Of a stretch of DNA of 64,000 bases, positions 1 through 64,000 are shown one piece after another (within the stretch, counting starts at the first letter, position 1; every line of letters starts with the position of its first letter). The translations under genes and the position numbers were made by a program. The stretch lies in the NCBI GenBank assembly GCA_049519355.1, contig JBEKQV010000003.1, positions 83,646-147,645 on the forward strand. Reading direction: 5' to 3'. The notes under the pieces were generated by a model that did not search any database, was not told the origin of the DNA, and saw nothing but the letters and a program-made list of their open reading frames with translations. This DNA is from Candidatus Microgenomates bacterium. GTDB taxonomy: Bacteria; Patescibacteriota; Microgenomatia; UBA8517.

Positions 1-180
1 GGTGGCGGTCATTGGTTAATGACAATTGGTATTGTCGCCTTAGTTTACGGGATAATGTCTTGGTTGGTCATGTCGTACATGTGGGCTCCTTACGTAGGTT
101 GGATTGTCGGAGGTATTGTTCTTATTATCATCGGCTGGATGAAAAAGGCGATGAAAAGGAACATGATGGAAAAAATGTAA
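1..180 (+). CDS. C-terminal fragment of a small hydrophobic membrane protein; the ORF enters from the left window edge and stops with TAA at 178-180
   Basis: Frame-1 open from base 1. Translation ...GGHWLMTIGIVALVYGIMSWLVMSYMWAPYVGWIVGGIVLIIIGWMKKAMKRNMMEKM* shows two hydrophobic helices. No family recognised. Confidence 0.3.
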   Translation, partial: GGGHWLMTIGIVALVYGIMSWLVMSYMWAPYVGWIVGGIVLIIIGWMKKAMKRNMMEKM

Positions 181-230
181 CTTGATCTTCCCCGAAACGG
201 CTGGGGTAACTCCCCAACCGTTCAGGGAAG

Positions 231-1400
231 TTATTTCGCAGATTTCTTCTTTAACTCCGTTAAGTAAAACGCAGCAAAGAAAGTTGTAAGAGGAACGGCT
301 GCCACAAGTCCAATACTTCCCGATAAAGTTCTGACGGCTTCCTCAATAATCAGTCCGTCATTAAGTATCAGCCAGCTCGGAGAATGATTTACATTTAGAA
401 TTATCATCAAAAATATAGGAAGTCCCGAACCGGCGTATGCAAGAACCAGAGTGTTAACAAGAGACGAAATATGCTCTCTTCCGATTGAAAGGCCTGCAGC
501 AAAAAGTTGACGGAACTTTAGAGCCGGGTTTGCCTTAGCAAGCTCGAAAACTGACGCGGAAAGTCCGGTGGTCACATCATCAAGAACACCTAAAGCCCCT
601 ATTAATATTCCCCCAAGAAGAAGTCCTCTGAAATCGATATTACTGGTTGCTCCGAATCTCAAAGACGCCGCGTCTTCACTCCCCAATCCTGTAAGAAAAG
701 TAAGTTTTACAAAAAGAGTTGAGAGAATTCCTATTCCGACAAGAGTAATAAAGGTCGAAAGAACCGCAATGGAAATTTTCGTTGAAAATCCGTGAGCCAG
801 ATAAATAGTCGTAACCATTATGATGAGACAGCCAATAATGCTAATGGTTAACGGATTGTGCCCCGCCAAAATTTCGGGAACAATAAATTTAAGGATTACG
901 GCAAGGCTTATGACCATTCCGACGATTGATCCAACACCTTTCCATTGACTTAAGAGAATTATTATCAGAAAAAATAAAATGATAATAGGCCAAACGGAAT
1001 TCAATCTGTATTCATCGGTTATTTGATATGTCGCCTGATTTCCGGGTCCCAAAGTTTTGTCAATTACCACCGTGTCCCCGACATTTATCAACTGATCCTT
1101 CATCAGGTTCATATCCTTCCCGTATTCAATCGTCATCTCTTTTCCCGCCATGTCACCATTCAGAAATTTTACTTCAACCTCCTGAAAAGGATTCGTCCCA
1201 GCGTTTGTCACTAATTCGCCATTTGATAGTGCCACAACCGTTGCCCGGTAAAAAGTGTCAGGCGCCGGTACCGAACTTTGAGCCTTGGCTATCCGTGAAG
1301 ACAAAATTACCAATAAAGTAAAAATTACAACAACACTAAATATTTTCTTTAACATTGCGGACAGATAATTATACCAGCTGTTGGGGGGTGTTACCTCCAA
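231..1400 (-). CDS. YibE/F-family integral membrane protein
   Basis: 389-aa ORF. N-terminal signal/TM, a soluble segment (VVALSNGELV...EYGKDMNLMKDQLINVGDTVVID), then about 8 TM helices typical of the YibE/F family. Internal Met16 (top coordinate 1355) would avoid a 32-nt overlap with the next gene. Confidence 0.55.
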   Translation of the reverse strand: MEVTPPNSWYNYLSAMLKKIFSVVVIFTLLVILSSRIAKAQSSVPAPDTFYRATVVALSNGELVTNAGTNPFQEVEVKFLNGDMAGKEMTIEYGKDMNLMKDQLINVGDTVVIDKTLGPGNQATYQITDEYRLNSVWPIIILFFLIIILLSQWKGVGSIVGMVISLAVILKFIVPEILAGHNPLTISIIGCLIIMVTTIYLAHGFSTKISIAVLSTFITLVGIGILSTLFVKLTFLTGLGSEDAASLRFGATSNIDFRGLLLGGILIGALGVLDDVTTGLSASVFELAKANPALKFRQLFAAGLSIGREHISSLVNTLVLAYAGSGLPIFLMIILNVNHSPSWLILNDGLIIEEAVRTLSGSIGLVAAVPLTTFFAAFYLTELKKKSAK

Positions 1401-2355
1401 TCATAGGAGGAATATTTGAATTCTTTTTACCTTTTCCTTTTTGAACAACAACTATTAAACCTATTACAACAATTCCCGAAACGATAAGAATAATGGCCAG
1501 ATTTTTAAAAGTTGAAGTTCCGGTTTCCTGGGTCGGAATAGGGGTTGGTGATCCCATTATGTCGGATGTTACATCAACCGGTGTGTCGGTTGGATTAACC
1601 AAATCCGAAGTGGTAGGCAAAACTTCAGGAGCAATCGTCGGTTCGGGGGTTGGGGCGGGAGTTGCCGGAAGCGGGGCCGCAACAACCGACATTTCATTGG
1701 AAAAGGCGCTTGCTCCACAGTTATTACTTGCGGCGACCACAAAATAATACTTCGTATCCCCCATTAAACTTCCGATTGTTGTCGAAGTTGTCCCCTGCCC
1801 GCCTACATTCGGATTCCCGTAAACATACTTTCCGGAAGTAATCCCATAAGAAACCAAATAATTACTTACAGGGTTTGCCGAATCGGTCCAACTCAAAGTT
1901 GCGGTGTGATCGGTAGTAGATGTAACCGAATTAAGTACGGGCGCGGCAGGAACATTTGAGCATCCCAGTGTCGCCGAATAAAAAGTTACAGTAAACCAAT
2001 CGGTAAAGGTTGCTGAATTTGTATTGTCCGTCAAGGTTACATTTGTAGTCCCCGCTGTTGTGGACGTTATAGTAAAAGTTGCATTACCGCTACCGTCGGT
2101 TGTTTGGGAATTATTAAAGACTGCCGTGCCGTCGTTTGAAGAGGAGAGACTGATTGAATCCGATGTAACGTTATTTCCGGAGGAATCTTCCAGATGAACA
2201 GAAATGGTACCTGTTGTGGTTCCGTCAGCAGGGAGCGAGCTAGAAGGAGCAGTGTAACTGGAATTCGATTGGCTGGGAGGGCCGCTGGCAAAAATTAATG
2301 TGGGGAGAGATAAAAAACCTAAAAAAACCAGGATTAGTGCCGCCAGTTTTTTCAT
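1369..2355 (-). CDS. Cell-surface protein: signal peptide, Ser/Thr-rich region, fibronectin-III-like domain, Pro/Thr linker, C-terminal TM anchor with a KGKGKK tail
   Basis: N-terminus MKKLAALILVFLGFLSLPTLIFA. FN3-like stretch ATLSWTDSANPVSNYLVSYGITSGKYVYGNPN...TKYYFVVAASNNCGASAFSNE. PT-rich PLPATPAPTPEPTIAPEV. C-terminal hydrophobic LAIILIVSGIVVIGLIVVV followed by QKGKGKK. Confidence 0.5.
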   Translation of the reverse strand: MKKLAALILVFLGFLSLPTLIFASGPPSQSNSSYTAPSSSLPADGTTTGTISVHLEDSSGNNVTSDSISLSSSNDGTAVFNNSQTTDGSGNATFTITSTTAGTTNVTLTDNTNSATFTDWFTVTFYSATLGCSNVPAAPVLNSVTSTTDHTATLSWTDSANPVSNYLVSYGITSGKYVYGNPNVGGQGTTSTTIGSLMGDTKYYFVVAASNNCGASAFSNEMSVVAAPLPATPAPTPEPTIAPEVLPTTSDLVNPTDTPVDVTSDIMGSPTPIPTQETGTSTFKNLAIILIVSGIVVIGLIVVVQKGKGKKNSNIPPMIGGNTPQQLV

Positions 2356-2402
2356 TTACACCATAGTACTTTTGATAGCTGAGAACTGACTGAAAGTAGA
2401 TA

Positions 2403-3593
2403 CTATTTTGGGAAACCAGGGTTTATATAATTTTTAAGCTTGGAGATTTGCCACATAAGTACTGAATTTAAAGTCAGTATTAAAACAAAAATTAGGATTA
2501 GAGCGTTCCCTCCCAAAAAAATTCCTCCGATTAGGGCAACTATTGCCGCGCCCATAATGGTCACAACGTTATCCATTCCGATTCCGACCAACGCATCACC
2601 AATTCGTCCTTTAGGATTGGTGGTGTAGTCATGAATAACAAGAATCTCGCCGAGACACCCGACCACACCGGTTAACACTCCGGAAATGACAAAAGGAAGG
2701 CCCGTAATCACCGAAAAAGTTTCAACAGCTGTGACCATCGCCTCGGCTGCCAGAAGAATAGCCCCGCCAGATATTAAAAGATGCAGCCAGATGGTTACAC
2801 CGGATTTATGTTCGTAATACCTTTCTTCATTTTCAATTTCCGGTACGGGGCTTTTTTCTCTCTTGGTTTTTCTGAAACGAAAAATGATCACGATTGTTAA
2901 AACCAAAATCAAAAGCCCTATGGGCCTGACCAGCTGATATAAATCCCCAGTAATTCCGGCCGGAGGATTTGCAATCCTTCCAAAAATAACCATGCTAACC
3001 GCAACCACCATAGTCAAAAGTGTAAGTGCATTAATTACATCCATAGAGATATCAATTTCCTCCATCGCCGGCAGGTTTATGTGCTGACTCATTGGTTTAA
3101 CAGTTCCACCCTTTTTCAAAAAAGGAAAAATATTTATCGGATGGCCCAGTCTGTTGGCACTATTTTGCCGGAAAACGCACCAAATTGCGTAACCAATGTT
3201 ATAAATATTTGAGCCGAAAGTTGTCGCGGCGGCAATAATTGCAAAGTTTATCGCAGCAGCATAATCGGAATCCCGAAGCCTTAAGCTTATTACCGCGGCA
3301 ACAATTCCCAAAACCATGTCAGGAAAAGCAGTTCCAACCGATTGAAGCACACCGCCGGCAATTTTTGTCCGTTCACTTAAAACCTCTGTCGTCTCCTCGA
3401 TAATTCCCGCCGTCCCCTGAAGAACATAAAATGCTCCAAATCCGATAATAAGAATTATTCCCAGTATTTTCACCCAAAATGAGTTTCCGGAAGCTAAAAA
3501 ACCAACGACGTAAAACTGCAAAAAAGCTCCAACAACAAGCATGCTTAAAATGTATATGTACCTTCTTTGCTGAAATTTTTCAAACATAACCAA
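2403..3593 (-). CDS. Ca2+/cation antiporter (CaCA, YrbG-like) family membrane protein, putative
   Basis: 396 aa, about 10 TM helices. Two internal alpha-repeat-like segments: GTAFPDMVLGIVAAVISL...GSNIYNIGYAI and LTGVVGCLGEILVIHDY...GMDNVVTIMG. Confidence 0.4.
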   Translation of the reverse strand: MVMFEKFQQRRYIYILSMLVVGAFLQFYVVGFLASGNSFWVKILGIILIIGFGAFYVLQGTAGIIEETTEVLSERTKIAGGVLQSVGTAFPDMVLGIVAAVISLRLRDSDYAAAINFAIIAAATTFGSNIYNIGYAIWCVFRQNSANRLGHPINIFPFLKKGGTVKPMSQHINLPAMEEIDISMDVINALTLLTMVVAVSMVIFGRIANPPAGITGDLYQLVRPIGLLILVLTIVIIFRFRKTKREKSPVPEIENEERYYEHKSGVTIWLHLLISGGAILLAAEAMVTAVETFSVITGLPFVISGVLTGVVGCLGEILVIHDYTTNPKGRIGDALVGIGMDNVVTIMGAAIVALIGGIFLGGNALILIFVLILTLNSVLMWQISKLKNYINPGFPK

Positions 3594-3594
3594 T

Positions 3595-4074
3595 TCAAAT
3601 ATAAATCAAAGTTCCCCAAATAAAAAGAATGACGGAAACGCTAAGCGGGGTTATTACCGGCCCAATCCAAGGAACCGGGATCAAAAAATAAATGTCTGTG
3701 TTGAAAACGCTTGTCGGCCAACCTGTAAGAAGTTTCAAGAAGACATAATAAAAAATATCCCAAAGGGCAAAGGCAATTAAAAAAGCACCGAATCTTTGTT
3801 TTAGTTTTTTGGCGGATAAATACGCCACGCTTCCAAGCATTAATATTGTTGTAACTTCCCTGATGATTTCCGCCCTGGCAATTTGCAAAGTTCCCAGAAT
3901 CGGAGTTTTAGTTGTGATAAAACTAATGAAATTGGAGCTAAAAAGAACTTGATAATTTCCAAGAGGATAATTTAGGTTGTAACCCAGAAGAAGCCTTAGA
4001 TAAAAGACAACCGCCGCCTCAACAAAACCAAAGGCAATCCCAAAGACAATCAAGGCAGTTAGATTTCTTTTCAC
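3595..4074 (-). CDS. Hypothetical small integral membrane protein (4-5 TM)
   Basis: 159-aa ORF, hydrophobic throughout, with a 1-bp gap to the upstream gene. No motif recognised. Confidence 0.4.
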   Translation of the reverse strand: MKRNLTALIVFGIAFGFVEAAVVFYLRLLLGYNLNYPLGNYQVLFSSNFISFITTKTPILGTLQIARAEIIREVTTILMLGSVAYLSAKKLKQRFGAFLIAFALWDIFYYVFLKLLTGWPTSVFNTDIYFLIPVPWIGPVITPLSVSVILFIWGTLIYI

Positions 4075-4076
4075 TA

Positions 4077-4385
4077 TTACTTATTATACCTCTCGACCGT
4101 TAGAGTGCATTCGGTCAAAAGCGCCGCTATTGTCCCCACCGCCGCCAGCATGGGAGCAATTAGTGCTCCTACCACTCCTATGGTTAGAGGAAATGTGACA
4201 ATTTCTTTCCCCTTTTTATCGGAAATGGTAATTCTACGAATATTTCCTTCTTTAATCAGTTCCTTAACTTTTTTCAGAACCTCCTCACCTTTTAGTCTGA
4301 ATTCTTCCCTCCTTACGGCTCTTGCTTTTCTCCTCGCCGCCTTTGTTTTTCTTTTTGCCTCTTTTGCTTTCTTCATTAATATCAA
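4077..4385 (-). CDS. DUF4342-like small protein: Lys/Arg-rich N-terminus plus conserved hydrophobic beta-hairpin
   Basis: 102 aa. KKAKEAKRKTKAARRKARAVRRE N-terminal tail. Core GNIRRITISDKKGKEIVTFPLTIGVVGALIAPMLAAVGTIAALLTECTLTVER matches the DUF4342 pattern. Confidence 0.45.
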   Translation of the reverse strand: MILMKKAKEAKRKTKAARRKARAVRREEFRLKGEEVLKKVKELIKEGNIRRITISDKKGKEIVTFPLTIGVVGALIAPMLAAVGTIAALLTECTLTVERYNK

Positions 4386-4436
4386 CCCCGATCCACCACA
4401 AATATACCACCAAAATTTAACGTTGCAACAGAAAAA

Positions 4437-4856
4437 TTAAGGTTTCGCCGCAGGAGATTTTCGGAATACCAGAAGAAGACCAAGAATAAAGACCGTAATC
4501 ATGTCGAGTTGGCAGGCGGTACAAACCGGACAAACAACATGAAGCTGGAATAGCTCGCGGAAAGCAATGTAAAGACAAAATGCCAAACCAAAAGTTGCCA
4601 TCCCCAAAACCAATTTTGGCATTTTCTTGAAAGCGGCAATCATAATCACAATGTAGCCGATAAAACCATATAAAGGCGTCGGAATCCCCAAAGTCTTAGA
4701 AACGGCGCCGCTTATGACTGCATTGCAGTTAACAGTTGAGTTAATATTGCAGGGAATAAATTTGGAAGGAAAAGCCTGTTCCCAAAGAAGGTAAGTTGCA
4801 AGAATAATTCCAATCCCCGCTAAAATTTTTACCCAATCAAAATATTTTTCTTTCAC
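4437..4856 (-). CDS. Vitamin K epoxide reductase (VKOR) family membrane thiol oxidoreductase
   Basis: 139 aa, 4 TM. Loop cysteines C..NINSTVNC. The CPVCTAC active-site CxxC lies at the start of the last TM, as in VKOR. Confidence 0.55.
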   Translation of the reverse strand: MKEKYFDWVKILAGIGIILATYLLWEQAFPSKFIPCNINSTVNCNAVISGAVSKTLGIPTPLYGFIGYIVIMIAAFKKMPKLVLGMATFGLAFCLYIAFRELFQLHVVCPVCTACQLDMITVFILGLLLVFRKSPAAKP

Positions 4857-4877
4857 CTTTTTAGTATAACAGATTTT

Positions 4878-6320
4878 TTAAGCAAATCCCGGAAAATAAT
4901 CGGTTTTGATTTGACTGTTCGCTACACTCAGTTGCCTAAGCGTATTCTTAAACCCGTCAACCATAGACTTTGGGCCCGATAGATAAAATATCCGGTTTTT
5001 ATAATCCGGAACTTCCTTAAAAATAAAATTCTCCTGAAAACGACCAACATTATAATAAGTTTTAATTCCAAGTTTATAATGAGCTTGATCAAAAACATCT
5101 TTATATACAAAATCCCCTTCTTTTGCGGAATACATCAGGACAATATCCCGCCTTTGGTTCGTATCGATTAAGTATTTGACCATGCTTCGAAATGGAGTAA
5201 CCCCTATTCCCCCCGCGATAAAAACCAATTTTTTGCCCATATCTTTCGGCATGGTAAAATCGCCGATGAGTTGTCCTGCGACAATTTTTTGCCCCGGAAC
5301 AAGATTCATTAACTTTCTTTTGAAAGAACTCGGAGGAGAGCCGACTTTAACCCCAATTCTTACTTCATCCTCGGTTGGACTGGAAGCCAACGATAAATAT
5401 CTTCTATTTCCCCTCGTATCAGGTTTTTCATGCTCAAGCGTCCATTCCATATATTGCCCCGGCGTAAAATTTACGTTATTGTCGGGAACAAAAACGAAAT
5501 CGATTAGGTCAGGTGCCAACCGGATTTTTTCTTTTAAAGTTAAAACCAATTTGTATTTCGGGCTTACGATATAAGAAAAGATATTGCCGATAATAAGGGC
5601 AATTTCTGGAGTTGTATAGATACTTCCGAAATGAACTTGCGGAGCAAACAAAAATCCGACAAGTGCACCGTACAAAATTCTTAAAGTTTTGGTTGGAGGT
5701 GTGGTTAAAGGTTCGGTTAACATTACGGCCGCGAAAAATATTAAGGGCGTATCACTAACCGATCTGATCCACCTTGCCGGTCCGATTAAAATTAATGCGA
5801 CAACTAAAAAACTCAAAACCATATCCCATCTTTTGATCTTCCTGACTATCAAAAATCCTCCTAGTATCACAACTGGAAGCATTGAGGATACTCCCACCCA
5901 CCAATCTGCACTTGCTCCAATTGCAAACGCAGTAATAGCAACGGAGATCGCAACCGGATTAAAGATGTGTTTTTTCCCGATTGCTAAAACAAATTTTGAA
6001 GTAACCATAAGTACAGCCGCCCAACCCAGAAAAATAACATCATGTATGGATTTTGGAGGCGCAATAATAAGGCCCAAAATTAGGGCAGAAATGATCCAGC
6101 TCTCAACATTTGCCTGAGCCTCATATACTTTGGCAAAAATTTTATTGGCCATCCCAGCAACAACGAGAAGAAAGGTAAATGAAAAAACATAACTTACGGG
6201 ATCGAAAGGAAGAACACCCGCGATGGAATAAATCAAGCCGACCACGCCCAACAAAATTAAAAAGTACAGAATCAATCTGTACATAGTGATGCTATTTAAA
6301 AAGTCGTCCAGGGCTTTCAT
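4878..6320 (-). CDS. Membrane-embedded FAD/NAD(P)-binding oxidoreductase: N-terminal multi-TM domain fused to a ferredoxin-NADP-reductase-like domain
   Basis: 480 aa. First ~235 aa are hydrophobic helices. C-terminus has the FNR-type FAD motif RRYLSLASSP, the NAD motif GGIGVTPF and the YLSGPKSMV tail. No Cys cluster for Fe-S. Confidence 0.6.
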   Translation of the reverse strand: MKALDDFLNSITMYRLILYFLILLGVVGLIYSIAGVLPFDPVSYVFSFTFLLVVAGMANKIFAKVYEAQANVESWIISALILGLIIAPPKSIHDVIFLGWAAVLMVTSKFVLAIGKKHIFNPVAISVAITAFAIGASADWWVGVSSMLPVVILGGFLIVRKIKRWDMVLSFLVVALILIGPARWIRSVSDTPLIFFAAVMLTEPLTTPPTKTLRILYGALVGFLFAPQVHFGSIYTTPEIALIIGNIFSYIVSPKYKLVLTLKEKIRLAPDLIDFVFVPDNNVNFTPGQYMEWTLEHEKPDTRGNRRYLSLASSPTEDEVRIGVKVGSPPSSFKRKLMNLVPGQKIVAGQLIGDFTMPKDMGKKLVFIAGGIGVTPFRSMVKYLIDTNQRRDIVLMYSAKEGDFVYKDVFDQAHYKLGIKTYYNVGRFQENFIFKEVPDYKNRIFYLSGPKSMVDGFKNTLRQLSVANSQIKTDYFPGFA

Positions 6321-7042
6321 TTCTTTACATATTTCTCAAAACCGCCAGTCATTGTCGCAATCCCCCGTGAGTCAATCATGTAACCTTCCAAACCTTCCCG
6401 CTTCTCAATAAATTCAATACCTTTTATCCCCATTGCAAACGCAGGAGTTGAAAACTTATCGGCTTCAAAAACGTCCGGACCAATTACCGTCAAACTGACA
6501 ATGTCCAAAATTATATTTTTCTTTCCGATAGGGTCATAGATATGCTGCCCCCTTTCATAAGTCCCGGATGTTGCAATTCCGCAATCGGAAAGTTCGAGAA
6601 CTTTAACAATCTCACTTACGTTAAATGGATTCCTAATTCCCCAAGTCCAATTTTTCCCGACGATTTCGGCGTCTCCCCCGGCATCAACATAAAACCGTTT
6701 GTATCCGAGTTTTTTTAATATTTCCGCTCCATTTTTAATTGCCCAGCCTTTTACAATACCTGAAGGATCAATTTTCCCGTCGAGTCTTCTAATATCAAAA
6801 TACCCGTTAGTCTCCTTTTTTAAATCCTCCGATAATCCCAAAATCATTTTCATCTCCGAAGAAACTTCTTCTCCTCTATTCAGTTTGGCAACCTGACTGG
6901 TTTCTTTATAAGGGCTATACTCTTCGTCCACGTAATTAAAATAATCGAAAACCTTTTGAAGATCTTTCTTGGTCTTTCGCAATTCATTCCCGGCAATTTT
7001 AACTATAACCGGCATCCCCATGATCAACCTTATTTGCTTCAT
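6317..7042 (-). CDS. apbE: ApbE-family FAD:protein FMN transferase (flavinylation enzyme)
   Basis: 241 aa. DPSGIVKGWAIKNGAEILKKLGYKRFYVDAGGD and GIATSGTYERG are typical ApbE core segments. It overlaps the upstream oxidoreductase gene by 4 bp (operon). Confidence 0.7.
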   Translation of the reverse strand: MKQIRLIMGMPVIVKIAGNELRKTKKDLQKVFDYFNYVDEEYSPYKETSQVAKLNRGEEVSSEMKMILGLSEDLKKETNGYFDIRRLDGKIDPSGIVKGWAIKNGAEILKKLGYKRFYVDAGGDAEIVGKNWTWGIRNPFNVSEIVKVLELSDCGIATSGTYERGQHIYDPIGKKNIILDIVSLTVIGPDVFEADKFSTPAFAMGIKGIEFIEKREGLEGYMIDSRGIATMTGGFEKYVKK

Positions 7043-7048
7043 ATTTGT

Positions 7049-7546
7049 TTAGCTGGCCTGAGAGAGAGCACTTTGCAATGACTGAATAAACGCCCCGCTT
7101 GTTGCTGTGGCACCACTAACTCCGTCAACCTGTGCCGACTGGGCCTGAATTGCTTCCTGAATAAGATACGGCATTGCTTGTGAATTAATCATTCTTGATG
7201 TGCTTCGGTCACTTGGATACTGCAAAAAGGTCACGTCAGTAATATTGCCGCCGAAAATCGTAACCTGCACCTGAACATTTCCGTAAAACGCATCGGCAAT
7301 GCTCCCTACATAAGTTCCATTCTTGTATCTTCCTTGAGGTGTCGCGGCCGGAACGGGAGTTTGAAGCGGCGCCTGTCCCGGTGTCGGGCCAAGTGTCGCA
7401 ACAGGAGTATCTGTCGGCAACGGGGTTGGAATAACCGTATTTGGTTTTATAACAATCGACGAAGCGCTCTCGTTCTCCAAATTTGTGTGCAGGGCGTAGA
7501 CAACAAAAATTGTTATTACTAAAGCAGATAACAAAAGCTTTCTCAT
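7049..7546 (-). CDS. Secreted FMN-binding domain protein, the likely ApbE substrate
   Basis: 165 aa. N-terminal signal/TM MRKLLLSALVITIFVVYAL, Pro/Thr linker, FMN_bind-type domain GSIADAFYGNVQVQVTIFGGNITDV...MPYLIQEAIQAQSAQVDGVSGATATS. It contains the [S/T]GAT flavin-attachment motif. Confidence 0.65.
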   Translation of the reverse strand: MRKLLLSALVITIFVVYALHTNLENESASSIVIKPNTVIPTPLPTDTPVATLGPTPGQAPLQTPVPAATPQGRYKNGTYVGSIADAFYGNVQVQVTIFGGNITDVTFLQYPSDRSTSRMINSQAMPYLIQEAIQAQSAQVDGVSGATATSGAFIQSLQSALSQAS

Positions 7547-7624
7547 GTTTTAGATTAGCATGTAGTAACTGAAAAGTAACTTAATTTTAGAGGAGAAAAC
7601 TAAGGTCCCGAGATTACCGGGAGA

Positions 7625-8089
7625 TTATGGAGTTGCGCTCGGAGCGGGAGATCCTGCAGGTCTGGCAAACTGGGGATTGATTTGTACATTTGTTGCGGTA
7701 ACCGAACCATCCGAATTTGCAGTTCCCAAAACCATTACGTTCGAACCTGTTTTAAGATCGCTTTGAGAGGCTGAGGCAGTATTGGAATAAGTTGTGCTTC
7801 CTCCAAGAATAACTATCTTAGTTGAACCGTCGGCAAGCTTCACTGTCATTGAGTTTGTATCGATCGAAAGAATGCTTCCTGTAACTGCTCCCCCACCTGC
7901 ACGGGCTCCCGTACCGGAACGTGATCCCGTAAACCTCTGGAAAGTTCCGCTAGCTCCTCCTGCACCTGCAGCAAAACTACCGCGACTTTGACTAAGCCTG
8001 TAGTTTCTGTATTGATAGCCGCCGAAAAATCCGGCCCCAAGGCCTACCAAAACTAGAATTATCGGAACAATAACCTTCGTGTTTTTCAT
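7625..8089 (-). CDS. Hypothetical secreted Gly/Ser/Thr-rich protein with an N-terminal TM or signal
   Basis: 154 aa. MKNTKVIVPIILVLVGLGAGFFGG, then low-complexity GSRSGTGARAGGG and a beta-rich TVKLADGSTKIVILGGSTTY segment. Confidence 0.4.
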   Translation of the reverse strand: MKNTKVIVPIILVLVGLGAGFFGGYQYRNYRLSQSRGSFAAGAGGASGTFQRFTGSRSGTGARAGGGAVTGSILSIDTNSMTVKLADGSTKIVILGGSTTYSNTASASQSDLKTGSNVMVLGTANSDGSVTATNVQINPQFARPAGSPAPSATP

Positions 8090-8138
8090 ACTCTCGTAGT
8101 ATATTATATTCCGTACCTGAGGGAAAGCTTAAAAGCAA

Positions 8139-9362
8139 CTATTCATAACGTAGGGCTTCAATCGGCTGAAGGTCGGAGGCTTTCTTGGCAGGATACCAAC
8201 CAAAGAGAATTCCGATTCCGGCCGAAACCCCAATGGCAAGTGCCACCGAGCCCACTGAAATCGCAAACGGAATACTCACAAGTTTGGAAATAACTACAGA
8301 AATTAAAACTCCGACAATCATTCCAATTACTCCCCCGGCAAAGGTTAAAATAATTGCCTCAACCAAAAACTGGGTAATAATATCTTTTTTCTTGGCACCA
8401 AGCGCTTTTCTAAGTCCAATTTCGCGTGTTCTTTCGGTAACGGTAACAAGCATGATATTCATAATTCCTATTCCTCCGACAATCAGAGAAATTGCCGCAA
8501 TGCCGGAAAGTAGCGCCGTAAATGTTCCTGTTACTGAAGAAGCAGTAGAAAGAATATCGTTTTGGGAAAGAATGGTGAAATCGGCATTAGCAACCTGACT
8601 AATACCGTGTCTATCAAGAAGAAGATAACCAACTTGGTCTTCCACCGAATTCATTACACTTTCATTTTTTGCCTCAACCGCAACTGAGGTTAAACTGGTC
8701 GCACCAAAGATGTCGTTCATTGCTGTGGAAAGCGGAATATAGATAGTATCATCCTGGTTACCAAACCCTGTCCCGCCCTTACTGATCGTAATCCCAATAA
8801 TCTTGAAGGATTGGCCCTGAATTCTAATTGATTGTCCGAGAGGATCGACATTTACTCCAAATAAATCCGATACGACGGTTGGCCCGACTACCGCAACTTT
8901 TGATTGCCTGGCGTTATCGTTATCCGAAATGAACTGTCCTTCCGAAACACCGACTTTATGGACCGTTGCATAAACCGCCTGAACCCCGACAATTGAGGTA
9001 TTAGTGTTCTTACTGCCTGCAGTCACTTGTGCGCGCCTGGAGTACTCAGGTGAAACATTCACCACATCGGTAACCGTCGGAGAGCTAGCAATAGCCTGTG
9101 CGTCGGCAAGAGTCAAGGTGGTGGCACTCCCCGCTCCGCCCTGAATAAATCCGCCCCTTTGGCTTCCGGGGGAAATCGTCAAAAGATTGGCGCCCAGCGC
9201 CTGAATTTGGCTTGAAACTGCCGCTTGGGAACCCTGTCCCAACGCAACGAGGGCAATAACACTTCCGATTCCGATGACAATCCCGAGAATTGCCAGAAAA
9301 GTTCTCAGTTTATTTATCCTGAGGGTACTTAATGCCTCCAAAATTATTTCGTTAAAATTCAT
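8139..9362 (-). CDS. ABC transporter permease, MacB/FtsX type
   Basis: 407 aa. N-terminal TM LRINKLRTFLAILGIVIGIGSVIALVALGQG, large periplasmic domain, and a C-terminal FtsX-like 3-TM bundle. Confidence 0.8.
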   Translation of the reverse strand: MNFNEIILEALSTLRINKLRTFLAILGIVIGIGSVIALVALGQGSQAAVSSQIQALGANLLTISPGSQRGGFIQGGAGSATTLTLADAQAIASSPTVTDVVNVSPEYSRRAQVTAGSKNTNTSIVGVQAVYATVHKVGVSEGQFISDNDNARQSKVAVVGPTVVSDLFGVNVDPLGQSIRIQGQSFKIIGITISKGGTGFGNQDDTIYIPLSTAMNDIFGATSLTSVAVEAKNESVMNSVEDQVGYLLLDRHGISQVANADFTILSQNDILSTASSVTGTFTALLSGIAAISLIVGGIGIMNIMLVTVTERTREIGLRKALGAKKKDIITQFLVEAIILTFAGGVIGMIVGVLISVVISKLVSIPFAISVGSVALAIGVSAGIGILFGWYPAKKASDLQPIEALRYE

Positions 9363-9363
9363 A

Positions 9364-10062
9364 TTATTTGATTATGACTCTTTGCTTGTGATCACGCCCG
9401 TCTTTAACAACCTTTCCGTCCAATATGTGAATAATTCTCTGAGCATGTTCAGCAATATCCGATTCGTGAGTAATCATTACAATTGTGTGGCCTTCTTTGT
9501 TTAACTTTTGAAAAATCGCCATAATTTCGGCAGCTTGGCTGGAAGCAATATTTCCTGTAGGTTCATCAGCCAAAATTATTGAAGGGTTCATAACAAGACT
9601 CCGGGCTATAGCAACCCTTTGCTGTTGTCCTCCCGAAAGTTGATTCGGAGCGTTATTTAATCTATCGGACAGTCCCACCATGTCCAAATATTTCCTAGCG
9701 ATTTTTTCCCTATCAACCTTATCAACACCGCCGTAAGTCATCGGAAGCTCAACGTTTTTAAGAGCTGAGGTTCTCGGAAGCAAGTTAAAAAACTGAAAGA
9801 TAAAACCGATTTTTCTGTTTCTGATATCAGCCAGTTCATCATCGGAAAGATTTTCTACATTTTCCCCATCAAGTACATAAGTACCGGAGGTTGGAGTATC
9901 CAAGGCGCCAATTATATGCATTAAGGTTGACTTGCCAGATCCCGAAGGACCCATTATTGCCACAAATTCGCCTTTTTTTATCTCAAATGAAACATCATCA
10001 AGCGCTTTAACCTCAACGTCTCCAGTTTGATAGATTTTACTTACATGAGAAACACTAATCAT
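9364..10062 (-). CDS. ABC transporter ATP-binding protein (MacB/LolD-like)
   Basis: Walker [11 protein letters not shown]-loop, ABC signature [15 protein letters not shown], Walker [11 protein letters not shown]-loop ITHE. Confidence 0.85.
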
Positions 10063-10067
10063 GAAGA

Positions 10068-11426
10068 CTAACCTCCTCTCCCTCCGGTTACGGCCCTGAT
10101 TGTCCCTCCGCCAAACCCGCCGGTTCCGGAACTGAATACGGATCTTGTCGAAGAAGTGGTTGAACTTGCCGCAACGGTTCCCGTAATCACAGTTTCACCT
10201 TCGGTTAGTCCCGAGGTTATAACAGTATTTGTATCATCGGAAATTCCAACCTCAACCGGCACCTGAACCTCTTTGCCGTTTTGTAGTACTTGGGCATAAT
10301 TTTGTCCGTTTTGGGTTACGAGAGCCGCCGAAGGAATATAAAGTGCATCGGTCGCGGTCGAGGTAATAATATTTGCCGTTGCGGCCATGTTGGGCAAGAT
10401 TTGATCACTGCCGCTATCAAGCTTGATATTTACTCCATAGCTTGTAACGTTTGAGGAAACTGTTCCGATTCTGTCAACCGTCGCCACAACTCCGGTAAAA
10501 GTCTCATTTGTAATGGAATCAAAAGTGATTGTTGCTTTTTGTCCTATTTGAACATTCGGCACGTCGGTTTCTCCCAAAGTTACGTTAACAATCGGGGTGG
10601 CGTTATTCTTAATAACCGCGATCCTCTGCGAAGAGACGGCACCCGATGTTGAGTTTGTACTTGCTGTGATAACCATTCCTTCAACCAAATTAATGTCAGC
10701 TATTGTTCCTGTATAAGGAGCCGTAATTGTAGGAGAGGAAAGCTGCAAATTGACGGCAGCATTGCTTAAAGATATTTTGGCCTGGTTCAAAGTCGTTTGC
10801 TGATTTTCAAAACTGGCCTGAGCCGCAAGCCAGGCATCGTTTTCCTGAATATAAGTAGGATCAGTCGTATCCAAGTTCCTGGCAGCGGCATCGTTTACAA
10901 AAGCCTGATTTGCCTTAAACTCAGCCGATTGAAGGTTGTAATAATCATTCTGGGCCGAAACCAAACCACTCTGGGCCGAATAATAACTTGAAAGAGCCTG
11001 TGCATATTGCTGTTGTCCGGTTTGGTCCACAGTAATATCGGCAATCTTCTGACCTTGAAACACGCTGTCCCCGTCTTTTACATAAACTTTGGAAACAATA
11101 CCTGAAGTATCTGTACTTATTGGAAGAACACTTGTTGAAATTGCCCGGCCCGAGGCACTCACCGTAGAAACAACTGTCCCTTTTTGAACTGTTGAAGTCT
11201 GATATTGGACCTTATTGGCACCAGCCGTGACCAGCCTCCAGATCCCAAAAATCATTAGGAGAACGATGATAATAGCTCCAACCATTCTCATTTTACCGGC
11301 ACGGATCCAGCCAAAAAAAGATTTTATTTTCGAACCGGTTTTTTGCCAAAAGTTAGGCTTAATTTCAGATTCATTGATAATGTCTGGTCCGACAATTTCT
11401 TTTTCCTCTTTTGTCTTTTTTGCCAT
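10068..11426 (-). CDS. HlyD/MacA-family periplasmic adaptor (membrane fusion protein) with a Gly-rich C-terminal tail
   Basis: 452 aa. N-terminal TM MRMVGAIIIVLLMIFGIW, long coiled-coil region (QQYAQALSSYYSAQSGLVSAQNDYYNLQSAEFKANQAF), beta-barrel/MP domains. C-terminus GTGGFGGGTIRAVTGGRGG. It directly precedes the ATPase and permease genes. Confidence 0.7.
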   Translation of the reverse strand: MAKKTKEEKEIVGPDIINESEIKPNFWQKTGSKIKSFFGWIRAGKMRMVGAIIIVLLMIFGIWRLVTAGANKVQYQTSTVQKGTVVSTVSASGRAISTSVLPISTDTSGIVSKVYVKDGDSVFQGQKIADITVDQTGQQQYAQALSSYYSAQSGLVSAQNDYYNLQSAEFKANQAFVNDAAARNLDTTDPTYIQENDAWLAAQASFENQQTTLNQAKISLSNAAVNLQLSSPTITAPYTGTIADINLVEGMVITASTNSTSGAVSSQRIAVIKNNATPIVNVTLGETDVPNVQIGQKATITFDSITNETFTGVVATVDRIGTVSSNVTSYGVNIKLDSGSDQILPNMAATANIITSTATDALYIPSAALVTQNGQNYAQVLQNGKEVQVPVEVGISDDTNTVITSGLTEGETVITGTVAASSTTSSTRSVFSSGTGGFGGGTIRAVTGGRGG

Positions 11427-11519
11427 AAATATAGGTAAATTATTATACCTTGCAGCCGTATTCTGAGTCCAGATGCTGAAAGCAAGCTTAGAGTAATCAA
11501 CCTGATATAATAAATCTTA

Positions 11520-12671
11520 GTGAACATTTTAATCGCCACCGAAACATACCTTCCTTATATTTCCGGAGTTGCGGTTTCAACAGACTCGATTGCCAGGTAT
11601 ATGGTTTCGCAGGGGCATAGTGTTACCGTGGTTGCCCCAACATATAATATTGATAAACCCGTAACTCCTATGCCCGGATTAACAATAGTAAGAATCCCCT
11701 CTATCCCCAATCCGTTTTACCGAGGTATGTCTTCCGCAATTTTTCCCTTCTGCCTTCCCTATATTGAAAAAGTCTTCAAGGGACAAAAATTTGATATCGT
11801 CCATATTCAGGAACCCACTGCAATTGGAATTTCGGCCCTAATTCTGGCCAAAAAATATAAAATTCCTGTCGTTGGAGCGCTTCATTTTACCCCGGAACAA
11901 ATAAGCCGTATGGTCCCGGGGAAGCCGGAAAAAATAGTTAGCCCCCTCGTCAGAAAGTACATAAAATTTATTTACAATAAATACGACGCAGTCATGGTGC
12001 CTACCCAAACTTTTGCGGATTTTCTGGTTGGCGATGGGGTAAAAAAACATATTGAGGTGGTCTCAAATGGAGTCAACATAAACAATTTTCACCCGGCAAG
12101 TCGTAGTGAGGCAATCAGAAAAAAACTTGGTATAGGCAAAGAGGATGTTGTATTTTTCTTTCTGGGAAGACTCGAACTGGACAAAAACGTAATTACTCTT
12201 ATTAAAGCCCTACCTTACGTCGGTGAAAAGATGAAGCTCCTTGTCGTCGGAACCGGAAAGATAGAAAAGGTTTTACATTCGCTGGCAAGTAGGTTAAAAG
12301 TCGAGGATAGGATTATTTGGGTTAAACATATAACTGATGCCGAAATGCCGGATTATTACCACGTAGCAGACTGTTTCACCATTATGTCTCCTTACGAAGT
12401 TCAAAGCATTGTTACTCTTCAGGCAATTGCATCAGGACTTCCGATTATTGCCGCGCGTGCAGGTGCCCTGCCGGAACTATGTAGGGACCATAAGAACGGC
12501 TTTTTGGTTGATACTTACGATTACAAAACCTTGGCTGCCAGAATGGATGAACTCTATCACAACAAAAAAATGCGCGACGACTTTGGAAAGGAAAGTAGAA
12601 AAATGAGCCTTGCTCACAATAAACCTGACGTACTTCACAAACTGGAGTTACTTTACAAAAGTCTTGCCTAG
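11520..12671 (+). CDS. Glycosyltransferase family 4 (GT-B, Glycos_transf_1)
   Basis: 383 aa. N-terminal MNILIATETYLPYISGVAVSTDSIARYM and C-terminal E-x7-E-like region GLPIIAARAGALPEL typical of GT4 enzymes. Confidence 0.75.
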   Translation: MNILIATETYLPYISGVAVSTDSIARYMVSQGHSVTVVAPTYNIDKPVTPMPGLTIVRIPSIPNPFYRGMSSAIFPFCLPYIEKVFKGQKFDIVHIQEPTAIGISALILAKKYKIPVVGALHFTPEQISRMVPGKPEKIVSPLVRKYIKFIYNKYDAVMVPTQTFADFLVGDGVKKHIEVVSNGVNINNFHPASRSEAIRKKLGIGKEDVVFFFLGRLELDKNVITLIKALPYVGEKMKLLVVGTGKIEKVLHSLASRLKVEDRIIWVKHITDAEMPDYYHVADCFTIMSPYEVQSIVTLQAIASGLPIIAARAGALPELCRDHKNGFLVDTYDYKTLAARMDELYHNKKMRDDFGKESRKMSLAHNKPDVLHKLELLYKSLA

Positions 12672-13727
12672 ATTAAGCTTTCCCTGAGCCGACGGAAGTT
12701 GAACCGAAAATGTACTTCCCTTACCGACAACGCTTACCACTTTAATCTTTCCGTTCATTTTATCGACAATCGACTTGGCTATGGATAGACCCAGTCCATA
12801 ACCGTCAACTTTTTCATTGGACCTTGACGTTTCAACCCTATAGAATCTGTCAAAAATATGCGGAAGCTCGGCTTCGCTTACACCAACCCCAAAATCCTCA
12901 ACTTCGAAAATTCCACCATTTTTTGTCCTGACTACAATCCTCTTACTTTTACCTGAATATTTTATGGCGTTGTCTATTAGTATTGTTGCAAGTTCGGTTA
13001 GAGCGCTTTCATTGGTGCTAACCTCAACTTTCGGCAGGTTTGCATTTATTTTGATCCTTCTCGCAATCGCAAGAGGTCTGACCTTTTCGATTGCGGCAAG
13101 CATTACTTTACTCAAGTCAACTTTTCCGGTTTCAAGTTTAATATCAGAATTTTCATACTTATTGAGCTCAAGCAAATAATTTGAAAGACGCTGCATGTGG
13201 TTAACATCTTCCAGGTTGCTTTTCAAAAGCTTTTTGGCTTCACCGATATCTATTTTTTTGTCCCTTAGCGCAACTTCAATTTCGGTCTTAAGCGATGTCA
13301 GCGGAGTACGGAGTTCATGAGATGCATTTCCGACAAATTCCTTTTGATCTTCAACCATTTTTGATATCGGGTCCAGAGTGAGTCCCGCCAGAATGTACCC
13401 GCCGGCACCGGAGAGAATCAAAATTGAAAGATTTATAATTCCAAGAATGGAAATAATCCGGACCCTGGCTTCCTCCACAGTTTCCGAGTCGAGAGATTGA
13501 ACTTCAGGAGGAACCGAAAGCCCATTTTGCGTCAAGAAGCTGCTAATTGTATCGACTCTCTCCTGTCTAACTCTTTGCAAATTGTCAATTCTCGTAAGTT
13601 CTCTATCGACACTGACATAAATTGCTATCGAAAAACTAAGACTTATCACCATGATGATGAGAAGATACCAACCGGTGAGTCTTATTCGTGCTTTCTCAAA
13701 CATTTTCGATTTTACTATCAGCGTCAC
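12648..13727 (-). CDS. Sensor histidine kinase (two TM segments, short extracytoplasmic loop, HisKA + HATPase_c)
   Basis: H-box NASHELRTPLTSL; N/G1/G2 boxes LIDNAIKYS, DFGVGV, GYGLGLSIAKSIV. Translationally coupled to the response regulator upstream. Confidence 0.75.
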   Translation of the reverse strand: MTLIVKSKMFEKARIRLTGWYLLIIMVISLSFSIAIYVSVDRELTRIDNLQRVRQERVDTISSFLTQNGLSVPPEVQSLDSETVEEARVRIISILGIINLSILILSGAGGYILAGLTLDPISKMVEDQKEFVGNASHELRTPLTSLKTEIEVALRDKKIDIGEAKKLLKSNLEDVNHMQRLSNYLLELNKYENSDIKLETGKVDLSKVMLAAIEKVRPLAIARRIKINANLPKVEVSTNESALTELATILIDNAIKYSGKSKRIVVRTKNGGIFEVEDFGVGVSEAELPHIFDRFYRVETSRSNEKVDGYGLGLSIAKSIVDKMNGKIKVVSVVGKGSTFSVQLPSAQGKLNLGKTFVK

Positions 13728-14404
13728 CGCTGAGAGCCAAGGTTTGAATCATATTCTATTTTATAACCAAACCCTCTGACCGTCTTTATAAAATCGCCAC
13801 CAATTTTATCACGCAAGTAACCAACAAAAACTTCAACTGTATTAGGTAAGATATCACTCTCATAGTCCCAGACATGAGCAATGATATTCTCCTTGGAAAC
13901 AACCTTGCCTGCGTTGCGCATAAGATATTCCAAAAGTGCAAATTCTTTCCTAGAAAGCTCAATCACCTTACTGCCTTTTTTCACTTCAAAACTATTTACA
14001 TTAAGTTCAAGATCTTTTACCTTTAAGGTGGTTCCGATTCCTTCTTTGGGACGACGGGAAAGTGCCCTAACTCTGGCCAAAAGTTCTTCAAAAGCAAACG
14101 GTTTGACCAAATAATCATCCGCACCTGTATTTAGACCATTAACTTTATCGGCGAGCTCGCCTCTCGCGGTGAGTATTAAAATCGGAGTGTGATTCTCTTC
14201 GGCACGTAGCTTCCGGCAAATTTCCATTCCGTCCATCCTTGGAAGCATCAAGTCAAGTACAATCACGTCATAATCTTCGGATGAAGCCATGTCGAATCCG
14301 GTTTCGCCATCATAGGCAACGTCGGTTGCCCAAGACTCCTGTTCAAACCCACGTTTTATGGAGTTGGCAATTTTGTGTTCGTCTTCTACAACAAGTATTC
14401 TCAT
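13724..14404 (-). CDS. OmpR/PhoB-family response regulator
   Basis: Receiver MRILVVEDEHK...DVIVLDLMLPRMDG with conserved Asp and TAR/K residues. C-terminal winged helix ...VWDYESD...NTVEVFVGYLRDKIG. Confidence 0.85.
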   Translation of the reverse strand: MRILVVEDEHKIANSIKRGFEQESWATDVAYDGETGFDMASSEDYDVIVLDLMLPRMDGMEICRKLRAEENHTPILILTARGELADKVNGLNTGADDYLVKPFAFEELLARVRALSRRPKEGIGTTLKVKDLELNVNSFEVKKGSKVIELSRKEFALLEYLMRNAGKVVSKENIIAHVWDYESDILPNTVEVFVGYLRDKIGGDFIKTVRGFGYKIEYDSNLGSQR

Positions 14405-14512
14405 GAGTTGAAGCCAATATTATATCATTTTAGCTGAAAACCAGCTGAGGGCCAACTCCGCTACTATATGACTCTTGCAATCACGGACTGATATAGTTTA
14501 CAATTTTACATT

Positions 14513-15316
14513 GTGGCAAACGAAAATATTATCGAGGTAAAGAATTTAGTCAGAAAATTCGGCACTTATTCAGCGGTTGATAATATCTCCTTTGATGTAA
14601 AAAAAGGAGAAATTTTTGCGTTCCTTGGACCTAACGGTGCAGGAAAAACGACATCAATTAAAATGCTGACAACACTTCTCCACCCAACTTCCGGCAATAT
14701 TCTCATAAACGGATTTAATCCCGTAACCCAACAACACGATGCCAGAAAATCGTTTGGAATTGTTTTCCAGGATCCATCTCTTGATGATGAGTTGACGGCT
14801 TATGAAAATTTGGAATTCCATGGGGTAATTTACGGAGTTCCAAATCCACTGAGAAAACAAAGAATTGAGGAGCTTTTGAAATATGTCGATCTTTGGGAAA
14901 GACGCAATTCTTTAGTTAAAACTTTTTCCGGAGGGATGAAAAGAAGGCTTGAAATTGCACGGGGTCTTCTTCATCACCCCAAGATTTTCTTTTTGGATGA
15001 ACCGACTCTTGGACTTGATCCCCAAACCAGAAATCATATTTGGAGTTACATAAAGGCCCTAAACAAAAAAGAAGGTATCACTGTATTTTTCACAACACAC
15101 TATATGGATGAAGCCGCGCGTGTTGCCGACCGCGTTGCAATTATTGACCATGGTAACATTATCCAAACCGGTACCGTCCCAGAGCTACTTAAAAAGACCA
15201 AGAAAACCAATCTTGAGGATGCTTTCCTGGCCATGACCGGACACGAAATCAGAGATGAATCGATTGGCGCACAGGAACAATTTAGAATGCACCACCAGAC
15301 TTGGACAAGACACTAA
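14513..15316 (+). CDS. ABC transporter ATP-binding protein (ABC-2/DrrA-like); GTG start
   Basis: Walker A GPNGAGKTT, signature FSGGMKRRLEIARGL, Walker B FFLDEPTLGLD. Confidence 0.85.
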   Translation: MANENIIEVKNLVRKFGTYSAVDNISFDVKKGEIFAFLGPNGAGKTTSIKMLTTLLHPTSGNILINGFNPVTQQHDARKSFGIVFQDPSLDDELTAYENLEFHGVIYGVPNPLRKQRIEELLKYVDLWERRNSLVKTFSGGMKRRLEIARGLLHHPKIFFLDEPTLGLDPQTRNHIWSYIKALNKKEGITVFFTTHYMDEAARVADRVAIIDHGNIIQTGTVPELLKKTKKTNLEDAFLAMTGHEIRDESIGAQEQFRMHHQTWTRH

Positions 15317-15319
15317 AAT

Positions 15320-16066
15320 ATGAAATCTATATATATTATCTGGCTCAGACAACTTAAGAGATATTTCCGTTCCCGCTCAAGAATTGTAGGAAGTTTGGGA
15401 CAACCGATTCTTTTCCTTGTCGCACTCGGATTTGGTCTGGGACCCGTTTTTGCCAAAGCCGGACAAGGAAACTATCTTGAATTCATTGCTCCCGGAATAA
15501 TTTCCATGAGCATTCTTTTCACCGCCGTATTCTCCGGAATTGAAATTATTTGGGACAGGCAATTCGGATTTTTGAAGGAACTCTTGGTTGCACCCGTAAC
15601 AAGGTGGCAAATAATGATTGGTAGAACCATTGGAGGCGCAACTGTCGCGGTTTTTCAGGGAATAATTGTTTTAATTCTTTCTCTATTCTTCGGATTTAAG
15701 ATAGAAACATTTACACTTGTTCCACAGATGCTTCTTTTTATGATTTTGATTGCGCTTCTTTTCACCGCGCTCGGAACAGCCATTGCATCAATTCTCGAGG
15801 ATATGCAAGGATTCCAACTTATTATGAACTTTCTCATCATGCCCCTCTTCTTCCTTTCAGGAGCCCTCTTCCCTCTTTCCGGAGTCCCGGGAGTACTTAA
15901 TGTCGTTGCCAGTATCGATCCCCTCTCTTATGGGGTTGACGGTTTAAGAGGTGCTATTACAAATTCATTTCATTTTGGTCTTCCAGCGGACCTACTGGTT
16001 CTTTCAATCGCCACCGCAGTCCTAATCGGCATCGGTACTTATCTCTTCAGTAAGATACAAATATAA
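15320..16066 (+). CDS. ABC-2 type transporter permease
   Basis: 248 aa, 6 TM. It sits immediately downstream (3-bp gap) of the ATPase, with a typical ABC-2 hydrophobicity pattern. Confidence 0.7.
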   Translation: MKSIYIIWLRQLKRYFRSRSRIVGSLGQPILFLVALGFGLGPVFAKAGQGNYLEFIAPGIISMSILFTAVFSGIEIIWDRQFGFLKELLVAPVTRWQIMIGRTIGGATVAVFQGIIVLILSLFFGFKIETFTLVPQMLLFMILIALLFTALGTAIASILEDMQGFQLIMNFLIMPLFFLSGALFPLSGVPGVLNVVASIDPLSYGVDGLRGAITNSFHFGLPADLLVLSIATAVLIGIGTYLFSKIQI

Positions 16067-16111
16067 AAATCAAGCCTTGATTTTGCTTCACCTTTCCGAC
16101 AGAATTTCTAA

Positions 16112-16450
16112 ATGACCAAATACAAGGAATACTTCGATAAAATGGTTTCAGAAAACAAAGATGCCTTTGACGCCTTTATCTCCGCTCATTTCGAATACTC
16201 TACCAACCAGGATAAATACCAAGAGCAGTTTAATTCGGAGGGTGAAAAAATCTTAAAGATCATTCACGAGTGGGAAGATAGATTATGTAAACATTCAGAA
16301 GGCGCAGGATTTGGGAAATATACTTCAAATTTAGCTGAGAAATTTCAAACCGAAGTTAAAAGCCACTTTCCTCTCATCGACCACATCGGAATTATTGTAA
16401 CCAAACACGCGGCTCCGGAAAAATTCACTCTAAAGAAAATTACCTTTTAA
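16112..16450 (+). CDS. Hypothetical cytoplasmic protein
   Basis: 112-aa ORF. No motif recognised. Confidence 0.35.
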   Translation: MTKYKEYFDKMVSENKDAFDAFISAHFEYSTNQDKYQEQFNSEGEKILKIIHEWEDRLCKHSEGAGFGKYTSNLAEKFQTEVKSHFPLIDHIGIIVTKHAAPEKFTLKKITF

Positions 16451-17058
16451 ATCACCAGAAGAATTGCCCCAATAATCGCCGCGGCCCCGACTCCTGCCCC
16501 GACAACCGTTGGCCAATCAGTCCCTGTAACCGGAATGGGAAGCGGGCTTGTCTGCACCAGGGGCTTTGCGGAAGCACTGGCTGTTGGTGTAGCAGATGCT
16601 GTAGCGTTTAGTAAAGCACTTCCGCTTGCCGTAGGCATGATTGTTGGTGTAGGAGAAGGTGTTGAACAAAGCGTCAAATCAGTTGTCCAGGAAGCTCCAA
16701 TTGACGGACAGCAATATTGACTGGGACCACAGGCTTTAATTTGTCCAACCATCGCAAGAGTTGATGCACAACTAAAACTCTGTGGGGTTCCGTCGGCATT
16801 TGACGGATTGCAACTTAAAAGCAACCCCGGTTGTCCGACAACCGGACAGGCTTCAGCACTAGGACAAAGATTCGCAGCAGCTCTTTCCTGAACATTTTGT
16901 TGTTGTCTTACAAGAAGAACCCCCGCAACTACGCTAAGAATCAAAAAGACTACAATAACTATTGCAATTACCAATCCTTTTTTTCCACCCTTGCCGGATT
17001 TCTTGCTTGTAACTATTTCAAAAGGAGAGTTTGTGGCAGAATCATTTTGATTGGGCAT
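16447..17058 (-). CDS. Hypothetical membrane-anchored, Cys-rich secreted protein with a PVTG-containing C-terminal hydrophobic tail
   Basis: 203 aa. N-terminal TM LVIAIVIVVFLILSVVAGVLLV, about 12 Cys in the middle (CPSAEACPVV...CNPSNADGTPQSFSCAS...CGPSQYCCPS), a Thr/Pro/Ala-rich stretch, and a C-terminal LPIPVTGTDWPTVVGAGVGAAAIIGAILLVI. Confidence 0.45.
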   Translation of the reverse strand: MPNQNDSATNSPFEIVTSKKSGKGGKKGLVIAIVIVVFLILSVVAGVLLVRQQQNVQERAAANLCPSAEACPVVGQPGLLLSCNPSNADGTPQSFSCASTLAMVGQIKACGPSQYCCPSIGASWTTDLTLCSTPSPTPTIMPTASGSALLNATASATPTASASAKPLVQTSPLPIPVTGTDWPTVVGAGVGAAAIIGAILLVI

Positions 17059-17071
17059 AACTTATTATATC

Positions 17072-18472
17072 TCACAATTTAGCATTTTTGTCTTTAACCT
17101 CAAATCCTAATTTCTGAATTTGGTCCCGGATTTTATCCGCTTCTTTATAATTGCCATCAGACCGGAGTTTTTCCCTCTCTTCAAACAAAACCTTTACGTC
17201 TTCCGGGATTTCAACAACTTTCGCCTCTCCCAATTTCAACCCCAAAATTTCATCAAAACTCATAGCCAAATCGTACTTGTCGCCGGACGGAATATTGCTT
17301 TTGAGCATATCCCATGTAACGGCCAATGCCTCGGAAGTGTTTAAATCATCGCCCATCGCTTCCATGAAGCGGTTTCTGAACTCCTCCGTTTGTTCTTCCT
17401 TTTCCTGCGAAAGGGCGGTTCTTTCACTTTGTCCTTTAAGCGCAGAGACCTGATTCCTTAATTTATCCAAGGCATTTTGCGAAGCACTCAAAGAGTCCCA
17501 TGTAAAATTCAACGGGTCACGGTAGTGGGCACCAAGGTAAAGATAACGTAGAGCGAGAGGATCGAATCCCTTTTTCTCAACATCATCTACCGTGTAAAAA
17601 TTTCCCAAACTTTTACTCATCTTCCTGCCGTCAACCATAAGAAATGCCGTATGAATCCAATATTTTACAAAAGGAGACTTCCCGGTTGCCGCTTCGCTTT
17701 GTGCGATTTCATTTGGATGGTGAATGGAAAGATGGTCCTCCCCACCTGTATGGATATCAAATTGTTCTCCAAGGTATTTCATACTCATGGCAGAACATTC
17801 AATGTGCCAGCCGGGAAATCCGTCGCCCCAAGGAGATTCCCAATGCATGGTGTGGTTTTCAAATCTTCCAACCCTCTTGAACCAAAGTGCAAAGTCTTGG
17901 GGATTTCTTTTGTGCTCGCCTTTATTAATTTCCTCCCGGACTCCAATTTTCTTTTCTTCCAGTTTCTGTCCGAAAAGCTGATCATATTTTTTAAATTTTG
18001 TTATATCAAAATAGACCGCCTCAGGAGTGTCATAACCATAACCTTTGTCGACAAGTTTTTGAACCAGTTCAATTATTTCTTTTATATGATCCGTAGCTTT
18101 ACAAATAACATCAGGGCGGATCACGTTAAGTTTGTCCATTGAATCATAAAAATACTTCGAAAAAAATTCCGAGACTTCCCAAACGGTTTTACCAGTTTTA
18201 ACTGCACCTTTTTCCAGCTTATCCTCACCCTCGTCGGCATCCGAAACTAAATGCCCGACATCAGTCACATTTTCAACATGTTTTACTGTATAACCGCTTA
18301 CGGTAAGAAGTCTCTTGAGAATATCATCGGTAACATATTTCCGGCCATGACCTATATGCGCATAATCGTAAGCCGTAATTCCGCATGAGTACATTCCGAC
18401 ATCCGGGGGGTTAATAGGAATAAACTTTTCTTTTTTCCGGGTTAAAGAATTAGTTAAAAAAATATCCACCAC
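17072..18472 (-). CDS. cysS: Cysteinyl-tRNA synthetase
   Basis: HIGH motif (AHIGHGR), KMSKS motif (KMSKSLGN), Zn-binding Cys in YSCGITAYD, class I CysRS architecture. Confidence 0.9.
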
Positions 18473-18507
18473 GCTCTAATTGTAATTTGATAAGGACCAA
18501 ATGTAAA

Positions 18508-19047
18508 TCAGCCTGAAGGAGGAACCGGTTTTTCGACGTGAGTTTGCTCTCTTTGGGCCTCTTCCTTCCGTGTTTCCCCAAATCTCCGGCCTTTTTTGGA
18601 AGTTGGGGTTTTAAATCCTTCCTGAGACTGCGCATATGCCGCCTGTTGTTTTTGAAACTTCACGGCTTCCATTTGGGCTTTAAGTACTTGCTTTTGCTCC
18701 ATGGAAAGTTCCGCATAGTCTTCAAGCGGAATTTCAATTCCTTGGGCGATTTTTGCCTGAAGATCTTTAAACAAATCCTGCTTGTGAATATCTTTTAACT
18801 CCTGGTTGAGAGCCTCCATCCTGCGGGTCGTCTTCAAAGTATCCTGAAGTTTTTGCTGTTCCTGAAGATTCCTCTGTTGATTTTTGTTTTGACCCTGCTC
18901 CGGACCGGGCTGTGCTGGCGCTTCCGTATCGGAAACTTGCTCCTTGGCGGTTCTCAAAACCTCCAACGGTTCCTGTGCAATTTGCCTGGCAATTTTTTGG
19001 GCAAGATCGCGTGTTGTTTGACCGGTTTGTTTGGCAGTACTATTCAT
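18508..19047 (-). CDS. Hypothetical Gln/Lys/Glu-rich coiled-coil protein
   Basis: 179 aa of low-complexity charged sequence. No motif recognised. Confidence 0.35.
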   Translation of the reverse strand: MNSTAKQTGQTTRDLAQKIARQIAQEPLEVLRTAKEQVSDTEAPAQPGPEQGQNKNQQRNLQEQQKLQDTLKTTRRMEALNQELKDIHKQDLFKDLQAKIAQGIEIPLEDYAELSMEQKQVLKAQMEAVKFQKQQAAYAQSQEGFKTPTSKKGRRFGETRKEEAQREQTHVEKPVPPSG

Positions 19048-19056
19048 TTAAGGTTT

Positions 19057-19659
19057 TTACAGTTCCCTTCTTCCCTCAAGTGCCTGTGTCAATGTTACTT
19101 CATCAGCATACTCCAGGTCGGCTCCGGTAGGAATTCCCATTCCGAGTCTCGTAACCCTTGGGTGTGAATTCGCTGCCGTTAATTGTTTTTTAAGGTACAT
19201 TGCCGTTGCTTCCCCTTCCATTGTCGGATTTGTTGCAATGATTATTTCTTTAACTTTACTTCCCTTAACCCTGTCGATAAGCGGGTCTATGTAAATTTCA
19301 TCCGGCCCTATATTTTCCAAAGGATTTATAGCCCCGTGCAGAACATGGTAAACACCCTTAAACCTACCCGTTTTTTCAAATGCCAAAATATCCAGCGGTT
19401 CCTCAACAACCATAATTTGGGTTTTATCACGGGATGGATCGGAGCAAATCGGACAAGGGTCAGTTTCGCTCACGTTTTTACAAACCGAGCAAAGAACAGT
19501 GTCTTTTTTAAGGCGGGAGATACTTTCTGCAAAATCATCAAGCTGGGTTTGAGGAACATGGAGCAAATAATAAGTAAGCCTTTGCGCCGATTTCGGACCG
19601 ATTCCGGGAAGTTTTTGGAAAGATTCAATTAAAGCTGCAATCGGACGCGCGATTTTCAT
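19057..19659 (-). CDS. recR: Recombination protein RecR
   Basis: HhH (LPGIGPKSAQRL), C4 zinc finger (CSVCKN...CPICSD), Toprim domain. Start chosen at internal Met (MKIARPIAALIE); the longer ORF to 19731 would overlap ybaB. Confidence 0.85.
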   Translation of the reverse strand: MKIARPIAALIESFQKLPGIGPKSAQRLTYYLLHVPQTQLDDFAESISRLKKDTVLCSVCKNVSETDPCPICSDPSRDKTQIMVVEEPLDILAFEKTGRFKGVYHVLHGAINPLENIGPDEIYIDPLIDRVKGSKVKEIIIATNPTMEGEATAMYLKKQLTAANSHPRVTRLGMGIPTGADLEYADEVTLTQALEGRREL

Positions 19660-19702
19660 AACATACCATTCTATCAAAAAAATGAAGTTTGTTTGCGAGA
19701 TT

Positions 19703-19987
19703 CTACTTAAGCCCGCCAAGAAGTCCACCAAGTCCTCCGCCCATTTCCATCATTTTTTTAGCGGACTCCTTCTGAACATCTTTCATTAAATCATTAATTA
19801 GATCGGTGAGATCCTTCAAATCCTCCTCGCCCTTTTTGATATAGCGGATTTTTTGGTCCCCGGTAACGGAAACCGAATACCCGTGTTTATCCTGAGTTTT
19901 AATAATTTTCTCAAGCTCCTTTTGAAGCTCCATCGCCTTCTGGCGCATCTTCGCCAAATCTTTTAGTTGATTGAATTTGTCAAACAT
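19703..19987 (-). CDS. ybaB: Nucleoid-associated protein YbaB/EbfC
   Basis: 94 aa, MFDKFNQLKDLAKMRQKAMELQKELEKI...GGGLGGLLGG tail. Canonical dnaX-ybaB-recR arrangement. Confidence 0.85.
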   Translation of the reverse strand: MFDKFNQLKDLAKMRQKAMELQKELEKIIKTQDKHGYSVSVTGDQKIRYIKKGEEDLKDLTDLINDLMKDVQKESAKKMMEMGGGLGGLLGGLK

Positions 19988-19989
19988 GT

Positions 19990-21498
19990 TTAATTTCCAA
20001 ATATCTCCTCTGCAGCTTTAATTATATCTTTATCTTTTCCTTCAGTCAAAACAGTTTTCACTTCCGCCTCCACAATCACCTTTTTGGGAGGAGGATCGAT
20101 AAGCGTACAAACAACCTTAGTTGGAGATTGGAATACTTTTGCGACCACATCCTCCAGAACTTTTCTGTGATTGGCGTCCTCAAGACGTTCCTTATGAAAT
20201 TTATAATAAACACCTAAAGTCAAAACTTTTCCGTCAAAGGCCATGGGCCTTGCCGCCCTGAGAAGTGCTTCGATGGAGGCATTAATCGGCTTAACCAAAG
20301 CCAAAATATTCTTCCAGGCTTCGTCGTTTACGCTCCCGCCAGTCAGAAAATCGGCGGACTGTATATGTACTTCCTCAATTGAAGCGCTTTTACCCGGCTG
20401 ACCGCTGACCGCGCCGGCGTCAGGATGTGGGTTTTGTTCCGGACGAACTGACTCTCGCCGGTCTTCCTCTGCCTCACCACACCATTTTATAACTGCAATT
20501 TCCAGCGGCATTTCTTCAATCGGAGAGGTGGAAACTTCCTCTAATGCTCCCGAAAGAAGTTCAATTAAATCAATCAAGCTTTCTTTACTTAGCTGTCCCA
20601 GCTCATCAGTACCAATTCCAACTTTTGCCAAAAGCGCCACTCTTAGTTTTCGAAGCAATGCCTCAAGAAAGTTATCGATGGATACTCCTTTAACGCTCAA
20701 CTTTCCGATCTCTTCTATCAAACTTTTTGTGTCCTTTTTAATCAGAAGTCCGATAAATTTGTCCAGATCAAAAGCTTTTTTCTTAAAAAGAAATTCTTCA
20801 AGAAATTCTTTTGTGAGATCTTTTTCTTCAGCCACCAACTGCTCCAAAATTTTTATCCCGTCTCTGAACGAACCATCTGATGCTTCGGCAATAACATTAA
20901 GGGTGTCGGAATCTATCTTAATTTTTTCACCCGTTACAACTCTTTTAAGTGATCTAACGATTTCTTCGGAAGTTGCCTTTCGGAAAGGAATATAAGTAGT
21001 TCTTGAACGGATTGTTTCTATCAGTTTTTCGGGGTTAGTTGTGGCCAAAATAAAAATAACATGTTCCGGAGGCTCTTCTAAAGTTTTAAGAAGTGCATTA
21101 CTGGCCTCTGTGGTCAACATATGCGCCTCATCAATTATGTAAATTTTTTTCTTTGCGGAAACGGGGCTTAGTTTAACCGCATCCCTTAAAATCCTGACGT
21201 CATCGATACCTCTATGGCTTGCGGCATCCATTTCAATTACATCCAGATTATTGCCGTTTGTAGTCGAGGTACACTCCTTACATTTATCGCAAGGTGTACC
21301 GTCTTTGCCTAAGTTTTCGCAGTTAATTATTTTTGCCAAGATTCTGGCGGCCGAAGTTTTTCCCGTTCCCTTAGGCCCAGCAAAAAGAAAAGCGTGTGGA
21401 ATACTTTTCTTTGAAACTATTTTTTTGAGGGATTCGCCAACGTCGCTTAAATCGAGTTCATCCAAATTTTTCGGCCGGTATTTTAAATAAAGAGTCAT
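19990..21498 (-). CDS. dnaX: DNA polymerase III subunit gamma/tau
   Basis: AAA+ Walker A GPKGTGKTS, Zn module CENLGKDGTPCDKCKEC, sensor motifs. Confidence 0.85.
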   Translation of the reverse strand: MTLYLKYRPKNLDELDLSDVGESLKKIVSKKSIPHAFLFAGPKGTGKTSAARILAKIINCENLGKDGTPCDKCKECTSTTNGNNLDVIEMDAASHRGIDDVRILRDAVKLSPVSAKKKIYIIDEAHMLTTEASNALLKTLEEPPEHVIFILATTNPEKLIETIRSRTTYIPFRKATSEEIVRSLKRVVTGEKIKIDSDTLNVIAEASDGSFRDGIKILEQLVAEEKDLTKEFLEEFLFKKKAFDLDKFIGLLIKKDTKSLIEEIGKLSVKGVSIDNFLEALLRKLRVALLAKVGIGTDELGQLSKESLIDLIELLSGALEEVSTSPIEEMPLEIAVIKWCGEAEEDRRESVRPEQNPHPDAGAVSGQPGKSASIEEVHIQSADFLTGGSVNDEAWKNILALVKPINASIEALLRAARPMAFDGKVLTLGVYYKFHKERLEDANHRKVLEDVVAKVFQSPTKVVCTLIDPPPKKVIVEAEVKTVLTEGKDKDIIKAAEEIFGN

Positions 21499-21884
21499 TC
21501 TTCGTGATGAACGCCCATTAGGTGCAACGCCCCGTGTTCAATTAACTCGTAAATCCTTTCATTTATCAAAACATTTTCCTGTTGAGATTCTTTAACAGCC
21601 AGCGGATAGCAAACAATAATTTCTCCCAGATGAATTATCCCATCCGGCGGAAAAACAAAACTAGCTTTGGCCTCGTTTGGGACAAACGAGAGTACATTAT
21701 GAAGTTTTTTGTCCTTCAAATATTTTGCCCCGACTGCCATCATTTTTTTCTCTCCAATAATCGCCACAGAAACCTCGGCGTCGGAAACGATGCCGTTTTT
21801 AGCCAAGAATTCGGCTAATTTTTTCTTGACCGCCGGTATATTAACCGGGTAGTTAGACTGTTTGCTTACGGAGACTTTAATCAT
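21495..21884 (-). CDS. ybeY: rRNA maturation endoribonuclease YbeY
   Basis: 129 aa with the HGALHLMGVHH metal-binding motif (H-x3-H-x5-H) at the C-terminus. Confidence 0.7.
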   Translation of the reverse strand: MIKVSVSKQSNYPVNIPAVKKKLAEFLAKNGIVSDAEVSVAIIGEKKMMAVGAKYLKDKKLHNVLSFVPNEAKASFVFPPDGIIHLGEIIVCYPLAVKESQQENVLINERIYELIEHGALHLMGVHHEE

Positions 21885-21901
21885 TTCTAAACACTCACTC
21901 C

Positions 21902-22339
21902 TTACGAAAGTTTTGCCTTTACCATTTCTGCAATTTTACCCCCATCCGCATTAGGTGCTTTGGCCTTAATAAAGCCAATAACTTTCCCCATATCGGCCAT
22001 AGATGTTGGATTAATTTGATGAACCGCTTCCTCGACAAGTTTGGTTAGTTCGGCTTCTCCCATTTCCGGCGGCAAATATTTGGCCAAAATTTCCAGTTCT
22101 TTCGCTTCTTTAGCGGCACGGTCGGGAGCTCCCGCTTTTTCATACATCTCAATTGCTTCTTTTCTTTTCTTCGCCTCGCGCCGAATTACAACCAGTTCTT
22201 CCTCGTTTGTTAGATCATGCTGCTTGTCAATCTTTTCATAATTAAATGCCGAAAGAAGAAGCCTTAAAGTTGAGGTACGAATTTCATCATGAGCTTTCAT
22301 CGACTCCCCAATTTTTGCCTGTAATGTTTGATAAATCAT
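21902..22339 (-). CDS. GatB/YqeY domain protein
   Basis: 145 aa. LRLLLSAFNYEKI...ELVVIRREAKKRKEAIEMYEKAGAPDRAAKE resembles the YqeY family. Confidence 0.7.
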   Translation of the reverse strand: MIYQTLQAKIGESMKAHDEIRTSTLRLLLSAFNYEKIDKQHDLTNEEELVVIRREAKKRKEAIEMYEKAGAPDRAAKEAKELEILAKYLPPEMGEAELTKLVEEAVHQINPTSMADMGKVIGFIKAKAPNADGGKIAEMVKAKLS

Positions 22340-22821
22340 ATGTTTAATCTTTTCGCCGTCTCTCTTATTTTAGCAGCTAATTTAACTAATTCTTTATCGT
22401 CTGCTCTTTCGGAGTCGTTTGATGGCAGATATCCGGGGTATTTTTCAAAAAAAGCTTTCATCTTGTTTCCGCTTTCAATTTTTTTCCATTCCTTCAGCTT
22501 CCCTATCCCGTGCATCGGAAAGAGTTTCGAGTGCAAATGATCAACTCCAAATCCTTCGTAAAACATTCCGGTTCTTCCTACATCATCAAAACTTGCATCA
22601 AGGAGCTTTCCTACTTTTTTTGTCGCAATGGTTAAATCAGCCAATGTTTTATCATCATTGTCAAACGCATATGAAGGTTTATGCTCTTTAGTCATAACTA
22701 CCGTAAATCCTGGAGTATTGGGAAAAATGCTTAGAATGGCGAGGTGTTTATCATCTTCCCAAATCTTGTACGCCGGTGCCTCTCCCTTAATTATTTTACA
22801 AAAAATACAATCTTCCATCAT
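22336..22821 (-). CDS. HIT-family (histidine triad) hydrolase
   Basis: CIFCKII N-terminal motif and histidine-triad-like VDHLHSKLFPMHG. Confidence 0.7.
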   Translation of the reverse strand: MMEDCIFCKIIKGEAPAYKIWEDDKHLAILSIFPNTPGFTVVMTKEHKPSYAFDNDDKTLADLTIATKKVGKLLDASFDDVGRTGMFYEGFGVDHLHSKLFPMHGIGKLKEWKKIESGNKMKAFFEKYPGYLPSNDSERADDKELVKLAAKIRETAKRLNI

Positions 22822-24050
22822 TTGCCAAGTTTTTTGATAACCTCATCGAAGCTCAAAAGTGCTGTTTTCTCCGAAGATCTTTCTTTCCACTCAATTTTGT
22901 CTCCATTCCGCTCCGATATCACCAATCTGACCGGAATTCCGATAAGGTCGGCGTCTCCAAACTTTTCCCCGGCTTGAATATTCCTGTCATCCCACAAAAC
23001 ACCAATCCCTTTTTCTTTTAGTTCGTTATAAATCTCTTCGGCACGTTTTGCCCCGGGGAGTTCAATCAGATGAACATCAAAAGGAGCAACCTGCGGATAC
23101 CAGATTATTCCTTTGTCGTCGTGGGAAACTTCAACCAAAGCTCCCATCACTCTGGTCGGCCCGATTCCGTAACTGGCAAACCAAACCGGTTTTTTGCCAC
23201 CGTCACGGTCGGTGAAGTAAACTCTCATTCTTTCGGCGTACCAAGTTCCAAGAGGGAAAATATTACCCACTTCGACGACTCCGGTTACTTTTTCAATTTT
23301 TCCTTTTTTGCACTTAGGGCAAATCTCTCCTTCCTTACCTTCAAAAATTTCTTTATTTACCGCGTAGTCGCATTTATTGCAGGCGTATATTGTATCTTCA
23401 CCATTCGCATTCAAAACCTGAAATTCGTGGGTATGCTTATCGGTAAATACTCCACCAGAAGCTTCAACAACTTTGAAATTAAATCCAAGCCGCGTAAATA
23501 TTTTTGAATAAGCGCCCTTTACTTTTTCGTAATAATCCATCATATCCGCCTCACTGACATGAGCCGAATAAAGATCCTTCATCATAAACTCCCTTCCTCT
23601 TAAAATCCCGCTCCTGGCCCGCGGCTCGTTTCTGAATTTTGTTGAGAAGTGGTACACGGCAACCGGCAAATCCTGGTAGCTTTTTATGTTCTTCCTAAGA
23701 AGATCCATCACAACCTCCTCGTGGGTAAATGAAAGTACGTACTCTTTTTTCCTACTGTCCGTCAGTTTATACATTATCTCATCGGCCTTATCCCAGCGGC
23801 CGGTTTCACTCCAAAGTTCTTTCGGATGAAGAAGAGGCATTAGCATTTCCTGACCTCCAACCGCGTTCATTTCTTCCCGGATTATTTGATTTATTTTAGT
23901 GACAACCCGAAATCCCAACGGAAGAAGTGTCCAGCTCCCGGACATTAGTTGGTCAACAAACCCTCCGCGCACAAGAAGTTTATGGTTAATACTCTCCGCA
24001 TCTTTTGGAGCTTCTTTTCTGGTTTTCGGAAAAAGAACTGATTGCCGCAT
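22818..24050 (-). CDS. proS: Prolyl-tRNA synthetase: short form lacking the INS editing domain, with a CxxC...CxxC insertion
   Basis: Class II motifs 1-3 present (FRNEPRARSGILRGREF). The N-terminus MRQSVLFPKTRKEAPKDAESINHKLLVRGGF is ProRS-typical. Only 410 aa, with ACNKCDYAVNK...EICPKCKKGK in place of INS. Confidence 0.85.
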   Translation of the reverse strand: MRQSVLFPKTRKEAPKDAESINHKLLVRGGFVDQLMSGSWTLLPLGFRVVTKINQIIREEMNAVGGQEMLMPLLHPKELWSETGRWDKADEIMYKLTDSRKKEYVLSFTHEEVVMDLLRKNIKSYQDLPVAVYHFSTKFRNEPRARSGILRGREFMMKDLYSAHVSEADMMDYYEKVKGAYSKIFTRLGFNFKVVEASGGVFTDKHTHEFQVLNANGEDTIYACNKCDYAVNKEIFEGKEGEICPKCKKGKIEKVTGVVEVGNIFPLGTWYAERMRVYFTDRDGGKKPVWFASYGIGPTRVMGALVEVSHDDKGIIWYPQVAPFDVHLIELPGAKRAEEIYNELKEKGIGVLWDDRNIQAGEKFGDADLIGIPVRLVISERNGDKIEWKERSSEKTALLSFDEVIKKLGK

Positions 24051-24078
24051 ATGAAGCTATTGTATCACCACTAATACC

Positions 24079-25197
24079 TCATTTCCCTATCGAATTAATA
24101 AATCCGTTAATACTGCCTGCAGAGATTAGATGCCTAACATCGCCAATCGTAATTAAAAGAAGAAGAGCCAAAAGAATTAGAAAACCGATATTATTAATCG
24201 TGGCTTCAACTTTCGGAACAATTTTTCTTCCGATAATTCCTTCGATTCCGATAAAAAGGAGCCTTCCGCCATCCAATGCAGGGAAAGGAACAATATTGAG
24301 AATTGCCAGATTCACCGAAAGAATTCCGACAAAATTAACTAAAGTTAAAATTCCGCTTTTTGCCGCCTCAGTAGTTACTGCAAAAATTCCAACCGGCCCC
24401 GAAACTCCTTGCGGGACTTGGCCTTTAACTAGACTCGTGATTATTCCCCAAAGTCCAAGAACTATCGTTTGTCCCCAGAAAATCGCGTCTTTAAATCCAT
24501 AGTAAATTCCATAAAACGGCCGTAGCCAAATTGGAGGATAATAAAGTTCCATTGTTGTAATTGTTACGCCAATTGGTCCTTCTCCAGGAGGCGGATTCTC
24601 CCTGGGAGTAAGCATCAGTTTAACCGCGGTTACCTGACCACCAACCATCCTTTGAACTTCAAAAATTGTACTTTTCCCTTTTAGCGCGGCAGTTTTGGCA
24701 ATGAAATCATCAGCAGACGTCACACTCACCGGCCCGACTTTGGTTATAACGTCACCAACAACAATACCGGCCACTTGTGCCGGAGAACCGGCGGAAACGT
24801 CCACCACTTTTATTTTCCCCGTATCGCGTGGAATTCCTGAAAATGAATAAACAATCGCAAATGCCAATATTCCTAAAATAAAGTTCATCACAACTCCGGC
24901 TGTCACTACCATAGACCTGATTTTTTTGCTCTTATTCATGAATGCCCTACCGGAGTTGGGATCGGACGCTCCTTCTTCTTCCTGCTCCCCATGAAGCCTG
25001 ACAAATCCTCCGAACGGTAGCCAATTGAGAGAATAAATAGTGTCGCCGATCTTTTTACCGACAATTCGGGGCGGAAGCCCAAAACCAAATTCCTCGACCA
25101 TAACTCCAGCACGCCGTGCAACCAAAAAGTGTCCCAGTTCATGAACCAAAACCAAAATTGAAAGAACCAAAATGAAAATCAATATTGAAACTATCAC
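24079..25197 (-). CDS. rseP: RIP (site-2) zinc metalloprotease RseP, M50 family
   Basis: HELGHFLVARR (HExxH) in TM1, a PDZ domain in the middle, and an LDGG motif in a C-terminal TM. Confidence 0.8.
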   Translation of the reverse strand: MIVSILIFILVLSILVLVHELGHFLVARRAGVMVEEFGFGLPPRIVGKKIGDTIYSLNWLPFGGFVRLHGEQEEEGASDPNSGRAFMNKSKKIRSMVVTAGVVMNFILGILAFAIVYSFSGIPRDTGKIKVVDVSAGSPAQVAGIVVGDVITKVGPVSVTSADDFIAKTAALKGKSTIFEVQRMVGGQVTAVKLMLTPRENPPPGEGPIGVTITTMELYYPPIWLRPFYGIYYGFKDAIFWGQTIVLGLWGIITSLVKGQVPQGVSGPVGIFAVTTEAAKSGILTLVNFVGILSVNLAILNIVPFPALDGGRLLFIGIEGIIGRKIVPKVEATINNIGFLILLALLLLITIGDVRHLISAGSINGFINSIGK

Positions 25198-25210
25198 AGT
25201 TAAGAGTATA

Positions 25211-25768
25211 TCAGATTTGAAGCAATTCCTGTTCCTTCTTTTTACCCATCTCTTCTATCTTTCCGACAAATTCATCGGTTATTTCCTGAAGTTTTTTCTC
25301 GTTTGAAAATTTTTCATCTTCGGTCATTTCTTTCTCTTCAAATTTTTTCTTAATTTCATGCATTTCATCGGCTCTTACCTGACGCATCATAACCTTGCCG
25401 TTTTCAAGTTTTCCCGAAAGAAGCTTCACATATTTTTCCCTATCTTCTGTTGTCAAAGGCGCCATCGTAATCCTTATTATTTCCCCGTCAATCGAAGGGT
25501 TCATGCCGATATTCGCTTCTTCTATTCCCTTCCTGATATCACCAATTATCGATTTATCATATGGATTAATAATAATTTGTGTAGGATCCGGCGCAGTAAT
25601 TGTTGCCAGCTCAACTACCTTTAATCTCTGTGTTCCGCCGTAAGCGGGACAGATTATGTTTTCGACTAGGGCCGGGGTCGCACGGCCGGTTCTAATTCCT
25701 GCAATATCGGAGGTCACAACGTCCAAAGTAGATTGCATTTTGGCTCTAATAGAAGATTCATCCATCAA
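25211..25768 (-). CDS. frr: Ribosome recycling factor
   Basis: 185 aa, full-length similarity to RRF (VTSDIAGIRTGRATPALVENI...). Confidence 0.9.
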   Translation of the reverse strand: MMDESSIRAKMQSTLDVVTSDIAGIRTGRATPALVENIICPAYGGTQRLKVVELATITAPDPTQIIINPYDKSIIGDIRKGIEEANIGMNPSIDGEIIRITMAPLTTEDREKYVKLLSGKLENGKVMMRQVRADEMHEIKKKFEEKEMTEDEKFSNEKKLQEITDEFVGKIEEMGKKKEQELLQI

Positions 25769-26217
25769 TGACCTAATTCTACACGAAAAACCCGTCCTAT
25801 GCGAACGTTTTCTCCTGTTTTGGCTATGACTTCTTTAACCAAATCCGAAATCTTTTTGGAAGGGTCTTTTATGGATTCCTGATCCATTAATTTTTCCTCC
25901 CCCATGGAAGCTACTTGCATTGCAAGATCTTTTCCGAGAATTTCAAAAAGTTCGTTTTTGGCAACGAAATCCGTCTCGCAGAGAAGCTCAACTACCCCAA
26001 CCACCCGTCCGGTGTGATGTGCATAAACGAAGATTTTTCCTTGACCCGTTTCTCTCCCCTCACGTTTTGCGGCTTTTTCAAATCCTTCTTTTTTAAGAAT
26101 GCTCAGTGCTTTTTTCTCGTCTCCGCCAACTTCCTCCAGAACTTCCCTAATACGTATGATTGCAACACCGGTTTGTTCACGGAGTTTTTTAATTAAATTA
26201 ATATCAATTTTTGCCAT
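25765..26217 (-). CDS. tsf: Elongation factor Ts, unusually short (~150 aa)
   Basis: N-terminal UBA-like MAKIDINLIKKLREQTGVAIIRIREVLEEVGGDEKKALSILKK, then a single core domain. Start set at the internal MAKIDI; the long ORF would overlap rpsB by 86 nt. Confidence 0.75.
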   Translation of the reverse strand: MAKIDINLIKKLREQTGVAIIRIREVLEEVGGDEKKALSILKKEGFEKAAKREGRETGQGKIFVYAHHTGRVVGVVELLCETDFVAKNELFEILGKDLAMQVASMGEEKLMDQESIKDPSKKISDLVKEVIAKTGENVRIGRVFRVELGH

Positions 26218-26239
26218 TTTAGGTCGATTCAAGCTCTGC

Positions 26240-26944
26240 TTATTTAGCCGACTTTTTCTTACCCTCCAGTATAGCTTCTTTAACCAAGCCAAGAACATAT
26301 TCAAGTGCTTTGCTGGCATCGTCATTCATAGGAATCGGATAATCAATAACATCGGGGTCGGAGTTGCTGTCAACAATTCCGATAACCGGAACTTTCTTCT
26401 CATTGGCCTCGTGAACCGCACCAGCTTCCCTTTTGGTATCAATCACAAAAAGAACGTCCGGAATATCGGTTAGTGTTTTTATTCCGCCAAAAAATCTCTC
26501 CAATCTTGCAATTTCCCTATCGATTAGAAGTCTTTCTTTCTTTGTATATTTGTTATAAACCCCCGAAGTCATGTTGACCTTCATTTCCTCCATTTTCTTG
26601 AGAGACTTTTTCATTTGGGAAAAGTTGGAGATTATTCCTCCCAACCATCTTTCGTTGATATAAGGAACTCCGGCTTCCAGCGCAACCTCGGCAACTTTAT
26701 CCTTGATCTGCTTTTTTGTTCCGAGAATCAAAACTGTTTTGCCCTCACGAATAGACTTGGTGATAAACTCCAACGCTTCCTCAAGGAGAGGTTTTGTCTT
26801 GGTTAAATCAAAAATATGAACTCCGTTTTCGGATCCAAAAAGATATTCCTCCATCTTGGGGTTCCAACGGCGGGTCTGATGTCCAAAATGGGCACCAGTT
26901 TCAAGTAGCGTATCCAGTGAAACGTTCGGCTTTGACATTATCAA
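26240..26944 (-). CDS. rpsB: 30S ribosomal protein S2
   Basis: LLETGAHFGHQTRRWNPKM signature. Canonical rpsB-tsf-frr order. Confidence 0.9.
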   Translation of the reverse strand: MIMSKPNVSLDTLLETGAHFGHQTRRWNPKMEEYLFGSENGVHIFDLTKTKPLLEEALEFITKSIREGKTVLILGTKKQIKDKVAEVALEAGVPYINERWLGGIISNFSQMKKSLKKMEEMKVNMTSGVYNKYTKKERLLIDREIARLERFFGGIKTLTDIPDVLFVIDTKREAGAVHEANEKKVPVIGIVDSNSDPDVIDYPIPMNDDASKALEYVLGLVKEAILEGKKKSAK

Positions 26945-27021
26945 TGTTGTTTCCTTTTGCCGCCGCAGATCGGAAGAATCCAGGAAACATGACCTGCGTG
27001 TGTATTGGTATTTTACCAGCC

Positions 27022-27528
27022 TTATTTCAAATTGGCAAGGGTTCTTTTATTAATCTCAATATTCTCCTCGGCAGCTTGAATTGCAGCAAAAGCCAAATGC
27101 TCCGCACTCATTGCATCCGAGTGGGCGTTGACATTCCCCAATTTAGCCGCAATCTCAGCCAGTTCCCTGACATTCTCACAAATCTCGGCAGTTTTTTGCG
27201 GAACCTCAATCGCCGTCAAAAGACCGGCCTTTATTTTTGCTTTGTTACCCATCTTATAGGCTTTCATTACCTCTTCAAAAGCACCCGAATCGCGGTCCGC
27301 AAGCTCGATAAGTTCGGCCCCGAGTTCGCTAGCCCTTTCGGCAATCCTAATCATCTCATCCTGAACGTGAGGATATTTTTTATTGCCAATCGTCAGATTG
27401 CAAACCATCTCGGTTAGCGATGCCGCCATAGCACCGACCACAGCCGCAACAGCTCCACCGCCGGGTGTGGGTGTTTTTGAGGAAACCTCATCCAAAAATT
27501 CTTCTATTTTTTGATCTTTAACTTTCAT
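27022..27528 (-). CDS. Formiminotetrahydrofolate cyclodeaminase-like protein (FTCD C-terminal domain, stand-alone)
   Basis: PTPGGGAVAAVVGAMAASLTEMVCNLT is the hallmark of the cyclodeaminase/cyclohydrolase family. Confidence 0.7.
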   Translation of the reverse strand: MKVKDQKIEEFLDEVSSKTPTPGGGAVAAVVGAMAASLTEMVCNLTIGNKKYPHVQDEMIRIAERASELGAELIELADRDSGAFEEVMKAYKMGNKAKIKAGLLTAIEVPQKTAEICENVRELAEIAAKLGNVNAHSDAMSAEHLAFAAIQAAEENIEINKRTLANLK

Positions 27529-28409
27529 TCGTATAACTTCTTTTCCAGGACCTGGTCAGATTTAAAAGTCTCCGCCTTAAATGTATTTTTTATTGCAGCA
27601 ACAAGAGATTCAAGCGGAATCATACCATATATTTCGGAGTTTTTGATCTTAACTCCCAGTTTTTCAGCTTCGGCCTCAACTGCGCGGTAAGCCGCGTCGA
27701 AGTTTGTCTTCTCATAATCGACCAAATTCATGGAAACCTGAGCCAACCCGTCCACTTCAAACCCTAAAGCCTTAGCTCCTGGTAAGCCCCCGTTTTTCTC
27801 ACGGATTATTCCTGCAATTTTTTTGGCAACTTCAACGTCAAGCGTTGAAAGATTTATATTGAAAGCAACTAAGTATTTTCTGGCACCGATTACCATCGCT
27901 CCGGCCGTGGCGTGCATTTTGTTGGGACCGAAATCCGGGTCCCTCATTTTTAATTTCAATCCTTCATATTCACCCTGCCTAACATCCGCCAAATTTCTGT
28001 ACTCAGGACGCGAGGCAGCTGCCTCATAAAGAAAAACAGGAATTTTAAGCTCCTCCCCGACTTTTCTTCCAAGCTTTTTGGACAACTCCACACATTCCTC
28101 CATTGAAACCCTGGAAACCGGAACAAAAGGAACAACATCAGTCGCTCCGATTCTGGGATGTTCTCCCTTATGTCTTTCCATATTGATAAGTTTTGTAGCA
28201 ACTTTTATAGATTCAAAAACTGAAGATAAAACTGCCTCCGGCTCCCCGACTATTGTAAATAGGCAACGATTGTGGTCTTTGTTGTATTCCAATTCAAAAA
28301 CCTTAACCGATTTGATAGTTTTAGCCGCATCAAAAATGGCATTAATGATTTTAAGGTCTTTCCCCTCGCTAAAGTTCGGCACGCACTCAACAATTTTCTG
28401 CATGGTCAA
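27525..28409 (-). CDS. Glutamate formimidoyltransferase (FTCD N-terminal domain, stand-alone)
   Basis: MQKIVECVPNFSEGKD...NRCLFTIVGEP start and two-subdomain length (294 aa) typical of the formiminotransferase domain. 4-bp overlap with the cyclodeaminase gene. Confidence 0.75.
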   Translation of the reverse strand: MTMQKIVECVPNFSEGKDLKIINAIFDAAKTIKSVKVFELEYNKDHNRCLFTIVGEPEAVLSSVFESIKVATKLINMERHKGEHPRIGATDVVPFVPVSRVSMEECVELSKKLGRKVGEELKIPVFLYEAAASRPEYRNLADVRQGEYEGLKLKMRDPDFGPNKMHATAGAMVIGARKYLVAFNINLSTLDVEVAKKIAGIIREKNGGLPGAKALGFEVDGLAQVSMNLVDYEKTNFDAAYRAVEAEAEKLGVKIKNSEIYGMIPLESLVAAIKNTFKAETFKSDQVLEKKLYE

Positions 28410-28427
28410 ATTATATCTTAATCGGGC

Positions 28428-29087
28428 TTATCTTTGAAGCTTCTTTTCAAAAATATCTTCCAAAACCTTCGCTACAGACTCTGAAACAACTTCAGGAGCT
28501 GGTTCTCCATTTATCACAAACCACTGCAATCCTCCCCAACCACTCGCAGACATTTCCCTGTATCCAGCAACAAGCCTATCCATATACTCAGGAGTTTCTC
28601 TGTCAAACGGATCACCGTTCGTGTCTTTGCCGCGGCGCTTCATTGAAGTCTCCCTAGAAATATCCAAAAGTAGAATCGCGTCGGGTTTAAGCTCTCCCAT
28701 TACAATGTCAGCAATCCTCAGGATTCGTTTTTGGTCTCCTCCTTCCGCATATCCCTGATAAGCCCCGGTCGATGTATAGCATCTATCACCCAAGACGTGA
28801 ACACCACTTTTAATTTTCGGGGCAACTAAACCGTCTACCCAAAACTTCCTAGCAGTAAAAAACATAACCATCTGCCCCTCGGCACCAATCAATCCTTCAC
28901 CTTTTAGGGCAAATATAAGTTCTCGAATTTCTTCACTTGAACCGACACCCCCTGGTTCACGAGTCGACACTACCTGCAACCCATTTCTAACAAGAAGTTG
29001 TCTTGCTATTTCAATTTGAGTTCCTTTTCCACAACCACCAACCCCCTCAAAAACCACAAATTTTCCTCTTTCTCCTTCTTGAGTCAT
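28428..29087 (-). CDS. tmk: Thymidylate kinase
   Basis: P-loop FVVFEGVGGCGKGTQ, TREPGG motif, LID region. Confidence 0.8.
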   Translation of the reverse strand: MTQEGERGKFVVFEGVGGCGKGTQIEIARQLLVRNGLQVVSTREPGGVGSSEEIRELIFALKGEGLIGAEGQMVMFFTARKFWVDGLVAPKIKSGVHVLGDRCYTSTGAYQGYAEGGDQKRILRIADIVMGELKPDAILLLDISRETSMKRRGKDTNGDPFDRETPEYMDRLVAGYREMSASGWGGLQWFVINGEPAPEVVSESVAKVLEDIFEKKLQR

Positions 29088-29092
29088 ATTTT

Positions 29093-29677
29093 TTAGTTAA
29101 GTCTCATCCCGATTTCTCTCAAAATATTTTCAACGTTAGCTGCATTGTAAAAATTTCTTGTTTCCGTTCTAACAGTTACAAATTTCATTCCGGGATTTTC
29201 ATCAATATAAGTTAATACCTCACCGCGGACAGCCTTTTCTTTCGGAGAATTCCCCCCTTCATCAACTAAAATTCCCAGGTCAGCTTTCTTAACCGCGCCA
29301 ATTTCAACCATCGGATCAAAAACACCACGATAAAGTTCCAGGTCTCTTTGGCTTATTAGCCCAAGTTTCCGCTCCGCTTGCATCTCCAATAAATCCATCT
29401 CAAATGACATACCCAAGATCACACTCTTTCCGGAATATTTTTTAATACTTTCAACCTTGTCAACCAAAAGCTGTATATGGAATCTTAAACTACTTTCCGC
29501 CGGATCTCTCAAATAGTCTCCCCGATATGGATTTCTAATCGAATTATTATTTATTAAGTGGGCACCAAGTTTTCCTGAAAGAATCACGGGTAAAAAAGAC
29601 TTTTCAAATTCTGAAACACCGAAAAAACCGATAATTTTCGGTTCTTTTGCAAATCTTTCCTTTAATTCTGCCAACAT
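29093..29677 (-). CDS. Hypothetical protein
   Basis: 194 aa, no P-loop or other motif recognised. Co-oriented and tightly packed with tmk. Confidence 0.35.
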   Translation of the reverse strand: MLAELKERFAKEPKIIGFFGVSEFEKSFLPVILSGKLGAHLINNNSIRNPYRGDYLRDPAESSLRFHIQLLVDKVESIKKYSGKSVILGMSFEMDLLEMQAERKLGLISQRDLELYRGVFDPMVEIGAVKKADLGILVDEGGNSPKEKAVRGEVLTYIDENPGMKFVTVRTETRNFYNAANVENILREIGMRLN

Positions 29678-29679
29678 AA

Positions 29680-29901
29680 TTACATTGATAAAGTCCGCCC
29701 AGGGACAGGATCAGGAGGTCCTTGTCTTTCACTCAAAGGCTTATGTTCAAAATTCGCACATTGAAAAAGATCTCCGTCAACTCTTTCGAAATATACATCT
29801 TTACCGTGTACCGGACAATCTGCCCTCACATAATCATCTTGAATTCCCTTAATAATCTTTTGAAAAATTTCCAAACCGCGTCGGGCAGTTCTTTCCACCA
29901 C
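29680..29901 (-). CDS. Small hypothetical protein with a Cys/His pattern (C-P-V-H...C...H)
   Basis: 73-aa ORF, 2-bp gap to the next gene. Possible zinc-binding mini-protein. Confidence 0.3.
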   Translation of the reverse strand: MVERTARRGLEIFQKIIKGIQDDYVRADCPVHGKDVYFERVDGDLFQCANFEHKPLSERQGPPDPVPGRTLSM

Positions 29902-29904
29902 GAC

Positions 29905-31704
29905 TTATACCCCCAACTCCTTTCTTTTTTTATCTGTCCATTTTTCCGATTCCCGCCGGGCAAGCGAGTAATCATTCATATCAACCTTCATACCGGCAAA
30001 CAAGTCCGGATGAACGGCACTGGCTTGAGTCGCCATCTCCTGAACTATATGCCTGTAATGCGAACGGCCTTGGGGACCGGTCCGAAGTTCGCCCATGTAG
30101 TACATTTCTCTAGCGGTTAAGTTAACATACCAATGCTGGATATAAGCAAACGCAACAGTATACTGTGCAACTTCGGGAAATTCTTTGTGGATTAATTCAT
30201 AAACTGGAGAGACAAGCTTAAGAGCGATTTCAATTTCATTAACAAAGGGCGAGGCCAAAACCTCTTTTTCGACATCATAACCCCATTTCGTCGTAAAAGG
30301 CTGACGCTCCTGGGTAAGCAGGCGGTGTCTGTGAAGATCTCTATAGTCGCCGCCTCTTGCCCAAAGTGCAAAAGTGTATCTCGAATTCTCAAAAGCCCTG
30401 GGAACTCTTTTAAATCTTACGTCCTCTCTTTTTGGGTTGTTATTGCCGGGGCTTCTTTGTTCAAATATCCTTTCAAAGATTTTTCTTCTCTCGTCCTTCG
30501 ACATTCCGACAACTCTCGCCCGAACCTCAGAGTAGTTAGGAGACGACCCCCCACCAAATATAAAAGCCGTTAGAACATCTACTTCCCCTGTCTTTGTGTA
30601 GTCAATAAGTTTTGACCAACCACCCCTTTCCATTTCTACCACACCCTTGAATTTCTCATCGGAAATTTCGTCACGGAGTCTCCTAATGTCTTTCTTATAC
30701 TCCTGGAGTTCCTTCCCCATTGGAGTATCAACCCTTCGAATAAATGAGGGTGTTACGCGCTGCAGTTCAGAAGCGATTTTAGAACCCCAATAACGCAACT
30801 CTCCCAATGGATGTCTGGCAATCCGGTTAATCAAATATTCGTATGATCTGCCGTTGCCGTACAAACCAATATTTGTCAGCGTAGAAAAAGTCAATAAATC
30901 TCTCAAATCATCAAAAACTTTGGCCCGGCGTGATTTTTCAAATGATGCATCACTTTCGTCATCTCCTTTTGGAAAAACGTCTTTTATATAGTTAAAGTAA
31001 GGCTCTACCAATCTAGCGTAAGTTCCAAAAAGAATATCCGTCATAGCTCGATAGGAACGCTCGTATACTGTGCCCTTTATTTCTCCCGGAACAACATATT
31101 TATAATTACCATCAGGAAGCTTGTCTGCAAATGAAACATACCTTGACGATTTTTCGATTGGTGAAATTCCAATTCTTTGATCCTCAATCTCTTTGGTTGC
31201 TACATTCGAGAGCCCTTCTATACAAAGGTGGATTCCTCCAAGTTCCGATATGGAATCGTCTCCAAAATCCACAAGCCATTTATTAAAAAAGTTTCTGCCT
31301 CTTTGAATATTAACAATATAATCAATGCCTCCATTGGTGTTCAAAAAATTAATCAGCTCAACAAATTTTTGCCGCGACAGTAGCGTTTCCTGCTGTTCCT
31401 TGTGGGACAAACTCGACCAATTTTTTTGACTTTCAGGATGAACAATCGGTTCTACATACTCTTTAAGAAATGTTCTGCGCATGCTTTCGGTTGCACGGCT
31501 ATATTTCGCCGACAAAGCCCCGATTACTTCCTCAGGAAGATGTTGAACAACAAAAACAGATTGATCAATATTGCTGAAAAACGGATTTAAGTACCGGACT
31601 TCCTCCGGAGTAAATTTTTCGGAAGTATATGGGGGAGCAAATTGTTCAAGATTCTCACCTTCGACTTCTTCCCGTCTAAAACTATGTGCGGCAAATTCCG
31701 GCAT
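29905..31704 (-). CDS. Large RHR-motif protein, tentatively a long flavin-dependent thymidylate synthase (ThyX-like) paralogue
   Basis: 599 aa. LHRHRLLTQERQ resembles the ThyX RHRx7-8S dUMP-binding signature and ALSAKYSRATE resembles the ThyX N-terminal AARVSY segment. It lies between tmk and MazG/dCMP-deaminase genes. The assignment is weak. Confidence 0.3.
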   Translation of the reverse strand: MPEFAAHSFRREEVEGENLEQFAPPYTSEKFTPEEVRYLNPFFSNIDQSVFVVQHLPEEVIGALSAKYSRATESMRRTFLKEYVEPIVHPESQKNWSSLSHKEQQETLLSRQKFVELINFLNTNGGIDYIVNIQRGRNFFNKWLVDFGDDSISELGGIHLCIEGLSNVATKEIEDQRIGISPIEKSSRYVSFADKLPDGNYKYVVPGEIKGTVYERSYRAMTDILFGTYARLVEPYFNYIKDVFPKGDDESDASFEKSRRAKVFDDLRDLLTFSTLTNIGLYGNGRSYEYLINRIARHPLGELRYWGSKIASELQRVTPSFIRRVDTPMGKELQEYKKDIRRLRDEISDEKFKGVVEMERGGWSKLIDYTKTGEVDVLTAFIFGGGSSPNYSEVRARVVGMSKDERRKIFERIFEQRSPGNNNPKREDVRFKRVPRAFENSRYTFALWARGGDYRDLHRHRLLTQERQPFTTKWGYDVEKEVLASPFVNEIEIALKLVSPVYELIHKEFPEVAQYTVAFAYIQHWYVNLTAREMYYMGELRTGPQGRSHYRHIVQEMATQASAVHPDLFAGMKVDMNDYSLARRESEKWTDKKRKELGV

Positions 31705-31788
31705 GATTTATTTCTTAAGAGTATTTACCAACAAATAAAAATCGTGTCAATACGCAAAGATTTACCCTCATAACTCAACAGTTAGTAT

Positions 31789-32145
31789 TTACCTTTTGTC
31801 TCCGCTTCCGTGAAGGGTTCCGCGTTTTTGGCGAGATGCAAGTTTTTCTAAATTCGCCTTAAAAACATCGGAGAATTTTATTCCCAGTTCGGTTGAAAGT
31901 TGGGCGGTATACCACATCATGTCGCCAATTTCCGCTTTAATTTCATCACGCCTCACGTTATTAATCTTTCCTTTGTCATCACGGATAAGTTTTTTAATTT
32001 TATTGGCAACTTCCCCCGCCTCTCCCATTAATCCAATGGTTGGATAAGAAAAATTTTTACCGATTTTCGGATAAACGGCGGTTTTCTTACACTGTTTTTG
32101 ATAATCATCAAAATCTGAAAAGGTCATTGAAAAAGATTTTATCAT
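31789..32145 (-). CDS. MazG-like nucleoside triphosphate pyrophosphohydrolase (all-alpha NTP-PPase)
   Basis: YPTIGLMGEAGEVANKIKK ... EIGDMMWYTAQLSTELGI are the two metal-binding EExxE/D-like helices of the MazG family. Confidence 0.65.
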   Translation of the reverse strand: MIKSFSMTFSDFDDYQKQCKKTAVYPKIGKNFSYPTIGLMGEAGEVANKIKKLIRDDKGKINNVRRDEIKAEIGDMMWYTAQLSTELGIKFSDVFKANLEKLASRQKRGTLHGSGDKR

Positions 32146-32162
32146 ATATTAATGTGACGACA

Positions 32163-32717
32163 ATGCTAGTTATCGGTATAACAGGAACTTTAGGTGCGGG
32201 AAAAGGAACCATTGTTGATTATTTGGTCTGGCAAAAAGGATTTAAGCACTTCTCGGTTGGAGATTTCATTAAAGAAAGCGTTATAAAAAAGGGGTTGGAT
32301 CCAAATCGCGATAATCTCCGTGTTGTTGGCAACGAAATTAGAAAAAAATTTGGCCCTGATTATTTTACTCGAATACTTTTTGAGCGCGCAAAAAAAACTG
32401 GGTCGGATTCAATAATAGAAAGCATTAGAAATCCCAAGGAAGTAGAGTTTATTAAGAAAAATGGTGGATATTTATTCGCCGTAGATGCAAATCAGAAAAC
32501 GAGATATGAAAGAATCAAGGATAGAGGTACCACCAAAGACATGGTAACTTTTGATCAATTTAAAATTCAGGAAGAAAAAGAAGGACAATCGAAGGATCCT
32601 AACGCTCAAAATTTACCGAAATGCATATCAATGGCAGATTATAAATTTGACAATAATGGTAGTATAAAAAAACTTTATGAAGAAGTCGAAAAAGTCATCA
32701 ACAAAATCAAAAGTTAA
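32163..32717 (+). CDS. P-loop nucleotide/nucleoside monophosphate kinase (dNMP-kinase or dephospho-CoA-kinase-like)
   Basis: Start at MLVIGITGTLGAGKGT (Walker A). The longer ORF from 32040 would overlap the divergent MazG gene. ~185 aa with a LID-like RYERIKDRG. Confidence 0.55.
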   Translation: MLVIGITGTLGAGKGTIVDYLVWQKGFKHFSVGDFIKESVIKKGLDPNRDNLRVVGNEIRKKFGPDYFTRILFERAKKTGSDSIIESIRNPKEVEFIKKNGGYLFAVDANQKTRYERIKDRGTTKDMVTFDQFKIQEEKEGQSKDPNAQNLPKCISMADYKFDNNGSIKKLYEEVEKVINKIKS

Positions 32718-32718
32718 A

Positions 32719-33213
32719 ATGATTCGAAAATATGCACGTCCCACTTGGGATGATTATTTTATGGAAGTTGCCGATGCCGTTTCCAAAAGAGCAACATGCG
32801 ACAGGGCAAGAAGCGGCTGTGTAATTGCTAAAGATAAACAAATACTGGCGACGGGTTATGTCGGTTCACCAATGGGGTTTCCCCACTGTGACGATGTCGG
32901 CCACGATCTCAGGAAAGCCTTCAATGAAGACGGAACAATTTCACAACACTGTGTTAGAACCGTCCACGCGGAACAAAATGCGATTTGCCAGGCAGCAAAA
33001 CGCGGGGTTTCTATCGATGGTGCAACCGTTTACTGCCGAATGACACCCTGCCGGGTTTGTACAATGCTGCTAATAAATTGTGGTATTAAAAGAGTTTATG
33101 CGGAAAGAAAATATCATACCGGGCGTGAATCCGAAAAGATCTTCAAAAAGGCTGGAATAAAAATCGTATATAAATATAACGAGATTCAGAAATACGCGAA
33201 TCAAAAGGCTTAA
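32719..33213 (+). CDS. dCMP deaminase (ComEB-like)
   Basis: Zinc motifs HAEQNAI and PCRVCTMLL (H-A-E ... P-C-x-x-C). Start at MIRKYARPTWDDYFM, 1 nt after the kinase stop. Confidence 0.8.
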   Translation: MIRKYARPTWDDYFMEVADAVSKRATCDRARSGCVIAKDKQILATGYVGSPMGFPHCDDVGHDLRKAFNEDGTISQHCVRTVHAEQNAICQAAKRGVSIDGATVYCRMTPCRVCTMLLINCGIKRVYAERKYHTGRESEKIFKKAGIKIVYKYNEIQKYANQKA

Positions 33214-35159
33214 TTAGTACCTGGTGCCGCTTCTTCTTTCTTGGGGCTTCTCCAACTCGCCCATTTGCAATCGGGGTAGCGTGAACAGCCAAAAAACTTT
33301 CTGCCCTTTCCCGTCTTTTTGACAATCACATCCCCGATTTTACATTCGGGACATTTAACTCCGACTTTTTCCAAATATTTTTCCGTGTATTTGCAATCGG
33401 GAAAACGGGAACAGGAAATAAACTTACCGAATCTTCCGGTCCGGACAACCAACTCTCCGATTCCACATTCCGGGCATTTTTTACCGAGCTTCTCAACTTC
33501 AATCTTTACCCTTTTTGCATTTTTCTCAACCTCCGATAGCCTCTTTTCAAAAGGTCCGTAAAATTCCTTAATCGGCGTCTCCCATTTAAGAATCCCATTG
33601 GCAATATCGTCAAGTTCCCCTTCCATCTGTGCAGTAAATTGATATTCAAAAATTCCGGGGAAATTATCAATCAAAAAATCATTAACTGCAACTCCGATTG
33701 CCGTCGGGACAAATTGCTTGCTGTCATTTTTCTCTACATAATTCCTAATTTGAATAGTAGAAATAGTCGGGGCATAAGTCGATGGCCGACCTATACCCAA
33801 CTTTTCCAAAGTTTTAATTAGCGAAGCCTCGTTATATCTTGCCGGCGGCTGGGTAAACTTTTGTTCCCCCCAAGTTTTTATTAAATCGAGACTCTCATCC
33901 TTCGAAACTTCGGGCAAAACTATAGCCGCTTCCGAATCCAACTTGCTCGGAATTACTTTTCTCCAACCGTCGAAATTCATGATTTGCCCGGAAGCTCTCA
34001 AAAGATAAACTCCCGCCGAAACATCGATTGTGGTTTCATCATAGATAGAAGGTGTCATCTGGCAGGCGACAAACCTCCGCCAAATCAAATCATAAAGTTT
34101 CGAAAAGTCTTGCTCTTCCAAGTTTATTTGATGATTGGAAACATCCGTCGGACGGATTGCTTCATGAGCTTCCTGCGCAACTTTTGAGGTAGTCTTGTAA
34201 AAACGCGGTTTTTCGGGCAAATATTTGTCCCCATACTCTTTCTTAATAAAATCGCGGGCCTTGCCAACTGCCGCCGCATTCAAATTAAGTGAATCGGTTC
34301 TATGATATGTAATCAAACCTTCCTCATATAATTTTTGGGCGATCGACATTGTCTTTTTGGATGACCATCCAAAAATTCTGGCTCCGGCCTGTGTCATTGT
34401 CGAAGTTGTAAAAGGAGCATAAGGACTTTTTACGATCTGCCGTTTTCTGACATCGACAACTTTATACTTTTCTTTCCCGAGTTCCCCTAAAATTTTATCC
34501 GACTCGGCCTTGGTCTTAACTTTGGCATTTTTATCGCCAATATTTACAAGCTGGACTGTAAATTCACTTTTGCCCTTAACTGTTGAGAAAATTTCCCAAT
34601 ATTCTTCTGACCTAAATTTTTCGATTTCCCTTTCCTTTTCAACAATCAACCGCACAGCAACCGATTGAACCCTTCCGGCTGAAAGTCCGACTCTTACCTT
34701 TTTCCAAAGCAGAGGGGAAAGTTTGTACCCCACAAGCCGGTCCAAAACACGCCTTGCCGTCTGGGCATCAACTAAATTTGTATCAATATCCCGAGGATTA
34801 TTAAGTGCTTCTTCAACCGCTTCCTTCGTAATTTCATGAAAAGTAATTCTTTCAATCTTATGCTTTCCGTCGATAATTTCTTTTACATGAGAGGCAATTG
34901 CTTCACCTTCGCGGTCAGGATCGGAGGCAATATAAGTAACTTTCGCTTTTTTACTTTTGGCGATAAGGTCGTTTATTGTCTGCTCTCTTTTCGGAACATC
35001 TACATACTGTGGAGCGAAATTATGCTCTATATCAACACCCAAGGTGCTTTTGGGCAAGTCCTTAATATGCCCCATTGTTGCCTCAACGTCGTAATCTGGC
35101 CCGAGAAAACGGCCCAGTGTTTTGGCTTTTGTTGGTGACTCGACGATAATTAAATCCAT
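33210..35159 (-). CDS. topA: DNA topoisomerase I
   Basis: Toprim start MDLIIVESPTKAKTLGRFLG, catalytic Tyr region, C-terminal Zn ribbons (CPECG...C..C twice). Start at the internal Met. Confidence 0.9.
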   Translation of the reverse strand: MDLIIVESPTKAKTLGRFLGPDYDVEATMGHIKDLPKSTLGVDIEHNFAPQYVDVPKREQTINDLIAKSKKAKVTYIASDPDREGEAIASHVKEIIDGKHKIERITFHEITKEAVEEALNNPRDIDTNLVDAQTARRVLDRLVGYKLSPLLWKKVRVGLSAGRVQSVAVRLIVEKEREIEKFRSEEYWEIFSTVKGKSEFTVQLVNIGDKNAKVKTKAESDKILGELGKEKYKVVDVRKRQIVKSPYAPFTTSTMTQAGARIFGWSSKKTMSIAQKLYEEGLITYHRTDSLNLNAAAVGKARDFIKKEYGDKYLPEKPRFYKTTSKVAQEAHEAIRPTDVSNHQINLEEQDFSKLYDLIWRRFVACQMTPSIYDETTIDVSAGVYLLRASGQIMNFDGWRKVIPSKLDSEAAIVLPEVSKDESLDLIKTWGEQKFTQPPARYNEASLIKTLEKLGIGRPSTYAPTISTIQIRNYVEKNDSKQFVPTAIGVAVNDFLIDNFPGIFEYQFTAQMEGELDDIANGILKWETPIKEFYGPFEKRLSEVEKNAKRVKIEVEKLGKKCPECGIGELVVRTGRFGKFISCSRFPDCKYTEKYLEKVGVKCPECKIGDVIVKKTGKGRKFFGCSRYPDCKWASWRSPKKEEAAPGTN

Positions 35160-35335
35160 ATTAGATTTTCTTATAAATTCCACGCCCAATATCTTTTACC
35201 ATCCTTCCACTCCCATGATTGTCAGTCTAGCAGAAATATCTGTGGTTTTGGCACCTGATATTCTAACAAGCATATCAATATATAAGTTCGGTCTGTTCTA
35301 GTTTAAACAATTAACTCCTCCTGATAAAGAACAAA

Positions 35336-36949
35336 TTATTGACTGCTTTGCGAAGAGAAGTACTCATTGGCAATTGTTCTGGCAACGGGTCCAGCAACCG
35401 ATGAACCCTCTCCGCCGCGCTCAAATAAAACCGTAACAACTATCTGAGGATTATCGGCAGGAGCAAAAAAAGTAAACCATGCATGTGGAATTCCGTCGGT
35501 TTCAACCTCAGCAGTCCCAGTTTTACAAGCTACCTGCATTCCGTTGTGAGTCGCGGCAAAATCAAAAAAAGTAAAGGCTGTTCCTCCTGTCGAACAAGCA
35601 TCTTCCATCCCCTGTTTTATTAAGTCCAAATTATTTTTAGAAACGGCAACCGTGTGACAAACCGCGGAGCTCGCGGCATCAAACGTCGGTTGGCAAATTT
35701 TGCCTCCTTCCGCAATTCCGGAAATATAAGTATTAAGTTCAACCGGAGTTATAGAAACATCCCCCTGACCTATTGCCATATGGTATGTGTCGCCCAAAAA
35801 CCACGACTCATCTTTGGTTGCCTGCTTCCATTCGGGAGTCGGGATTAGTCCTTCCGTTTCTCCCGGAATATCGATGCCGGTTGGAGCGTTCAAACCGAAT
35901 TTGTCGGCCCATTTTGCAATCGCATCCGGCCCGACCATTTGCCCAACCTTATAGAAAAAGGTATCGGTCGAGCGGGCAATAGCACGGACCAAACCGATAT
36001 TACCTTCGGTTCTTCCATACTCGGTAAAATACCAGTTTTTATAGGAAAAACCATTTACATTAATAACGCCCGGATCGTTGAAAATAAAATTCTTATCAAT
36101 TGCTCCTTCTTCCAACGCCGCTATTGCCACGATGGGTTTAAAAACGGAGCCCGGATGAAAAGTTCCGCTAACGACTCTATCCAGAAGAGGAAGATTAGAA
36201 TCGGTTAGGGACGGCACCAAATTGGTAGGGTCAAAGCTCGGTGAAGAATAAAAAGCCAAAATTTGCCCTTGAGGGTTTGTAACAATCACTCCGCCCTTTT
36301 TACCACCCATATTGGAAGCAACCAACGACTGCAAATTATAATCAATCGTAGTCTTAAGATCCTGTCCCGGAATTGGATCCCGTCTTCCCAACACTCTAAC
36401 TTCGTGTCCGCTCGTATTAACCTCAATAAGCTCCTCACCCGGAATCCCCCTTAACTGACAATCGTAATGTTCTTCCAGGCCTGTCGTTCCGACAAGATCT
36501 CCCAAGTTAAAAGGACCTTTGTCCGGACAATTCGGATCAATTTTCCCTATCTCACCACTCCCAACAACCGACAAGTATCCAACCGCATGAGCTGCAACAT
36601 CTCCCAAGGGATAAACTCTTTTATAATCTGTTACCATTTCCTCCAGTGTTGCATCCGTCAAGTCATCTGAGATGGTAAAACCGCTTTGTTCACTAAATAT
36701 TATCCTTTTCTGAATTCCGACGTTTCCCGCCAAGACTTCTCCGCCGCTTGCCAAAATCTGGCCTCTGGGAGCGGGAATCGGTACATGTCTAATCCTGTTC
36801 TCTTGAGAAAGTGTCCGGTAATAGTCACCTTTTATTATTTGAATTTCGAAAAGTTTCGTAAGGAGAATTAAAAATAGAAGAATTAAGATTCCTCTTAAAA
36901 ACCAGGAAAGCCAGGATTGATTATTGCTCGAGGCCAAAGAATTCATCAA
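35336..36949 (-). CDS. mrdA: Penicillin-binding protein 2 (class B transpeptidase)
   Basis: N-terminal TM, SxxK (SVFKP), SxN-like and KTGTAE motifs. Adjacent to mreB. Confidence 0.8.
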   Translation of the reverse strand: MMNSLASSNNQSWLSWFLRGILILLFLILLTKLFEIQIIKGDYYRTLSQENRIRHVPIPAPRGQILASGGEVLAGNVGIQKRIIFSEQSGFTISDDLTDATLEEMVTDYKRVYPLGDVAAHAVGYLSVVGSGEIGKIDPNCPDKGPFNLGDLVGTTGLEEHYDCQLRGIPGEELIEVNTSGHEVRVLGRRDPIPGQDLKTTIDYNLQSLVASNMGGKKGGVIVTNPQGQILAFYSSPSFDPTNLVPSLTDSNLPLLDRVVSGTFHPGSVFKPIVAIAALEEGAIDKNFIFNDPGVINVNGFSYKNWYFTEYGRTEGNIGLVRAIARSTDTFFYKVGQMVGPDAIAKWADKFGLNAPTGIDIPGETEGLIPTPEWKQATKDESWFLGDTYHMAIGQGDVSITPVELNTYISGIAEGGKICQPTFDAASSAVCHTVAVSKNNLDLIKQGMEDACSTGGTAFTFFDFAATHNGMQVACKTGTAEVETDGIPHAWFTFFAPADNPQIVVTVLFERGGEGSSVAGPVARTIANEYFSSQSSQ

Positions 36950-36953
36950 GCTA

Positions 36954-38033
36954 TTATAACCCCTTTGTTACCCTCATCCTTTTAAGAAGTCCGTTATCCT
37001 CCAAACAAGCACCACAGCCGCGGACAACACAGGTTAACGGATCATCGGCAATCCAAACAGGCATTTTTGTCGCCTCCGAAATCACCTTATCAATCCCCGG
37101 GATTAAAGACCCGCCTCCGGCTAAAGTAATTCCGCGCTCCATTATGTCACTTGTCAGCTCCGGCGGAGTTTCTTCCAATGTATCAACAATGTTACCGATA
37201 ATTTCCTGGATGATGGGACTTAGTGCCTCCTGAATCTCGCCGCTTGTAAGCTTAATAGACTTCGGAAGTCCCACTTCAAGATCCCTACCTCTGACGACCG
37301 CGAATCTATCTTTCTTCTCGGTTCCTTCCTTCGTTCTACCCGCCGATCCGATTGCAAACTTTACCGCCTCAGCAGTTGGCTGGCCCAAAAGCAAAGAGTA
37401 CTTAAGTCTGACATAACTAATTATCGCCTCATCCATTTCATCGCCGGCAACTCTGACACTTCTTCCAAGAACCATTCCACCCAGTGAGATTACGGCAATC
37501 TCGCTTGTTCCGCCGCCAATATCAACAATAAAAGTTCCTTCAGGCCCTTCAATAGGAAGCTTTGCACCAATCGCCGCCGCCATCGGCTCTTCAATCAAAT
37601 TTGCCTCTCTCGCACCGGCATCCAAACACGCATCAGCAACAGCTCTTCTTTCGACTTCGGTAACCCCCGACGGAATTCCGATTACAACTTTAGGACGGGG
37701 AATTTTTGGCATGGCGCTACCTGACTCATGAACTTTTTTAATGTAATAAGTAAGCATTGCCGCAGTTGCGTCAAAATCCGCAATAACCCCGTCCCGGAGC
37801 GGGCGTATTACTTCAATAGAGGCCGGAGCACGCCCCAGCATTTTTTTTGCAGAGGCGCCAATTGCCAAAATTTCTTTTGATTTTTTATGTCTTGCGACCG
37901 CCGAGGGTTCACGAATTACTATTCCTTTGCCTTTTACGTAAACCAAAGTATTAGCGGTTCCCAAATCAATTCCAATATCATGCGAGAAAAGTCCTAATAG
38001 TTGATCGATGGGGTTATAAAATTTCATCCGCAA
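36954..38033 (-). CDS. mreB: Rod-shape-determining protein MreB
   Basis: DIGIDLGTANTLVYV phosphate-1 motif, actin-fold motifs throughout, 359 aa. Confidence 0.9.
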   Translation of the reverse strand: MRMKFYNPIDQLLGLFSHDIGIDLGTANTLVYVKGKGIVIREPSAVARHKKSKEILAIGASAKKMLGRAPASIEVIRPLRDGVIADFDATAAMLTYYIKKVHESGSAMPKIPRPKVVIGIPSGVTEVERRAVADACLDAGAREANLIEEPMAAAIGAKLPIEGPEGTFIVDIGGGTSEIAVISLGGMVLGRSVRVAGDEMDEAIISYVRLKYSLLLGQPTAEAVKFAIGSAGRTKEGTEKKDRFAVVRGRDLEVGLPKSIKLTSGEIQEALSPIIQEIIGNIVDTLEETPPELTSDIMERGITLAGGGSLIPGIDKVISEATKMPVWIADDPLTCVVRGCGACLEDNGLLKRMRVTKGL

Positions 38034-38103
38034 CGCAGTATACCTATTTAACGGAAAGTTGCAAAGGGTTTTTGGCAGAAAACTTTATGTTACAATCGTA
38101 TAA

Positions 38104-40125
38104 GTGAAGGCGTATCAAAAAATAATCTTTTGGCTTTTTGCAATCCTTCTTTTTTTCGTTCCCTTAATTCTTTGGCCTTTTACTTCCGAAGTTTTCGAAT
38201 TCAATAAAATGGTTCTGGTTTATATTTTGACAACTTTAATTACAGGGACGTGGTTGGCCGAAATGATAATTGAAAAGAAATTTGTATTCCGTCGCACAAT
38301 ATTGGATATACCGATACTTGCTTTCATAGGATCGCAAATAATTTCAACAATTCTTTCAATCGATCCTTTGACATCTTTCCTTGGATACTATTCAAGATTT
38401 AACGGCGGACTTGCCTCCGTCTTTTGCTATGCCCTTCTCTACTGGGCTTTCGTAAGTGTCATCGATATAAAACAAACGATGAAATTAATCTACATCACAT
38501 TAGGTTCCGCCACATTGGTTGCAATTTATGGAGTATTGGAACATTTCGGAATCGATAAAAATCTTTGGGTTCAGGATGTCCAATCGAGAGTTTTTTCAAC
38601 CCTCGGGCAACCGAATTGGCTCGCTGCATGGTTAATTGCCCTTACCCCCGCCACCTGGTACTTAATTTTGACAACCAATTTTAATTTCAGGGATTATAAA
38701 TTCTGGCTTTATTTTTCGCTCTCGATTCTTTTATTCTGGACGACAATATTCACAAAATCCCGATCGGGTTATCTTGGTTTTGCAACCGCCTTTATAATCT
38801 TTTGGGCTCTGGCAGTCTGGAAAAAGAAAAAGGATGAAATCGGGAAACTTATTATTCCTTTTATAATTATCGGCGTTAGCGTCTTTGCTGTTTGTTTGAT
38901 TAGCGGAACCGAATTAACCCCAAGCATCGGGCAACTCATTAGCCATAAGCCCGCCACCGCTCTGACAGACACAAGTACAACCGCACTTGAAACCGGGGGC
39001 ACGGAATCCGGCACTATAAGAAAAATAGTCTGGAAAGGTGCAATTCAAGTCTGGCTGCACTATCCCATTTTCGGAACTGGTATCGAAACTTTTGCCTTTT
39101 CTTATTTTAAGTACAGACCTCCCGAACATAACTTAACCAGCGAGTGGCAATTTATCTACAATAAAGCCCACAACGAATATCTCAATTTTATGGCCAATTC
39201 CGGCACCGTCGGAATTCTGACTTATCTTTCTGTAATCGGGTTTTCAATTTATGTTTTTGTCAAAAATCGTAAAAATTTACTTATCGTCAGTTTATTTGCG
39301 GGTTACCTAAGCTTGCTTGTCACAAATTTCTTCGGTTTCTCTGTCGTACCTACTCAACTCGAACTCTTTTTATTCCCTGCTATGGCATTTGTAATCGCCA
39401 AAGAATTACCTACCTCCGGAAACAAATCCGATAATCTCAACGGAATTCAAAAATTTTTCCTATTGGTTATTGTCTTTTGCGGATTATCGGTTTTATTTGC
39501 TATCGGTAAATACTGGTACGCCGATACCCTTTATGCTTCAGGGAAAGCATACAATTCCGTTGGCAAGCCCGATGTTGCAACAAATTATCTAACCCGCGCC
39601 ATAAGTCTGGAACCCGGGCAGCCTTGGTACTACAGCGAACTTGCCAACTCTTACGCAAGCCTGGCTGTAGGACTCAATCAGGCCAAAGATACTGCTGACG
39701 CTCAAAAATATAGCGATCTTGCCGTTACCACATCCGATAAAGTCGCCGCTCTTGCACCCGCGAACTTCATTTTCAAAATGTCCAGGTTCGGAGTTTTTGT
39801 AATGCTCTCAACCGTAAATCCCAATTATCTCCTTCAAGCCCAGGCGGCACTCCTTGATGCAATAAACTCCGCACCAACTTACGCCAGCCTTTATTACAAC
39901 CTGGGGCTAACTTACGCCCGCACTAATCAAACCGACTTGGCAATTCAAGCCCTTCAAAAAGCGATCGAGCTGAAAGCCGATTACGCAGATGCCAGGCTCG
40001 CTTATGCCATCCTTCTTATCGGCCAAAAACAAAACGCGGAAGCTAAGGTCCAACTTAACTATATCCTGACTAAGATTGACCCGAATAACTCCCTCGCCAA
40101 ACAAACCCTCGCAAGCATCAAGTAA
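38104..40125 (+). CDS. O-antigen ligase/polymerase-like membrane protein (Wzy_C) fused to C-terminal TPR repeats
   Basis: About 12 TM with the Wzy_C signature region AHNEYLNFMANSGTVGILTY. The C-terminal ~200 aa have TPR-like repeats (YYNLGLTYARTNQTDLAIQALQKAIEL). Confidence 0.65.
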   Translation: MKAYQKIIFWLFAILLFFVPLILWPFTSEVFEFNKMVLVYILTTLITGTWLAEMIIEKKFVFRRTILDIPILAFIGSQIISTILSIDPLTSFLGYYSRFNGGLASVFCYALLYWAFVSVIDIKQTMKLIYITLGSATLVAIYGVLEHFGIDKNLWVQDVQSRVFSTLGQPNWLAAWLIALTPATWYLILTTNFNFRDYKFWLYFSLSILLFWTTIFTKSRSGYLGFATAFIIFWALAVWKKKKDEIGKLIIPFIIIGVSVFAVCLISGTELTPSIGQLISHKPATALTDTSTTALETGGTESGTIRKIVWKGAIQVWLHYPIFGTGIETFAFSYFKYRPPEHNLTSEWQFIYNKAHNEYLNFMANSGTVGILTYLSVIGFSIYVFVKNRKNLLIVSLFAGYLSLLVTNFFGFSVVPTQLELFLFPAMAFVIAKELPTSGNKSDNLNGIQKFFLLVIVFCGLSVLFAIGKYWYADTLYASGKAYNSVGKPDVATNYLTRAISLEPGQPWYYSELANSYASLAVGLNQAKDTADAQKYSDLAVTTSDKVAALAPANFIFKMSRFGVFVMLSTVNPNYLLQAQAALLDAINSAPTYASLYYNLGLTYARTNQTDLAIQALQKAIELKADYADARLAYAILLIGQKQNAEAKVQLNYILTKIDPNNSLAKQTLASIK

Positions 40126-40172
40126 AACACTTTCGCCCCTAAGATAGGCGTAAAATGATATAATTAGGCCGT

Positions 40173-40706
40173 ATGATCCGAAAGATTCTACAATCAAACG
40201 ATCCTCTTTTGCGGAAAAAATCCAAACCGGTGGCAAAAGTGGATAAAAAAGTTGCCAGTATTGTCAAAGATTTAAAAGATACCTTAAGCACGCAGAAAGA
40301 ACCCGAGGGGGTTGGGCTGGCTGCCCCGCAGCTTGGAAAACTTTTGAGGATTTTTGTGGCAAACTATAAGGGTTTTGAAAGAGTTGTGATTAATCCTGAA
40401 ATAATCAATATTGAGAAGCCTTTACCCGAAACAAGCGGAAAACCGGCTAAAAAAGAAATCCTTGAAGGCTGCCTGTCCCTTCCCTATTACTACGGACCAT
40501 TAAAAAGGGCAAGCAAAATAACCGTCAAATACTTAAACGAAAAAGGCGAAGAAGTTGTCGAAACTTTCGAAGGTTTTAACGCCCAAATAATTATGCATGA
40601 GATCGATCACCTTGAAGGAATCCTTTTTATCGACCATCTGATTAAGGAAAAGAAGCCACTATATAAAGTCGAGGGTAATGAATGGGAGGAGGTTGAACTG
40701 ATTTGA
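40173..40706 (+). CDS. def: Peptide deformylase
   Basis: Motifs GVGLAAPQLG, EGCLSLP, HEIDHLEG. Confidence 0.9.
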   Translation: MIRKILQSNDPLLRKKSKPVAKVDKKVASIVKDLKDTLSTQKEPEGVGLAAPQLGKLLRIFVANYKGFERVVINPEIINIEKPLPETSGKPAKKEILEGCLSLPYYYGPLKRASKITVKYLNEKGEEVVETFEGFNAQIIMHEIDHLEGILFIDHLIKEKKPLYKVEGNEWEEVELI

Positions 40707-41584
40707 AAATAGTTTTTTTTGGAACACCCGAATATGTAATGCCAATTCTTACGGCACTTCACAAGAAGTTTGTGACGGGACCGGGAAAGTCCCCAATTGT
40801 TGCTGTTGTTACACAATCACCAAAACCTATCGGTAGAAAACAAATTCTTTCTTATTCTCCGATTGATAAATGGGCCCATGAACATGGAATTCCTATGCAC
40901 TACACAGCTTCCGAGTTGGCTATTGATAAGATTAATGCTGACATTGGAGTGCTGGCTTCGTACGGAGAAATCATTGGCAAAGATATAATTAATCTTTTTC
41001 CTCACGGAATTTTAGTGATTCATCCCTCGCTTTTGCCGAAATATAGAGGTGCCTCGCCGGTCCCGGCCGCAATCGCAGCCGGCGATACACTTACGGGCGT
41101 CACCATTTTCAGAATGGACGAAAAAGTTGATCACGGTCCGGTTATCTCCCAGTTTAAAGAAGAAATCTTACCCCAGGACACAGGTGAAACTTTACGCGCC
41201 AGACTTTTTGAAAGGTCGGCAGAGGTTCTTATTGAACTTTTAGAACCCTACCTCCAGGGCAAAATCACTCCAAAGATCCAAGATGAAACTCAGGCCTCCT
41301 ACACAAAAATTGTAACCAGAGAGGATGGAAAAATTGACTTGAACGAAAAGTCAGCCGAAGAAGCCGATAGATTTATCCGTGCAATGCTACCCTGGCCGGG
41401 AGCTTGGACCCTGGTTCATATTTCCCCAACCGATACCAAAAACCGAAGACTAAAGATTCTAAAAGCACATGTTGAGGAAGGAAAGCTAGTCCTGGATGAA
41501 GTACAACTTGAAGGGAAACTCCCGACAACCTGGAAACAGTTTAAAGAAGGCTACAAGGATGCAACTTTCGAAACCATCGGTTGA
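40703..41584 (+). CDS. fmt: Methionyl-tRNA formyltransferase
   Basis: MKIVFFGTPEY start, formyltransferase motif HPSLLPKYRGASP, C-terminal domain. 4-bp overlap with def. Confidence 0.9.
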   Translation: MKIVFFGTPEYVMPILTALHKKFVTGPGKSPIVAVVTQSPKPIGRKQILSYSPIDKWAHEHGIPMHYTASELAIDKINADIGVLASYGEIIGKDIINLFPHGILVIHPSLLPKYRGASPVPAAIAAGDTLTGVTIFRMDEKVDHGPVISQFKEEILPQDTGETLRARLFERSAEVLIELLEPYLQGKITPKIQDETQASYTKIVTREDGKIDLNEKSAEEADRFIRAMLPWPGAWTLVHISPTDTKNRRLKILKAHVEEGKLVLDEVQLEGKLPTTWKQFKEGYKDATFETIG

Positions 41585-41814
41585 AACTTCTTAATTTTCC
41601 CCGTCTTTCTAAACTTCGAAATACAATCTGCACAAAGTCTCATTTGAGCTTTCTTGCCATTGATCATTACGGCAATTTTCTGGAGATTCGGCTTAAACAT
41701 TCTGAACGTTTTGGGGGCTCTTTTCCTCCATCTTTTTCCAGCAACACCCCTGCCGTGGGTACTTTGCCGGCCGTAAACTATTGTCTTTCCGCAGTTATCA
41801 CACATGTATGCCAT
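41551..41814 (-). CDS. rpmB: 50S ribosomal protein L28 (with a short insertion)
   Basis: MCDNCGK...PNLQKIAVMINGKKAQMRLCADC matches the L28 pattern (C-x-x-C-G-K, NLQK, NGK, C-x-x-C). Its 3' end overlaps the fmt 3' end convergently by 34 nt. Confidence 0.6.
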   Translation of the reverse strand: MAYMCDNCGKTIVYGRQSTHGRGVAGKRWRKRAPKTFRMFKPNLQKIAVMINGKKAQMRLCADCISKFRKTGKIKKFQPMVSKVASL

Positions 41815-41862
41815 ATTATTTTTAGCTGTCGTAGATTATACTATTAATCACGCTCAACCGCA

Positions 41863-42525
41863 ATGGAGATTTTATTTCTTATCATCATTGTAATCGGCAT
41901 CGCCATGGCAATAATTACTCACGAAGTTGCCCATGGTTACGTGGCAGACAGACTCGGAGATCCGACGGCAAGGCTCTCAGGCAGACTTACCCTCAATCCA
42001 ATCCCCCACATCGACCTAGTTGGAACAATTATCGTGCCCCTAATTTTCTATTTTTCCCCACTACATATAATATTCGGCTGGGCCAAGCCTGTGCCGATTG
42101 ATCCTTACAACCTGAAAAACCCCAAAAAAGATTTACTCCTGATTTCGTTGGCCGGCCCTGCAACCAATATCGCCTTTGCCGTTATATTGGCCGTATTTTT
42201 GAGAATCCTTATTATAATATTACCCGGAGAAGCCTCCTATGAAATTCTTTCCGGACTATTCGGAAGCTTAATCGGGACAAATGTCCTTTTGGCTGTTTTT
42301 AATCTAATCCCCATTCACCCATTGGACGGAGGCAAAATTTTGGTCGGTATTTTGCCAAATAGGCAGTCCCGTGAAGTCGATGCATTCTTAAACAGATTCG
42401 GCTTGATCCTACTCCTCTTTTTAATCCTACCGATATTTGGCGGCAATTCCCTTATTTCACCCATTGTTGGTCCAATAATGAACTTCGTCCTCCGCATTCT
42501 TATTCCCGGTTTTTCCACAATCTAG
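41863..42525 (+). CDS. M50-family (site-2 protease-like) membrane metalloprotease, small form
   Basis: HEVAHGYVADRLGD (HExxH) in TM1, 6 TM, and an LDGG-type motif (HPLDGGKIL) near the C-terminus. Confidence 0.65.
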   Translation: MEILFLIIIVIGIAMAIITHEVAHGYVADRLGDPTARLSGRLTLNPIPHIDLVGTIIVPLIFYFSPLHIIFGWAKPVPIDPYNLKNPKKDLLLISLAGPATNIAFAVILAVFLRILIIILPGEASYEILSGLFGSLIGTNVLLAVFNLIPIHPLDGGKILVGILPNRQSREVDAFLNRFGLILLLFLILPIFGGNSLISPIVGPIMNFVLRILIPGFSTI

Positions 42526-42727
42526 TTGTTTTTCACAGTTGACTTTCATGGTATTATTAAATTGACCCTGTAGAGAAGAGTAACGGTTTTAATTTCCTGA
42601 TCAAGTAAATTTAACTTGGGAGGGCGGAGTCCGACCGAAGTCTTTGTACTGAGGAAGGCAGCTCACCCACCTGGATTCTCCAGGAATGCCACCGGACTTT
42701 TCAAAACGGGGTCATTTTTTGGCAAAA

Positions 42728-42817
42728 TGGTGCTGAGGTCAGGATTCGAACCTGAGTAGCCCTTTCGGACGCGAGATTTACAGTCTCGTGCGTTTGACCG
42801 CTCCGCCACCTCAGCGC
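42728..42817 (-). tRNA. tRNA-Tyr (anticodon GTA), type II with long variable arm, CCA encoded
   Basis: Reverse complement folds as acceptor GCGCTGA, D arm with GG, anticodon loop CTGTAAA, variable arm CGTCCGAAAGGGCTAC, T arm CAGGTTCGAATCCTG, and 3' ACCA. Confidence 0.85.
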
Positions 42818-42838
42818 AATGATTATTATACTTCTTTG

Positions 42839-42910
42839 AGCCGACGAGAGGATTCGAACCTCTGACTTGCTGTTTACAAAACAGCTACTCTACCGCTGAG
42901 TTACGCCGGC
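42839..42910 (-). tRNA. tRNA-Thr (anticodon TGT)
   Basis: Reverse complement: acceptor GCCGGCG/CGTCGGC, D arm ACTCAGCGGTAGAGT, anticodon stem GCTGT/ACAGC with loop TTTGTAA, T arm AGAGGTTCGAATCCTCT. CCA not encoded. Confidence 0.85.
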
Positions 42911-42954
42911 TTATGGCTGTATTATAGCTTATTTCGAGCGTATAATTCCATCGT

Positions 42955-43995
42955 ATGAAGACTTCCGACTTCAACTACGAATTGCCAAGAAATCTCATTG
43001 CCAATTCCCCCGCCAAACCCCGCGATTACTCAAGACTAATGGTAATTGACCGGAAAACCGGCCAAATTTCCCATCACAGGTTTTATGAAATCGAAAAATT
43101 CTTAAGGCCAAACGACGTTTTGGTTCTAAATAAAACCAAAGTATTCCCCGCCAGACTATTTGCAAAAAAGATAACCGGCGGTAAAGTTGAGCTGCTTTTT
43201 ATTGATGAGGTTAAACCCGAAGTTTGGAGGGCAATGACTCACCCGGGGCTTAAAAAAGGATCCCAAATTACATTCAAAAAGTATATTTTCGATGTCGCAG
43301 GCCAGGAAGGTATGACCGCAATTATCAACACAAAAATGGATAAGGATGCGGTTTTGAAACTGCTAAAGGTTTTTGGTAATACCCCGCTTCCCCCATATAT
43401 CCATACAAAAGAGACGGAAGGAAAATTAAGAAAGGAGTACCAAACGGTTTATGCAAAGCTGACAGGCTCGGTTGCCGCACCCACAGCCGGATTCCACTTT
43501 ACCGAAAGGTTACTTACAAGATTAAAGAAAAAGGGAGTCCAGATTGAATACGTCACACTCCATGTCGGCATTGGAACCTTTGCACCGGTCAAAACCAAAA
43601 CTCTTGAGGAACACAAAATGCATGAAGAGGAGTTTTTTGTGGATAAACCAACCTTCGGCAGGTTAATCCGTGCGAAAAAGGAGGGAAAAAGGATTGTTGC
43701 CGTGGGAACAACTTCAACCAGAGTTTTGGAAACCATAACTCCCAAGAAACTATCCGGCTCGACCAACATTTTTATTTATCCACCTTACAAATTCAAGTTC
43801 GTCGATGCCTTAATCACCAATTTTCACCTCCCCGCCTCAACTCTATTGGCTTTGGTTTCAGCATTCGTAAGTTACCCAAATACGAAAGAAAAATTCAATG
43901 ACTTTAGTTCATCTCTAATGGGAAGAGCTTACCAAGAAGCTATCAAAGAAAAGTACCGGTTTTACTCCTTTGGAGATTCATCGCTTATTATCTGA
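42955..43995 (+). CDS. queA: S-adenosylmethionine:tRNA ribosyltransferase-isomerase
   Basis: MKTSDFNYELPRNLIANSPAKPRDYSRLMVIDRKTG...VLVLNKTKVFPARL is a QueA N-terminus; 346 aa. Confidence 0.9.
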   Translation: MKTSDFNYELPRNLIANSPAKPRDYSRLMVIDRKTGQISHHRFYEIEKFLRPNDVLVLNKTKVFPARLFAKKITGGKVELLFIDEVKPEVWRAMTHPGLKKGSQITFKKYIFDVAGQEGMTAIINTKMDKDAVLKLLKVFGNTPLPPYIHTKETEGKLRKEYQTVYAKLTGSVAAPTAGFHFTERLLTRLKKKGVQIEYVTLHVGIGTFAPVKTKTLEEHKMHEEEFFVDKPTFGRLIRAKKEGKRIVAVGTTSTRVLETITPKKLSGSTNIFIYPPYKFKFVDALITNFHLPASTLLALVSAFVSYPNTKEKFNDFSSSLMGRAYQEAIKEKYRFYSFGDSSLII

Positions 43996-44066
43996 GCCTG
44001 AGGTGAGGATTGAACTCACGACCCCGTACTTACCAAGTACGTGCTCTACCACTGAGCTACCCAGGC
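43995..44066 (-). tRNA. tRNA-Thr (anticodon GGT)
   Basis: Reverse complement: acceptor GCCTGGG/CTCAGGC, D arm GCTCAGTGGTAGAGC, anticodon stem CGTAC/GTACG with loop TTGGTAA, T arm GTGAGTTCAATCCTCAC. CCA not encoded. Its 3' end abuts the queA stop. Confidence 0.85.
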
Positions 44067-44136
44067 ATTCGATGACAATTATATCAGAATAACAAGCTTG
44101 CCACTACGCTTCGCTTCATGCTACAATACCGTTCGT

Positions 44137-44322
44137 ATGGCAAAAAAAGGAGCCCGTGAACTCGTCGCTTTAAATTGTTCCATTTGTAAAAACCAAAACT
44201 ACATTACAACCAGGAACAAGGTTAACATGGACACCAAAGGCAAGGGCAAGCTGGGACTCATGAAATACTGCAAGTTCTGCAAGAAAGTTCAACTTCACAA
44301 AGAGTCCTCAAAGCTAAAATAA
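44137..44322 (+). CDS. rpmG: 50S ribosomal protein L33
   Basis: MAKKGARELVALNCSICKNQNYITTRNK...KYCKFCKKVQLHKE matches L33, including its C4 zinc ribbon. Start at the internal ATG. Confidence 0.8.
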   Translation: MAKKGARELVALNCSICKNQNYITTRNKVNMDTKGKGKLGLMKYCKFCKKVQLHKESSKLK

Positions 44323-44333
44323 GAAGTAACTTA

Positions 44334-44852
44334 TTAATCCAACGGGTGCTCAACAGAACTTTTGAAACCCGGGGCGGGGTTTTCGGGAACAATTTGAGAA
44401 GCCGCTTTTCTAATAGCAGCCATATTCATATTCACCTTTTCACCCATATTTCTATCGAAGTAATGATCCAAGCGGTCATTAAGGATATCAATTAGGGTAT
44501 TATCCTTCATGTCCTGTGACTGTATTCCTATTTTTTCGCAAATAGAAGCTTTTATCTCCCCGAAGATGGTGATTGAGTTTGCCTTTTCAGCACCACTTTT
44601 AGTAGCAGACTGGTACAGGCTCATCACTCTTCCAAGAACTACGGCATCAAGATAAGACCTAACTTCGGGCATTTGCTGTATAGCAACAAAGGCCCCTCCC
44701 TCACCGCCGGCAGCCAGCTGTGGTAGTACGTGTGCATGGGCCAAACCCAGGTCAAAGACAGCACTAGCCTCAGAAATATTAAGTTCTGTGCCGGATTGAA
44801 TCTTCTGGCCGATAGCTTTATAATCGAATGGCAATTTAAGCTCAGGTGACAT
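44334..44852 (-). CDS. Hypothetical protein (GC content visibly above surroundings)
   Basis: 172-aa ORF. No motif recognised. Confidence 0.35.
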   Translation of the reverse strand: MSPELKLPFDYKAIGQKIQSGTELNISEASAVFDLGLAHAHVLPQLAAGGEGGAFVAIQQMPEVRSYLDAVVLGRVMSLYQSATKSGAEKANSITIFGEIKASICEKIGIQSQDMKDNTLIDILNDRLDHYFDRNMGEKVNMNMAAIRKAASQIVPENPAPGFKSSVEHPLD

Positions 44853-44900
44853 AATTGTATAGGGAATTTTACACTATAGGAGAAGAAAGTCAATATTTTT

Positions 44901-45491
44901 ATGTTTCGCGATACAGAAGGGCGTACCGGCCCATACATTCAGGCAAATTTTAATCCGGACAGCCAACACTTTGGCGAGATGCTCCGGAGATCGTCTTTTT
45001 CCATTCTCGATGTGGGTTGCGGCGAGAAACCAAGACTTTCTTGGGCCTTGAGTGCGGGTGATCTTTGGGTGGGTTGTGATCCTGCAGCCACAAATGGAAT
45101 CGTAATTAAAGGCGAACGCCCGGTCAGGCAAAGCGCAGGTCTCGTCGTTTTTCCTTACACGGCAGATGAAATTCCCCTTTTCAAACCGGATGTCATATCA
45201 GTTATCGCACCCAATCAGGAGGACATCGTCAAAGGGCGCGTTTTCAACGACGGATTGGAGAAACTTCTTGATCCGGGAAAGGAGCAAACAATGGTTGTTT
45301 TATTAGATACAAGAACGCATGAATCACAAACTTTTCAGGAAGAGGCGAAACACTTTATAAGCAGATGGAGAAGGGAAAACGGATTCAAACCTGATGCCGA
45401 AAATCCGGTTTTGGATAAATTCAGACTCAATTCGGCTGATGCCGGGGCAAAAAATATTCGTTTTTGTTACATCCGCAACTCCTCACGATAG
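44901..45491 (+). CDS. Hypothetical protein, weakly class-I SAM-methyltransferase-like (ILDVGCGEKP)
   Basis: 196-aa ORF. A Gly-rich motif-I-like ILDVGCG is followed by an acidic residue spacing. GC-rich relative to neighbours. Confidence 0.3.
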   Translation: MFRDTEGRTGPYIQANFNPDSQHFGEMLRRSSFSILDVGCGEKPRLSWALSAGDLWVGCDPAATNGIVIKGERPVRQSAGLVVFPYTADEIPLFKPDVISVIAPNQEDIVKGRVFNDGLEKLLDPGKEQTMVVLLDTRTHESQTFQEEAKHFISRWRRENGFKPDAENPVLDKFRLNSADAGAKNIRFCYIRNSSR

Positions 45492-45543
45492 GCAAAATAG
45501 CAACGATTGCTGATATAATATAGCCATAGGCTGGCACACTCGT

Positions 45544-45614
45544 AGGCCGATAGGTAAATGGTATACCGGTGGTCTCCAAAACCATCATTGGGGGTCCGAT
45601 TCCCTCTCGGCCTG
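45544..45614 (+). tRNA. tRNA-Trp (anticodon CCA), 71 nt, T-loop TCCGATT (C at position 55), 3' tail G-CACC (no CCA)
   Basis: Acceptor AGGCCGA/TCGGCCT, D arm GGTA-AATGGTA-TACC, anticodon stem GTGGT/ACCAT with loop CTCCAAA (identical to the E. coli tRNA-Trp loop), variable CATT, T arm GGGGG-TCCGATT-CCCTC, discriminator G. Confidence 0.75.
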
Positions 45615-45630
45615 CACCTTAGTTTCAAAA

Positions 45631-46335
45631 TTACGATTTAAACACATCAATACCGTGAAGCGTTAACTCTCCGCTTTTATTCTTAGTTCTACGTAATTGT
45701 TCATTCTTCTTAAGCATTTTTCTATAAACTCCAGGCAGTTTTCTTCTCAAAAATACTTTGGTCCCTTCATAGGCCTTATATTCCCATTGGTATTTTGAGC
45801 TGTTCAGTCGTTTCACAAGCCTCTGTACCACTGGATCATCATACTTATTTATAATACCTTCAATCGATATAAAGCTTGTGCGAATTTCTCTTGGGACACT
45901 AGATAAAATATCTCTGACAAATTTTTCGTGTGTTCGGAAAGAAATACTCGCAACGTTTGACCATCCTTTCTCTTTACTAAGTTTTGAGAGTGTTCCTATT
46001 TCCTCCTCTGTATTATATTCTTCTTCATTCATGAAAATATTCTCTTTTGGTACATTGTATTTATTCACCAACTCATCCATTATTACCGATGCTGTAGAAG
46101 GATACGATGGCCCCTTTACTTTTCCCCCAACTACCACAATGTTCCTTGCTAATCCCTCATAATACAAAAGCGCTGCTGCTCTGGCCGCTAAACGGGAGCG
46201 AAGGCTTCCTTTAAAGGGTTCTTGCTCGGCTGAAGGGTCTTTTATTCGTGAAATCAAAAAGCTATGGACCAATATTGCATCAAATTGCGGTCTTTGCTCC
46301 GTTTCTACAGTTGGATTTACACTTTCGCCTTCCAT
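45631..46335 (-). CDS. DUF218 (YdcF/SanA/ElyC-like) domain protein
   Basis: DAILVHSF...LRSRLAARAAALLYYEGLARNIVVVGGKV and STASVIMDELVNKYNVPKENIFMNEEEYNTEEE match the DUF218 core. Confidence 0.5.
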   Translation of the reverse strand: MEGESVNPTVETEQRPQFDAILVHSFLISRIKDPSAEQEPFKGSLRSRLAARAAALLYYEGLARNIVVVGGKVKGPSYPSTASVIMDELVNKYNVPKENIFMNEEEYNTEEEIGTLSKLSKEKGWSNVASISFRTHEKFVRDILSSVPREIRTSFISIEGIINKYDDPVVQRLVKRLNSSKYQWEYKAYEGTKVFLRRKLPGVYRKMLKKNEQLRRTKNKSGELTLHGIDVFKS

Positions 46336-46526
46336 ACCGAAATTATACTACGGCAGTACTATAAGGAAAAACCGGTTGAGGATTAAGAAACTTCTGAACT
46401 TTATCTATATCAAACAGGCTCATACTATTCCAGATTGTTCGAAGTTCGGCTACTAAGGCCTGCAAAACTAAATAATCTATTCTCTTCTCTTGATTATTTA
46501 GCCTCCCTAATATAGACTTCCCCAAA

Positions 46527-47096
46527 ATGGGAAGCGAAATTATCCTAAGCTCAAAAGAGCTAATTCATGGAACAACAATCACCGTAAATCGCCTTAGAGT
46601 CACGGGTGCTAATCACTTTGGCAGACCGAAAACGGAAATGGCTGATACGCAAACATTTCAAGACCTCAGAATAGCATTAGTTTGGGTGGCCGAATCACCT
46701 GAGTACTCACACTACTTTAGCATCCCACTTACCGGTGTCCAAATATCCGGAGAGTTATTTGGACCCAGGTATAAAGATCACGAAATGTTGGCCATTAGAC
46801 ATAACGGCAAGGTTGGTGAATCTATGAGGGATGTAGAAGGGCATCATGGTGTCTCAACGGATCACAGCGATGATTTTTTCGATTTAATAGTCAATCTTGA
46901 GCCAAACCAGGGTCCTCTTTTCGACCGCGGTGTCGTGTGGGTTGATATAGCCAAAAAAAACCCTGACCCTTTATTGAAGTTTCATATTAACGCAGGTATT
47001 CACACTCCAGAAGAGATAGAGGCGGGCATAACCCAAATGGCATCACGGGTAAACCAAGTTTTAGGCAATCTGGTTCAGGGAATGGGAATCCTATAA
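46527..47096 (+). CDS. Hypothetical protein
   Basis: 189-aa ORF. No motif recognised. Confidence 0.35.
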   Translation: MGSEIILSSKELIHGTTITVNRLRVTGANHFGRPKTEMADTQTFQDLRIALVWVAESPEYSHYFSIPLTGVQISGELFGPRYKDHEMLAIRHNGKVGESMRDVEGHHGVSTDHSDDFFDLIVNLEPNQGPLFDRGVVWVDIAKKNPDPLLKFHINAGIHTPEEIEAGITQMASRVNQVLGNLVQGMGIL

Positions 47097-47145
47097 TAAT
47101 ACCACGCATCAAATTGTTTGAGGCTGTATATTAAAGCCTGCAGAG

Positions 47146-48162
47146 TTACTTCTCGACTCCAAACCTCTTCACTGCTGAGGATATAATTTCACCAACCACC
47201 TTCACCGGGGTAAACCCTGCAACCCTCGCCGCGAGAGGAAAATAACTTGTTACGTTTGGATCGAAATTAAGGCCCGGGAGAGTGTTAACTTCGAGGAAAT
47301 AAAGCCTTCCTTTTTTGTCCATTCTATAATCAATTCTTGCTGCGTCTCTAACATTCAAAAAGTCAAAAATTGTCAACGACGTCGATTCAATTAATTCTTT
47401 CTCCTTTTTTGTAAGATGAGCCGGACAGTCGTAGGCATCCGACAGGTTTTTAAGTTTATCCTCAAAAAACCATTTTAATTCATACCCTGCAATTTTTTTA
47501 TAACCCTTGGGAAGAAAGTCAAATTTTTGCTCGACAATCGGTAAAACCCTCGGTTTTCCTCCCAAAAGGGCCACCGTGAATTCCCGCCCGTCAATAAATT
47601 CCTCAACCAATGTCGATCCGAAATTTTTGATCATAAACCTTGCCCGTTCTTCCAAATCCTTTTTGTTGTCAACTACATTTTTGTCATAAACTCCTTTACT
47701 CGAGCCTTCCATGTTTGGTTTAAGGATAAGCGGAAAATTTAAATTGATATCCGAAAGCTCCTTAAGTGAACTAATTACTTCCCAATCCGGAACACAAACA
47801 TCATCGGCTTTGAGAATCTTTTTAGTAATGGATTTATTTAAACACGTCGCGTGGACGCTGGGAGTCGAATGGGTATAAGGGATTTCCAACATTTCACAAA
47901 AGATCGGAATCTGCGATTCTCTGGCATCCCCTCGAAGACCCTCGGCAATATTGAAAACCAAGTCAATCTTTCCCTTCAAACTTCTAAGTTTATCGAATGC
48001 ATCTAAGTTTGCTTCAACCATCGTAACTTCATGACCAAGTTCCTCGATCGCCGTTTTAATCAAACCGATGGTTATCGGAAAGTCAAACTCAGCATCTTCT
48101 TGCTCTTTGGGGTTAAGCGAAGGCGACCCCTTTTTTACATTAAAGGCCAGGGCAATTCTCAT
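47146..48162 (-). CDS. ATP-grasp ligase of the D-Ala-D-Ala ligase (Ddl/L-amino-acid ligase) family, divergent
   Basis: 338 aa. Ddl-like N-domain (DLVFNIAEGLRGDARESQIPIFCEMLEIPYTHS), central FPLILKPNMEGSSKGV, C-terminal REFTVALLGG...YFLEVNTLPGLN. Lacks the canonical N-terminal GGxSxEHEVS. Confidence 0.65.
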   Translation of the reverse strand: MRIALAFNVKKGSPSLNPKEQEDAEFDFPITIGLIKTAIEELGHEVTMVEANLDAFDKLRSLKGKIDLVFNIAEGLRGDARESQIPIFCEMLEIPYTHSTPSVHATCLNKSITKKILKADDVCVPDWEVISSLKELSDINLNFPLILKPNMEGSSKGVYDKNVVDNKKDLEERARFMIKNFGSTLVEEFIDGREFTVALLGGKPRVLPIVEQKFDFLPKGYKKIAGYELKWFFEDKLKNLSDAYDCPAHLTKKEKELIESTSLTIFDFLNVRDAARIDYRMDKKGRLYFLEVNTLPGLNFDPNVTSYFPLAARVAGFTPVKVVGEIISSAVKRFGVEK

Positions 48163-48272
48163 TTCATGGAGGTTATGTTAGAAGACAAAGGATCCTCGCC
48201 GTCAGAGGAAGTTGTAATAATCATAATGAACAGATTATATAACATTGGTATTTAATTAAAACAAGAAGTTAT

Positions 48273-48911
48273 TTAGGAAGCCTTCATGCCGAGTTTCCTA
48301 GGCCAATTCTCCCCTTTCGGAGCTATTATGAAAAGCATTTTTTTGTCGGTTACACTTTTCTTTCCGATTATATTTACATCCCACCATCTTTTCTCGAAGT
48401 CTTTAAGTTTAAACTTTCTGTCAACCCCGGCGAATTTGAAAAAGGGATCCGCAAGTCTTAGATAACCCGCTTCTCTATTTACCCTGGTCACCACACAGTA
48501 ATGACCATTGTCGCCATCCGCGTATTCGTAGAAAACTCCTTGCCACTCGACTCCCACAGGATACTGGTACTTATTTACAATTAGGGATAGGTTGGAAATC
48601 GTAGAATTGGCCTTCCTCCAAAAAACAAACTTGCCCTTGCCGAGTTTTTTAACCGACGACCCTAATTCGTCGACGTTCAAACCGGTGCTTTTTATCTTCC
48701 CACCGGCTCTAATCGATCTGACCACGAGCGCCTGGGAAACCTTATAACCCAAAAAGGAAAAAAGAGTTTCAATTACGGCCGGCCCGCAGTGGGAAGAGGT
48801 AACTTGCTTCGCTCTTTTCATCTTGGGGAAAGGCTTGCCTACAACCTTATCCTCAAGCTGAAGCAGCCTGCGGACGAGCCTCCTGGTTTTGGGGTTTTTC
48901 TCGAGTGGCAT
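48273..48911 (-). CDS. Papain-fold cysteine peptidase, C39-like / BtrH-N-like
   Basis: Gln-x5-Cys context KQVTSSHCGPAVIETL (nucleophile Cys in C-G-x-A) and downstream DNGHYCVVTRV (GH-aromatic-hydrophobic His motif). Confidence 0.5.
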   Translation of the reverse strand: MPLEKNPKTRRLVRRLLQLEDKVVGKPFPKMKRAKQVTSSHCGPAVIETLFSFLGYKVSQALVVRSIRAGGKIKSTGLNVDELGSSVKKLGKGKFVFWRKANSTISNLSLIVNKYQYPVGVEWQGVFYEYADGDNGHYCVVTRVNREAGYLRLADPFFKFAGVDRKFKLKDFEKRWWDVNIIGKKSVTDKKMLFIIAPKGENWPRKLGMKAS

Positions 48912-48946
48912 AATTGGCCTATTCTAGGACTAGAAGTCAAATTTGT

Positions 48947-50023
48947 CTAGACGAGACCTTTAGCGTACTTGGAAAGAAGACTTGCCATAATTTCCGAAAA
49001 CTCGACATTGTACATCGCCATTACCTCCGTCATCGGAAGTCCCATATCAGGACCGAACGCCGTATTGGGATTACTGTCTGTAAAATACGGAGTTGATGTT
49101 TCCTCATCAACTCGGACATCAAACTTGGCATAATCATTATGCTGGAGTCCGCCGAAAGCCCTAACCGCAAGTTTTGTAATTTCATATCTAAGATCATCCT
49201 CCACCGGAACATACTTATATGCTTTTTCGTCTTCGTATGATTCAAAACTGGTGAAGAAATGTTTGCCGTCGGGTTTCTTCCTGAAAACCTTTTGTGCCAT
49301 AAAGACATGGCGCTTTGTACCGTCATCAAAAACCACCACAGTAATTTCCGGTCCCCCTATAAACTTCTCGACAACCACCGGGTAGCGGTAAGTCGTAATC
49401 ATTTTATTAACCCTGAGCATTGCGGCCCTAAAACTTTCTTTAACGGCATGGTTATCAATACCCACACTTCCCCCGCCTTCATTTAACTTGACGATTAAAG
49501 GAAGGCCCAAATCCTCATCGATCGAGGTTCCCGCCCGGCGGATAAACTGGAAAGGAGGAGTGGGAATATCGTAAGCCATGAGAAGCCTTTTGGTCAGGTT
49601 CCTGTTGTTACCGATGATAAGCCCCTCCATTCCTGCTCCGGTATAAGGAATATTGGCAAGTTCCAGTGCCGCGGGAACGGACGGTTGAAGTTGGTCGCGG
49701 CCTTTTAGAGTATCAACAAGATTAACAACCAAATCCGGTTTATCTACCAACAAGTTTGTGTAAAAATATTGGTCTCCCGGAAGAGTTCTCACAGGAATTC
49801 CGAGTTTTCTGATTTCTTCCGAAACTTCGATCGCCCGCTCTTCGACTTCAACTTCCGCTTCATATGCGGACTTTGTAGCAAAATGTTCGCGTTGAACTGA
49901 CGAGTAAGCAACGACAACCAGACGGAATTTCTTTAAAGCATCTTTATCAACCGCAAGTTTAATTTTCTCCTTCGGAGTAGTTTTTTTTACTAAAGCTTCG
50001 TCTTCACTTTTTGAGGAGGGCAT
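48947..50023 (-). CDS. Second Ddl-family ATP-grasp ligase, divergent
   Basis: 358 aa. LPLIVKLNEGGGSVGIDNHAV, PEITVVVFDDG, and a C-terminal AKFDVRVDEE...D...N Mg-binding region. Confidence 0.6.
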   Translation of the reverse strand: MPSSKSEDEALVKKTTPKEKIKLAVDKDALKKFRLVVVAYSSVQREHFATKSAYEAEVEVEERAIEVSEEIRKLGIPVRTLPGDQYFYTNLLVDKPDLVVNLVDTLKGRDQLQPSVPAALELANIPYTGAGMEGLIIGNNRNLTKRLLMAYDIPTPPFQFIRRAGTSIDEDLGLPLIVKLNEGGGSVGIDNHAVKESFRAAMLRVNKMITTYRYPVVVEKFIGGPEITVVVFDDGTKRHVFMAQKVFRKKPDGKHFFTSFESYEDEKAYKYVPVEDDLRYEITKLAVRAFGGLQHNDYAKFDVRVDEETSTPYFTDSNPNTAFGPDMGLPMTEVMAMYNVEFSEIMASLLSKYAKGLV

Positions 50024-50046
50024 ACATTCATAATATAATATGCAAG

Positions 50047-50466
50047 ATGAAAAAAGTAGTCTTGGTTGGCGGTTGTTTCGACATTATCCATTATGGACAC
50101 ATCCACTTCCTAAAACATGCAAAAACTTTGGGTGATTATCTGATTGTGGCATTGGAATCAGATAAAAACATCAGAAGATTGAAAGGCAAAAAGCGCCCAA
50201 TTCACGGCCAAAATCAAAGACGGGAAATGCTTGAGTCTCTTAGCTTTGTCGACCAGGTGATTATTCTTAAAGATGAAATGAAGGATAAAGATTATTTTGA
50301 TTTGGTCAAAAAAGTAAAACCCCAAATAATAGCAGTAACTAAAGGAGATCTAATTATCGGAAAGAAAAAGAAACAGGCGGAAGAAATCGGAGCGGAAGTA
50401 ATCGAAATATCTAAAGTTGACTCCCCATCTACTTCCGAGATTGCCAAACTTTTGAAGATTGAATAA
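50047..50466 (+). CDS. Cytidylyltransferase-like nucleotidyltransferase (TagD / RfaE-II / RibL family)
   Basis: MKKVVLVGGCFDIIHYGHIHFLKHAKTLGDYLIVAL carries the (H/T)xGH motif and aligns with the TagD N-terminus. Start at internal ATG 50047. Confidence 0.6.
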   Translation: MKKVVLVGGCFDIIHYGHIHFLKHAKTLGDYLIVALESDKNIRRLKGKKRPIHGQNQRREMLESLSFVDQVIILKDEMKDKDYFDLVKKVKPQIIAVTKGDLIIGKKKKQAEEIGAEVIEISKVDSPSTSEIAKLLKIE

Positions 50467-51717
50467 TTAGTCCCACTTTTCCATTTCCTTTTGGGGAAGA
50501 CGGAGTTTCTTCGGAGTCAGAAAAATTAAAATAATCGCAACCACGACCACTAATCCGCCGACAATGCTAAAAGTTAATCTCTCTCCAACTATTAGCGCAA
50601 TGTATCCTGCAACCGGCGGCCAGATAACGTAAGCAACATTGGTTATGGAACTAATTAGTCCAATCATTTCTTTTCTCTCTTTTCCCATTCTAGCAACGAT
50701 ATCGGTGTAAACTCCGTCAACTAATGGATAACAAACTGCCAGTGCAATAGAGGAAAGAAGAACCATCGTCAACTGCCATGCAATAGTTCCGCTTAGCGCT
50801 AGGCCGATTAAAAATAGTCCCGCGAGAATCAATATTTTTTCACTCAGTATTTTTTTGCCTTTATAAATTCCCCAACTTGCTATGAAAACTCCCAAAAAAA
50901 TCGATGGAAACTGATAAAGAGGTAGGAAAAGTCCGCCAAGAAGATTAACACTCGCCAACTTCTCCGACCAGACCGCACCGGTTGTCCAAAAAGTTGAATC
51001 TATAATTCCTAAAAGGAGACTCAAGATAATCGCCGGCCAAATATGTTTTGAAAGTGTTAACCAGTGTTTAAGTTCAACCCAAGGATTAACCTCCTTAAGG
51101 TCTATTTGTGTAGGTGCATCATGAGAACTTTTGGTTAAAGTAAAAATAATAAAAGCGATAATTAAGCAAAGAAGAATTACTAACTCCAAATTAAAATAAC
51201 CCCGAATAAGAAGGTAGGCGGCAATCAAAGGTCCCAAAAAATAGGCTAAATTTATAAACATCCCGGCAATTGCCCAAGCACCCGAACGCATCTGGGGTGG
51301 CACTACACTTCCCATAAATTGGTAGCTGCCAAAAACGGCCAGCTCATAATAAATTCCCCAAAGAGCCATTGTTACCAGGAATATCAGAACAAATGGTTTA
51401 AACACCGAGGCCACCAAGAAAAATGAAGTCAGAGCCGATAGGATTATACTTAAGAAAATTAGGCGTCTTGTCTTGGTCGTCCGAAGCATTTTTGGAAAAA
51501 CCAAATCGGCCGCAAATCCAACAACAGACTGGAAACTTATAATTAAACCCATCACAACGGGACTGGCCAAAACCGACTGAATTTGATTTGGAGCCCAAAA
51601 ACTAATTATCGCATCGGCTAGCCGGATAAAAAAGATTGTAAAGCAATAAAGAATTACCTTCGACCAAACCACGTCCTTTGTGAAGGCAAAATGCCTACGA
51701 AAAAAAGGGGCAAACAT
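50467..51717 (-). CDS. MFS-type transporter
   Basis: 416 aa, about 12 TM helices with the 6+6 pattern and a central loop. Confidence 0.6.
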   Translation of the reverse strand: MFAPFFRRHFAFTKDVVWSKVILYCFTIFFIRLADAIISFWAPNQIQSVLASPVVMGLIISFQSVVGFAADLVFPKMLRTTKTRRLIFLSIILSALTSFFLVASVFKPFVLIFLVTMALWGIYYELAVFGSYQFMGSVVPPQMRSGAWAIAGMFINLAYFLGPLIAAYLLIRGYFNLELVILLCLIIAFIIFTLTKSSHDAPTQIDLKEVNPWVELKHWLTLSKHIWPAIILSLLLGIIDSTFWTTGAVWSEKLASVNLLGGLFLPLYQFPSIFLGVFIASWGIYKGKKILSEKILILAGLFLIGLALSGTIAWQLTMVLLSSIALAVCYPLVDGVYTDIVARMGKERKEMIGLISSITNVAYVIWPPVAGYIALIVGERLTFSIVGGLVVVVAIILIFLTPKKLRLPQKEMEKWD

Positions 51718-51840
51718 ACTTCATGATGGAGCTTCCCAACCAAAAATTCAATAACAGCCGATTTTGCAAAATAGCCTATACTATGTTAATATTTCAGTAG
51801 TTGCAGCCTGAATAGGCAGCAAAATTCCGATTAAAGGAGA

Positions 51841-52053
51841 GTGTGGATGAACGCGAGTGTGCTAGACCTGATCAAGGAAGCTCATTGCGGTCTTACTGTA
51901 GACCAACTCAAAAAGAAAGCGAAGAAGGCTGGCATTGAGGATCCGTTTGTCGAGCTCCAAAGGCTCGTTAGAAATGGACTCGTCAAAAGGATCGAAAAGG
52001 GCGGAAGAAAACGGCCGGTAATTTTCAAGGCTACGCCAGAAACATCCCAGTAA
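51841..52053 (+). CDS. Small hypothetical protein, possibly winged-helix DNA-binding
   Basis: 70 aa. Basic C-terminus GRKRPVIFKATPE. GC content above surroundings. No upstream SD recognised. Confidence 0.25.
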   Translation: MWMNASVLDLIKEAHCGLTVDQLKKKAKKAGIEDPFVELQRLVRNGLVKRIEKGGRKRPVIFKATPETSQ

Positions 52054-52273
52054 AATTTCATCTCCTCCTCCAAAGGTTGGGACAGGCAACTGTCCTAACC
52101 GAAAAATTCCGAATTTGCAATTGCGCAGATTCAAATTTTTATCGGTTGCTAAGTTAGCTCTCATTATTATTGGTATTGGCGTATCTGGGACACATCCAGG
52201 TTTTTTAAAAATACAATACAAAACCCAGATCCAGATACGCCAAGCTTTTCCCCTCAATGAAGTTTCCGGACAG

Positions 52274-53281
52274 TTATTTTAACCTCGCTATATGAGCATC
52301 AACCATCATGTGGACAAGTTCTTCAAATGTAGTTTTTGGTTCCCAACCAAGTAGCTTTTTAGCTTTTGCAGGATTGGCAATAAGAGGACCTGTTTCAGTC
52401 GGACGAACAAATCTTTTATCAACCTCGACAAAATCTTTCCAATTCAAACCGACATAATTAAAGGCTTCCTCACAAAGTTCCTGAATAGTATGGGTTTTAC
52501 CCGTTCCGATTACAAAATCATCGGGCTCTTTATATTGCATCACCAACCACATGGCTTCTACATAATCACCAGTAAATCCCCAATCCCTTTTAGCCTCAAG
52601 GTTTCCTAAAGCAACTTTCCCGTTTTTTACAATCGGCTCTCCCTCCTCATTTAGGTGTTCCGAATTTTTAATTCCGAGTTTTGCGCAGGCCGCACCATAA
52701 GCTACCTTTTGGGTAACAAAATTCAAATGCCTTCTTGGAGACTCATGATTAAAAAGAATTCCGCAGGTCGCGAACATGTTGTAGCTTTTTCTATAAATGC
52801 GCGTCATGGAATGCGCGTAAAGCTTTGCCGCAGCGTAAGGATTGGCGGGATTAAATGGAGTTTCCTCGCTTTGGGGAATTTCTTTAACCCAGCCGTACAT
52901 TTCGGAACTACTGGCTTGATAGAATTTCGCTTCTGGTACAATATCCCAAGTCGCATCCAGTACCCTATGGGCACCTATCGCCGTAATTTCGGCAGTATGA
53001 ATAGGCTGTTTAAAACTTTCCGCGGGATGGCTTTGCGCAGCCAAATTATAAACTTCATCCGGGCGGACTTTTTGGATTGCCTCGCGGAGCGACACAGGGT
53101 CCAGAAGATCTGCCTGAATTAGATGAAGTTCATTTTGAATATGTCCTATGTTTTCATAAGCCATATTGCTGGTTTTTCTGACTGTGCCCGCAACTTCATA
53201 ACCTTTTTTGAGTAAAAACTCAGCCAGGTATGAACCGTCCTGTCCCGTAATTCCCGTAATAAATGCAGTCTTCTTCGCCAT
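52274..53281 (-). CDS. gmd: GDP-mannose 4,6-dehydratase
   Basis: MAKKTAFITGITGQDGSYLAEFLLKKGYEV Rossmann start, SDR YxxxK, full-length GMD similarity. Start at the internal Met. Confidence 0.9.
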   Translation of the reverse strand: MAKKTAFITGITGQDGSYLAEFLLKKGYEVAGTVRKTSNMAYENIGHIQNELHLIQADLLDPVSLREAIQKVRPDEVYNLAAQSHPAESFKQPIHTAEITAIGAHRVLDATWDIVPEAKFYQASSSEMYGWVKEIPQSEETPFNPANPYAAAKLYAHSMTRIYRKSYNMFATCGILFNHESPRRHLNFVTQKVAYGAACAKLGIKNSEHLNEEGEPIVKNGKVALGNLEAKRDWGFTGDYVEAMWLVMQYKEPDDFVIGTGKTHTIQELCEEAFNYVGLNWKDFVEVDKRFVRPTETGPLIANPAKAKKLLGWEPKTTFEELVHMMVDAHIARLK

Positions 53282-53435
53282 TTCAACCAAAATATTAGCA
53301 CAATTGTAATTAAAACCCAATGGACAACGGCCAGTTATCACAAATTAGCCGTGTGTAGTTTTGGTTTTGTTGTGATAAAATAAGCGCTATAGGTAGGAAG
53401 GGAGGCGAATTTACGTTAGCAAACAAAAATAACAA

Positions 53436-53630
53436 ATGTTCATACTAAAAAAGAAAAAGGGTGAAACCGATGATAAACTAATCGCCCGTTTCCGCAAAAA
53501 AACCATTGTTGAAGGTGTTATGCAAGAATATAGAGATCGCGAGCATTACAAGAAACCGTCAGAAAAAAGGAAAGAAGACAAATACCGCATCGCCCACTCT
53601 ATTGAGCTTGAGAAGAAGAGGAATTTTTAA
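53436..53630 (+). CDS. rpsU: 30S ribosomal protein S21
   Basis: 64 aa. LIARFRKKTIVEGVMQEYRDREHYKKPSEKRK matches the S21 pattern. Confidence 0.75.
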   Translation: MFILKKKKGETDDKLIARFRKKTIVEGVMQEYRDREHYKKPSEKRKEDKYRIAHSIELEKKRNF

Positions 53631-54435
53631 TCCAGGTTGCCACAAATTGCTTTCTATGCTGGCGTGTTAAACCGTATTTTTTGATGGAATTCCGGTGTTC
53701 CAATGTTCCGTATCCCTTGTTTCTCCCCCAACCATATTTCCGATATTTCGGCCTTTTGCCAAGGTTCAGCATTAGTTTATCTCTATAAACCTTGGCTATA
53801 ATTGAGGCGGCGGCAATAGAAAAGGATTTTTCGTCGCCATTTATAATCGCCTGCTGACGGCCTGATATTTTTTTGTAATACCGGCCTTTTTTATTCTTTC
53901 TACGTCTTGCGGGAAGCCCCGGAACAAAAGAAATAAAGAACGCATCGGACAAAAGAAAGTCAATCGGCTTGCCTAGTCTTTTCCGTGCATTGGAAATAGC
54001 CAACCTGAAAGCTTTTCTTGTCGCTTTTGCCATTCCTTGAGAGTTAATCAGGCCGGCACCAACTTCCCCAATTCCCCAAGCAAGTGCGCTTTCCTTTATC
54101 CAGACGGTGGCTCTTTCCCTTTGCCTCGGCCGCATCTTTTTGGAATCATTAATTGTAATCCCTTCAGGGATTACAAAGGGGTAACGCGAGTGGGTCCTGT
54201 CGGAAGCTCGTCCCGTCCGACTTTCCACGCTTGCGCGGCGGGCGCTCGACGGGACTCCCTCCGCTTCCGCCACCCACTTTGATGGAAATACCACACATCC
54301 AGTAACTATTGGTCCTGCAAAACACCCCTTTCCAACTTCATCCACTCCGGCAATAAATTTATAGCCTTTCTTTACGGCTTTTTGTTCGAAAGAAAAATCA
54401 GGAAATTTCATGCAAGGTTCGGGGATGACGGCCAA
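53599..54435 (-). CDS. rnhB: Ribonuclease HII carrying a ~30-codon GC-rich in-frame insertion
   Basis: GVDEVGKGCFAGPIV (DEVGxG), NDSKKM, IAAASIIAK and GYGTLEH motifs. The insertion VAEAEGVPSSARRASVESRTGRASDRTHS lies between the first beta-hairpin and NDSKK. Confidence 0.8.
   Translation of the reverse strand: MAVIPEPCMKFPDFSFEQKAVKKGYKFIAGVDEVGKGCFAGPIVTGCVVFPSKWVAEAEGVPSSARRASVESRTGRASDRTHSRYPFVIPEGITINDSKKMRPRQRERATVWIKESALAWGIGEVGAGLINSQGMAKATRKAFRLAISNARKRLGKPIDFLLSDAFFISFVPGLPARRRKNKKGRYYKKISGRQQAIINGDEKSFSIAAASIIAKVYRDKLMLNLGKRPKYRKYGWGRNKGYGTLEHRNSIKKYGLTRQHRKQFVATWIKNSSSSQAQ
54189..54278. repeat. GC-rich imperfect palindrome (~90 bp) with 7-bp terminal inverted repeats AGTGGGT/ACCCACT, embedded in-frame in rnhB
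   Basis: Base composition departs sharply from the flanks. Nested complementary segments GTGGGT/ACCCAC, GGAAGC/GCTTCC, GTCCCGTC/GACGGGAC. Confidence 0.45.
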
Positions 54436-54872
54436 AACATCACTATTTTATCTTGAAGCATTGCCAGTTTCTCACTCCTTTGGGTTTGAGTCAAATTACC
54501 CAAGTTTACAGCCGTAAAAAATCTTTCATTTGAGGCAAGAAGCGCACCTGCAATACTTTCCACATCAACCCCTCCCGCCATCAAGGTTGCCAGTGTTCTT
54601 CTCCAAACTTCCTGGGGCTGTTCCTCCGGAAATCTTTTATTCAACTTTTCCAGCTCACTGTCAAGATAAGATTGTCCCGCGGAATCATCAGATTCTCCCA
54701 CCGCAGCCTCAATTGCAAGTGACTTGAGATTTTCGAGTAAATCCGGCGAAATAAATACTTCTTTTGCGGGGTTTTTAACAACCTTGTCTTCTCCGCCCTC
54801 GGTTTTAATCACAATACTTCCTTTCTTCTCTCCAGAAGAAATAGTCTTTTTAAAATGAATTTCGGGTGACAT
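54408..54872 (-). CDS. Hypothetical protein
   Basis: 154-aa ORF, 28-nt overlap with the rnhB start. No motif recognised. Confidence 0.35.
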   Translation of the reverse strand: MSPEIHFKKTISSGEKKGSIVIKTEGGEDKVVKNPAKEVFISPDLLENLKSLAIEAAVGESDDSAGQSYLDSELEKLNKRFPEEQPQEVWRRTLATLMAGGVDVESIAGALLASNERFFTAVNLGNLTQTQRSEKLAMLQDKIVMFWPSSPNLA

Positions 54873-54961
54873 GGCGCTATTATATCAAACCCGGGTCGGA
54901 TAGGCACTTTCTTTTAGCAAACCTTTCTGTTACAATTTACGCCTGAGGTGAAATCAAGAGA

Positions 54962-55147
54962 ATGAAATCAGCCGTTACCTTTTTTTCTGAAGTAAGAAGT
55001 GAGCTTTCAAAAGTTACCTGGCCCAAAAGAGACGAGGTTGTCAGGCTGACACTCATTGTCTTTCTGGTTTCGGGAATCGTCGGAGTTTACGTCGGAATTC
55101 TCGATTACCTGTTTACAAGTGTGCTGACAAAGATATTAACCAAGTGA
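54962..55147 (+). CDS. secE: Preprotein translocase subunit SecE (minimal single-TM form)
   Basis: 61 aa. FFSEVRSELSKVTWPKRDEVVRLTLIVFLVSGIVGVYVGILD carries the SecE signature K-V-x-WP plus a TM. Immediately precedes nusG. Confidence 0.75.
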   Translation: MKSAVTFFSEVRSELSKVTWPKRDEVVRLTLIVFLVSGIVGVYVGILDYLFTSVLTKILTK

Positions 55148-55148
55148 T

Positions 55149-55760
55149 ATGAATGACGATCAATCTCAAGTTGCAGAACGCGGAACCGGGAAGAAAAAAA
55201 TTCCCGGGCACATCATTATCTCCCAAACGGAAGATCCGAAAGCAAAATGGTATGTAGTCCACACTTCCTCGGGCCACGAAATCAGAGTCATGGAAACCCT
55301 CCGCCAAAGAGTTGAGACCATGAATCTCGGAGGCCGTGTTTTTGAAATGCTCGTCCCTACTCAAGACAGGGTCATTATCAGAAGCGGCAAAAAGGCCACA
55401 ATCAAGGAAAAAATCTTCCCGGGTTACCTCCTTATTAAAATGATTTTGGACGACCCCACTTGGCTTGCTGTCAGAACTACAGCAGGGATTACCGGATTTG
55501 TAGGTGCCGGGAATAACCCAACACCCCTTTCTGAGCTGGAAGTCACCAACATTCAAAAGTTTGTCAGCTCACCGGCGCCAAGGTTCAAGACAAAATTCTC
55601 AGTTGGAGAAGCTGTCAAAATAACCGACGGGCCGTTCACCGACTTTCTTGGAACCATTCATGAAATGGATGAGGAAAAGGGCAAGGTCAAGGTTTTGGTT
55701 AGTATCTTCGGCCGTGAGACTCCGGTTGAACTTGATTTTCTGCAAATACAAAAAGTTTGA
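55149..55760 (+). CDS. nusG: Transcription termination/antitermination factor NusG
   Basis: NGN domain (KWYVVHTSSGHE...FPGYLLIKM) and C-terminal KOW (FSVGEAVKITDGPFTDFLGTI). Confidence 0.9.
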   Translation: MNDDQSQVAERGTGKKKIPGHIIISQTEDPKAKWYVVHTSSGHEIRVMETLRQRVETMNLGGRVFEMLVPTQDRVIIRSGKKATIKEKIFPGYLLIKMILDDPTWLAVRTTAGITGFVGAGNNPTPLSELEVTNIQKFVSSPAPRFKTKFSVGEAVKITDGPFTDFLGTIHEMDEEKGKVKVLVSIFGRETPVELDFLQIQKV

Positions 55761-55897
55761 GGACTTTTTGGAATTGTCGGTTGGCAGAAGATATGAAATT
55801 CAGCATAAAGGTGTTATAATACCCTTACCTCGGCTAGTCTGAGGCAGACGCAAGTCGAAACTTCTTACTAAAGCTTCGTTTGCGTACTCAAAACAGA

Positions 55898-56320
55898 ATG
55901 GCAAAAAAGGTTAAAGTAGTCGTCAAAATCAATTTACAGGCAGGGGCCGCAACCCCCGCTCCTCCCGTCGGAACTGCATTGGGACAGCACGGTGTTGCCA
56001 TCATGGATTTTGTTAAGCAGTACAACGACAGAACCAAAGATATGAAAGGGCAGGTCGCCCCCGCAGTAATTACAATTTATGAAGATAGATCCTTCACCTT
56101 CACCATTAAAAAAGCACCTGTCGCCGACATGATTAAAAAGGCGATGGGAATTGAAAAAGGTTCGGGTGTCGCCCCAAGAGAAAGCCCGGGTTCCTTAACT
56201 AAGGCACAGGTAAGAACCATTGCCGAGGAAAAATTGTCCGATCTTAATACCACAGATGTGGAAGCCGCAATGAAAATTGTCGAAGGAACGGCCCGTTCAA
56301 TGGGCATAACTGTGCAATAA
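55898..56320 (+). CDS. rplK: 50S ribosomal protein L11
   Basis: [33 protein letters not shown] is a canonical L11 N-terminus. Confidence 0.9.
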
Positions 56321-56322
56321 AC

Positions 56323-57114
56323 ATGGGAAAAATGAAAATGGCCCCAGTTGGGGAAAACAAAAATAAAGAAAAAAGTGAGAAGGCTCATAAAGCGGAAGCC
56401 GAGAAAGTTCATTTGTCGGGGCTTAAGGGAGGCCAAAGAGTCAAAATGGTGGAAGTTGAAGAAACACCGACGGCTGAAACTACCGCCGAGGGCGAAGCCG
56501 TCAAAAAAGGCGGAAGAAAAATTGTTGAGAAGGTCAGAGGCAAGAAATACGTTGAATCAAAAAAGAAATTTGATAACACCAAAACCTACTCCGCCACCGA
56601 GGCAATTAAACTGGTTAAAGAAACCTCGTACTCAAAATTTGACGGAACCGTCGAGCTTCATTTGATTGTTAAAAAGACGGGAATTTCGGCACAGGTATCC
56701 TTGCCTCACCAGGCCGGTAAAACCAAGAAAATTGAGGTTGCTTCCGACGAAACCGTCGAAAAGTTGAGATCCGGCAACATTGACTTTGATATTTTGGTTG
56801 CCACCCCTGAGATGATGCCAAAACTCGTTCCTTTTGCCAGGCTTCTGGGACCCAAAGGCCTCATGCCAAATCCCAAAAACGGAACGCTTGTCCCTGATTC
56901 CAAAAAGGCTCAAGGCTTCTCATCCAACAGTGTCGTCCTTAAAACCGAAAAAGAGGCGCCCCTTATTCACACCGTAATAGGCAAGGTCAGCCAGGACGGT
57001 AAAGAACTTGCCGAAAATTTGGAAACAATCTTTAAAGCCTTCGGAGGCGGAAAACAGATTGACAAAGCCTATATTAAGGCTACAATGGGGCCGTCTGTTA
57101 AAGTAAAGATTTAA
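56323..57114 (+). CDS. rplA: 50S ribosomal protein L1 with a ~75-aa Lys/Glu-rich N-terminal extension
   Basis: L1 core from KKYVESKKKFDNTKTYSATEAIKLVKE...ELHLIV...PHQAGK. The upstream in-frame region MGKMKMAPVGENKNKEKSEKAHKAEAEK... is low-complexity. Confidence 0.85.
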   Translation: MGKMKMAPVGENKNKEKSEKAHKAEAEKVHLSGLKGGQRVKMVEVEETPTAETTAEGEAVKKGGRKIVEKVRGKKYVESKKKFDNTKTYSATEAIKLVKETSYSKFDGTVELHLIVKKTGISAQVSLPHQAGKTKKIEVASDETVEKLRSGNIDFDILVATPEMMPKLVPFARLLGPKGLMPNPKNGTLVPDSKKAQGFSSNSVVLKTEKEAPLIHTVIGKVSQDGKELAENLETIFKAFGGGKQIDKAYIKATMGPSVKVKI

Positions 57115-57127
57115 CAGGAGAAAAGCT

Positions 57128-57391
57128 ATGATAGAATTTTGTAAAATACCCGGTTATTATCCGGGACATATGGGAGAAGGGCCTAATTCATTAGGGCCGG
57201 GTGCAGTAGATCCTAAAGCACGTGCGATTATCGCCGATGCGGTCAGGAGAATTAATGAAGAATACCAACAAAGCGCGAGACAATTCTCGTCTACTGTTAC
57301 CAGGGTTACCGGAACAGCCGAAGCAGACCGTGCAGCCGGTCAAATGCTAAAACCACCTACTTCATTTATGAAAAAGGGAAGCAGAGGTTGA
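57128..57391 (+). CDS. Questionable small ORF (87 aa) in the rplA-rplJ spacer, with a good SD (AGGAG 8-9 nt upstream)
   Basis: The ORF has an upstream SD, but the region is GC-rich and dense in hairpins (CCCGGTTATTATCCGGG; GGCCTAATTCATTAGGCC), so it may be leader RNA rather than protein-coding. Confidence 0.2.
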   Translation: MIEFCKIPGYYPGHMGEGPNSLGPGAVDPKARAIIADAVRRINEEYQQSARQFSSTVTRVTGTAEADRAAGQMLKPPTSFMKKGSRG

Positions 57392-57421
57392 CATATTGGT
57401 CCGGCTGTCAGATAATACCTA
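57388..57421 (+). promoter_or_regulatory. Sigma70-like promoter for rplJL: TTGACA-18-ATAATA
   Basis: gaggTTGACAtattggtccggctgtcagATAATAcc. Consensus -35 and near-consensus -10 about 100 nt upstream of the rplJ ATG. Confidence 0.45.
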
Positions 57422-57483
57422 GGTCCGAAGAAAGTATGTTTTCCGAAAGGATGTAAACCATACCGAGGCAAAGTTTAGATTAT

Positions 57484-57508
57484 GCGCGCCTCGGGCGCGT
57501 TTTTTTTT
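57484..57508 (+). terminator. Intrinsic-terminator-like hairpin (GCGCGCC-TCG-GGCGCG + T9) in the rplJ leader; candidate L10-leader attenuator
   Basis: GC stem of 6-7 bp followed by TTTTTTTTT, ending 12 nt before the rplJ start codon. Confidence 0.45.
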
Positions 57509-57520
57509 GGATAAATCAAA

Positions 57521-58057
57521 ATGAAAAAGGCAGAAAAAGTCACATTTGTAGATAACTTAAAAGAAGAGCTCAAAGGAGCCAAATCCGTAGTTTTGGTCAA
57601 CTATGCCGGTTTGGGCGTTAAAGCCCAACAAGAGCTTAAAAAGAGACTTTCCGAAAGTGGAGCCAAGATGGTTGTCGTTAAAAACACTCTTTTCAAGCGA
57701 GCAGGTGAAGCCGCAGGTATTGATAAGGAACTCCTAAGCGATTCAATTCTTTCAGGCCAAACCGCGTTGGTAATTTCCAGCGAAGATCCCATTACCCCCA
57801 TCCAAACTCTCGGCAAATTTGCCAAGGAATTTACCAGCGAGGCAGGACTCCCGATTCCTAAATTTAAAGTCGGTGTTGTTGAAGGCTCATTCCAGGACGA
57901 AGGCTCTTTGGTTAAACTCGCCTCTCTTCCGGGACGCGACGCCCTTCTCGGGCAGCTACTTGGAACACTTATGGGTGCCGAATATGGTTTGGTCGGAACA
58001 TTGAATGCAAATTTGCAGAAACTGGTTTATGTCTTAGACACAGCCAGTAAAAAATAA
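57521..58057 (+). CDS. rplJ: 50S ribosomal protein L10
   Basis: 178 aa. MKKAEKVTFVDNLKEELKGAKSVVLVNYAGLGV is L10-typical. Confidence 0.9.
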   Translation: MKKAEKVTFVDNLKEELKGAKSVVLVNYAGLGVKAQQELKKRLSESGAKMVVVKNTLFKRAGEAAGIDKELLSDSILSGQTALVISSEDPITPIQTLGKFAKEFTSEAGLPIPKFKVGVVEGSFQDEGSLVKLASLPGRDALLGQLLGTLMGAEYGLVGTLNANLQKLVYVLDTASKK

Positions 58058-58076
58058 GATAAGGAGGTGAAATAAG

Positions 58077-58484
58077 ATGGCAGAAGAATCAAAGAAAGTA
58101 TCAGAAAAAGTAGAAAATATCGTTTCCGATGTTGCAAAACTTTCCGTAATGGAGTTGTCCGAATTGGTCGGAGCCTTACAGGAAAAGCTAGGAGTTTCCG
58201 CAGCTATGCCGGTTGCCGCAGCAGCGGCCCCAGCTACGGCAGGAGAAGCCCCGGCGGCTGATGCAGGCAACGCAACCCAAACTGTTGTTATGACAGGTTC
58301 GGGTGCCAATAAAATTGCTGTTATTAAGGCTTTGAGGGAAATTAATCCCAATTTAACCTTAATGGATGCAAAAGGCATGACCGAAACACTCCCCGCAGAA
58401 GTTTTGAAAGACGCTAAGGCGGAAGACGCCAAAAGCGCTTCAGAAAAACTGAAGGCAGCCGGAGCAACTGTTGAGCTAAAATAA
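58077..58484 (+). CDS. rplL: 50S ribosomal protein L7/L12
   Basis: N-terminal dimerisation helix, Ala/Pro hinge AAAAPATAGEAPAA, C-terminal domain KIAVIKALREI...LKAAGATVELK. Confidence 0.9.
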   Translation: MAEESKKVSEKVENIVSDVAKLSVMELSELVGALQEKLGVSAAMPVAAAAAPATAGEAPAADAGNATQTVVMTGSGANKIAVIKALREINPNLTLMDAKGMTETLPAEVLKDAKAEDAKSASEKLKAAGATVELK

Positions 58485-58516
58485 CCTTAAAATTATTTTA
58501 GTTTTACAGCAAAATT

Positions 58517-58541
58517 TCCCGCTTAATACGCGGGATTTTTT
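58517..58541 (+). terminator. Rho-independent terminator after rplL
   Basis: TCCCGC-ttaatac-GCGGGA followed by TTTTTT. Confidence 0.6.
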
Positions 58542-58654
58542 GTGGATCAAAATCTCCTTCGCCTTTTATTGGGGATATGAAATTACGCAGATGTTGATGA
58601 TTTTCCGAACAGCTTAATTATTCAATAACTATGTTAAATACCTATATTTCGGAG

Positions 58655-60346
58655 TTAAATTATATGAAGTATTTGGCCTATGTTTTGACCCGCTGCCAGC
58701 CCGGCTTTTATTTTAGGCCATACAACTTTCGCCGTAACCATTTTTGGCTCCTCTACTTTTGTCAAGTCTAAAAGGCCAAGTTTTTCCAAATCAAAAACCG
58801 AAAACAGATCCAATCCGGCAACATAAACCAAGTTTGATATTTCTGTTCCCCGATTATCCTCAGACATAAGGAAATCCAATACAGTCTCTTGTTCGATATA
58901 ATCAATTGCATCCGAAGTCGGTGCATAACCGCTCGCATCGGTTAGCGGAGTGTTTCTCCTAAATATCCGCATCGCCCTTCTAAAGGAATTATCTACGGCT
59001 TCCTGAAATTTGTCTTTGTCTTCAAATAGACTTTTTAGCGGCACTCCAAAATTTCTTTCTGAATAAAGGTCCGCAATGGCCAGAAAAACATCCTTAAAAC
59101 TTCCGCCCGCCATTTTACTTTCCAACCCGGTAAAAAAGTAAGGTTCCGCTCTTCCTTTCATCCCCGCAACCATTTCTTGTGTTTTACCTTCGATATACAT
59201 TGCGGCTCCTTCCGAAAGAATGCCTGTTCTGCCCATCGATTTTTGTTCAAACAACTTTAACGAAACAGGTCCGGCCAGCTCCTTGTTTACATGCCGCAAG
59301 ACATGCCCTTCGATCTCGTGGGCTAAAACCGTCAAAGTATCAACCAGTCCCCTTTCAAAATTTTTCGGGATAGCAATTTTTCTGACCACATCAGAACCGG
59401 ATTTATACTGAACCGCCAAAGTAGACCTGCCGTCTTCGATAACCACATTCCACTTCCGGTCTCCCGAATTAAGTCCATATTCATTAAGAACCATTTCCGC
59501 CAGTACCTTCGCCTGTCCGGAGTTTACCAATACCGAGTTAAACTTCCGGTACTCCGGAGTTTCTATGGGTAATTCCGCTTTCCTTTTTGATGCATATTGA
59601 CGGAGCCGCCCGGGAATACTTTCAAACATTCCTTTGGCGTTAAATTCCGACCCAATTCCATTGAGAAAATGGTCTATTCTCTCCAGCTTCCTCGAATCCA
59701 CTCCCTCATTTTCATAAAGATTTGCAAGTGCCACATTTACTCTTTTCCTGTAAATATTTAAGATTACGCTTTGTCCCTCAAAAAAATCTCCATTATTTCC
59801 GGATTGGGAAATTTCTTTTTTTAGCTCGGCCTTAAGAATCCTGAGATTTTTAATTTCTTCGGCAAGGTCTTCGGGATCAACAACTCTTTTAATTCTTACG
59901 GGATTTTCAACTCCGCCTACATCTCCTTTTGATGCAATCAGTTCTTCCGTAAATTTATTTTTTGCCCACTCATAAGAAAAATCATGAGCTTTTTCCCTTT
60001 TATCTTTGGGAATCTTCGATAAATCCGCTTCCATAAAAATTCTCTCGATGTCCTTTGCGTCAACCTCGCCTAAACGCGGCGTCTCCTTACCGCCTAAATA
60101 GATGTCGGTAAAAAGTTTCTTCCCTTCTTCGGTTGTAAAAGCTCCTGGGTAAATTGTATGCTCCGTAATTTCAAAATGTGTGGCTCTCTCATATTTGGTA
60201 AAAAGCCCTTCCTCGAAAACTTTCAGCCGGACTTTTTCATCCAATGACAACTCCAGGGGCTTAACGGCTAATAACGATTCCATATTTCCAACAGCTTCTG
60301 AAGCTCTCAGAGGGTACGAATAATCGGATTCTGTAGTACCGCTCAT
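58655..60346 (-). CDS. HExxxH metallopeptidase-like protein, inferred DUF1704 / MATCAP-like (gluzincin carboxypeptidase family)
   Basis: 563 aa. LAHEIEGHVLRH (H-E-x-x-x-H spacing) and, ~40 aa downstream, GILSEGAAMYIEG resembling the QEGLA Glu-ligand motif of DUF1704. It is the last gene of a tight operon with three ATP-grasp ligases. Confidence 0.45.
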   Translation of the reverse strand: MSGTTESDYSYPLRASEAVGNMESLLAVKPLELSLDEKVRLKVFEEGLFTKYERATHFEITEHTIYPGAFTTEEGKKLFTDIYLGGKETPRLGEVDAKDIERIFMEADLSKIPKDKREKAHDFSYEWAKNKFTEELIASKGDVGGVENPVRIKRVVDPEDLAEEIKNLRILKAELKKEISQSGNNGDFFEGQSVILNIYRKRVNVALANLYENEGVDSRKLERIDHFLNGIGSEFNAKGMFESIPGRLRQYASKRKAELPIETPEYRKFNSVLVNSGQAKVLAEMVLNEYGLNSGDRKWNVVIEDGRSTLAVQYKSGSDVVRKIAIPKNFERGLVDTLTVLAHEIEGHVLRHVNKELAGPVSLKLFEQKSMGRTGILSEGAAMYIEGKTQEMVAGMKGRAEPYFFTGLESKMAGGSFKDVFLAIADLYSERNFGVPLKSLFEDKDKFQEAVDNSFRRAMRIFRRNTPLTDASGYAPTSDAIDYIEQETVLDFLMSEDNRGTEISNLVYVAGLDLFSVFDLEKLGLLDLTKVEEPKMVTAKVVWPKIKAGLAAGQNIGQILHII

Positions 60347-60388
60347 GTTTATATATTACTCTTTTACAGGCTTTAAAAAGGCAAGTTC

Positions 60389-61330
60389 TTAAGAAAATAG
60401 CGATTTTAAGATGTCTTTTGTGGCATCATATTGGTGCCCCTTAGAGTCCATCCAATGCAAATCATAACCCGGATCTGTGTTAAGTTCGATTATGCAGTAC
60501 GGAGAATTTGCCTTAGTTATATCGGGGCAAATTATGTCTACACCCGAAAACCGGAGGTCAAAAAGTTTAACCGCACGCAAAACCATCTCCCTAAATTTGG
60601 GATTAACAATATTTGTTACATCCTCCACCACTCCGCCGGTGTGAATATTTGCGTTTCTTCTCATCAAAATCTTTTTTCCTTTGGAGGGAATATCGTTTAT
60701 TGTTAGATTCTGCTCCGCCAAAACTCTTTCGACTTCAAAACCCAACTTTAATGAATCTCCTCCCCGGCCGATATTATATTTGGCAACAAGCTCAGAAATT
60801 TTTGTTTTTCCGTCTCCGATAATAGCCGGCGGGACACGTCTGGCAACCGCCAAGATTTTTCCGTCAAGAACCAGGAAACGGAAGTCCTCACCCGGAAAAA
60901 ACTCTTCCACCAAAACCTCATCATAACTTTCCCGTATTTTTTCAAAAGCTTTTTTTAAAACCTCAAGATTTTCAATTTTGACAATTGCCATTTTTCCACC
61001 CAGTGAAGTATCCGGTTTGGTGACCAAAGGAAAATTTATTTTGCCGGTTTTTATTGCGGCCGAAACTTCTTTCCATTCTCCCGTTAAAATTCCTCTTGGC
61101 GCCGGGAAACCTGCATCTCTAAGAACCCTTTTTGTTAAATCTTTCCTTTTAACAATTTCAAAGTCGACTATCGAGTTAAAAGGAAAATGCTTGCCGATTG
61201 TCAAAACACTTTTACCACCTTTTGATATCTTGTAGACTCTACGGTCGGACGGATAAACCTCAACCAAATATCCCAATCTTTCGGCTTTTTCAGCAAAAAC
61301 CTCCATCAGCATTTTGTGTTTGGTTTTCAT
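60389..61330 (-). CDS. ATP-grasp ligase, cyanophycin-synthetase-N-domain-like
   Basis: 313 aa. FPLVTKPDTSLGGKMAIV, VLVEEFFPGEDFRFLVLDGKILAVARRVPPAIIGDGKTKISELV (CphA-like RVPA..GDG segment), IIELNTDPG. Confidence 0.55.
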   Translation of the reverse strand: MKTKHKMLMEVFAEKAERLGYLVEVYPSDRRVYKISKGGKSVLTIGKHFPFNSIVDFEIVKRKDLTKRVLRDAGFPAPRGILTGEWKEVSAAIKTGKINFPLVTKPDTSLGGKMAIVKIENLEVLKKAFEKIRESYDEVLVEEFFPGEDFRFLVLDGKILAVARRVPPAIIGDGKTKISELVAKYNIGRGGDSLKLGFEVERVLAEQNLTINDIPSKGKKILMRRNANIHTGGVVEDVTNIVNPKFREMVLRAVKLFDLRFSGVDIICPDITKANSPYCIIELNTDPGYDLHWMDSKGHQYDATKDILKSLFS

Positions 61331-62220
61331 AAATTTATGAGAAATTTTAAAATCTCCCTTTCAACATTGAAACCCGTGTCTCTTTTAATCGAGTTCCACT
61401 TGGGCGCCGAATTTACCTCCAAAACAAATAATTTTTTATTTTTGGTTTCCAAAATATCTACCCCCGCAATATCAATAGATAATGCTTTTGCGGCTTTTTC
61501 CGCCATACTAGAATACTTAGACGGAACTTTTTTGTAAGAACGATTTGGGGGAAGTTCTTTAGAAAATCTATTCACCCAACGCTGCGGACGAACAATAGCC
61601 GCTTTTGCTTTTTCGCCAATTACAAATACTCTAATTCTTATACTCGCCTTAATAAATTCCTGAACAATAAACCGCTCACATGTCAACTTGCGGGCTTTAA
61701 GTTTTTTGACAAGCTGGGCTAATTCCGATTGATTTCCCGGCGACCAGACCGCCCTTCCCCTTTTACCGTTAGTCCCTTTAACAACAAGAGGAAAACCAAT
61801 TTTATCCGGGGCTTTTGTAACCATCCGGCGCAAGGTCATAAACATCGTATGCGGAACAGGCACTCCACTTTCATAAAGAAGCATTGTTTCCAATCCCTTC
61901 GGCAGCGGAAGCTTAACAAACTCAGGTTTCTCATATAATCTATCCACTATCCTTATACCTCTCCTTTTGGCATAGTCGGCAACGATGGCAGCATTTTCCG
62001 TGCTATCACCCAGAAGTCTGAAATATATGACACCAAAGTCGGCTAGATTCCTATCGCCAATTTTTATAGACGATCCTTTGCCGGCAGACTCAATATCATA
62101 TTCGAGATCGCTAAAGGCCGCTATTTTCAGGTCGGTGCCAAGAACTTTTGCCTCCTTTGAAAACGCGGAAAGATTACTGACTTTTCCTCCCGTTAAAATT
62201 AAAATTTTCTTGTTTTTCAT
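61327..62220 (-). CDS. RimK-type ATP-grasp ligase (alpha-L-glutamate ligase family)
   Basis: 297 aa. FPLVVKGTNGKRGRAV, FIVQEFIKASIRIRVFVIGE, GVDILETKNKKLFVLEVNSAPKW. Small N-terminal pre-ATP-grasp domain as in RimK. Confidence 0.75.
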   Translation of the reverse strand: MKNKKILILTGGKVSNLSAFSKEAKVLGTDLKIAAFSDLEYDIESAGKGSSIKIGDRNLADFGVIYFRLLGDSTENAAIVADYAKRRGIRIVDRLYEKPEFVKLPLPKGLETMLLYESGVPVPHTMFMTLRRMVTKAPDKIGFPLVVKGTNGKRGRAVWSPGNQSELAQLVKKLKARKLTCERFIVQEFIKASIRIRVFVIGEKAKAAIVRPQRWVNRFSKELPPNRSYKKVPSKYSSMAEKAAKALSIDIAGVDILETKNKKLFVLEVNSAPKWNSIKRDTGFNVEREILKFLINL

Positions 62221-63506
62221 TCTGAATTTGGGTTAACCAAAAAACCCGCCATATCGCTTCTACCCATCAAAAATCTGTTTGACATCTTTGACCTATCCGT
62301 GACCGAAACAAAGGATTTGATTCTTTTGCCGGCAACGACATATTCCACTCCTATGACAGGCCTTGCCTGCAATCCGCCGGCGGAGCGGTATTTATCTCTC
62401 CACAAGATATTTCCCTTAACCAAAAGTCCCAATTCTTCGGCAAGTTTCTTATCTATTGAACTCCTTACGGCACCTGTATCTACCCTCGCCATAACTTTAA
62501 CCCTCTTGGATTTGTCAAAACTGTAGACCTTAATTCCCTCCAAACCTTTAAGAGTTTTAATACCTTCCTCAACCGCTCTTCTATTCTCAAACCTTCCGGC
62601 AAAAAGAGCTTTGGCGATCATAACTCCATGTTCCGCATCGGTAACATTAAGATCTTCAACCCTTTCAAGCCTCTTTTTAAGACCTTCCATATTGGCAAGT
62701 TGTATCTGAAGCCCGGGTTGTGCGTTAAGTTCCAACACCATGGGACCCTTATCGGGATGAAGCACTATATCTACTCCTGCATAACCCAACCCCGAGGCAA
62801 TTTGGGCCCGTACCGCAGTCTCCAAAATGGCAGTCCAATTGGGTATTTTTATTCCTCGGAGTTTCCTCTCCGTCCCGGGTTTGAATACAATTTGCTCTCC
62901 GTGCCAAATGGCGGTTGTGGTAATTCCCGTTGCAATGTCTACTCCGACTCCAATGGCACCTTGGTGCAAGTTCGCCCTTCCTCCACTCTCTTTTGTAGGC
63001 AAACGAAGCATCGCCATAACCGGAACTTTGTTAAAAACGATTATCCGAATATCCGGAGTCCCCCGGTATGCCCATCTCCTAAAGACTTTTGCGCGGCCGA
63101 CATATTCCTGAACGAAAGCCACATCCGGAACATTTCCCATAGAGAAAGCGCCTTCCAATATATCAAGTGTATGAAGCTTAAGATCATCAATTTTTACGCG
63201 TGTTTTCTGGGTAGTCATCCAGCCGCTATCCTTGAGCTTTTTTTTGACAACAATGATTCCCTCTCCACCCATACCGCGACTTGGCTTCAGGGCAAATTCA
63301 TCGGGAAGCGTGTTCCAATCAAACTCATAGACATCATTAGGATTCATAAACCTCTTATAAATTGCAGGGTGAGGAACTTCAGCCTTTTTGAGTACTCTTG
63401 CGGTCTGAATTTTGGAATCGGCGATAGCCTTACCACGCCTGGAATTATACCTGTAGGCAAAAAGCTGGGTTCTGGAATTCAATCCCAAAATTGAGGATAT
63501 TTTCAT
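62217..63506 (-). CDS. Fusion: ATPgrasp_ST (alpha-L-glutamate-ligase-related) ATP-grasp domain + C-terminal retropepsin-like aspartyl-protease domain (RimK-associated Zn_protease family)
   Basis: N-terminus LGLNSRTQLFAYRYNSRRGKAIADSKIQTARVL...FALKPSRGMGGEGI. C-terminal ~110 aa VKVMARVDTGAVRSSID...FLMGRSDMAGFLVNP with the D-T-G-A catalytic signature. Confidence 0.65.
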   Translation of the reverse strand: MKISSILGLNSRTQLFAYRYNSRRGKAIADSKIQTARVLKKAEVPHPAIYKRFMNPNDVYEFDWNTLPDEFALKPSRGMGGEGIIVVKKKLKDSGWMTTQKTRVKIDDLKLHTLDILEGAFSMGNVPDVAFVQEYVGRAKVFRRWAYRGTPDIRIIVFNKVPVMAMLRLPTKESGGRANLHQGAIGVGVDIATGITTTAIWHGEQIVFKPGTERKLRGIKIPNWTAILETAVRAQIASGLGYAGVDIVLHPDKGPMVLELNAQPGLQIQLANMEGLKKRLERVEDLNVTDAEHGVMIAKALFAGRFENRRAVEEGIKTLKGLEGIKVYSFDKSKRVKVMARVDTGAVRSSIDKKLAEELGLLVKGNILWRDKYRSAGGLQARPVIGVEYVVAGKRIKSFVSVTDRSKMSNRFLMGRSDMAGFLVNPNSE

Positions 63507-63511
63507 AATTT

Positions 63512-64000
63512 TTAACTCCGGATGAGCTTTCTAAATCTGTAGAATTCCATTACCCTGAGTCCGGTATATTTACCCAAAATCAGATCCGCCGCCGCAACCA
63601 GAATCAGAGAAACCTCCGGATTAAGAAGAACATATTGCTGCAAGGGTTGGAATGTTAGGAACAAGAATGAAATTAAAGACAAAAGAAGTGTCTCAAAAGT
63701 TAGATTTAAGGCGGTTTTAACGCTTTTACCAAGCTGTACTCTGGTAAAGTCCTCTGCCAAAAGCACCAGGAAAAGAACGGCGAAGATAGAAACGTTGGCA
63801 AGGTCCGAAAAATTAAGAACCGGCGCTAGGAATAGAACCCCCAAAACCCCGAGGACCACAGCCCAAAGAATGAACGCCATCCTCGGCAGATATTGGAGCT
63901 TGACCTTAAGCTTCCTGAGAATCATCCTCATGGCAGTTGAGACGACTACAATAACCAGGAAAAGTCCGATTCCGACGATTGGACCTGTCGCTACAAAAAC
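63512..64000 (-). CDS. Partial: C-terminal region of a polytopic membrane protein, candidate 7TM_transglut-type protein; the ORF continues beyond the right window edge
   Basis: The frame stays open to base 64000 (…VFVATGPIVGIGLFLVIVVVSTAMRMILRKLK…). At least 4 TM helices, then YTGLRVMEFYRFRKLIRS*. 5-bp gap to the ATPgrasp_ST gene. Confidence 0.4.
   Translation of the reverse strand, partial: VFVATGPIVGIGLFLVIVVVSTAMRMILRKLKVKLQYLPRMAFILWAVVLGVLGVLFLAPVLNFSDLANVSIFAVLFLVLLAEDFTRVQLGKSVKTALNLTFETLLLSLISFLFLTFQPLQQYVLLNPEVSLILVAAADLILGKYTGLRVMEFYRFRKLIRS

Follow-up and report, generated by a model that had tools for sequence, protein, structure and literature searches.

A protein joining an ATP-grasp ligase to a retropepsin-like domain, encoded beside a 7TM membrane protein in Patescibacteria

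Rlo and Rim systems and the locus compared with them

In Pseudomonas aeruginosa, the rloABC genes (Lormand et al., mBio 2025, PMC12239564) encode a secreted retropepsin, RloA; a membrane protein, RloB, in which an inactive transglutaminase domain is joined to a 7TM domain; and a cytoplasmic ATP-grasp protein, RloC. Glutamate-rich sequences are the targets of RloA cleavage, and the phenotype of cells lacking the protease is suppressed when rloB or rloC is deleted. Mutants in rlo show cell-shape, hypo-osmotic, and ampicillin phenotypes, and in 2025 the system was connected in Pseudomonas with survival of osmotic stress, with the formation of biofilms, and with tolerance to antibiotics (PMC12239564).

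The other point of comparison is RimB, described in a JBC 2025 report (PMC11957791) as a cytoplasmic retropepsin that binds RimK, stimulates it, and takes off poly-Glu tails. The same report describes RimB-RimK hybrids (RimBK), mainly from Flavobacteriales and Rhodobacterales; such a hybrid, for example Desulfotalea psychrophila DP2392, is proteolytically active on poly-Glu tails. As reported there, the D. psychrophila RimBK failed in vitro to glutamylate RpsF of P. fluorescens (PMC11957791), so a fused ligase need not act like RimK.

Near one end of the 64,000-nucleotide stretch of DNA that we analyzed (the window), an ATP-grasp ligase and a retropepsin-like domain are encoded as one protein, next to the gene of a 7TM_transglut membrane protein (Table 1). 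The gap of 5 bp from the 7TM stop codon to the fusion start, noted in the original prediction, is correct by reading of the sequence. The sequence GGAG lies 9 nt 5' of the fusion ATG, within the last codons of the 7TM gene.

Table 1 Features of the locus, with positions in the window.
Feature	Position	Strand	Details
563-aa HExxH protein	58655..60346	(-)	candidate MATCAP/DUF1704-like metallopeptidase
313-aa ATP-grasp like cyanophycin synthetase / GshAB ligase domain	60389..61330	(-)	TIGR02068 210 bits, model 204-471
RimK-family ATP-grasp, 297 aa	61327..62220	(-)	PF08443 79 bits; start overlaps fusion stop by 4 bp (ATGA)
Fusion ORF	62217..63506	(-)	ATG start; 429 aa + stop
Retropepsin-like domain, RimB/RloA family	62229..62555	(-)	residues 318-426; PF05618, profile, fold
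Catalytic-motif codons D343-T344-G345-A346	62469..62480	(-)	reverse complement GAT ACA GGT GCC
Linker, helical/flexible, conserved	62556..62654	(-)	residues 285-317; conservation and pLDDT
ATP-grasp ligase domain, ATPgrasp_ST / RloC-like	62655..63467	(-)	residues 14-284; PF14397
7TM_transglut membrane protein, 3' part	63512..64000	(-)	gene of 289 aa, leaves window end

Like rloABC, the locus holds in one operon a PF05618 protease, a 7TM_transglut protein, and a cytoplasmic ligase of the ATPgrasp_ST / TIGR02291-like kind. In contrast to RloA, which is a separate protein secreted with a signal peptide, the protease here makes up the C-terminal end of the cytoplasmic ligase protein; the periplasmic inactive transglutaminase domain of RloB has no counterpart in the 7TM protein; and additional ATP-grasp genes follow downstream. 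With RimBK the locus has in common a RimB-type retropepsin and an ATP-grasp domain of the alpha-L-glutamate ligase type in one polypeptide. In RimBK, however, the RimB part (residues 1-163) is N-terminal to RimK and the ligase is of the true RimK family, whereas here the protease is C-terminal and the ligase belongs with ATPgrasp_ST; a 7TM partner, present here, is not described for RimBK; and RimBK is found in Flavobacteriales and Rhodobacterales, the present fusion in Patescibacteria. Given the opposite order, the other ligase family, and the other lineage, the Patescibacteria fusion is independent of RimBK. The locus is a Rlo/Rim-like system with an independent, reversed-order fusion, having modules in common with both rlo and RimBK but lacking defining features of each.

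In a search of the literature on ATPgrasp_ST, 7TM_transglut, PF14397, and TIGR02291, we came across no account of an ATPgrasp_ST-retropepsin fusion. These ATP-grasp neighborhoods were reportedly first analyzed comparatively by Iyer et al. in 2009. In sequence databases, automatic Pfam annotation already gives both domains for many members of the fusion family.

Anatomy and conservation of the fusion

The original prediction was of a single 429-aa ORF with a ligase domain followed by an aspartyl-protease-like domain; reading of the ORF, Pfam, and fold matches bear out both the ORF and its domain boundaries. Indeed, residues 14-284 match PF14397 (ATPgrasp_ST) at 223.3 bits (cutoff 31.4) over profile positions 4-277 of 278. 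The best NCBIfam model for the fusion is TIGR02291, 'alpha-L-glutamate ligase-like protein', at 269.2 bits with a cutoff of 314.2; TIGR00768 scores 53.2 bits with a cutoff of 143.4. Because the ligase lies below the trusted cutoffs of both models, glutamate is a candidate for the amino acid that it ligates. A full-length model (pLDDT 79.8) retrieved ArgX/LysX and RimK in a fold search. On alignment to RimK (5zct/7qys), the DIR, RxNLHxG, GVDI, and ExN motifs are all retained, and K74, D152, R177, N179, H181, D246, E259, and N261 are invariant across 40 homologue sequences. With nucleotide/Mg2+ motifs as in RimK, the domain is predicted to be catalytically competent; by its profile matches, it is an 'alpha-L-glutamate ligase-like' (RloC/ATPgrasp_ST) enzyme and not a member of the RimK family. 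Neither a signal peptide nor a TM segment was found in the fusion sequence.

When the whole protein is searched in Pfam, residues 337-426 weakly match three aspartic-protease families; among these is PF05618 (RimB-like; Zn_protease), at 26.6 bits just short of the cutoff of 27. The C-terminal 134 aa alone pass this cutoff with 30.5 bits, and PF05618 is matched by 21 of the 21 aligned homologue C-termini (best E 2e-10). The model for the RloA3 retropepsin, NF052264, finds the fusion weakly, at 25.9 bits with a cutoff of 210. A profile of the C-terminal domain finds 9g59 (RloA2; E 2e-6), 9g58 (RloA), and 2pma (Legionella Lpg0085) in the PDB, and also reaches the Rickettsia retropepsin ApRick and Ddi1. 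Given that the full-length fold search had returned ATP-grasp matches only, we modeled the C-terminal domain separately. With this AlphaFold model (pLDDT 81.5), Foldseek returned RloA2, Lpg0085, RloA, HIV-1 protease, and Ddi1 in that order, each with a probability of 1.00, so that the nearest Rlo folds are RloA2 and RloA.

The invariant residues of the protease domain are D343-T-G-A, R382 (ERPVI), R405 (DRS), and G415-R416-x-D418. The D-T-G-A signature at residues 343-346 is intact, as expected from the original prediction; GRSD at 415-418 is the retropepsin G-R-x-D/N motif, and the ERPVI and DRS motifs are common to the fusion and RloA2. On the strength of D-T/S-G-A, GRxD/N, and the predicted fold, we identify the C-terminal domain as retropepsin-like (clan AA); PF05618 and the resemblance to RloA2 and HIV-1 protease thus dispel the concern, raised with the prediction, that this region might fail to match the retropepsin-like family. 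Two relatives, P0122 and P0130, have tandem-duplicated protease domains, which is consistent with a protease domain that needs two copies. A second ORF with DTGA in the window (27022..27528) encodes an FTCD_C protein, where the motif is due to chance, and was rejected.

The fused state is normal in this CPR lineage and no oddity. Assemblies from JGI, ENA, and Logan together contain 22 contigs that encode the identical protein, and the best 120 homologue clusters listed (70-100% identity) are all 425-452 aa in length, with DTGA in 120 of 120. With each species represented by a single genome, relatives of the fusion are encoded at 249 loci; the best 80 of these 249 (58-85% identity) make up the set for all counts of fusion and synteny given here. 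In this set, one alignment spans at least 95% of the query in all 80 loci, as the proposed comparison with orthologous loci had asked; 79 have no stop, D[TS]GA is present in 80 and GRxD/N in 79, and no split-gene versions were found. The linker is also conserved: mean column identity is 0.76 over residues 291-325, where H293, G294, F302, G304, R305, G315, K317, and E323 are invariant, and pLDDT falls below 50 at residues 304-315. In the two domains, mean column identity is 0.88 (ligase) and 0.67 (protease). The named source genomes are nearly all Patescibacteria/Microgenomates, with Woesebacteria, Microgenomates, Woykebacteria, Blackburnbacteria, and 'Patescibacteria group' in the record titles.

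The 22 contigs from independent assemblies, the full-length homologue clusters and species loci, and the conserved linker exclude, for all practical purposes, that a sequencing frameshift or misassembly created the fusion, the artefact against which the original prediction had warned. Its statement that ligase and protease are separate adjacent genes elsewhere is right for Pseudomonas rloABC (PMC12239564) and for rimBK-type loci (PMC11957791), but not for the fusion's own lineage, where the two are joined in 80 of the best 80 loci.

The membrane partner and related gene arrangements

The part of the 7TM gene that lies in the window matches PF14402 (7TM_transglut) at 61.9 bits; the full gene, taken from the same sequence on a longer contig (L001, 9126-9995), scores 93.1 bits over residues 93-286 of 289. 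The protein is laid out as a signal peptide, about 70 aa outside, and then 7 TM helices, and no transglutaminase domain was found in the full 289 aa. The NCBIfam RloB model, NF052267, gives 42.9 bits with a cutoff of 900; the three NCBIfam models related to Rlo and RimK are all under cutoff, some far and some just. Reading the topology by the positive-inside rule, we place the N-terminus outside the cell; the basic loops would be cytoplasmic, as would the C-terminal tail with its conserved GLRVxExxRFR. The 7TM gene is directly upstream of the fusion in 78 of the best 80 of 249 loci; the other two end at contig ends.

On the other side of the fusion, a RimK-like ATP-grasp gene is found downstream in 72 of these 80 loci; the 297-aa protein of the window scores 126 bits with TIGR00768, below the cutoff of 143. 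The CphA-like 313-aa ATP-grasp and the 563-aa HExxH protein, present in 6 and 3 of the 80, are accessory genes. Although the 563-aa protein itself has no Pfam match, H343, E344, H348, and E379 are invariant in its family, and two distant relatives, P0284 and P0286, match PF08014 at E 3.9e-7. Searches of the PDB found nothing with the single sequence and only chance-level matches with a 16-sequence profile, so the link to MATCAP runs through transitive Pfam matches alone; the protein is probably a divergent MATCAP/DUF1704-like metallopeptidase. The 334-aa gene upstream, found in 0 of the best 80 of 249 loci, was dropped as a member of the system; neither this ORF nor an upstream ORF of 82 aa gave anything credible in Pfam at E up to 10.

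When the protease domain served as the query of an exhaustive search, 407 cluster representatives matched with E values of 1e-3 or lower. They include ligase-fused proteins of ~430-460 aa, short proteins of ~105-190 aa that are standalone forms or gene fragments, the tandem duplicates, and many proteins of 350-490 aa in which the protease domain is near the N-terminus of a signal peptide-retropepsin-7TM_transglut chain. In a Chloroflexota cluster (P0171, loci L085-L087), the gene that comes after a chain of this last kind encodes a separate ATPgrasp_ST protein of 304 aa. Identity to the proteins of our locus is 42% over 96 aa for the protease, 30% over 200 aa for the 7TM part, and 39% over 283 aa for the ligase. 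Here too the 7TM gene precedes the ligase gene, but the protease is attached to the 7TM protein, at its extracytoplasmic N-terminus, whereas in our locus it is on the cytoplasmic ligase. Only automated annotation exists for this two-gene system.

Outside the CPR, the nearest relatives of the protease domain are extracytoplasmic, so its predicted site of action in the fusion differs from theirs. Because related systems join the protease to either partner, it is found on either side of the membrane. A recurring trio in which the protease moves between partners strengthens the case for a functional link among the three modules. The suggestion of a membrane-associated complex, made on the basis of the upstream 7TM gene, is supported by the synteny in 78 of 80 loci and by the protease-7TM fusion of Chloroflexota.

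Proposed function and alternatives

The anatomy is established: this is a real fusion in which both domains keep their catalytic motifs and folds, within a syntenic locus. For the chemistry we draw on RimB/RimK and RloA, and the reading that we favor, as somewhat probable, is that the fusion is a cytoplasmic, membrane-docked, bifunctional Rlo/Rim-like enzyme that both attaches acidic residues and trims them. The protein would be made together with the 7TM protein and would probably dock on this partner, whose basic loops and conserved C-terminal tail point into the cytoplasm and which may also be a conduit for the product. The ATP-grasp domain would add glutamate or other acidic residues to the carboxylate of a peptide or protein. 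To form an active site, the protease domain would pair with a second copy, making the protein at least dimeric; it would then trim what the ligase has made, setting the length or turnover of the product, as RimB does for RimK. In this genome, two further ATP-grasp ligases and the MATCAP-like peptidase would be co-transcribed with the pair. That ligase and protease share one substrate, as the original prediction argued from the fusion, would agree with the biochemistry of RimB/RimK and RloA; a search of the window for candidate substrates found no ORF with an acidic C-terminus or a run of Glu.

We also raise, as a doubtful extension, the idea that the ligase makes an acidic peptide, or a peptide-tagged molecule, which would cross the membrane by way of the 7TM protein and could then be trimmed on either face. 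The 7TM_transglut family would then be an unrecognised exporter of peptides made by ATP-grasp ligases, and the CPR fusion a case of 'trim before export'. Export would explain the three placements of the protease domain in orthologous three-module systems: outside as secreted RloA in Pseudomonas, outside on the 7TM protein in Chloroflexota, and inside on the ligase in Patescibacteria.

It seems rather unlikely that the target is instead a molecule of the cell envelope, such as a precursor of peptidoglycan or of a surface polymer that the 7TM protein would receive, with the protease processing another envelope substrate. The name of PF14397, 'sugar-transfer associated ATP-grasp', points this way, as do the cell-shape, hypo-osmotic, and ampicillin phenotypes of rlo (PMC12239564) and the fact that the partner is an integral membrane protein. 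However, the protease is here on the cytoplasmic side, the nearest structural relatives of the ligase (ArgX/LysX, RimK) modify carboxylates of peptides or proteins, and we found no glycosyltransferase in the conserved core of the best 80 of 249 loci.

The retropepsin-like domain might also be mainly a regulatory or oligomerisation module that activates or dimerises the ligase, with little or no proteolysis. Being bifunctional, RimB also stimulates poly-Glu synthesis by RimK (PMC11957791), and the lower conservation of the protease domain relative to the ligase would fit such a role. Nevertheless, a purely structural domain is not expected to keep its catalytic motifs as strictly as the counts above show (DTGA in all of the best 120 homologue clusters, D[TS]GA and GRxD/N in 80 and 79 of the best 80 of 249 loci), and we judge this alternative improbable.

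Even less credible is a self-processing precursor, in which, as in retroviral polyproteins, the retropepsin frees itself by cutting at the Glu-containing linker (…FENRxAxEEGIKT…) to give a separate ligase and protease. The low pLDDT of the linker, its near-invariant E314 and invariant G315, and the cleavage of glutamate-rich sequences by RimB (PMC11957791) and RloA (PMC12239564) are in keeping with this proposal. Yet the linker has only two consecutive Glu, whereas the RimB substrates described in PMC11957791 have tails or linkers with at least six; the consulted passages of that paper make no mention of self-cleavage by purified RimBK; and the best 80 of 249 loci include no split genes.

The CPR version is a minimal, rearranged form of Rlo, without a transglutaminase domain and with the protease joined to the ligase. 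It would follow that ligase and protease work as one unit and that the indispensable partner is the 7TM domain rather than the transglutaminase domain; from the related systems it would follow that neither face of the membrane is closed to the action of the protease. The locus offers a compact two-protein system and concrete constraints for biochemical reconstitution. That the bacteria of a large, uncultured lineage have kept the system in their very small genomes implies that it is important to them.

Conservation and domain arrangements of the membrane partner

The 7TM protein encoded directly upstream of the ligase-protease fusion is unusually highly conserved; between L001, a longer contig with the same sequence as the window, and related loci L005-L079, cross-species identity ranges from 55 to 91%. 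On its extracellular side we found a recurring motif, RVDITQKS, following a Pro/Thr/Ser-rich stretch, and the cytoplasmic C-terminus carries the motif GLRVxExxRFR, which is common even to the Chloroflexota version. The Chloroflexota system has its three modules in common with the window; it consists of a signal peptide-retropepsin-7TM_transglut gene followed by a separate ATPgrasp_ST gene, with the protease on the extracytoplasmic side.

Two proteins recovered with the fusion's protease domain carry tandem retropepsin domains: in P0130 they precede a 7TM domain, and P0122 consists of nothing else. Each would form, within one chain, a pseudo-dimer of a protease that is normally homodimeric.

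Flanking genes and record titles

Because the 334-aa single-TM protein, which has no Pfam match, is missing from all 80 related loci (the best 80 of 249, one genome per species), it is probably unrelated to the fusion/7TM system. At the other end, the rplK-rplA-rplJ-rplL ribosomal protein cluster is convergent with the fusion operon, facing its 3' end; between rplA and rplJ, at the site of the expected L10 leader, lies an 87-aa ORF without a Pfam match.

The Patescibacteria-type locus is also present, at 60-75% identity, in numerous TPA assemblies that bear the title "uncultured Gammaproteobacteria bacterium", as well as in one genome titled "Alphaproteobacteria" and one "Woesearchaeota archaeon". 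These titles seem to be either placeholders or taxonomic errors.

Locations of the features discussed
Feature	Location	Strand	Remark
7TM gene	L001 9126-9995		compared with 7TM genes of L005-L079
334-aa protein	L001 8033-9037		beyond window end, just upstream of 7TM gene
Chloroflexota two-gene system	L085 2275-4370		also L086, L087
Two ATP-grasp genes	window 60389-62220	-	after fusion, 4-bp overlaps
563-aa protein	window 58655-60346	-	operon end
rplK-rplA-rplJ-rplL	window 55880-58484	+	
87-aa ORF	window 57128-57391		
Loci with proteobacterial or archaeal titles	L008, L010, L013		and many others among related loci

Ligases and a putative peptidase in the operon

Counting the fusion's own ligase domain, the operon encodes three ATP-grasp ligases, all different: the first additional one (297 aa) belongs to the RimK family, and the second (313 aa) is similar to the ligase domain of cyanophycin synthetase/GshAB. 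The 563-aa protein itself has no Pfam match; two of its distant relatives match MATCAP/DUF1704 (PF08014), and H343-E344-x-x-H348 and E379 are invariant in its family. The 563-aa protein probably represents a divergent metallopeptidase of MATCAP-like type. If so, it would be a second "eraser" of the cluster, beside three ATP-grasp "writers".
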